The notes under the pieces: model-generated
Database searches by the model: none
Told to the model about the DNA's origin: nothing
What the model saw: the letters and a program-made list of their open reading frames with translations, nothing else
Made by a program: the position numbers and the translations under genes
Origin: a virus
Taxonomy: Duplodnaviria; Heunggongvirae; Uroviricota; Caudoviricetes
Virus record (IMG/VR): IMGVR_UViG_2778261509_000013
DNA length: 6,413 bases
Direction: 5' to 3' (one strand)
Shown here: one piece after another, positions 1-6,413 of the stretch
Position numbering within the stretch: the stretch's first letter is position 1
Layout: each line of letters opens with the position of its first letter

Positions 1-1005
1 TTAATCCCCCGTGGACACTGCGTGGACACTTACGCCACCTTTCAGCGGATTAAGGGCCACCGCATCCTGCAGGTAATCCGGTGCAAAATGCGCATATGCC
101 ATTGTTTGCTGAATGGTTGCGTGACCAAGAATCTTCTGAAGCGCAATAATGTTTCCTCCGTTCATCACAAAATGGCTGGCGAACGTATGCCGCAGCACAT
201 GTGCAGCCTGGCCTTTTGGTAAATCGGGCTTAACTCTTTTCAGCGCCAGGCAGAATTCCCGGTACTTCACCTCAAACAAGCCGCCTGTTTCTCTGGTTTT
301 GATCGCCTCACAAACTGCCTGCGAAATTGGCACTGTTCTCTTCCGGCCATTTTTGGTTTCAAGAAACGTTACACGGTTATGAACTATCTGTTCACCACGA
401 AGCTTACAAGCTTCACTCCAGCGCGCCCCTGTGCTTAAACACAAAAGCGCAACACGCCAGTAGTCGCCCTCCAGTGTATCGAGCAATAGCGCCACTTCCT
501 TCTGTGACAGGAACGCCATTTCTCGTGGAGATACATAAAGAATAGAAATTCCCCTTACTGGATGTTCTGCATCCCAAAGACCTATTTTTTTCAGCACGGT
601 AAACATTCCGGATAACCGATTCATGTACCTGTTAGCAGATGACGGTTTCAATCCTTCAGCTATCTTTTGAGAACGCCACGCGATAATTTTCAGCTTATCA
701 AGATCCACAGCCTGCATATCAGCGCCAAGCTCATTGATTATGTTGCGCAGTTGTTTTCGGTCTTCTTCCGCCTTACGCCTGTGCTGGCCGTGATACATCC
801 ACCACAACTCAAGCAAATCATTTAGCGTTCGACGATCACGGTAGCCCTGTATATATTCCCGCTTTTCAGCGTTCGCCATGATGTAGCGTTCAGTGGCCAC
901 CGCTACCGATTTTTTGTCAAATACCTTACGCACGCGCTTTCCCTTGCGTCCGTTCGGCCTGATGTCCAGCAAATAACGACCATCTTCGAGCTTCTTAATC
1001 GACAT
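1..1005 (-). CDS. int: Tyrosine recombinase / phage integrase (P2 Int-like), complete; stop codon at 1..3
   Basis: The 339-aa minus ORF contains tyrosine-recombinase motifs: a box I arginine (LSTGARWSE), HVLRHTFAS (HxxR), and GH...TMAYAHF with the catalytic Tyr near the C-terminus. The N-terminus MSIKKLEDGRYLLDIRPNGRKGKR resembles P2-family integrases (recalled, not searched). The ORF track starts at TTG 1018..1020; the in-frame ATG at 1003..1005 is preferred because a GGAGGG Shine-Dalgarno lies about 7 nt upstream on the minus strand. Confidence 0.9.
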   Translation of the reverse strand: MSIKKLEDGRYLLDIRPNGRKGKRVRKVFDKKSVAVATERYIMANAEKREYIQGYRDRRTLNDLLELWWMYHGQHRRKAEEDRKQLRNIINELGADMQAVDLDKLKIIAWRSQKIAEGLKPSSANRYMNRLSGMFTVLKKIGLWDAEHPVRGISILYVSPREMAFLSQKEVALLLDTLEGDYWRVALLCLSTGARWSEACKLRGEQIVHNRVTFLETKNGRKRTVPISQAVCEAIKTRETGGLFEVKYREFCLALKRVKPDLPKGQAAHVLRHTFASHFVMNGGNIIALQKILGHATIQQTMAYAHFAPDYLQDAVALNPLKGGVSVHAVSTGD

Positions 1006-1101
1006 TACGAAGCCCTCCAATGAACCGCTCTACAATTTCTCCAGCCTCTTTCCAGCAATAATCAGACCAGACAAAAAGCAGGTCTAACCAGTTTTCTGGC
1101 C

Positions 1102-1422
1102 TCAGCGGGATAATTTTTGGATTGTTTCGGTTGAAACGCGATCTCCCTCCGAATTGCAGGAACCATCAAGAGAGAGAGCCGGAGAAATTTGCCCGACCTC
1201 CGGCATCGTTTCATCTGTTGATAACCAATAAGCATACTTCTTAAATTTAGGGTGTTTCGTAACCTTAAGTAAGGCACCCTCTGTTACTTGCTTCCCCCTC
1301 ACCTCATAGTTAGTTACCGTCCCATAAGGCAGCCCAACACAATCCGCAAACTCCTGGCGGGTCATACCTTCTGCTTCACGAATCAGGCGAAATTTTTCAC
1401 CCATGCTTGACAAAGATGCCAT
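1102..1422 (-). CDS. C: Phage immunity repressor, P2 C-like helix-turn-helix protein (~106 aa)
   Basis: The translation has an HTH segment (MTRQEFADCVGLPYGTVTNYEVRGKQ) and a C-terminal region (KFKKYAYWLSTDETMPEVGQISPALSLDG) resembling the P2 C repressor as recalled. It sits directly upstream of int on the same strand, as in P2. The ORF track starts at GTG 1474..1476; the ATG at 1420..1422 is preferred because GGAGGA lies about 10 nt upstream on the minus strand. Confidence 0.8.
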   Translation of the reverse strand: MASLSSMGEKFRLIREAEGMTRQEFADCVGLPYGTVTNYEVRGKQVTEGALLKVTKHPKFKKYAYWLSTDETMPEVGQISPALSLDGSCNSEGDRVSTETIQKLSR

Positions 1423-1535
1423 ATCGGGCATATCCTCCATCGCAACATGCCACATCGGGCACAAACATAAAAACACTCAAATAAGCCGATATAAGCCATT
1501 TTGAGCCATTCGAACGAATTAGGGAGATTACCACA
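1423..1535. promoter_or_regulatory. Divergent promoter/operator switch region between C (leftward) and cox (rightward); includes three tandem 10-bp repeats at 1481..1510
   Basis: A 113-bp AT-rich gap separates two divergently transcribed regulator genes. Three contiguous 10-bp repeats (ATAAGCCGAT / ATAAGCCATT / TTGAGCCATT) lie 26..55 bp upstream of the cox ATG. P2-type C repressors are known to bind direct repeats. The -35/-10 hexamers could not be placed confidently by eye. Confidence 0.5.
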
Positions 1536-1823
1536 ATGAGCGAATCAGAGCTTGGGGGGTTCATTCAGGTAGCACCATATCCACTTGAAGCGGTGCCATA
1601 TCAACTATTCGCCAAGATGATCGGCCGCAAGGAATCCACAGTCAGAACCATGATTGACGCAGCAAAGCTACCGACAATTGACTTTGTGAAACCAGGTTCA
1701 GTAAAGACGCGTGCATCAGAAAACTGGGTATATCTGCCAGCATTTAACGAAGGCATGCGCAAAGCGTTTTTTGAGCAACCGAAAGAACGCCGCGACGCAT
1801 GGTTGTTGTGGCTGGGACTTTAG
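1536..1823 (+). CDS. cox: Cox-like excisionase/transcriptional regulator (95 aa)
   Basis: The translation ends ...RRDAWLLWLGL and contains AVPYQLFAKMIGRKESTVRTMIDAAKLP and NWVYLPAFNEG, resembling P2 Cox (recalled motifs PYQEFAKLIG, YWVYLPAWN, WLMWLGL). A GGGAGA Shine-Dalgarno lies 8 nt upstream of the ATG. It is the first gene of the rightward operon, opposite C. Confidence 0.85.
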   Translation: MSESELGGFIQVAPYPLEAVPYQLFAKMIGRKESTVRTMIDAAKLPTIDFVKPGSVKTRASENWVYLPAFNEGMRKAFFEQPKERRDAWLLWLGL

Positions 1824-1829
1824 TCATAA

Positions 1830-2036
1830 ATGACCAGCCATATCATCAGCGCCATTCTGACCCTTGTTTTTATTGAGATAGGCGTAATAGAGATCTATTT
1901 GTTTCGCAAGTTAACGGGACATGAAGAACGCTTTATTGAACTCAGCATTGAATATATCGCCGCTTATACCAAAGGACTTTTCCCGGCAGCTATTGGGGCG
2001 ATGTTTATAGCGTTTGTTATCTGGTTTATCGGGTGA
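1830..2036 (+). CDS. Small hydrophobic (two predicted transmembrane segments) early protein, 68 aa, unknown function
   Basis: The ORF starts 6 nt after the cox stop. The translation has two hydrophobic stretches (IISAILTLVFIEIGVIEIYLF and LFPAAIGAMFIAFVIWFIG) around a charged loop. No clear Shine-Dalgarno, so it may depend on coupling to cox. Confidence 0.5.
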   Translation: MTSHIISAILTLVFIEIGVIEIYLFRKLTGHEERFIELSIEYIAAYTKGLFPAAIGAMFIAFVIWFIG

Positions 2037-2075
2037 GAAACCTGACAACCCACAACTACTGCAATGAGGGTAATT

Positions 2076-2183
2076 ATGTGTGGCATGGACAAATTGGACC
2101 TTATGTTAATTGTAATACTATCAATTAACTTCGGTTACCTCTTAAGCGGCGCAATTCTCATGTGCGGAGGCAAACGAAAATGA
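2076..2183 (+). CDS. Possible 35-aa hydrophobic peptide (MCGMDKLDLMLIVILSINFGYLLSGAILMCGGKRK); not in ORF track
   Basis: ATG at 2076 with GAGGG 5 nt upstream; the stop TGA overlaps the next ATG (ATGA at 2180..2183). Low confidence because the ORF spans an AT-rich segment containing a perfect palindrome that could instead be regulatory DNA. Confidence 0.25.
   Translation: MCGMDKLDLMLIVILSINFGYLLSGAILMCGGKRK
2105..2129. repeat. Perfect 8-bp inverted repeat GTTAATTG-N9-CAATTAAC (candidate dimeric protein-binding site)
   Basis: Read directly: gttaattg (2105..2112), spacer taatactat, caattaac (2122..2129). It lies in the most AT-rich part of the cox-to-A interval. Confidence 0.5.
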
Positions 2184-2287
2184 ACCAGCAGTCCGCAAAA
2201 CGTGAAAACAATGCGATGCGATTTAATCGCAAATATTTTGAGTTCGGCCTCTATGCCGGAATAATTAAATCTGTACAGAGTCTTTAA
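2180..2287 (+). CDS. Small basic ORF, 35 aa (MNQQSAKRENNAMRFNRKYFEFGLYAGIIKSVQSL); not in ORF track
   Basis: GGAGG at 2166..2170 lies 9 nt upstream of ATG 2180. The TAA stop at 2285..2287 is 1 nt before the ATG of the next gene (2289), suggesting translational coupling. Confidence 0.4.
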   Translation: MNQQSAKRENNAMRFNRKYFEFGLYAGIIKSVQSL

Positions 2288-2288
2288 C

Positions 2289-2630
2289 ATGAAACAGCAA
2301 CGTAATTCACGCTTTCGCAATGGTGCAGAACGCCACGCTAACCGTTTTGCTACCAGTGCATCACGCAGCAACATCCGCTACAGCCTGAGTGATACACACG
2401 CAACGCCGGATGGCTACCCAGTAAAACAAATCGGCGAGCATGCCTGGCTGATTGAGAAAGCTGGAATCGTGATCCACAAATGCCCACGCAATCCGTTTAC
2501 CGGAAACCGCATTTTTGCATTGAGCTGCGGCGACAATCACTTCGGGCAGGATTTCACATTATACGAAGCACTACGCACGGTTGATCGTCTGCTTCGCGGG
2601 CAAAGTTTTATTAAACAGGCTGATTTATAA
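2289..2630 (+). CDS. Hypothetical early protein, 113 aa, Arg-rich N-terminus
   Basis: ORF-track ORF on the operon strand, immediately downstream of the small ORF (stop/start 1 nt apart). No recognisable family from the translation. Confidence 0.6.
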   Translation: MKQQRNSRFRNGAERHANRFATSASRSNIRYSLSDTHATPDGYPVKQIGEHAWLIEKAGIVIHKCPRNPFTGNRIFALSCGDNHFGQDFTLYEALRTVDRLLRGQSFIKQADL

Positions 2631-2640
2631 CAGGTGCTTT

Positions 2641-2919
2641 ATGACCAAAGAGCATGCACAAGGTGTATTTATCCGTTTTATTGATTTTCGCGGTGAACTG
2701 TTATTACGCGCATCGGCTATTGATGCTGTAGTCCCGGCAGCAAAAGATGTGGCCACTTACCTTTATCTGAACGGCACGCGATTGTTTGTGGAACTTCCGT
2801 ACCAGACCGTACGAGAAATCATTAGTGAAGCTGAAAAGGCACGCCAAGCTAATGGCGATGCACCCTATATCGAAATTATTTGTATGGATTCAGAAGCTGA
2901 AATTAAGAAAGCAGATTAA
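2641..2919 (+). CDS. Hypothetical early protein, 92 aa (MTKEHAQGVFIRF...)
   Basis: The ORF track starts at TTG 2581, which overlaps the upstream gene. The ATG at 2641 is preferred: AGGTG lies 5 nt upstream and it starts 10 nt after the upstream stop. Confidence 0.6.
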   Translation: MTKEHAQGVFIRFIDFRGELLLRASAIDAVVPAAKDVATYLYLNGTRLFVELPYQTVREIISEAEKARQANGDAPYIEIICMDSEAEIKKAD

Positions 2920-2930
2920 AGGGCGTTGTG

Positions 2931-3173
2931 ATGGGCAAAGAATATAAAACTCTCATTAACAAAGCACTTGAGCGTTTTTATTTTCGCTTAAGTGCATCAG
3001 GCGCTCATGCTGAACGTGCAGCCCGTGACTCATTGACCAGGGCAATCCGGAGTCTGTATGACGTGGCTTTTTACGCTGATGATCTGGATGCACTTAACGA
3101 ACTTTCCGAGCTGATCTGTGCCGCAGAATGCGGGGAACATATTGAACCGTATAAGCTGGGGAATATTGCATGA
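2931..3173 (+). CDS. Hypothetical early protein, 80 aa
   Basis: ATG at 2931 (ORF track starts at GTG 2928) with AAGGG 7 nt upstream. The stop TGA overlaps the next ATG (ATGA at 3170..3173). Confidence 0.6.
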   Translation: MGKEYKTLINKALERFYFRLSASGAHAERAARDSLTRAIRSLYDVAFYADDLDALNELSELICAAECGEHIEPYKLGNIA

Positions 3174-3283
3174 GTATATTTATCTCATGGCTTGTTCTGA
3201 TTATTTCGGTGGTTTGCGCAATTGGTATTATGCGAATTATTCATTCAGTAAAAAAGATTGAACGTTTTTTCACTGGCGAATAA
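3170..3283 (+). CDS. 37-aa single-pass membrane peptide (MSIFISWLVLIISVVCAIGIMRIIHSVKKIERFFTGE); not in ORF track
   Basis: ATGA start/stop overlap with the upstream gene; GGGGAA about 6 nt upstream. The translation is an N-terminal hydrophobic helix followed by a charged tail, the architecture of small membrane toxins and phage membrane peptides. Confidence 0.4.
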   Translation: MSIFISWLVLIISVVCAIGIMRIIHSVKKIERFFTGE

Positions 3284-3376
3284 CAGCATAAACAAAACAC
3301 CAGATTAAATACGAAAACCTGAAAACAATCCGCATTCGCGGAGGCGTTCGCACACGTAAATAACGGAGATACAAAA

Positions 3377-3745
3377 ATGTACGCAAAAGAAGAAGGCATT
3401 ATTCACAACCTGAATGAAATCGCAGATATGCAAGGTGAAGTAGCAAAAGAAGCCATGGCGAATGGCCACATGGACACCGCAACTCTCTCATTAATAATCG
3501 CAAAAACTGCTACTGAAGCCGCTGAAATCATCGAAAAACAGGCCCACGAACTGGAAGTTCTCAGGGCACAGCGAACAAAAGAAAATTCGCCCGCCACCAA
3601 TATCGGCAAGCGAGTTCGCCTCACTGTTGCTGACGACAAAGTTTACATCATCGTGGCTGAAGACCAGGAGAAACTCTTAATAAAGACAATCTCCGCCAGC
3701 CCCGCTCTGGAAGTTAATAAAAAAGAAGTCCACTTCATTGACTGA
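3377..3745 (+). CDS. Hypothetical early protein, 122 aa, acidic, predicted helical N-terminal half
   Basis: ORF-track ORF with GGAG 8 nt upstream of the ATG. No recognisable family. Confidence 0.65.
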   Translation: MYAKEEGIIHNLNEIADMQGEVAKEAMANGHMDTATLSLIIAKTATEAAEIIEKQAHELEVLRAQRTKENSPATNIGKRVRLTVADDKVYIIVAEDQEKLLIKTISASPALEVNKKEVHFID

Positions 3746-3757
3746 CGGAATAACGCA

Positions 3758-4087
3758 ATGGAGAAGCTGAAATATCACATGGCTCTGATGAGCCACATAT
3801 TGAAAAGCGCAAGTGGCTTTTATGTATACCCGTTCAGTCCTTCATGGGATGCGGAGCTACAGCAGCTACTGAATGAAGGCATTCTCATCGCAACGAGCAA
3901 GTACAACGCGATTTTTCATCACAACGGCAACGTCGTTGAAGTATGGATTGCTAATCGCTGGTACGGCTACGGCTGGCTGAACCGCGTTAACGGACGCGAG
4001 ACTGACGCCCGTTGCACCCGCCCACGCTTTCGCACCATGTACCGCCTGCATCAAATGGTGCAGGCCTTCCAGGCAAAGGAAACGTAA
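3758..4087 (+). CDS. Hypothetical early protein, 109 aa, Trp/Tyr-rich
   Basis: ORF-track ORF with a weak Shine-Dalgarno (GGA); an internal start is possible. Its stop overlaps the next start (TAATG at 4085..4089). Confidence 0.55.
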   Translation: MEKLKYHMALMSHILKSASGFYVYPFSPSWDAELQQLLNEGILIATSKYNAIFHHNGNVVEVWIANRWYGYGWLNRVNGRETDARCTRPRFRTMYRLHQMVQAFQAKET

Positions 4088-4290
4088 TGGCAATTAAGCA
4101 TTTTCCCGTCGTTCGCTTTACCTCCAGAGAGCGCGAATACGAGGTCGACGAACGCCTGATTACCACAATCGACAAACACCGTTCAGAAAAGGATGCACAT
4201 CACATCTATCTCACTGACGGCACTTACTTCTGCGCCACGAATGTGGTGCGGGTGAACCTTATCCGACAGGTACAGGAGTCACGCAGATGA
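4087..4290 (+). CDS. Hypothetical early protein, 67 aa (MAIKHFPVVRF...)
   Basis: The ORF track starts at 4012 with an unlikely N-terminal extension. The ATG at 4087 is preferred: AAGGAAA lies about 6 nt upstream and TAATG couples it to the upstream gene. Its stop overlaps the next ATG (ATGA at 4287..4290). Confidence 0.55.
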   Translation: MAIKHFPVVRFTSREREYEVDERLITTIDKHRSEKDAHHIYLTDGTYFCATNVVRVNLIRQVQESRR

Positions 4291-4532
4291 CCATTCTGGA
4301 CTACATCGCCGCCAATCCGGGTTGTAGCGGTGGAGAAATCGCCGCAGCACTGAATACCCCAACCACAGCCATTAATGCGGAGTTACGCCGACTCTGGCGC
4401 AGCGGTTCAGTCATAAGAAAAGAGCGCAAAACAGGCGGTCGCTTTTCTTACCAGATAAACCCGATGCCGTTCGGGTGCGGCAATCCACTTACCAACATGT
4501 TTAACCAGCTACTGAAGGAAGCCAGAGCATGA
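4287..4532 (+). CDS. Small putative DNA-binding protein (possible winged-helix), 81 aa
   Basis: AGGAG lies 8 nt upstream. The translation MTILDYIAANPGCSGGEIAAALNTPTTAINAELRRLWRSGSV looks like a winged-helix recognition unit (inference from sequence pattern only). Its stop overlaps the next ATG (ATGA at 4529..4532). Confidence 0.55.
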   Translation: MTILDYIAANPGCSGGEIAAALNTPTTAINAELRRLWRSGSVIRKERKTGGRFSYQINPMPFGCGNPLTNMFNQLLKEARA

Positions 4533-4828
4533 GCGCCATCAACCACCAGGAATTACGCGAACTGGCGACTGACCTGCAACGAATGGCAACGCCTCAAAAA
4601 TTACTGGCGTTTCGCGCAATGCTCTCGCCGTCTGCTGTGCTGGCGCTGCTGGATGAGCTGGAGCACGCCAGAACCACACCTCTCGCCATTCGCCTGACGC
4701 TCCATCATGAAATCGCTGATTTCTGCGCGACATTGGAGGCGCCAGGCGAACCGGAAACGCCGGAAGCAATACAGCAAGAGCTGCTGCAACGCATTGACAA
4801 GGTTTTTGATTTTTTTCTGAACCAGTAA
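4529..4828 (+). CDS. Hypothetical early protein, 99 aa, acidic and Leu-rich
   Basis: ORF-track ORF with AAGGAAG upstream; last gene before the structured intergenic region. Confidence 0.6.
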   Translation: MSAINHQELRELATDLQRMATPQKLLAFRAMLSPSAVLALLDELEHARTTPLAIRLTLHHEIADFCATLEAPGEPETPEAIQQELLQRIDKVFDFFLNQ

Positions 4829-4849
4829 GAAACCAGAGCATGCACACAC

Positions 4850-4878
4850 AAAAAAACCGCTTGCCATGCCGCAATCGG
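4850..4878 (-). terminator. Possible intrinsic terminator on the minus strand (imperfect hairpin plus U7)
   Basis: The minus strand reads CCGATTGC-GGCATG-GCAAGCGG followed by TTTTTTT (plus-strand A-run 4850..4856). The 8-bp stem has one mismatch. No minus-strand gene is evident upstream of it. Confidence 0.3.
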
Positions 4879-4950
4879 TCAGGTTACATTTCCGCTGCAC
4901 CTTATAAAACGGGTGCCGGGATTCTCAACCCGATACAGAGCAAAGCGCAT

Positions 4951-4972
4951 AACCGCGCCAGCGGTTTTTTTG
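4951..4972 (+). terminator. Rho-independent terminator-like hairpin plus T-tract on the operon strand
   Basis: AACCGC-GCCA-GCGGTT followed by a 7-T run (4965..4971), about 125 nt downstream of the 4529..4828 stop. Confidence 0.55.
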
Positions 4973-4983
4973 TGCGTACTGTA

Positions 4984-5012
4984 TTGCCACGTCTTTTTCG
5001 CGTCAGAATTAT
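4984..5012 (+). promoter_or_regulatory. Candidate sigma70-type internal promoter (TTGCCA-17 bp-AATTAT)
   Basis: The -35 TTGCCA (4984..4989) matches consensus at 5 of 6 positions, the spacer is 17 bp, and the -10 AATTAT (5007..5012) matches at 4 of 6. It lies just downstream of the terminator and upstream of the stable hairpin. By-eye match only. Confidence 0.3.
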
Positions 5013-5026
5013 GGCGGGGCGTACGG

Positions 5027-5045
5027 GGCCGACTTCGGTCGGGCC
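5027..5045 (+). other. Stable stem-loop with a C(UUCG)G tetraloop (GGCCGAC-TTCG-GTCGG(G)CC)
   Basis: Read directly: 5-bp perfect stem ccgac/gtcgg closing a TTCG loop (5034..5037), extended by 2 bp across a 1-nt bulge. There is no clean T-tract after it, so it is unlikely to be a terminator. Confidence 0.5.
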
Positions 5046-5064
5046 GGATTCTTTGCTCTCCGGT

Positions 5065-5105
5065 GTTGAGAACCCTGTACGTCTCGCCACCCCGAGATTC
5101 TCAAC
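5065..5105. repeat. Inverted repeat GTTGAGAA-N25-TTCTCAAC upstream of the 5151 gene; related motif copies at 4921..4945 and 5051..5058
   Basis: Perfect 8-bp arms at 5065..5072 and 5098..5105. The motif ATTCTCAAC also occurs at 4921..4929. A second motif, GAGCAAAG, occurs at 4938..4945 and 5133..5140, with its reverse complement CTTTGCTC at 5051..5058. Confidence 0.5.
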
Positions 5106-5150
5106 TCTGGATGGTGAGTTATTTCTATCACCGAGCAAAGAGGCCACACC

Positions 5151-5381
5151 ATGGCAAACCGCAAACAGCACCGCGCTATCGCGGAGCGTCGTCACATCCA
5201 GACTGAAATCAACCGCAGACTTTCCCGCGCATCACGCGTCGCGCAAATCATGCACATCAATATGTTGCATGAGCGCAGCCACGCACTATCAAACATTTAT
5301 TCCGCCTCTGTTTTCAGCTATCTGGCGGATGATCTGCACGAGCTTCAACAGCTCATCCAGCAGCAAAACAAACTCCATTAA
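5151..5381 (+). CDS. Hypothetical small basic protein, 76 aa (MANRKQHRAIAERRHIQTEINRRLSR...)
   Basis: AAAGAGG lies 7 nt upstream of the ATG. The Arg/Lys/His-rich N-terminus suggests nucleic-acid binding (inference). Confidence 0.55.
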   Translation: MANRKQHRAIAERRHIQTEINRRLSRASRVAQIMHINMLHERSHALSNIYSASVFSYLADDLHELQQLIQQQNKLH

Positions 5382-5453
5382 TTCCTGTTCCGGGCCTTTC
5401 CTGCACCTTGCGGCGGGAGGCCTTCGCACATCTGTAACAAGAGGATTGCCGCA

Positions 5454-5819
5454 ATGATTCTCGCCAACGACTTTCTTGAATACCTGCTCAACACAGAGCG
5501 TGATCTTGCCGCTCGCGTACGTGATCGTTATGACATGTATCTGAAATCCCTGCCTGTACCGCAGCTCGCTGACGGAAAGATTGTTATTGATGGTCGCTAC
5601 ATGATTGACAGCCACGAGGGAAATTACAGGCTTTACCGCATTGAAGGTGGCACCCCGTCCGTTATTGGCATTTACCAGCGCCCATCCTCTGCAATCGTCG
5701 ATGTGATTGCCGACAGCATCCGCATCACACATCGCCATGCCGACACAGAAGACACCGTGCTGGAAATTCAGCGGCTGGCTGCCGTCTGCCGCGACACCCT
5801 GAATGGCATGACGAAGTAA
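5454..5819 (+). CDS. Hypothetical protein, 121 aa
   Basis: AAGAGGA lies 9 nt upstream of the ATG; it ends 6 nt before the replication gene start. Confidence 0.6.
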   Translation: MILANDFLEYLLNTERDLAARVRDRYDMYLKSLPVPQLADGKIVIDGRYMIDSHEGNYRLYRIEGGTPSVIGIYQRPSSAIVDVIADSIRITHRHADTEDTVLEIQRLAAVCRDTLNGMTK

Positions 5820-5825
5820 ATCACT

Positions 5826-6413
5826 ATGACGGCAGAGTACATCAGGGACTGGCAACAACCGCGCCACGCAGTGGGACGTGAAGGAACGGGGATCCCCGTT
5901 CCTGAATCCGCGCTTTCCTCCTGGCTGGATGCCTACCGGGCAGAGAACGAGCGCCGCCAGGAAATGGCTGATGCGGCGTTCTCCGCCACGCCGCTGGGCA
6001 ACCTGATTAATAAAAGCCTGGATGCACAGGAAAAACAGGACAAAACCATCACACTGGCAGGAGACGCCAGAAAACAGGTACGCGGTGCGGTGGATGAAGC
6101 CATGGCCTCGCTGCGCCTGCTGCCGTCCTATCTGCGCGATCCGCTTATTCGCCACCTCTCCTTCCTGCGCAAAAAACAGGAAGCCGATCGCCGGAAAGGC
6201 AAAAAGAGCTGGCAGGCTGAACGCTACGCGCGCGGAACCCTGCGCAAAATATTCGAACGTCTGGACCGCACCGACCACCGCTGGCTGACACCGGGTTATC
6301 GCTCCCTTGCCGGACGCGAACGCCTGGATGATTTGCTTTACCTGCCGCAGCTCAACAAGCACCAGATACAGACGCTGGCCACCATGACGGCGGCGATGTT
6401 CAGCAGCACCTTC
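5826..6413 (+). CDS. A: Replication initiation protein, P2/186 gpA-like (rolling-circle endonuclease family), 5' partial; runs off the window end
   Basis: Hand translation from ATG 5826 is open to the window end (196 codons, no stop): MTAEYIRDWQQPRHAVGREG...LLPSYLRDPLIRHLSFLRKKQ...LAGRERLDDLLYLPQLNKHQIQTLATMTAAMFSS. Several segments resemble the N-terminal region of P2 gpA as recalled (PREAVGRER, RLPYFLRSLF, LAERDHYARLPGMNDKELKKFAARISSQLFMMY). The ORF track omits it because there is no stop in the window. Confidence 0.7.
   Translation, partial: MTAEYIRDWQQPRHAVGREGTGIPVPESALSSWLDAYRAENERRQEMADAAFSATPLGNLINKSLDAQEKQDKTITLAGDARKQVRGAVDEAMASLRLLPSYLRDPLIRHLSFLRKKQEADRRKGKKSWQAERYARGTLRKIFERLDRTDHRWLTPGYRSLAGRERLDDLLYLPQLNKHQIQTLATMTAAMFSSTF

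What the first reader, a model, noticed from the sequence alone, without database searches (positions are those of the whole stretch)
2064..2287. Two stacked mini-ORFs and a perfect palindrome in the AT-rich gap upstream of the 113-aa gene
The 250-bp stretch between the 68-aa membrane protein and the 113-aa gene has no ORF-track call. It contains a 35-aa hydrophobic ORF (2076..2183, GAGGG Shine-Dalgarno) whose stop overlaps the start of a 35-aa basic ORF (2180..2287, GGAGG Shine-Dalgarno), which ends 1 nt before the next gene. Inside the first mini-ORF is a perfect inverted repeat, GTTAATTG-N9-CAATTAAC (2105..2129). Coding relay and regulatory operator are competing explanations, and both may be true.
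Basis: seen in the sequence. Interest (0 to 1): 0.45.

Follow-up and report, generated by a model that had tools for sequence, protein, structure and literature searches.

The report
Two tiny genes in prophage gap
The apparently empty 250-bp gap in this P2-like E. coli prophage holds two real but very small early-operon genes: an orphan 35-residue membrane peptide, and a 35-residue basic peptide that in sister phages forms the front end of the next protein. The palindrome inside the first one is a coincidence of codon choice, so the finding is sound but fairly ordinary.

Summary
GenBank phage records (Xuanwuvirus P88_4B11 gp42/gp43) already call both 35-aa ORFs hypothetical proteins.

- **ORF1 (2076-2183)** is a conserved gene. 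Diverged alleles (57-63% aa identity, 33% nt divergence) keep exactly 35 codons, an SD and the ATGA overlap. dN/dS is 0.22-0.29 in frame and 0.6-3 out of frame. It encodes a one-helix membrane peptide with no relatives among 1.84 billion representative proteins.
- **ORF2 (2180-2287)** has a conserved 27-codon core, with dN/dS between type lineages up to 0.25 (some pairs saturated). In 76 E. coli genomes this core is fused in frame to DUF4761 as a 152-aa protein. The window type (235 genomes) differs by a 1-nt indel, and its tail overlies DUF4761's conserved 5' leader. Recent polymorphism (1 synonymous, 6 non-synonymous, plus a frameshift allele) suggests relaxed constraint.
- **The palindrome** is not above chance, drops to 4/8 pairs in diverged alleles, and its half-site is not enriched.

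Coding is supported and the operator is not. Function is unknown and translation is unproven. Interest is low to moderate.

The parts
1830..2036 (+). 68-aa two-helix membrane protein gene (phrog_14475). Every ORF1 copy found lies directly downstream of a homologue of this gene.
2037..2075 (+). Short leader containing ORF1's Shine-Dalgarno (GAGGG, 2066-2070). It is poorly conserved, but diverged alleles carry AAGGAG at the same place.
2076..2183 (+). Mini-ORF1: a conserved 35-codon gene for a single-pass membrane peptide. It has a polar N-terminus (MCGxDKxDL), a hydrophobic helix at about residues 9-29 and a K(R/Q)K tail. Its last codons double as the SD and A-rich spacer of the next gene.
2105..2129 (.). 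Perfect 8-bp inverted repeat with a 9-nt loop, lying in the M-L-I-V ... S-I-N codons of ORF1. Judged incidental.
2180..2183 (+). ATGA stop/start overlap coupling ORF1 to ORF2. The same overlap is kept in every diverged allele, whatever gene follows.
2180..2287 (+). Mini-ORF2: a 35-aa basic peptide (SD GGAGG at 2166-2170).
2180..2260 (+). Conserved 27-codon core of ORF2 (MNxQ...FxRxYFExGxYAG). It is homologous to the N-terminal extension of the 152-aa DUF4761 form.
2261..2266 (+). Site of the 1-nt length difference (ATAATT here, GAAG-T in fused alleles) that puts ORF2 out of frame with DUF4761.
2270..2288 (+). Conserved 5' leader and RBS region of DUF4761 (consensus GGTACRGAGTYTTTRAY; here the last 16 nt, GTACAGAGTCTTTAAC). 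It is present upstream of DUF4761 in all contexts. Here it encodes ORF2's tail and its stop (CTT TAA C).
2289..2630 (+). DUF4761 gene (113 aa, PF15958), the downstream partner of ORF2.
1407..1461 (+). Context: a Pe-like promoter (TTGACA-18-TATCCT) flanked by two 18-nt direct repeats (1413-1430, 1444-1461). This is the likely source of the transcript carrying cox, the 68-aa gene, ORF1, ORF2 and DUF4761.
   Evidence: function inferred from the P2 paradigm

Best explanation
The 252-bp 'gap' is coding. It carries two very small genes of the early (Pe, lytic) operon of a P88-like, P2-family E. coli prophage. The inferred transcription order is cox, 68-aa gene, ORF1, ORF2, DUF4761, then onward to gene A.

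**ORF1** is a stand-alone, selectively maintained gene for a 35-residue single-pass inner-membrane peptide. The positive-inside rule predicts N-out/C-in topology, with the KRK tail in the cytoplasm. It behaves as a small insertable cassette:
- It is found only directly after the 68-aa membrane-protein gene, which is its likely partner.
- It has its own SD.
- Its stop overlaps the start of whatever gene follows (ATGA).

**ORF2** is a detached version of a 27-codon module that in sister phages forms the N-terminal extension of DUF4761 (a 152-aa protein).
- In this lineage a 1-nt length difference puts it out of frame. It ends in DUF4761's own 5' leader, 1 nt before the DUF4761 ATG.
- Its translation most likely delivers ribosomes to DUF4761 by termination-reinitiation coupling.
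- The free peptide may still act with DUF4761, or it may be on its way to decay.

**The palindrome** is a by-product of Leu/Ile/Asn codons (TTAATT / AATTAA) in an AT-rich helix-coding stretch and has no separate function.

Shown here: frame and length conservation, purifying selection, the fusion/split relationship, and non-conservation of the palindrome. Inferred: transcription from Pe, actual translation, membrane topology, coupling, and any partnership with the 68-aa protein or DUF4761.
For: **Context.** The layout is integrase, C repressor, Cox, then the early genes up to the replication endonuclease. The gap is 100% identical to Xuanwuvirus P88_4B11.

**ORF1.**
- Alleles in L027, L029 and L031 are 57-63% identical in protein, with 34-36 of 105 nt changed.
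- They have no indel, no stop, exactly 35 codons, an AAGGAG SD and an ATGA overlap.
- Differences by codon position are 13/5-7/16.
- dN/dS is 0.22-0.29 in frame against 0.6-0.8 and 2.4-3.0 in the other two frames.
- In a permutation test, the probability of staying open with at least as many synonymous changes is 0.0008.
- The hydrophobic 19-residue window scores KD 2.1-2.6 and net charge is +2.

**ORF2 core.**
- dN/dS is 0.25 or below in frame (0.12-0.25 between fused alleles; synonymous sites saturated in several deep pairs, so those ratios are undefined), against about 1-2 out of frame.
- Permutation P ranges from below 0.0002 to 0.01.
- It occurs as a free 35-aa ORF in 235 E. coli genomes.
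- It is fused in frame to DUF4761 in 76 genomes, and the 152-aa cluster has 1217 members.
- It occurs as a 62-aa form in 2 genomes.
- The nucleotide alignment shows a single 1-nt indel after the YAG codons.
- ORF2's tail overlies the leader that precedes DUF4761 in all contexts.

**Palindrome.** It is not above chance and pairs at only 4/8 positions in diverged alleles. The hairpin is -5.8 kcal/mol here and 0 or -0.2 kcal/mol in those alleles. The half-site is not enriched. The gap RNA is not unusually structured (z = -1.2), and there is no Rfam hit in the gap.
Against: - There is no direct evidence of translation. No Ribo-seq or proteomic data were reachable; the one relevant preprint could not be read.
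- The family is tiny: two deep ORF1 clades and three ORF2 states, all in E. coli-type prophages. There were 0 hits in 185,579 species-representative genomes, so the selection tests rest on few independent comparisons.
- Within window-type copies, ORF2 polymorphism is 1 synonymous to 6 non-synonymous, plus a 27-aa frameshift allele (L024, L067, L092). DUF4761 shows 25:11 and cox 19:4. Fisher P is 0.003. The free ORF2 peptide may therefore no longer be under protein-level constraint.
- No family, fold or defence-system match gives either peptide a function.
- The AF2 model of the fused form has only modest confidence (pLDDT 63.8; 56-67 over the extension).
Confidence: 0.75

Rival explanations
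1. ORF2 in this lineage is a decaying remnant. The ancestral gene would be the long 152-aa DUF4761 form, and a 1-nt insertion split off its N-terminal extension. The 35-aa ORF would then persist only because translating it feeds ribosomes to the DUF4761 start (stop and ATG are 1 nt apart). The peptide itself would have no function.
For: - A 1-nt indel separates the window type from the fused type.
- The window allele departs from the consensus core (FEFGLYAG against FENGRYAG).
- Recent polymorphism is 1 synonymous to 6 non-synonymous, and a truncated 27-aa allele occurs in natural copies. This differs significantly from cox plus DUF4761.
- DUF4761's SD-like element is weaker here (AGAG) than in fused alleles (GGAG).
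Against: - The split form is the commoner state in E. coli: 235 genomes against 76.
- The L031/L036 lineage shares the window's frame through K-S-V with synonymous differences, so the split frame is not a one-off accident.
- The direction of the split or fusion cannot be polarised without an outgroup.
- The 68-aa gene also shows a non-synonymous excess (2:9). The pattern could therefore reflect diversifying selection on early accessory genes rather than decay.
Confidence: 0.3
2. The palindrome GTTAATTG-N9-CAATTAAC is a protein-binding operator or an RNA hairpin that regulates the early operon. The ORFs would be incidental, or the element would be dual-use.
For: - The repeat is perfect (8+8 bp) and sits in an AT-rich stretch.
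- The isolated 35-nt RNA folds better than its own shuffles (z = -3.9).
- It is invariant among window-type copies except for one synonymous loop change.
Against: - It is not above chance in the window or the gap.
- Only 4/8 positions pair in all three diverged alleles, which nonetheless keep the ORF.
- The half-site is not enriched elsewhere and is absent from the Pe/Pc switch region.
- P2-type C repressors use direct repeats at Pe, and candidates for these exist at 1413-1461 (PMC1904263 for the paradigm).
- The changes that break the palindrome are mostly conservative or synonymous at the protein level (M10F, V13I, I17V).
Confidence: 0.04
3. ORF1 is a type I-toxin-like or holin-like membrane-damaging peptide of the Ldr/Fst type. 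The phage would use it for host shut-off, superinfection exclusion or abortive functions.
For: - It is 35 aa, with one hydrophobic helix followed by a K(R/Q)K tail. From my own knowledge, this is the architecture and exact length of E. coli Ldr toxins.
- The same operon encodes two other small membrane proteins: the 68-aa protein and the 37-aa peptide at 3170-3283.
Against: - No Pfam or NCBIfam toxin model matches any of the four alleles at E <= 10.
- The exhaustive profile search finds no relatives.
- No own promoter, antisense RNA or Rfam antitoxin lies at the locus. ORF1 sits in an operon with a good SD, unlike the translationally silenced type I toxins.
Confidence: 0.15
4. Both ORFs are chance open frames in a non-coding spacer, and the gene callers that annotate them are over-predicting.
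For: - PGAP declines to call them.
- They are only 35 codons long and have no family.
Against: - The frames stay open across 33-40% nucleotide divergence, with synonymous-biased substitution in one frame only.
- SD motifs and overlapping stop/start signals are conserved.
- ORF2's core is part of a longer protein in sister phages.
Confidence: 0.05

Closest known systems
Hypothetical proteins gp42 and gp43 of Escherichia virus P88_4B11 (NC_049391; YP_009877431, YP_009877432) and the equivalent CDSs of phage PhiR44_2
   Same: These are the same two 35-aa ORFs at the same positions. The gap is 100% (P88_4B11) and 98% (PhiR44_2) identical in DNA.
   Different: Those records give only 'hypothetical protein'. 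They offer no evidence of selection, no link between gp43 and DUF4761, and no comment on the palindrome.
Long (152-aa) form of DUF4761 proteins in sister P2-like prophages (cluster P0050)
   Same: Residues 1-27 of the long form are homologous to ORF2 codons 1-27. The upstream junction (MNKQQ start) and the downstream DUF4761 leader are also the same.
   Different: In the long form the module is in frame with DUF4761. In the window a 1-nt difference makes it a separate 35-aa ORF with a different 8-residue tail. The Pfam DUF4761 model does not cover the module, and PGAP does not annotate it even in fused loci.
Small single-pass membrane proteins of bacteria and phages, including type I toxins such as Ldr/Fst (compared from my own knowledge; general review PMC12648545)
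   Same: The size (35 aa), the single hydrophobic helix and the basic C-terminal tail match. The location in a mobile element also matches.
   Different: There is no sequence-family membership, no antisense RNA and no own promoter. ORF1 is expressed as an internal cistron of a phage early operon.
Accessory small ORFs between cox/apl and gene A in P2 and 186 (from my own knowledge: orf78-83 in P2, fil and dhr in 186)
   Same: They occupy the same operon position. They are also short, variable and translationally coupled, and they are exchanged among related phages as cassettes.
   Different: No sequence relationship was detected. The P2 and 186 ORFs were not compared directly here.

Membership tests
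Translationally coupled small protein-coding genes of a phage early operon | Start codon with a Shine-Dalgarno, and stop/start overlap or close abutment with neighbouring genes on the same strand | tested here: met
   GAGGG lies 5 nt before ATG 2076 and GGAGG 9 nt before ATG 2180. There is an ATGA overlap at 2180-2183 and TAA-C-ATG at 2285-2291. The same signals are present in diverged alleles.
Translationally coupled small protein-coding genes of a phage early operon | Reading frame and length preserved in diverged homologues, with dN/dS below 1 in that frame only | tested here: met
   ORF1: 35 codons in all alleles, omega 0.22-0.29 in frame against 0.6-3.0 out of frame, permutation P 0.0008. 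ORF2 core: omega 0.25 or below where estimable, against about 1-2 out of frame. Caveat: recent ORF2 polymorphism is 1 synonymous to 6 non-synonymous.
Translationally coupled small protein-coding genes of a phage early operon | Direct evidence of translation (ribosome footprints, peptide detection, reporter fusion) | not testable with these tools
   No expression data are available. The CFT073 Ribo-seq preprint found could not be read.
Operator / regulatory palindrome of the phage switch | Inverted repeat conserved in homologous elements independently of coding constraint | tested here: not met
   Pairing is 8/8 in the window but 4/8 in L027, L029 and L031. The hairpin energy goes from -5.8 to 0 or -0.2 kcal/mol.
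Operator / regulatory palindrome of the phage switch | Occurrence above chance, and repeated half-sites at regulated promoters | tested here: not met
   There are 4 such repeats in the window against 2.1 +/- 1.9 in shuffles, and local P is about 0.06. The half-site has 9 matches at up to 1 mismatch against 6.3 +/- 2.6 expected, none at Pe/Pc.
Ldr / Fst type I toxins | Match to the family's sequence model | tested here: not met
   No Pfam or NCBIfam hit at E <= 10 for four ORF1 alleles. The exhaustive profile search returns only ORF1's own family. The shuffle test against remembered Ldr/Fst sequences is not robust.
Ldr / Fst type I toxins | Small peptide with one hydrophobic helix and a charged C-terminus | tested here: met
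   The best 19-residue window scores KD 2.1-2.6 at residues about 9-29, and the tail is K(R/Q)K.
Ldr / Fst type I toxins | Own promoter with a cis-encoded antisense RNA antitoxin | tested here: not met
   No Rfam hit in 2037-2288. No minus-strand promoter-like site in the gap. ORF1 is an internal cistron with a strong SD.
DUF4761 (PF15958) | Match to the Pfam domain model | tested here: not met
   ORF2 gives no Pfam hit. The model covers residues 9-113 of the downstream 113-aa protein only. ORF2's core is an extra N-terminal module attached to the domain in some phages, not part of the domain.
prfB-type programmed +1 frameshift site | CUU-stop-C shifty heptamer, with the 0-frame stop and the +1 frame leading into the downstream ORF | tested here: met
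   ORF2 ends CTT TAA C ATG. A +1 slip on CUU/UUU would read AAC ATG into DUF4761. CTTTAAC is present in most window-type copies held, and CTTTAAA in 4.
prfB-type programmed +1 frameshift site | Strong internal SD-like stimulator about 3 nt upstream of the shift codon, and a detected frameshift product | tested here: not met
   Only AGAG lies 1 nt upstream of CTT. The stop is UAA, not UGA. No product data are available, so this part is not testable. The heptamer is also part of a leader conserved for other reasons.

The most novel reading that the evidence does not exclude
ORF2 and DUF4761 could be a naturally split protein pair that still functions as one unit. Either the free 35-aa peptide (predicted as a beta-hairpin in the fused form) binds DUF4761 in trans, or a fraction of ribosomes rejoins the two by a prfB-like +1 slip at CUU UAA C, 1 nt before the DUF4761 start. 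The phage would then make both a short and a long isoform, as sister phages could from an in-frame internal start. In parallel, ORF1 could be an orphan phage-specific membrane peptide that works with the adjacent 68-aa membrane protein on a host target, for example in exclusion or host takeover.
Probability: 0.1. Interest if true: 0.5.

Novelty: new member of a known kind. Interest (0 to 1): 0.25.

Why it matters
- **Annotation gap.** RefSeq/PGAP systematically leaves two conserved small genes unannotated in at least 235 complete E. coli genomes. It also leaves the ORF2-like N-terminal extension of DUF4761 unannotated in 76 more. This is a concrete example of the small-protein blind spot in prophage annotation.
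- **A functional link.** The split/fusion relationship ties ORF2 to DUF4761, a widespread enterobacterial prophage protein of unknown function. This is a Rosetta-stone type of clue.
- **Phage mosaicism.** The shared 'MNKQQ' junction shows how tiny cassettes are shuffled in P2-family early operons.

None of this changes a paradigm. The value lies in annotation and in pointing to testable accessory genes.

Tried and rejected
- **Family scans.** Pfam, PHROGs, NCBIfam and PADLOC scans of ORF1, ORF2 and their diverged alleles found nothing.
- **Species-representative genomes.** Degenerate-motif scans of 185,579 genomes gave 0 hits for both ORFs. The family is therefore confined to strain-variable E. 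coli-type prophages.
- **Metagenome scan.** It returned only the alleles already seen.
- **Exhaustive HMMER search.** An ORF1 profile against 1.84 billion representatives found only its own family, plus one repetitive 754-aa false positive.
- **Short queries.** I worked around this with a concatenated ORF1+ORF2 alignment.
- **Structure.** The AF2 model of the 152-aa fused form has mean pLDDT 63.8. Foldseek against PDB gave no match at E <= 0.001, so there is no functional hint for DUF4761.
- **Misalignment.** MAFFT misaligned the free ORF2 peptides against the DUF4761 N-terminus, so that alignment was discarded.
- **Literature.** There is nothing on DUF4761 and nothing specific on these ORFs or on P88 early genes. 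The UPEC Ribo-seq preprint is not held.
- **Ldr/Fst resemblance.** It was rejected as membership.
- **Other reading frames and structures.**
  - The 39-aa start at 2064 and the 41-aa GTG start at 2162 are rejected because the diverged alleles lack them.
  - The minus-strand 79-aa ORF (2135-2374) is rejected because selection acts on the plus-strand frames.
  - An RNA structure spanning the whole gap is rejected: z = -1.2.
Full report
**1. Where the window comes from**

The window is the early region of a P2-family E. coli prophage.
- On the minus strand lie an integrase (1-1020) and an HTH repressor.
- On the plus strand lie a Cox gene (1536-1823, PF10743), a 68-aa membrane-protein gene (1830-2036), the 252-bp 'gap', DUF4761 (2289-2630), a run of small genes, and the start of the replication endonuclease.
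- The gap is 100% identical to Xuanwuvirus P88_4B11 (Peduoviridae) and 98% identical to phage PhiR44_2.
- It occurs in 235 of 5426 complete E. coli genomes. DUF4761 alone is found in about 1400.

**2. Check of the observation**

- ORF1 is 2076-2183, with GAGGG 5 nt upstream.
- ORF2 is 2180-2287, with GGAGG 9 nt upstream.
- The two share an ATGA overlap, and ORF2's stop lies 1 nt before the DUF4761 ATG.
- The perfect repeat GTTAATTG-N9-CAATTAAC is at 2105-2129.
- GC content is 40.5% in the gap against 49.4% in the window.

PGAP/RefSeq indeed annotates nothing in the gap. The ORFs are not new to public annotation, however. Both exact 35-aa sequences are in the protein collection as 'hypothetical protein' on more than 1000 contigs each. 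They are CDSs gp42 and gp43 of NC_049391 and two CDSs of PhiR44_2.

**3. ORF1 is a conserved gene**

Loci fetched through the 68-aa neighbour include diverged elements. In L027, L029 and L031/L032 an ORF1 homologue is present (MCGLDKMDLFLIIILSVNFGVLLASMIFMRGYKQK and variants).
- It is exactly 35 codons long and is preceded by AAGGAG.
- It ends in an ATGA overlap with whatever gene follows. That gene is ORF2 in L031 and DUF4761 itself in L027 and L029.
- Against the window allele, 34-36 of 105 nt differ, with no indel or stop. Differences by codon position are 13/5-7/16.
- Nei-Gojobori dN/dS is 0.22-0.29 in the proposed frame, against 0.6-0.8 and 2.4-3.0 in the other two frames.
- Random placement of the same number of substitutions keeps the frame open with as many synonymous changes in only 0.08% of trials.

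The peptide has a polar N-terminus, one hydrophobic helix (KD 2.1-2.6 over 19 residues) and a K(R/Q)K tail. The conserved start is 2076, because the 2064 ATG has no counterpart in diverged alleles.

ORF1's last codons (GGKRK) coincide with the SD and A-rich spacer that precede the next gene in ORF1-less loci. ORF1 therefore looks like an insertion of about 145 nt between the 68-aa stop and the next RBS. Every ORF1 copy found lies directly after a 68-aa homologue, whereas the 68-aa gene also occurs without ORF1.

ORF1 has no relatives outside this group:
- Pfam, PHROGs, NCBIfam and PADLOC give no hit.
- There are 0 hits in 185,579 species-representative genomes.
- The metagenome scan returned only known alleles.
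- An exhaustive profile search of 1.84 billion representatives found only its own family.

**4. ORF2 is a detachable module of DUF4761**

A motif scan found the ORF2 core (FxRxYFExGxYAG) in extra loci without ORF1. In these the 27-codon core continues in frame into DUF4761, giving a 152-aa protein (MNKQQRNGKPHNTGFRRNYFENGRYAGEVNRYGVFD-MKQQ...).
- This fused form is in 76 complete E. coli genomes, and its 152-aa cluster has 1217 members.
- PGAP annotates only the short 116-aa DUF4761 there.
- A third state, a 62-aa ORF running into an inserted minus-strand gene, is rare: 2 genomes.

The nucleotide alignment shows that the window and fused forms differ by a single 1-nt indel just after the YAG codons. 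ORF2's last ~19 nt are the leader (consensus GGTACRGAGTYTTTRAY) that precedes DUF4761 in every context, including loci with unrelated upstream genes.

Across the three states the 27-codon core shows dN/dS of 0.25 or below in frame (synonymous sites are saturated in several deep pairs), against about 1-2 out of frame. Permutation P ranges from below 0.0002 to 0.01. The core has therefore been a translated sequence over the long term.

Within the window-type lineage the picture is different.
- Across 51 copies, ORF2 has 1 synonymous and 6 non-synonymous variable sites.
- A frameshifted 27-aa allele occurs in L024, L067 and L092.
- By comparison, cox has 19:4 and DUF4761 has 25:11. Fisher P is 0.003.
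- ORF1 has only 1:1.

The free ORF2 peptide may thus be under relaxed or diversifying selection. The 68-aa gene shows the same non-synonymous excess (2:9).

**5. The palindrome**

- The window holds 4 perfect 8-bp inverted repeats with 3-20 nt loops, and shuffles give 2.1 +/- 1.9. Within the gap, the probability of at least one is about 0.06. Re-encoding the ORF1 peptide with local codon usage produces one in 4% of trials.
- In all three diverged ORF1 alleles only 4 of 8 positions remain complementary. The RNA hairpin falls from -5.8 to 0 or -0.2 kcal/mol.
- The half-site is not enriched in the window and is absent from the Pe/Pc switch.
- The gap RNA as a whole is not unusually structured (z = -1.2), and Rfam finds nothing there.
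- The repeat is built from the codons M-L-I-V and S-I-N (TTAATT / AATTAA).

**6. How it most likely works**

Both ORFs are internal cistrons of the early operon, which is presumably transcribed from the Pe-like promoter at 1407-1436 (inferred from the P2 paradigm, PMC1904263, PMC3448106).
- ORF1 makes a single-pass membrane peptide that is probably a partner of the 68-aa membrane protein (inferred from strict adjacency).
- ORF2's translation ends 1 nt before the DUF4761 start, where the SD-like element is weak (AGAG against GGAG in fused alleles). Termination-reinitiation coupling is therefore the simplest role for it in this lineage. Whether the free peptide still acts with DUF4761 is open.

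An AF2 model of the fused form predicts the module as a beta-hairpin (residues 17-29, pLDDT 56-67) ahead of a better-defined DUF4761 core (pLDDT about 80). Foldseek against PDB gives no significant match.

**7. Cassette junctions**

Whatever gene follows the 68-aa gene or ORF1 begins with ATGAATAAGCARCAR (MNKQQ), apart from the window's own ORF2, which has the variant ATGAACCAGCAG (MNQQ). The gene can be ORF2, the extension-DUF4761 fusion, DUF4761 itself, or an unrelated 136-aa protein in L035. Each is preceded by a similar SD and A-run. This shared junction of about 35 nt is a plausible site for homologous exchange of modules. It would explain the at least seven architectures seen between cox and DUF4761.

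**8. Comparison with known systems, and novelty**

The ORFs are identical to already deposited hypothetical proteins. They belong to no described family, and they are not Ldr/Fst toxins by any sequence test, although ORF1 shares that architecture. ORF2 is not part of the Pfam DUF4761 domain.

The finding is a sound example of small, unannotated but conserved prophage genes, with a neat split/fusion relationship. I classify it as a new member of a known kind, with interest of about 0.25.

A speculative point cannot be tested here. ORF2 ends in CTT TAA C, the same form as the prfB +1 frameshift site, and a +1 slip there would recreate a fused protein. However, the stimulatory SD is weak and the heptamer lies in a leader that is conserved for other reasons.

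Noticed in passing
window 4897-5381: Rfam finds an isrK Hfq-binding RNA (4897-4971, 60.5 bits) and a C4 antisense RNA (5007-5094, 78.5 bits). They are followed by a 76-aa ORF (5151-5381) that matches the Pfam 'Derepression' family (E = 6e-8). This looks like a P1/P7-style c4-antirepressor immunity module inside a P2-like phage. NC_049391 annotates a 205-aa 'transcriptional regulator' (gp51, window 4840-5457) across both RNAs, which is probably a mis-call.
   Followed up: partly
window 1413-1430 and 1444-1461: Two 18-nt direct repeats (AAGATGCCATATCGGGCA and AACATGCCACATCGGGCA, 31 nt apart) flank the -10 region of the best promoter-like site (TTGACA-18-TATCCT, 1407-1436), between the repressor and cox. 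They are likely C-repressor operators of the Pe/Pc switch.
   Followed up: no
window 3170-3283: A third tiny membrane-peptide gene (37 aa, MSIFISWLVLIISVVCAIGIMRIIHSVKKIERFFTGE) has the same ATGA overlap with its upstream gene. PGAP annotates this one but not the two 35-aa ORFs, which shows an arbitrary cut-off in small-gene calling.
   Followed up: no
window 1830-2036: Among 51 near-identical copies, the 68-aa membrane-protein gene has 2 synonymous and 9 non-synonymous variable sites. This differs from cox plus DUF4761 (44:15) with Fisher P = 0.0007, suggesting diversifying or relaxed selection on this early membrane protein.
   Followed up: partly
window 2166-2194; L027:2163-2200, L030:2362-2400, L034:2239-2280, L035:2241-2280: Every gene placed after the 68-aa gene or ORF1 starts with ATGAATAAGCARCAR (MNKQQ; the window's ORF2 has the variant ATGAACCAGCAG, MNQQ), after a similar SD and A-run, even when the proteins are unrelated. 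This looks like a shared recombination junction for cassette exchange in the early operon.
   Followed up: partly
L001 2537-3750 (NZ_CP021339): In strain 95NR1 an IS1203 element is inserted between the repressor gene and cox and truncates Cox to 68 aa. That copy of the prophage has probably lost its lytic switch, yet it keeps the gap 100% identical.
   Followed up: no
window 2581-2919; proteins P0121, P0140, P0152, P0155: Some Salmonella, E. albertii and E. coli records carry 211-aa proteins in which DUF4761 is fused by frameshift to the downstream 92-aa gene. The frame upstream of that gene is open back into the end of DUF4761 in the window as well. Neighbour fusions and splits therefore recur along this operon.
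   Followed up: no
window 2176-2183; proteins P0031, P0034: Rare assemblies carry 1-nt length changes in the A-run at the ORF1/ORF2 junction (CGAAAATGA). They give a 70-aa ORF1-ORF2 fusion or a 62-aa read-through product. These may be sequencing errors or real slippage-prone variants.
   Followed up: no
L036 3091-3327 (minus strand), L004 2142-2333 (minus strand): In several sister prophages a small minus-strand gene is inserted just upstream of DUF4761. One is 78 aa, with a weak BssS-family match (E = 0.001). The other is 63 aa. The 62-aa ORF2 form overlaps the first in antisense.
   Followed up: no

Follow-up and report, generated by a model that had tools for sequence, protein, structure and literature searches.

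Small single-pass membrane regulators and small membrane toxins have both been described in bacteria (PMC12648545). Regulators such as AcrZ, MgrB, MgtS, KdpF and CydX are 30–50 aa in length, consist of one helix with short tails and pack on a larger membrane protein (PMC12648545), and phospholamban is the eukaryotic analogue of such small single-pass regulators. The toxins of the Hok/Gef and Ldr families are of similar size (35–50 aa) and also have one transmembrane helix, which is followed in the Ldr toxins by a basic C-terminus (PMC12648545 and general knowledge). Among phage proteins, PhiX174 E, the 91-aa lysis protein of a microvirus, is generally known to bind the host protein MraY by a specific face of its single N-terminal transmembrane helix. 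In the hok/mok/sok system, translation of hok is coupled to the upstream mok frame. In this study, we analyzed a 37-aa peptide encoded by a P2-like prophage, which is a member of a known sort of protein, the small phage-encoded single-pass membrane proteins, and which is common in Escherichia coli and unusually well conserved.

The stretch of DNA that was analyzed (6,413 nt in total, hereafter the window) forms the left end of a P88-type P2-like prophage (Peduoviridae, genus Xuanwuvirus), in agreement with the P2-like setting assumed in a preliminary description of the same DNA. The integrase gene (1–1020) and a gene for a C-type HTH repressor (1102–1476) are located on the minus strand, and cox (1536–1823) on the plus strand. 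A series of small plus-strand genes follows cox towards the replication gene A, and the peptide gene thus has the integrase, repressor and Cox genes upstream and, in related loci, the gene for replication protein A downstream. Megablast matched the segment 2581–3760 to 14 phage records, including P88, P884B11, vB_EcoM-569R5 and Citrobacter phage Shae_phiSM, and, of the 5426 complete E. coli genomes, to 1367. A promoter-like site that agrees with the consensus at 10 of 12 positions was observed at 1407–1436 on the plus strand, upstream of cox and within the 5' portion of the repressor gene on the minus strand; across positions 1000–4200, five promoter-like sites were found versus 5.5 expected from shuffled sequence, so there was no enrichment of such sites. 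From cox to the peptide gene, a scan of the plus strand revealed only weak terminator-like sites, none of them with a stem of more than 6 bp.

The peptide gene (3170–3283, plus strand), identified from the ORF list, conservation and annotation, consists of 37 codons and a TAA stop and encodes MSIFISWLVLIISVVCAIGIMRIIHSVKKIERFFTGE. As previously proposed, its ATG (3170–3172) overlaps the TGA (3171–3173) of an 80-aa gene to form a 4-nt ATGA (3170–3173). This upstream gene (2931–3173, plus strand) encodes a soluble helical DUF4754 protein, which matched Pfam PF15946 over its full length (E = 2.8e-54) and phrog_2549. Its AF2 model (pLDDT 88.8), with helices over residues 4–48 and 52–66, is a long helical hairpin with a third helix and an extended C-terminus. 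DUF4754 had no match in the PDB by sequence, Foldseek comparisons of its model with the PDB and BFVD returned nothing beyond generic helical bundles (E > 0.7), and a comparison with PADLOC yielded noise only (E = 0.012, 11 bits).

Related loci were collected via the DUF4754 protein, which led to 80 contigs from IMG/VR and two genomes from GTDB, and also via divergent DUF4754 proteins, divergent peptide alleles and annotated records. The ORF was open from the same ATG, with the ATGA overlap, in all 98 loci of the first set and in 104 of 104 after later additions. Within the ORF frame pN/pS was 0.20, compared with 1.0–1.6 for all but one of the five other frames; the exception (0.24) is an antisense frame that shares its third codon positions with the ORF and is not open across it. 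When 31 different nucleotide versions of codons 1–33 were compared, 8, 3 and 15 sites were variable at codon positions 1, 2 and 3, respectively. Between divergent allele groups, pairwise dN/dS was 0.07–0.19, with dN of 0.13–0.27 and saturated dS (1.1–2.3). The 37-codon frame is a genuine protein-coding gene under purifying selection, and the comparison of synonymous and nonsynonymous changes that the preliminary description had put forward as a check on the frame came out in its favour.

A Shine-Dalgarno (SD)-like GGGGA (3158–3162, plus strand) lies 7 nt before the peptide ATG, within the last codons of DUF4754. Every lineage has a purine-rich motif 4–7 nt before this ATG, with anti-SD duplex energies of -5.5 to -6.9 kcal/mol, even though the DUF4754 C-terminal residues encoded there are different (GGGGA with LGNIA, GGGAG with LGSAA, AGAGGG with IQRAT and GAGAGGG with IERAA). 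The maintenance of such a motif through differing codons is hard to account for unless ribosomes initiate at the peptide ATG. The overlap found in every locus places the gene in a position for coupling to its upstream neighbour, as had been suggested, and the peptide is probably translationally coupled to DUF4754.

The gene had been described as unannotated and as likely to be missed by standard annotation, neither of which agrees with public records. In phage P88 the ORF corresponds to the CDS gp07 (YP_009113050.1, 'membrane protein'), whose product is 97% identical to the peptide over 37 aa and which has the same position after DUF4754 and the same 4-nt overlap. It is also present as a CDS in vB_EcoM-569R5 ('putative membrane protein') and E. 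coli E423 (WP_000021665.1). We took an evenly spaced sample of 60 from the 1249 RefSeq E. coli records that matched the ORF, and a CDS ('hypothetical protein') was found beneath the match in all 60; in addition, gene callers had picked up the gene on nearly all genome and metagenome contigs that were looked at. Misses are only occasional, such as the RefSeq record of phage 520873, which has an intact peptide ORF without a CDS. In phage 503458, both the peptide and DUF4754 genes are full of frameshifts. Of the 5426 complete E. coli genomes, 1248 (~23%) contain the peptide gene, and the exact 37-aa sequence occurs on at least 1000 contigs of the public protein collection, in a 90% cluster with 183 members, some of which are named 'Prophage membrane protein' by UniRef (A0A069FJJ5). 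None of the P88 gp07, WP_000021665.1 and UniRef records carries a function. The literature searched contained no mention of the peptide sequence, its accessions or DUF4754, and the peptide is not discussed in the papers on P88 and on the diversity of P2-like phages.

Judged by its sequence, the peptide belongs to the P88 gp07 group, an unnamed family without a Pfam, PHROG or NCBIfam model. No significant match was found for it in Pfam, PHROGs, NCBIfam or PADLOC, and a hit to phrog_5620 (E = 0.6) was taken as noise. When 1.84 billion cluster representatives were searched exhaustively with phmmer, nine clusters were obtained, all of them obvious relatives, and there is therefore no distant family from which a function could be borrowed. 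A profile search of the 5.8-billion set retrieved 149 clusters at 90% identity. Members are 37–45 aa in length, are all called hypothetical and come nearly all from Escherichia (E. coli, E. albertii, E. fergusonii and E. marmotae), with a few from Salmonella, Shigella and one Citrobacter phage. The peptide has the family pattern M-[SN]-[IV]-F-x-S-W-x-x-L-I-...-A-I-G-I-x-[RK]-I-I-...-K-x-I-E-x-x-F and can be aligned without gaps to all 28 other members of a 29-sequence alignment, in which M1, S6, W7, L10, A17, I24, I30 and F34 are invariant and F4, I11, G19, I20, I23, K28 and E31 nearly so.

Two length classes could be distinguished in the family: one of 41 aa ending in ...FTG[DE]KRRK, and one of 37 aa, including the peptide of the window, that has lost the terminal KRRK. 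A rare allele reads ...FFTGEKQSK, which suggests that the 37-aa class is a derivative of the 41-aa class by a change of Lys38 to a stop. Natural frameshift alleles arise at two homopolymer runs of the plus strand (3250–3270), A6 (3250–3255) and T6 (3265–3270): a one-base change in either run replaces the tail and produces alleles of 45 aa, which were observed in 7 of 85 loci (~8%) and in several database clusters. Since these alleles replace a conserved tail, it may be dispensable in some settings.

The architecture proposed previously, a single hydrophobic helix followed by a tail of basic and acidic residues, was borne out. Based on the Hessa scale, the AF2 model and column conservation, the transmembrane helix comprises residues 3–24 (IFISWLVLIISVVCAIGIMRII; 3176–3241, plus strand). 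The Hessa insertion sum of residues 3–21 is about -3.35 kcal/mol; of all ORFs in the window that begin with ATG and have 30 aa or more (51 in total), no other has a 19-residue stretch nearly as hydrophobic (the runner-up has -0.19 kcal/mol). The remaining residues form a charged C-terminal tail (HSVKKIERFFTGE; 3242–3280, plus strand) with four Lys/Arg and two Glu residues and the conserved motif K28-x-I30-E31-x-x-F34. Because the N-terminal end has no charged residue, an N-out/C-in topology with a cytoplasmic tail is predicted by the positive-inside rule. The AF2 model based on the 29-sequence alignment (mean pLDDT 88.5) is one continuous helix from residue 2 to 35, in which the helix continues into the tail. 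With one transmembrane helix, short tails and fewer than 50 aa, the peptide has the size and shape of the small single-pass class.

Conservation is concentrated on one side of this helix. The conservation moment calculated from column entropy peaks at 103–105 degrees per residue, and the value at 102.9 degrees was reached by just 26 of 10,000 column shuffles. Positions 6, 10, 13, 17, 20, 24, 27, 31 and 34 form a heptad stripe whose mean entropy is 0.34 bits, compared with 1.01 bits elsewhere. The stripe begins at the periplasmic end (S6/W7), crosses the membrane and extends into the cytoplasmic tail (K28, E31 and F34), and it includes small residues that are typical of helix packing (S6, S/A13 and A17). 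Such a one-sided stripe along the full length is expected of a helix that packs on another helix, whereas bulk hydrophobicity would not need it. The pattern is equally expected for a hetero-partner and for a homo-oligomer, including a homo-oligomeric pore.

The peptide gene is directly preceded by the DUF4754 gene in 104 of 104 loci, in the early region of P2-like prophages. The pair is kept where the downstream genes differ, and in one locus that lacks the DUF4761 and phrog_3800 genes it directly follows cox. The constant association despite changing neighbours implies that the pair is the unit. The prophage examined in CFT073, a strain with Ribo-seq data, is 186-like, and the DUF4754-peptide module is absent from it. 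In the loci most divergent from the window, the peptide is 54–68% identical and DUF4754 36–40%, the peptide being the more conserved of the two. One peptide allele (P0091) was found behind two DUF4754 proteins that are 40% (L099) and 82% (L100) identical to that of the window, which indicates that the two genes are parted by recombination at their overlap and that one peptide works with very different partners. Within the five to six allele groups compared, this argues against a tightly co-evolving interface between the peptide and DUF4754. Proteins of 103–128 aa named 'DUF4754' were considered as natural fusions with the peptide and rejected, as they are frameshifted or mis-started and come mostly from single low-quality contigs.

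In our preferred reading, to which we assign a probability of roughly 0.45, the peptide is a small inner-membrane protein of N-out/C-in topology, is made early together with DUF4754 and exerts its effect by contacts of its helix with that of a membrane partner or of further copies of itself. It would be a bitopic inner-membrane peptide of 37–41 aa forming one continuous helix, with two N-terminal residues in the periplasm, residues ~3–24 in the membrane and the short charged tail in the cytoplasm. Its gene would be the distal half of a fixed DUF4754-peptide module in the rightward early operon that starts from the C/Cox switch. Expression as part of the early operon is probable from the P2 organization and because the genes here lie close together on one strand; a module located there would be expected to supply the peptide in the early lytic phase or after induction, and to be silent in a repressed lysogen. 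The overlap of the ATG with the DUF4754 stop and the weak SD motif that the gene has of its own suggest that both products are made together. The conserved face (S6/W7, L10, S/A13, A17, I20, I24, K28, E31 and F34) would pack against a transmembrane helix of a membrane-protein target or of other peptide copies, and where this face extends into the cytoplasm, the soluble DUF4754 could have access to it. Such a mode of action would be like that of AcrZ, MgrB, MgtS and phospholamban. We infer the existence of a protein partner, and likewise any effect on the host.

The preliminary description had likened the peptide to small membrane-active toxins (Hok/Ldr-like) and to phage effectors of the host membrane. 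As a membrane-damaging small toxin, the peptide would form a pore in the inner membrane or depolarize it, as an early protein of the host-shutoff or kil type, or as a type I toxin-like or holin-like element. Its coupling to an upstream frame has a parallel in hok, the conserved heptad stripe would also suit a homo-oligomer, and the frameshift alleles could reflect counter-selection of a harmful product. Moreover, its size, its single hydrophobic helix and the basic C-terminus of the 41-aa form (KRRK) resemble toxins of the Ldr, Fst and TisB type (PMC12648545). However, a comparison with Pfam at E ≤ 1 returned only PET117 and DUF6007, both far below the cut-offs, and none of Hok/Gef (PF01848), Ldr, TisB, Ibs and Fst. 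A search of the whole window against Rfam at E ≤ 1 gave no Sok, Rdl or other antisense RNA family; the matches obtained (C4, isrK and a sub-threshold CRISPR repeat) are all located far downstream of the peptide gene. No promoter-like site was observed on the minus strand of 1000–4200 by the consensus scan, which atypical promoters could escape. Unlike the genes of Hok/Ldr systems, the peptide gene lies inside a long phage early operon, joined by its 4-nt overlap to a same-strand run from cox to gene A, and is not a stand-alone type I cassette with a structured leader. A water-filled pore would find no charged or strongly polar lining in the membrane span, and the lysis genes of P2-like phages are generally known to be in the late operon; in the 186-like prophage of CFT073, the holin is also located in the late region. 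The likeness to Hok and Ldr is thus one of generic architecture, sequence comparison, as far as it goes, places the peptide outside the Hok/Gef and Ldr families, and we consider a membrane-damaging toxin unlikely. The other suggestion, that the peptide is a phage effector of the host membrane, is a reasonable guess.

Two further explanations leave the toxin question aside and concern either the role of the pair in phage competition or the conservation of the locus itself. The peptide might, together with DUF4754, act at the inner membrane to keep out the DNA of other phages or satellites or to stop their development, in the manner of small membrane proteins of superinfection exclusion. A membrane location and carriage by temperate phages in 23% of complete E. 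coli genomes agree with such exclusion or defence, for which a conserved host entry component as target would suit the high conservation; P2-like phages are known to carry anti-phage genes (PMC9122126). Nevertheless, PADLOC gave no match for the peptide and only noise-level matches for its neighbours, and the module is invariant and not swapped among phages as defence cargo usually is. The gene is found neither in a known P2 defence hotspot nor behind an evident promoter of its own but in the repressed early operon, so that the peptide would not be made in an established lysogen and an exclusion role fits poorly; we regard this role as distinctly improbable. The second explanation is that translating the frame matters and not the peptide, the ORF being a regulatory small ORF that acts via a conserved hairpin on mRNA structure or on how the downstream genes are expressed, or that an RNA or DNA element is what is conserved. 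A hairpin does accompany the ORF: TCCGC-ATTC-GCGGA followed by GG (3329–3342, plus strand; 5-bp stem and 4-nt loop) is situated in the intergenic region 45 nt past the peptide stop, is present in 104 of 104 loci and is inherited together with the peptide gene. Its loop varies and its stem is kept, with one compensatory change from C:G to U:A (23 loci, 5 distinct sequences), G.U variants tolerated in the plus-strand RNA only and 99.2% of cells paired versus 36–64% with the partner slid. The 3' half of the ORF can also form a long imperfect hairpin in which the A6 and T6 runs pair, and the local fold z-scores are -1.8 for the plus strand (not exceptional) and -2.6 for the minus strand. On the other hand, the amino acid sequence itself is conserved, with dN/dS of 0.1–0.2 at saturated synonymous sites, and the helical periodicity of the conserved residues would not be produced by constraint at the nucleotide level. 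On these two grounds RNA structure was rejected as the cause of conservation, and it is very hard to believe that the frame or an element of this kind is what matters. A terminator-like call on the minus strand (3342–3329) is this same conserved hairpin and was discarded, as the G.U variants suit plus-strand RNA alone; a minus-strand terminator at this position would stop a transcript before it reaches the peptide ORF.

With the peptide taken as an early inner-membrane protein that acts by helix contact, its relation to the described systems can be made more precise. It shares one-face conservation and the predicted N-out/C-in topology with the small single-pass regulators, and differs from those of the AcrZ/MgrB type in that it is phage-encoded, is probably co-translated with a soluble partner and has no Pfam family at threshold. 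Hok has a periplasmic C-terminal domain with cysteines, whereas the peptide has no such domain; the mok frame is laid over the toxin gene, whereas the gene upstream of the peptide encodes a full, conserved 80-aa protein and overlaps it by 4 nt only. PhiX174 E resembles the peptide as a phage protein with a single N-terminal transmembrane helix, but it is more than twice as long, no similarity is found between the two, and the phage of the window, unlike PhiX174, is a temperate myovirus with its own late lysis cassette and the peptide gene in the early operon. The peptide may work like small membrane regulators or like small toxins, which is a functional analogy only.

A bolder version of the preferred reading is that P88-type phages possess a previously unrecognized device for early host take-over with two parts, DUF4754 and the peptide. 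In this device the peptide would be a phospholamban- or AcrZ-like inhibitor and clamp a conserved essential inner-membrane protein of Escherichia by its conserved helical face, with DUF4754 as cytoplasmic co-factor; a component of division, transport, secretion or a protease has been named as the type of target. We consider this device rather unlikely; if it were true, the peptide would be the founder of a new family of small phage membrane regulators, of which roughly one in four E. coli genomes would carry a member.

The peptide gene thus reveals neither an annotation gap nor a new toxin family. Its carriers include O157:H7, O104:H4 and ST131 strains, and the constraint on it is stronger than that on its neighbours. 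The peptide is a candidate binder of a conserved membrane target, and its gene may offer a tractable case for how a temperate phage acts on the inner membrane of its host in the first minutes of lytic growth.

Downstream of the gene for the 37-aa single-transmembrane peptide (3170-3283, plus strand; P88 gp07 family), a small RNA hairpin of the form TCCGC-N4-GCGGA is conserved on the same strand (3329-3342; 3320-3344 with its flanks). It is separated from the peptide stop codon by 45 nt and from the next gene by ~35 nt, and carries an A-rich run on its 5' side and GG on its 3' side (GCGGAGG). The hairpin was found in all of the 104 related loci compared, with variation in the loop sequence. One compensatory change in the stem (C:G to U:A) was observed in 23 loci, and the G.U variants are compatible with a plus-strand RNA only. 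Directly 3' of this element is a mosaic break, beyond which the genes are variable, and similarity to phage P88 stops near 3356. It is possible that the hairpin defines the end of an mRNA or contributes to its stability, or that it marks a module boundary.

Two related loci (L099 and L100) have an identical peptide allele and an identical downstream hairpin region, whereas their alleles of the upstream DUF4754 gene (2931-3173 in the window, plus strand) are 40% and 82% identical to that of the window, respectively. Such a distribution of sequence identity suggests that recombination has joined the two genes at their ATGA overlap or close to it. Inside the peptide gene, natural +/-1 frameshift alleles are located at an A6 run (3250-3255) and a T6 run (3265-3270). 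Such alleles, which lead to 45-aa products with a new tail, were present in 7 of 85 loci. Base pairing between the A6 and T6 runs is also possible, as part of a long, imperfect hairpin over the 3' half of the ORF. With regard to host assignment, one related locus (L004, NZ_JBQPOM010000071.1) is located on a 226-kb contig titled Vagococcus sp. WN89Y, a Gram-positive organism. This locus has an E. coli-type prophage module with 98% protein identity, and it is most likely that the label reflects contamination or a mislabelled assembly.

In the downstream part of the window, two adjacent plus-strand Rfam matches, both above the gathering score, were identified just 5' of a small ORF (5151-5381): the Hfq-binding RNA isrK (4897-4971, 60.5 bits) and a C4 antisense RNA of P1/P7 type (5007-5094, 78.5 bits). 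A gene for a derepression protein occupies the position of this ORF in related loci. A 357-aa ORF on the minus strand (5289-6362), partly opposite the plus-strand replication protein A region of related loci, is probably a spurious antisense ORF.

The preliminary description had regarded the 37-aa peptide as an unannotated small membrane peptide, a label that better suits a second pair of coupled plus-strand ORFs. These encode a 35-aa hydrophobic peptide (MCGMDKLDLMLIVILSINFGYLLSGAILMCGGKRK; 2076-2183, GAGGG 5 nt upstream) and a 35-aa basic product (MNQQSAKRENNAMRFNRKYFEFGLYAGIIKSVQSL; 2180-2287, GGAGG 9 nt upstream), and the TGA of the former overlaps the ATG of the latter. Both ORFs and the same ATGA overlap are retained in a related locus (L078) at 75% nucleotide identity, with a pN/pS of ~0.39 based on this single comparison with the window. 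In the 8 genomes listed of the 235 RefSeq E. coli genomes with a match, the 253-bp stretch holding the pair had no CDS besides the adjoining DUF4761 gene. Immediately 3' of cox, the gene at 1830-2036 (plus strand; phrog_14475, E = 1e-41) encodes a protein of 68 aa that has two hydrophobic segments and carries a hypothetical-protein annotation in related genomes. Several small membrane proteins are encoded in the early region of these P88-type phages.

Follow-up and report, generated by a model that had tools for sequence, protein, structure and literature searches.

Do four small genes that are joined end to end by overlapping stop and start codons, in the early region of a temperate phage, make up one multi-subunit module, or are they merely neighbours in a compact operon? 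The question is raised by positions 3758-4828 of the window (the whole 6,413-nucleotide stretch of viral DNA analysed here), whose genes run from int through a C-like repressor, Cox, DUF4761 and DUF4754 to the replication endonuclease A. It corresponds to the early region (int-C-cox-...-A) of an E. coli prophage of the P88-like type (Xuanwuvirus, Peduoviridae). Many E. coli genomes contain prophages with 97.5% identity to it, and its gene order is shared with phages P88 and P88_4B11. The four ORFs are:

o109, 3758..4087, plus strand: 109 aa; ATG at 3758, TAA at 4085-4087.
o67, 4087..4290, plus strand: 67 aa; ATG at 4087, TGA at 4288-4290.
o81, 4287..4532, plus strand: 81 aa; ATG at 4287, TGA at 4530-4532.
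o99, 4529..4828, plus strand: 99 aa; ATG at 4529, TAA at 4826-4828.

Their junctions read gTAATGg (o109/o67), cagATGAcc (o67/o81) and gcATGAgc (o81/o99), and both the sequence and the ORF list bear out the TAATG, ATGA and ATGA links from which the sequence-only reading had drawn obligate translational coupling and a multi-subunit module of fixed stoichiometry. The best explanation, and one we hold to be probable, is that these are real genes of the long, polycistronic cox...A early lytic operon that belong to three independently exchangeable units, and not to one module. The first unit would be o109 with the upstream gene o122, as rare hot-spot cargo; the second would be o67 and o81, near-universal neighbours among P88-like phages; and the third would be o99, a minimal protein of the Ead/Ea22 N-module type, whose gene is frequently lost or exchanged for another. 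The TAATG and ATGA overlaps would then be the ordinary compact junctions of such operons, and may double as cross-over points for gene swaps.

All four ORFs appear to be protein-coding. Variable sites among related loci, counted by codon position 1/2/3, number 13/13/31 in o67, 19/8/48 in o81 and 24/19/52 in o99; this third-position bias, together with conserved protein motifs, supports coding status, and the positions of the variable sites place both o67 and o81 under purifying selection. The corresponding counts for o109 are 9/4/7, from too few close sequences. Its protein homologues, at 49-95% identity, retain the N-terminus MEKLKY and the motif RPRFRTMYRLHQ, which argues that the true o109 start is the ATG at 3758 and not the TTG at 3800 given by RefSeq (95 aa).

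What, then, do the overlaps tell us? The 4-nt overlap of o67 and o81 is conserved in 86 of 87 loci and that of o81 and o99 in 60 of 60, bearing in mind that the related loci are mostly close kin (o81 93-100% identity) and that their counts are therefore not independent events; the 1-nt overlap of o109 and o67 is retained with o109 homologues at 49-67% identity. Three consecutive gapless junctions, conserved among relatives in this way, speak for the idea that the four proteins assemble into a single complex, for example a host-takeover or anti-defence machine, with the overlaps enforcing coupled translation of its subunits. We nevertheless consider this very improbable, and several of the reasons lie in the junctions themselves. 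A separate Shine-Dalgarno sequence precedes each downstream ORF (AAGGAA for o67, AGGAG for o81 and AAGGAA for o99), so that ribosomes could re-initiate and also load afresh, and the same 1- and 4-nt overlaps join unrelated, non-essential genes in the early regions of P2, 186, P88 and lambdoid phages. They are present in P2 orf78/B and orf80-83/A and in the matching early ORFs of 186, where the genes are annotated as not essential. In P88 the ATGA chain runs on into unrelated membrane and lipoprotein genes, and in the window itself DUF4754 and the 37-aa gene also overlap by ATGA.

Indeed, the small early ORFs of P2 and 186 resemble the present ones in several respects: P2 orf78 and orf80-83, and the 186 ORFs that lie between dhr and A, occupy the same position between cox/apl and A, and they too share an early promoter, encode 60-120 aa and are linked through stop/start overlaps of 1 and 4 nt; their annotation is that of non-essential genes without an assigned function. 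Considering that P2 orf80-83 and 186 show the same 1- and 4-nt overlaps, overlapping is how such an early operon is built. According to the annotation of 186, translation of A needs translation of the last small ORF before it. The resemblance does not extend to sequence, as a tblastn comparison of o109, o67, o81 and o99 with the P2 and 186 early regions returned nothing at E<1, in searches where int, C and cox do match; the sequence-only reading was thus right that no member resembles a known P2 early gene. It was right, too, about the missing B-like gene: the ORF list holds no B-sized ORF, and P2 B has no homologue in the corresponding interval of P88-like phages. A faint DUF5405 (P2 Orf83) signal in o121 is the only such trace. 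In P88 (NC_026014), gp08-gp10 are orthologues of o67, o81 and o99 (85%, 99% and 92% identity), with the order and overlaps of the window; the P88/RefSeq annotations call them a hypothetical protein, a winged helix-turn-helix domain-containing protein and an ead/Ea22-like family protein. P88 differs in having neither o122 nor o109, and in carrying extra membrane protein and lipoprotein/serine protease genes after gp10.

The gene o109, which P88 lacks, lies at a site of exchange upstream of o67, which involves two further features:

o122, 3377..3745, plus strand: a 122-aa accessory protein (phrog_9338), which together with o109 makes up the block inserted at hot spot 1.
Hot spot 1 variable insertion, 3360..4070, no strand: defined relative to the common P88-like arrangement.

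In that common arrangement, the Shine-Dalgarno sequence of o67 comes directly after the 37-aa gene. The left junction of hot spot 1 was placed by alignment with loci L001 and L009, and the right junction is the onset of megablast homology to P88-like phages (query position 771). The distance from the 37-aa gene (o37) to o67 falls into classes of 200 nt (60 loci), 510 nt (5 loci), 640-650 nt (14 loci) and 920-950 nt (6 loci). Of the ~1250 E. coli genomes with a match to some part of segment 3170-4090, which holds o122 and o109, only 6 have it at full length. At the level of related loci, o109 was found in 6 of 85; in P88-like prophages it lies downstream of an o122-like gene every time, and homologues of o122 (30-48% identity) occur with o109 in those 6 loci and without it in 14. 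The two genes are rare accessory cargo at a recombination hot spot, and unrelated temperate phages carry their homologues in accessory regions of the early or nin type. The GC content of the hot spot 1 insert shows no sharp foreign-DNA signature.

Could the o122 and o109 block, and possibly others of these genes, be early cargo directed against the host immune system? Such an anti-defence role, which we rate as unlikely, would be consistent with the four or more length states of the hot spot, the rare and patchy occurrence of the block, homologues in the accessory regions of unrelated temperate phages, a predicted early lytic expression, and small proteins without known relatives. PDB sequence/profile searches with o109 gave no match, and neither sequence nor fold comparison of this protein gave an informative one; the four proteins matched PADLOC defence models at chance level only (E 0.011-0.035, 10-14 bits), and an NCBIfam search returned nothing above threshold.

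The same variability bears on the suggestion that the cassette is a variable moron. The part of that suggestion which stands is variability, as the distribution analysis identifies o109 as variable accessory cargo; the part which falls is autonomy. By simple consensus scans, promoter-like sites are lacking upstream of o109, o67, o81 and o99, their count shows no excess over shuffle expectation inside 3758-4828, and terminator-like sites are lacking on the plus strand over the same interval, so that the four-gene stretch has neither its own 5' promoter nor its own 3' terminator as far as these scans can tell. Morons that the prophage expresses for lysogenic conversion or superinfection exclusion, as had been proposed, would fit with a nearby segment that varies between related prophages. 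However, the four genes sit in the early operon, on the Cox side and downstream of the repressor-controlled promoter region, and in P2 the known conversion genes, old and tin, form units apart that are read in the opposite direction; we give this reading hardly any weight. Superinfection exclusion in particular is unlikely because the genes lie in a repressor-controlled early lytic operon and no convincing promoter or terminator is dedicated to them.

In the favoured reading, of three exchangeable units, o67 and o81 form the second. The product of o67 is an all-beta protein with an SH3-like small barrel, and the gene belongs to the core of the early operon in P88-like phages. Profile searching with o67, carried out exhaustively over 1.84 billion representatives, returned 17 matches, all of them small prophage proteins with the exception of one spurious repeat protein; fold searches and PDB sequence/profile searches with o67 yielded nothing informative.

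For o81, profile comparison identifies a minimal winged-helix protein of 81 aa, with MarR_2 at 28.2 bits (cut-off 27) and HTH_24 at 25.9 bits (cut-off 21.9) both above their Pfam cut-offs, which upholds the earlier recognition of one small winged-helix member. MarR itself (PF01047) scores 13.7 bits, below its cut-off of 24.6, and the match to phrog_1687 spans profile positions 69-149 of 162 only. MarR proteins are typically about 140-160 aa; o81 is annotated as a member of this family, yet it lacks their N- and C-terminal dimerisation helices. Its top PDB sequence match, a weak one (E 0.012), is YhgG/FeoC, a 78-aa winged helix to which o81 is similar in size and topology; o81 has only two Cys, however, which makes a FeoC-type Fe-S site impossible. 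Its net charge, read from the sequence, is positive, and we infer DNA binding from the fold only. A conserved C-terminal tail, PFGxxNPLxxMFNQLLK, is retained in homologues at 31-46% identity from Stx lambdoids, Serratia Eta and Klebsiella RothD. The lambdoid homologues lie in early regions without o67, and in Stx-type lambdoid early-left operons o81-type and Ead_Ea22-type genes are found close together. A scan of GTDB representative genomes with the o81 alignment recovered only E. albertii and two probable contaminant contigs.

Perhaps o67 and o81 alone form a functional pair, in which the barrel modulates or co-binds with the winged helix, for instance as a regulator with its co-factor or anti-factor. 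They are adjacent, with the ATGA overlap, in nearly all P88-like loci (the 86 of 87 given above); they stay together when o99 and the RNA module downstream of it are lost; and purifying selection acts on both. Yet close relatives dominate this sample, and shared ancestry alone may explain the adjacency. Some prophages retain o67 without o81 and o99, and the distant homologues of o67 have as their 3' neighbour not a winged helix but DUF4406 or a region called as a Phage_ASH ORF. The lambdoid homologues of o81, for their part, do without o67, and the allele classes have recombined freely: the two classes of o67 (82-85% and >=94% identity) are each paired with both classes of o81 (93-95% and >=98%). 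We regard a dedicated pair as doubtful, although a physical complex of o67 with o81, or of o81 with o99, may exist, their adjacency and 4-nt overlaps being almost invariant in P88-like phages.

These observations also weigh against a complex of all four proteins. The four genes do not co-occur across related genomes as the members of a module should, o109 being confined to far fewer than 1% of carriers and neither o99 nor o81 being indispensable; partners change at greater evolutionary distance, where neither a kept neighbourhood nor a natural fusion was found. Among the database hits there was no natural o67-o81 fusion protein. The sole apparent Rosetta-stone family, phrog_19053, is a profile of 246 positions with matches to o67 and to o81; its origin is accounted for by frameshift fusion as in locus L063, whose fused ORF shifts frame after o67 residue 48 and then runs out of frame into o81. 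Obligate coupling into a module of fixed stoichiometry is thus not supported: the distributions are discordant, each gene being found without the others, and the overlaps lose their value as a sign of a module when each gene has its own Shine-Dalgarno sequence, adjacent alleles are shuffled, and the same overlaps occur between unrelated genes, in Peduoviridae and lambdoids alike.

The third unit, o99, belongs best to phrog_4144 (E 2.6e-61), and phrog_250 and phrog_368 match its N-terminus only. Against Pfam Ead_Ea22 (PF13935) it scores 20.6 bits, below the cut-off of 27, over residues 25-48 only. Its residues 1-46 nonetheless match true Ead_Ea22 proteins of Stx phages (locus L006) with a phmmer E of 1.7e-11 and 45% identity by tblastn, and these L006 proteins themselves score 40.6 and 73.6 bits on PF13935. 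On sequence comparison, o99 thus shares only an N-terminal module of ~46 residues with Ead/Ea22 proteins, with an unrelated C-terminal half that matches its own family phrog_4144 only; the PDB sequence search with o99 found no relative, and hence none to the Ea22 C-terminal domain. Like the Ead/Ea22 genes, o99 lies in an early operon near a small winged-helix gene homologous to o81. Lambda Ea22, the characterised member of these proteins, is pro-lysogenic and biases the lysis-lysogeny decision (PMC7093339, PMC10834534), and has a coiled coil and a C-terminal domain (PMC10834534), both of which the 99-aa o99 lacks.

Downstream of o99 lie the following features:

isrK sRNA, 4897-4971, plus strand: Rfam 60.5 bits (cut-off 50), with an intrinsic terminator at 4951-4972.
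C4 antisense RNA, 5007-5094, plus strand: Rfam 78.5 bits (cut-off 45).
o76, 5151..5381, plus strand: a Derepression-family small protein, Pfam PF25738 at 32.7 bits (cut-off 27).

The isrK/C4 region (4897..5094) is a separate regulatory unit outside the four-gene cassette, and the Shine-Dalgarno sequence of o76 is complementary to the C4 RNA (5050-5058 / 5133-5141). This adjacent antisense switch is more notable than the four-gene stretch.

In 23 of 87 related loci o99 is absent along with isrK, C4 and o76; the exception to this joint behaviour is locus L062, in which a 48-aa ORF from the same ATG takes the place of o99 and isrK/C4/o76 stay. The loss of o99 may have a single ancestral deletion as its source. 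We considered o99 as a functional part of the isrK/C4/o76 block with which it is co-deleted, an idea that is weakened by L062, where the RNA block stays, and by the cargo genes that lie between them in P88. A bolder proposal would have o81 and o99 as a portable two-gene regulator, common to lambdoid early-left regions and P2-type early operons, that in P88-like phages feeds the isrK/C4-controlled Derepression-family antirepressor switch, with o67 as a co-factor particular to this phage group; if true, it would couple transcription in the early lytic phase to the decision to derepress, and we judge it very unlikely.

What would separate genes of an early lytic operon do? The four proteins, all small, would be produced from the early promoter, and only once derepression or infection has occurred; they would modulate early lytic development or host physiology without being essential. 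We posit that o81 could act by binding DNA, or by binding a partner through its PFGxxNPLxxMFNQLLK tail; that o99 could act like the N-terminal part of the Ead/Ea22 proteins encoded in lambdoid exo-xis regions; and that o67 and o109 could be small binders or inhibitors. Early lytic accessory roles are the most likely, by what is a weak analogy with such systems.

The finding itself is an ordinary one: these are accessory genes of a very common prophage, and no new system. Of 5426 E. coli genomes, 1043 have the o67-o81-o99 stretch in full and 282 more have part of it, so that roughly every fifth complete E. coli genome carries the trio. The main value of the analysis is a negative lesson, namely that overlapping stop and start codons in the early operon of a phage are no evidence of a protein complex. 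In addition, two cargo hot spots have been mapped, one before o67 and one after o99, with swaps of accessory genes exactly at start codons, and it is these hot spots and the isrK/C4-antirepressor switch, more than the four ORFs taken together, that deserve further study. The role of o67, o81 and o99, once shown, would supply a missing piece of P2-type prophage biology.

The window comes from a P2-type prophage and covers its immunity and early region, in which the four overlapping ORFs under study (o109, o67, o81 and o99, named by their length in amino acids) lie as follows:

1-1020, minus strand: integrase
Minus strand: C-like HTH repressor
1536-1823: Cox protein
Downstream of Cox, plus strand: a run of small ORFs, including DUF4761 and DUF4754
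3758-4087, plus strand: o109, 109 aa
4087-4290, plus strand: o67, 67 aa
4287-4532, plus strand: o81, 81 aa
4529-4828, plus strand: o99, 99 aa
End of the window: replication endonuclease A, start only

The closest named phages, P88 and P88_4B11 (Xuanwuvirus, Peduoviridae), have a gene order identical to that of the window. By megablast, 89% of its length is matched in many E. coli chromosomes, at 97.5% identity, and 1461 of 5426 complete E. coli genomes have some match; prophages of this type are very common in E. coli, and the four genes are already annotated in them as hypothetical. The prophage of E. coli ETEC4069 (L004) is 100% identical to the window over 3170-4828, yet its integrase, repressor and cox differ (40-49% identity), and it adjoins pheA, pdxB being the neighbour of prophages whose int-C-cox matches that of the window. 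Recombination of the early operon is thus independent of the immunity/integration module, which makes the operon a mosaic. Directly before gene A, a 121-aa ORF (5454-5819) has a faint DUF5405 match (E 0.086) and may be a divergent equivalent of two DUF5405-family proteins encoded at the same position, P2 Orf83 and its counterpart in 186.

The four ORFs and their overlaps are exactly where the sequence-only reading had placed them, joined by TAATG (o109/o67), ATGA (o67/o81) and ATGA (o81/o99). In a comparison of dozens of distinct related sequences, variation is concentrated at third codon positions (variable sites at positions 1/2/3: 13/13/31 in o67, 19/8/48 in o81 and 24/19/52 in o99), and this, together with the conserved protein motifs of o109, makes all four appear to be real genes. 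Close relatives of o109 are few, and homologues down to 49% identity retain an N-terminal MEKLKY and the motif RPRFRTMYRLHQ. As MEKLKY, read from the ATG at 3758, is common to all homologues, the RefSeq/PGAP start of its orthologue (TTG at 3800, giving 95 aa; WP_227443321.1) is too short and probably wrong.

Every protein of the window was mapped onto each of 88 loci, comprising three annotated phages, two E. coli chromosomes, the lambdoid Stx phage L006, and IMG/VR prophage contigs picked up via o81 and o109. What emerges is not one cassette but three units: o109 with an upstream 122-aa ORF (o122), o67 with o81, and o99. Relative to the common arrangement, o122 and o109 lie inside an insertion with junctions at ~3359 (left) and ~4070 (right); in most relatives, a conserved leader after a 37-aa gene joins the o67 Shine-Dalgarno directly. 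The 37-aa gene and o67 are 200 nt apart in 60 loci (the empty site), 510 nt in 5, 640-650 nt in 14 (an o122-like gene alone) and 920-950 nt in 6 (o122 and o109), and segment 3170-4090 is full-length in only 6 of 1250 partly matching complete E. coli genomes. Homologues of o109 at 30-40% identity are carried by lambdoid mEp phages and by Edwardsiella phage GF-2 (in its nin region), and all are embedded in arrays of overlapping small hypothetical ORFs. We posit that o122 and o109 would be exchangeable cargo, possibly anti-defence. A GC-rich hairpin, TCCGCATTCGCGGA, is located at 3325-3345, between the 37-aa gene and this first hot spot, just upstream of the insertion junction; it is conserved in loci with and without the insert, and has a terminator-like score on the minus strand.

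One member had been suspected to be a small winged-helix protein, and o81 indeed matches MarR_2 (28.2 bits) and HTH_24 (25.9 bits), both above threshold. It is a minimal winged helix without the dimerisation helices of true MarR proteins, scoring only 13.7 bits against PF01047 and aligning with positions 69-149 of phrog_1687 (162 positions); among solved structures, the closest to it in sequence is YhgG/FeoC, a 78-aa winged helix (E 0.012). Among its homologues at 31-46% identity, the C-terminal tail PFGxxNPLxxMFNQLLK is conserved above the helix-turn-helix and most of all, which suggests a conserved interaction surface. The likeness of o99 to Ead/Ea22-like proteins is limited to its first ~46 residues, which match Stx-phage proteins (phmmer E 1.7e-11; 45% identity by tblastn) that score 40-74 bits on PF13935; o99 itself reaches 20.6 bits, below the threshold of 27, and no sequence relative was found in the PDB. 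Two papers report that lambda Ea22 favours lysogeny (PMC7093339, PMC10834534). The confidently predicted structure of o67 is a five-stranded small β-barrel (pLDDT 88), for which a fold search of BFVD gave no match at E<=0.001. Profile searches of NCBIfam, PADLOC and the PDB added nothing. The earlier impression that none of the four resembles a P2 early gene also stands: the four proteins are unmatched in the P2 and 186 early regions, where int, C and cox match, and the window holds no ORF of the size of P2 B.

Could two of these proteins nevertheless be partners? In all P88-like loci sampled o67 and o81 are neighbours, but the link fails beyond the sample. In certain E. coli prophages o67 persists after the loss of o81, o99 and whatever follows them up to the gene that precedes A. 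An exhaustive profile search yielded distant o67 homologues only in early operons of further P2-type prophages, where the next gene downstream is not a winged helix but a DUF4406 gene or a stretch called as a Phage_ASH ORF. No o67 accompanies the 31-46% homologues of o81, which come from Stx-type lambdoids, Serratia phage Eta and Klebsiella phage RothD. Within P88-like phages, o67 alleles fall into two classes, at 82-85% and at least 94% identity, each of which pairs with both o81 classes (93-95% and at least 98%), and since all combinations are present, recombination separates the two genes freely. The whole o67-o99 stretch is found in 1043 of 5426 complete E. coli genomes, with part of it in 282 more. 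As for o81 and o99, the early-left operon of Stx-type lambdoids has an o81 homologue followed, one or two genes further on, by Ead_Ea22 genes; this recurrence of a winged helix near an Ead/Ea22-type gene across phage families is suggestive only, Ead/Ea22 genes being abundant in those lambdoids. A two-protein partnership, o67 with o81 or o81 with o99, strikes us as unlikely, and a complex of all four as very unlikely. A natural o67-o81 fusion, seemingly offered by a profile matching both (phrog_19053), is best explained by a frameshift fusion like that of one sampled locus (L063, 4299-4745), where a 1-nt frameshift after o67 residue 48 leads out of frame into o81; the profile's match to o67 ends at residue 51, and Rosetta-stone inference from this profile would mislead.

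In 23 loci o99 is missing, and so are the RNAs isrK and C4 and the 76-aa gene (o76) that lie downstream of it. Elsewhere in the sample (L062, 5016-5404), an unrelated 48-aa ORF replaces o99 alone, taking over its ATG in the ATGA overlap; the RNA block is still complete, and o81, without its TGA stop, gains 18 residues to reach 99 aa. This replacement exactly at the ATG shows that the overlaps serve as recombination joints. Between o99 and isrK is a second cargo hot spot (4829-4896 in the window, 3884-5030 in locus L003, and in other loci), empty in the window and 27 other loci (28 in total) and holding ~0.6-1.8 kb of extra genes in 34; in P88 these encode a membrane protein and a lipoprotein/serine protease, ATGA-linked to o99.

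The overlaps themselves are well conserved, at 4 nt in 86 of 87 loci for o67/o81 and 60 of 60 for o81/o99, and at 1 nt for o109/o67 in o109 homologues at 49-67% identity. The obligate translational coupling once read into them is not borne out: o67 (AAGGAA), o81 (AGGAG) and o99 (AAGGAA) each have their own good Shine-Dalgarno inside the 3' end of the preceding gene, so coupling is possible, not obligate. DUF4754 and the 37-aa gene also overlap within the window, and in P88 the ATGA chain runs on past o99 into the two unrelated cargo genes. As in the window, 1- or 4-nt overlaps join orf78/B and orf80/81/82/83/A in P2, orf80-83 being the positional counterparts of the four genes, and likewise the corresponding early ORFs of 186, which are annotated as not essential, translation of the last being noted as required for translation of A. 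Considering these identical junction types between unrelated genes, the overlap is a sign of early-operon architecture, not of a multi-subunit machine, and also, from L062, a convenient recombination joint. With three separate units across the 88 loci and overlaps this generic, the headline interpretation of a multi-subunit module is unsupported.

The four genes are placed on the Cox side of the immunity switch; neither inside them nor immediately upstream is there a plus-strand terminator-like site or an excess of promoter-like ones. Given this placement and what is known of P2 and 186, their transcription would require infection or induction and would start at the repressor-controlled early promoter; such expression would make lysogenic conversion unlikely, as well as superinfection exclusion, a role proposed for such cassettes. 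Our best reading is of putative early modulators, independent of one another and non-essential: o81 would act by binding to DNA or to a partner protein, o99 as an Ead/Ea22-type adaptor, and o67 and o109 as small binders of host or phage targets.

Downstream of o99 lies an RNA-based switch:

4897-4971: isrK sRNA, directly after o99
5007-5094: C4 antisense RNA
5151-5381: o76, Derepression-family protein, 76 aa (PF25738)

C4 segments 5050-5059 and 5065-5075 are complementary both to isrK boxes 4937-4945 and 4919-4929 and to o76-leader boxes 5133-5141 and 5098-5105, box 5133-5141 overlapping the o76 Shine-Dalgarno AAGAGG. This full set of complementary boxes, one over the ribosome-binding site, is like that of P1 (immI), and isrK/C4 appears to repress, at the level of translation, the small antirepressor-like protein o76; the Gifsy-1 isrK-orf45-anrP locus offers a parallel (PMC4825925). 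A 21-nt inverted repeat (4844-4864/4957-4977, 90% complementary) flanks isrK. In an RNA begun upstream, by o99 read-through, it is predicted to pair (MFE -51.4 kcal/mol, z -4.1), sequestering the isrK terminator 3' half and U-tract, and in an RNA begun at the isrK promoter the terminator is predicted to form instead. The 5' arm lies about 48 nt upstream of isrK in loci checked and is present in all 68 pattern-matching loci, even with cargo between o99 and isrK; the repeat sequence around isrK is invariant, hence without covariation. The repeat could be an antitermination device dependent on the transcript's promoter of origin. A 205-aa ORF (4840-5457, plus strand) spans both RNA genes; phage records list it as 'transcriptional regulator' (NC_049391 gp51) or ash-family-like, and gene callers give its counterparts Pfam Phage_ASH. 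Its weak Phage_ASH match (18.5 bits, residues 16-108) corresponds to nt 4885-5163, that is, isrK and C4; the ORF is probably spurious, and Phage_ASH may partly model translated RNA genes. For these prophages, the two cargo hot spots and the isrK/C4 switch are more interesting than the cassette.

Follow-up and report, generated by a model that had tools for sequence, protein, structure and literature searches.

The control mechanisms of satellite P4, phage P1 and prophage Gifsy-1 have been described in the literature, where IsrK is equated with seqA and C4 with CI (PMC4825925, PMC3632133, PMC12197685). The immunity factor of P4 is an RNA (PMC4825925, PMC3632133), and its control operates by premature transcription termination (PMC4825925). 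The P4 immunity region is arranged in the order PLE, seqA, CI RNA, seqC, kil/eta, epsilon, orf151, orf106 and alpha; the immI region of P1 and P7, in the order a1 b1, c4, a2 b2, icd and ant. Heteroimmunity in P1/P7 is based on allele-specific recognition (reviewed in PMC12197685). The Gifsy-1 locus contains isrK, orf45 (STnc1160) and anrP, and short IsrK activates downstream translation in trans via a leader ORF and translational coupling, the leader ORF having its AUG in the 5'-terminal part of the C4-like RNA (PMC4825925). This orf45 starts shortly after the IsrK terminator (first AUG at transcript nt 107) and overlaps the C4-like STnc1160 RNA; the Gifsy-1 IsrK is the only one known to bind Hfq and to act in trans on the read-through transcript of its own locus (PMC4825925). 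Furthermore, the P2-like prophage Sp13 carries an epsilon-like gene and has been found to be unexpectedly inducible by mitomycin C (PMC2669165).

The window analyzed here is a stretch of 6,413 nucleotides from a P2-like E. coli prophage, in which a tightly packed series of genes is followed by a gap of approximately 320 bp, as a previous sequence-only reading had noticed. That reading described the gap as a structured non-coding island and considered an attenuation point, a regulator-binding array or a small RNA locus; the last of these options is the correct one. The gap consists of two known phage small-RNA genes, for an IsrK-like RNA and a C4/CI-type antisense RNA, together with their target sites, and two curated Rfam families (isrK and C4) account for the repeated motifs, the terminator and the UUCG hairpin found in it. 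We are confident that these elements constitute an RNA immunity and antirepressor-control module of the P1 immI / P4 immunity type in a prophage of the P88/Xuanwuvirus type, and most likely this RNA switch keeps a P4-epsilon-like antirepressor gene silent. The island can thus be replaced by a concrete module comprising two small RNAs, their targets and a probably gated epsilon-like gene, whose features are as follows.

4844..4864 and 4957-4977, plus strand: left and right arms of a 21-nt inverted repeat, 90% complementary.
4861..4890, plus strand: likely P_isrK promoter from a consensus scan (-35 TTGCCA at 4861-4866, 18-nt spacer, -10 TACATT at 4885-4890).
4897..4971, plus strand: IsrK-like sRNA, equivalent of P4 seqA (Rfam RF01394).
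4897-4916, plus strand: hairpin 1 of the IsrK-like RNA.
4917-4932, plus strand: hairpin 2 of the IsrK-like RNA, whose loop holds a1 (AUUCUCAAC, 4921-4929).
4937-4945, plus strand: b1 (AGAGCAAAG), in the single-stranded linker of the IsrK-like RNA.
4951-4966, plus strand: intrinsic terminator stem, with its U run at 4967-4973 (4951-4972 in the terminator scan).
5007..5094, plus strand: C4/CI-type antisense RNA (Rfam RF01695).
5012-5028 with 5073-5089, plus strand: basal stem of the C4 RNA, 17 bp.
5029-5042, plus strand: UUCG hairpin of the C4 RNA.
5043-5064, plus strand: hairpin 2 of the C4 RNA, whose loop holds b' (CUUUGCUCU, 5051-5059).
5065-5072, plus strand: a' (GUUGAGAA), in the C4 junction.
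5097..5105, plus strand: a2 target (AUUCUCAAC) in the mRNA leader, complementary to a'.
5106..5120, plus strand: conserved element TCTGGATGGTGAGTT between a2 and b2, from the alignments and the variant table.
5133..5143, plus strand: b2 target site (GAGCAAAGA at 5133-5141), complementary to b'.
5151..5381, plus strand: 76-aa ORF, P4-epsilon-like putative antirepressor ("derepression protein", Pfam PF25738).
5454..5819, plus strand: 121-aa ORF (orf121; PHROG 3237, function unknown) with its own Shine-Dalgarno sequence, AAGAGG.

Both RNAs match their Rfam models over the full length and above the gathering scores. For isrK (RF01394), the match scores 60.5 bits (gathering score, 50; E 1.8e-11) and covers model positions 1-77 of 77. 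The IsrK-like RNA presents a fold z-score of -2.84, its hairpin 1 co-varies among 16 diverse sequences, and the plus-strand intrinsic terminator described in the sequence-only reading is indeed there, its stem being followed by the U run. As in isrK-type loci, a Rho-independent terminator preceded by a promoter-like site lies directly upstream of a C4-like RNA, which begins 35 nt downstream. Both hexamers of P_isrK are invariant in the P2-like relatives despite many substitutions in the spacer, an A7 tract (4850-4856) occupies the position of a proximal UP element, and lambdoid relatives carry the -10-like TATAGT or TACACT at the place of the -10 box. The Rfam isrK model begins at 4897, and transcription would start near this position; P_isrK thus likely acts as the promoter of the IsrK-like RNA. 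It is also conserved, and a better candidate than the site at 4984-5012 previously put forward as a promoter. The latter does match the consensus at 9 of 12 positions, but a promoter function for it finds no support: its -35 reads TCGCCA in around 30 related loci, lambdoid relatives do not preserve the spacing, and transcription starting from it would begin inside the C4 stem. We judge this promoter-like site to be non-functional.

The match to C4 (RF01695) covers model positions 1-87 of 87 and reaches 78.5 bits, the gathering score being 45 (E 1.1e-14). The minimum free energy (MFE) fold of the C4 RNA reproduces the family structure, a long basal stem around two hairpins, one of them the C(UUCG)G hairpin that had been recognized from the sequence; its energy of -47.6 kcal/mol corresponds to a z-score of -4.94, and none of 200 shuffled sequences was equally stable. 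The homologue alignment (19 diverse sequences, including P4 CI and N15) reveals compensatory changes in 16 of the 28 pairs, with almost none broken, and a CC on the 3' side of the acceptor-like basal stem is invariant in all 19. A tRNA/tmRNA scan of the whole window found none, and no credible promoter of C4's own was detected in the window sequence or in the aligned relatives.

The repeated motifs of the gap lie at the positions previously claimed for them, in direct and inverted orientation, and are commoner than in shuffled sequence. ATTCTCAAC occurs at 4921-4929 and 5097-5105 (two copies against 0.07 expected, a number reached in 0 of 200 shuffles), and GTTGAGAACCC at 5065-5075 is its inverted copy, 91% complementary to 4919-4929. 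GAGCAAAG is present on the plus strand at 4938-4945 and 5133-5140, and on the minus strand at 5051-5058 (three copies against 0.30 expected, reached in 1 of 200 shuffles). The complementarity noticed between 4916-4947 and 5044-5077 is genuine and co-varies among relatives; it represents antisense recognition of a1/b1 by a'/b', and probably not the terminator-competing attenuator that had been suggested for it.

Allelic variation also speaks for this recognition. Among 9-10 P2-like relatives, the scaffold hardly varies outside six patches. These change together, and in doing so preserve the reverse complementarity of a' to a1 and a2, and of b' to b1 and b2. A scan of viral contigs with a DNA pattern proved far more productive than a protein-seeded one (seeding a scan of genome contigs with the 76-aa ORF yielded three close loci, labelled Salmonella, E. 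albertii and "Vagococcus"), and the survey of 120 viral contigs identified 27 allele combinations, with 20 b' and 9 a' types. In every allele a2 co-varies with a' and a1, and b2 and b' are complementary over 8-12 nt in 27 of 27. Exact complements to the alleles' own targets have medians of 9/7/7/9 nt against cross-allele means of 4.1-4.8 nt, and cross-allele matches of at least 8 nt amount to 0.3-1.6% of comparisons; duplex energies are -25 to -31 kcal/mol with own targets and weaker with those of other alleles. Each allele being complementary to its own targets and not to those of others, these data support an antisense translational block of the type of P1 c4-icd-ant, P4 seqA-CI-seqC-epsilon, N15 and Gifsy-1 IsrK. 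The a and b types reassort independently among alleles, which fits two separate RNA duplexes. When mismatch types are counted at internal duplex positions (the inclusion of duplex ends makes the count uninformative), 6 of 6 transition mismatches are G-U compatible on the plus strand. Between a2 and b2, the element at 5106..5120 is similar to the 5' strand of the basal stem of C4 and, judging from its sequence, might take the place of that strand in pairing with the 3' strand; its P4 counterpart, GGCGATAGC, is the exact complement of P4's own 3' strand, GCTATCGCC.

The b2 site overlaps the Shine-Dalgarno sequence AGAGG (5139-5143) of the 76-aa ORF, whose ATG is at 5151, and the predicted read-through fold has the b2 segment paired with the C4 loop region. 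This ORF matches PF25738 with 32.7 bits (gathering score 27; P4 epsilon reaches 170 bits with the same model), and shares 29% identity with P4 epsilon over 66 aa (E 4e-9). Its variable sites are distributed 24/21/42 over codon positions 1/2/3, it is annotated in all relatives, and an epsilon-like ORF directly follows the module in about 99 of 109 loci. The epsilon-like gene is therefore presumed to be the regulated one, b2 overlapping, according to sequence and homology, the ribosome-binding site of the ORF that opens a putative antirepressor operon. The 76-aa protein may act by binding the C repressor; this target is tentative, given the modest identity to P4 epsilon and the occurrence of the same, or almost the same, protein in phages with repressors sharing only 38-47% identity. 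Further downstream, orf121 (with no similarity to P4 orf151) sits between the epsilon-like gene and the replication gene A, which was identified from the annotation of relatives and has its ATG at 5826. Regarding SOS control, no LexA box was found near the module; four near-matches elsewhere in the window are within chance expectation.

From these elements, the following mechanism can be proposed. The promoter at 4861-4890 would initiate transcription near 4897, and most transcripts would end at the intrinsic terminator, giving an IsrK-like RNA of about 75 nt, with a1 exposed on a hairpin loop and b1 located in a linker. Read-through transcripts would contain the C4/CI-type RNA (5007-5094), probably excised from its precursor, as its tRNA-like basal stem and the invariant CC resemble RNase P substrates; since the module lies within the early operon, transcripts from the upstream early promoter would also cross it. 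The exposed b' loop and a' junction of C4 would then bind to the a2 and b2 sites of the mRNA leader by base pairing, and the b2 duplex would mask the Shine-Dalgarno sequence of the 76-aa epsilon-like gene, blocking its translation. Were the leader left untranslated, premature termination would, as the analogy with P1 and P4 suggests, become more likely and limit expression of orf121 and gene A; the control point ahead of the replication genes previously postulated is plausible only on the analogy with P4, where CI RNA terminates transcription before the replication gene. The IsrK-like RNA carries the same target sequences and would most likely be a competitor or decoy for C4, or else a target in cis, so that the ratio of IsrK to C4 would set the synthesis of the antirepressor and, with it, prophage derepression.

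An alternative that we consider unlikely is a cis-acting attenuator or antiterminator of the early operon, in which alternative pairings decide whether transcription stops at 4951-4972, before gene A. The terminator is indeed placed between the early genes and gene A, and P4 CI RNA controls premature termination before a replication gene (PMC4825925). In one variant of this explanation, the 21-nt repeat (4844-4864 / 4957-4977) could be an antiterminator available only to transcripts started upstream: its right arm covers the loop, the 3' arm and the U run of the terminator, the resulting long-range helix replaces the terminator hairpin in the MFE fold of 4840-4980, and the repeat, with its upstream arm, is present in 92 of 109 loci and only in the epsilon-like class embedded in the P2-like operon. 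However, a1/b1 (4921-4945) lie outside the terminator stem (4951-4966), and competition of the pairing between 4916-4947 and 5044-5077 with the terminator found no support in folding: the predicted read-through fold retains the terminator hairpin, and the C4 loops pair with the downstream a2/b2 instead. Besides, the partners of the upstream arm would probably be transcribed too late to be good competitors of a 6-bp hairpin that forms locally, and the repeat varied too little among the 109 loci for a covariation test, its few variants showing no consistent covariation. The left arm overlaps the A tract and the -35 box of P_isrK, which would explain its conservation.

A switch of the Gifsy-1 activation type appears distinctly unlikely. 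Here translation would begin at the AUG at position 5011, within the 5' part of C4, and proceed through a leader ORF of 148 codons; short IsrK acting in trans would unlock that translation, downstream expression would follow by translational coupling, and C4 RNA would not be the main repressor. This ORF ends exactly at the start of orf121, with an ATGA overlap at 5454, and in Gifsy-1 orf45 is translated, its translation being needed for IsrK-dependent anrP expression (PMC4825925). On the other hand, the codon-position counts of the leader frame show no selective constraint, it comprises only 65 codons in one related locus (L010) and ends inside a different downstream gene in another (L004), and it is the 76-aa gene, with its own Shine-Dalgarno sequence under b2, that constitutes the conserved neighbor. 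This alternative is partly compatible with the preferred antisense block, as IsrK would be an activator in both.

The sequence-only reading stated that the gap has no credible ORF, a claim examined here because the gap is crossed by a mechanical ORF of 205 aa (4840..5457), which RefSeq annotates as an "ash family protein". It is highly improbable that this ORF encodes a real transcriptional regulator of the "Ash family", the label given to it by RefSeq/PGAP and several PHROG families. The frame stays open over 205-207 codons in 9 of 9 relatives keeping its start, PGAP annotates it in some genomes, and it matches PHROG "transcriptional regulator" families with E down to 8e-16 and, weakly, Pfam Phage_ASH (PF10554). 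Nonetheless, the Pfam score of 18.5 bits does not reach the gathering score (26); residues 13-110, over which the match extends, correspond to the two RNA genes, and the historic "cI" ORF of P4 matches the same model at 59.7 bits over the CI RNA. PGAP calls are inconsistent among near-identical relatives, where the ORF is complete, partial or absent. In Rac-like and e14-like loci, too, the region matched by the family falls on the RNA genes; the "Ash domain" of these prophages extends a Rha gene upstream in frame, and the Rha gene has its own Shine-Dalgarno sequence and ATG just past b2. Codon periodicity is lacking, with variable sites distributed 25/29/26 over 4840-5150, and 21/42/24 over the 76-aa gene, with the peak at codon position 2; allele changes alter the "ash" peptide, yet keep RNA complementarity. 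The codon-position counts, the sub-threshold Pfam score and the coincidence with the RNA genes speak against a protein-coding "ash" frame, and the claim was right in that this frame bears no coding signature; the ORF appears to be a translated RNA locus. "Ash family protein" calls are thus likely a systematic annotation error, apparently consisting of translations of IsrK-C4 RNA genes, and the same likely applies to the N-terminal "Ash domain" of some Rha-family proteins.

We give practically no credence to the idea that the motifs are an array of operators for a DNA-binding regulator instead of RNA pairing elements, since, although a co-evolving protein and its sites would likewise change all the copies together, the motifs occupy the exact loop and junction positions of two RNA structures backed by Rfam models and by covariation, the wobble compatibility of the internal transition mismatches holds on the transcribed strand only, and the homologous elements of P4 and P1 are established RNA targets (PMC4825925, PMC12197685, PMC3632133).

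The module occurs in a common family of P2-like E. coli prophages, including O157:H7 relatives, and offers a candidate explanation for the induction of P2-type prophages, whose repressor has no self-cleavage domain. IsrK-C4 modules are carried by roughly 1,900 E. coli genomes. The matched allele sets also represent a natural library of orthogonal antisense/target pairs. A further and rather doubtful possibility is that prophages of the P88/Xuanwuvirus type acquired the same IsrK-C4-epsilon cassette as is used by satellite P4 and inserted it directly upstream of their replication gene, the a and b loops defining RNA immunity types. If so, the cassette would pair a normally SOS-insensitive P2-type repressor with an antirepressor under RNA control, a possible explanation for the mitomycin C inducibility of Sp13, and a single near-identical epsilon-like protein could derepress many heteroimmune P2-type repressors. 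The hypervariable, freely reassorting loops (at least 20 b' and at least 9 a') would then amount to a large repertoire of RNA immunity types, which conflict between helpers, satellites and lambdoid prophages residing together would have shaped.

Compared with the systems described above, the locus shares order and strand with P4, whose seqA matches Rfam isrK (60.8 bits) and whose CI RNA matches C4 (74.9 bits). P4 follows the same a/b logic with an allele of its own (a' UUCUCAC, b' CCUGUGAA), and both operons continue with an epsilon-family antirepressor gene, followed by a replication gene. However, P4 is a satellite, whereas the element in the window is a P2-like phage of the helper type, and the replication gene encodes an A-type endonuclease of P2 in the latter and the alpha primase in the former. 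The spacer between IsrK and C4 measures 35 nt in the window and 107 nt in P4. A small kil ORF follows b2 in P4, where epsilon begins about 245 nt past the end of CI; in the window the epsilon-like gene follows b2 directly, and b2 overlaps its Shine-Dalgarno sequence.

P1 and P7 resemble the window, by comparison with the literature and Rfam, in their membership of the C4 family, in having antisense loops with duplicate targets upstream and downstream, and in the situation of b2 at the ribosome-binding site of the first downstream ORF, an ORF of the antirepressor pathway. The proteins regulated in P1 are Icd and Ant1/2, which are unrelated to epsilon; P1 is not known to have a terminated IsrK-type sRNA carrying a1/b1. 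Details of icd translation and of Rho-dependent polarity in P1 have reportedly been described.

In Gifsy-1, IsrK is transcribed from a promoter of its own and ends at a leaky terminator, the read-through transcript yields a C4-like RNA by processing, short IsrK is complementary to the downstream RNA, and an antirepressor-like gene follows; the window has, or is predicted to have, the same features. Gifsy-1 differs in being a lambdoid prophage of Salmonella whose AnrP belongs to another protein family than the epsilon-like protein; also, the leader frame is unconstrained in the window, where the regulated ORF has its own Shine-Dalgarno sequence under b2. N15, a linear plasmid-prophage, is said to possess an anti-immunity mechanism made up of a CA RNA and antirepressor genes. 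It contains an isrK and C4 tandem (62.4 and 78.8 bits), with an annotated terminator in between, upstream of gp32, gp31 and gp30, and is distinguished from the window by its downstream genes and phage type. Thus, the module in the gap is a clear further example of a known RNA switch, and not a new system.

The window represents the left-hand end of a P2-like prophage, with the following layout:

1..1020, minus strand: integrase (ORF calls and annotation of near-identical relatives)
1102..1476, minus strand: HTH repressor (same sources)
1536..1823: Cox (same sources)
up to 4828: closely packed early ORFs, as already described, the last one followed by the gap
5151..5381 and 5454..5819: ORFs 3' of the gap (the 76-aa epsilon-like ORF and orf121)
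from 5826: replication endonuclease gene, start only (annotation of near-identical relatives)

Among phage records, the closest are those of E. coli phages of the P88/Xuanwuvirus type (~95% identity). A megablast search over 5,426 complete E. coli genomes finds the 322-bp gap in 1,111 of them; O157:H7 genomes contain the region at 99% identity. The enterobacterial module, together with an 89% identical epsilon-like protein, also occurs in a locus labelled Vagococcus sp., a Firmicute (L015, NZ_JBQPOM010000071.1), an assembly which may be contaminated or mislabelled.

Among the options offered for the gap by the sequence-only reading, the small-RNA locus was the right one; the Rfam search it proposed gave two full-length matches in the window above the curated gathering scores:

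4897..4971, plus strand: isrK (RF01394), 60.5 bits (gathering score 50), E 1.8e-11
5007..5094, plus strand: C4 antisense RNA (RF01695), 78.5 bits (gathering score 45), E 1.1e-14

The C4 segment alone folds as the family structure, composed of a 17-bp basal stem, the previously noticed UUCG hairpin (5029-5042) and a second hairpin, at -47.6 kcal/mol (z-score -4.94, equalled by no shuffle). In the IsrK segment, a pair of 5' hairpins is followed by a linker and the terminator (z-score -2.84), the latter confirmed with its stem at 4951-4966 and a U run. A comparison of 19 diverse C4 sequences, among them those of P4, N15, ST64B and Yersinia and Klebsiella phages, shows pairing preserved by two-sided changes at 16 of the 28 pairs, with almost none broken; compensatory changes of this kind are also present in IsrK hairpin 1. 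The IsrK-C4 locus is a new, well-supported member, in a P2-like phage, of the known P1 c4/P4 CI/IsrK system.

The sequence-only description of the gap proved accurate. The motifs previously noticed in direct and inverted orientation are the a/b recognition elements of the C4 RNA family. ATTCTCAAC occurs at 4921 and 5097 (two copies vs. 0.07 expected, a number reached by no shuffle), with its inverted copy at 5065-5075, and GAGCAAAG at 4938 and 5133 on the plus strand and 5051-5058 on the minus strand (three copies vs. 0.30 expected). The corresponding elements are:

4921-4929: a1, loop of IsrK hairpin 2
4937-4945: b1, IsrK linker
5051-5059: b', loop of C4 hairpin 2
5065-5072: a', C4 junction
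5097-5105: a2, leader of the 76-aa ORF
5133-5141: b2, same leader, reaching into the Shine-Dalgarno
5139-5143: Shine-Dalgarno AGAGG of the 76-aa ORF (ATG 5151)

When the window is aligned with nine P2-like relatives, as had been suggested, 4846-5165 is almost invariant except for the six patches, which change together in each relative with complementarity kept, a' staying the reverse complement of a1/a2, and b' of b1/b2. The window allele is TTCTCAAC/GTTGAGAA and AGAGCAAAG/CTTTGCTCT, and that of P88 is TTTCCAC/GTGGAAA and CAACTACAG/CTGTAGTTG. Scanning viral contigs for the invariant C4 core yielded 120 loci which, together with the earlier loci, comprise 27 allele combinations from 20 b' and 9 a' types, reassorting independently. 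For the four targets within the same locus, the exact complement has a median of 9/7/7/9 nt, vs. a mean of 4.1-4.8 nt to other alleles' targets, and only 0.3-1.6% of cross-allele comparisons give a match of at least 8 nt; duplexes with own targets have predicted energies of -25 to -31 kcal/mol, and those with other alleles are weaker. A regulator-binding array had also been considered for these motifs, but RNA pairing is favoured over a DNA operator array, since all internal transition departures from perfect complementarity (6/6) are G-U compatible on the transcribed strand.

Several additional observations concern these elements. Phage vB_EcoM-569R5 (H1/H70) is 95.8% identical to the window over 1.2 kb but only 86.6% over the RNA region (4890-5120), and its mismatches gather in the six recognition patches, a distribution suggestive of diversifying selection or recombination among immunity types. 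The conserved TCTGGATGGTGAGTT (5106-5120), located between a2 and b2, resembles the strand on the 5' side of the C4 basal stem, and its P4 counterpart GGCGATAGC complements the 3' strand of P4's own C4 exactly; this likeness suggests an alternative pairing in the precursor, co-varying with the stem. On one viral contig (L039, 1195-2052), three C4 genes and two isrK/c4-a1b1 elements follow one another in tandem, ~390 nt apart; as their a/b types differ, this tandem is an array of immunity modules.

In the mechanism that seems most likely, a conserved promoter (P_isrK; -35 TTGCCA at 4861, -10 TACATT at 4885) would start transcription near 4897; its hexamers (4861-4890) are fixed even where the spacer diverges, and lambdoid relatives have a -10-like hexamer at the same position as TACATT. 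Termination at 4972 would produce the IsrK-like RNA, and read-through a precursor from which C4 would be released. C4 is without a credible promoter of its own, and its acceptor-like stem followed by a CC, invariant in the 19 sequences, is what the work on P1 and P4 would predict for an RNase P substrate. C4 would then pair with a2 and b2, occluding the Shine-Dalgarno of the epsilon-like gene; the fold predicted for the read-through RNA has the C4 and a2/b2 segments paired even in cis. On the analogy of P1 and P4, the loss of translation would lower transcription into orf121 and the replication gene A. IsrK, which has the same targets, would compete for C4. Within this scheme, the a/b complementarity, its co-variation and the b2/Shine-Dalgarno overlap are direct observations.

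The earlier interpretation is partly right: this is a small-RNA locus and probably not a classical attenuator. The long-range pairing that might have competed with the terminator involves a1/b1, which lie upstream of its stem, and the terminator hairpin is kept in the predicted read-through fold. A different element overlaps it:

4844-4864 with 4957-4977: 21-nt inverted repeat, 90% complementary, its right arm comprising the terminator loop, 3' arm and U run

When 4840-4980 is folded, the MFE structure contains the helix of this repeat instead of the terminator hairpin. The repeat is exclusive to the class of loci embedded in the P2-like operon, among which no covariation of its arms was found, and its left arm shares positions with the A tract and the P_isrK -35. 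It might act as an antiterminator letting early-promoter transcripts past the terminator, or might be an RNase III-type processing site. The candidate promoter at 4984..5012 was rejected: its -35 reads TCGCCA in ~30 related loci, lambdoid relatives have lost its spacing through a 12-nt deletion, and its start would fall inside the C4 stem.

The gap had been described as lacking any credible ORF; a mechanical 205-codon ORF (4840..5457), named "ash family protein" in RefSeq in some genomes, does span it, but without codon periodicity (variable sites 25/29/26 by codon position). From 5151 to 5378 such sites number 24/21/42 in the 76-aa frame, whose third position, where they peak, is the second position of the Ash frame. 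A regulatory leader ORF beginning at 5011 is a less likely alternative, put forward because the Ash frame is open in all relatives and because Gifsy-1 has a translated short leader ORF that begins just 3' of the IsrK terminator and overlaps the C4-like RNA. The Ash protein reading was rejected: besides the absent periodicity, the Phage_ASH (PF10554) match falls short of its threshold and coincides precisely with the RNA genes, the P4 historic "cI" ORF (L012, 8168..8584, minus strand), now recognised as encoding the CI RNA, is a strong member of Phage_ASH across the part that matches C4, and the "Ash domain" of Rac-like and e14-like prophages is an in-frame upstream extension of the Rha gene, which has its Shine-Dalgarno and ATG just past b2. 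The N-terminal part of the "Rha family phage regulatory protein" coincides with the isrK and C4 genes in two loci (L005, 2452..3300; L006, 2141..3304). From these sequences, the Phage_ASH family looks like a translated RNA locus, and "Ash" proteins are likely mis-annotated, a useful outcome. P4 epsilon matches PF25738, whereas one paper used PF10554 as its epsilon profile (PMC8628076).

The 76-aa ORF matches PF25738 with 32.7 bits (gathering score 27), vs. 170 bits for P4 epsilon, to which it is 29% identical over 66 residues, and an epsilon-like ORF lies directly 3' in about 99 of the 109 loci with this C4 scaffold. In Sp13, a P2-like prophage of O157 Sakai, an epsilon-like gene was recorded in 2009, and mitomycin C inducibility was left without explanation (PMC2669165). 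Where phages share an identical or nearly identical epsilon-like protein, their immunity repressors (window 1105-1476, L002 109-447 and L001 1963-2262, all minus strand) are only 38-47% identical, with a common conserved C-terminal block, F.KY..W...P..GQI.PAL. If the 76-aa protein is indeed an antirepressor, the repressor surface formed by this block may be its target, and its effect may extend across heteroimmune P2-like prophages. Two further outcomes are useful: this epsilon-like antirepressor link in helper-type phages, and the wide range of matched recognition alleles; the overall interest is modest.

Regarding known systems, the P4 seqA region matches Rfam isrK and its CI RNA matches Rfam C4, in the same order as in the window, an equation already published (PMC3632133; PMC4825925); the P4 operon continues downstream with the antirepressor gene epsilon, followed by the replication gene. 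The window target motif UUCUCAAC resembles P4 antisense a' (UUCUCAC), and the window a' (5065-5072, GUUGAGAA) the P4 target GUGAGAA; the P4 CI RNA and the window C4 RNA could pair mutually over ~6 nt, a likeness that is probably coincidental because the b elements are unrelated. The isrK-C4 tandem also lies upstream of antirepressor genes of the Rha type in Rac-like, e14-like and Stx prophages, and of the anti-immunity genes in N15, and the short IsrK of Gifsy-1 activates a downstream antirepressor gene and is required for induction (PMC4825925). The same recognition pattern is known from P1/P7 heteroimmunity, although many more types are found here.
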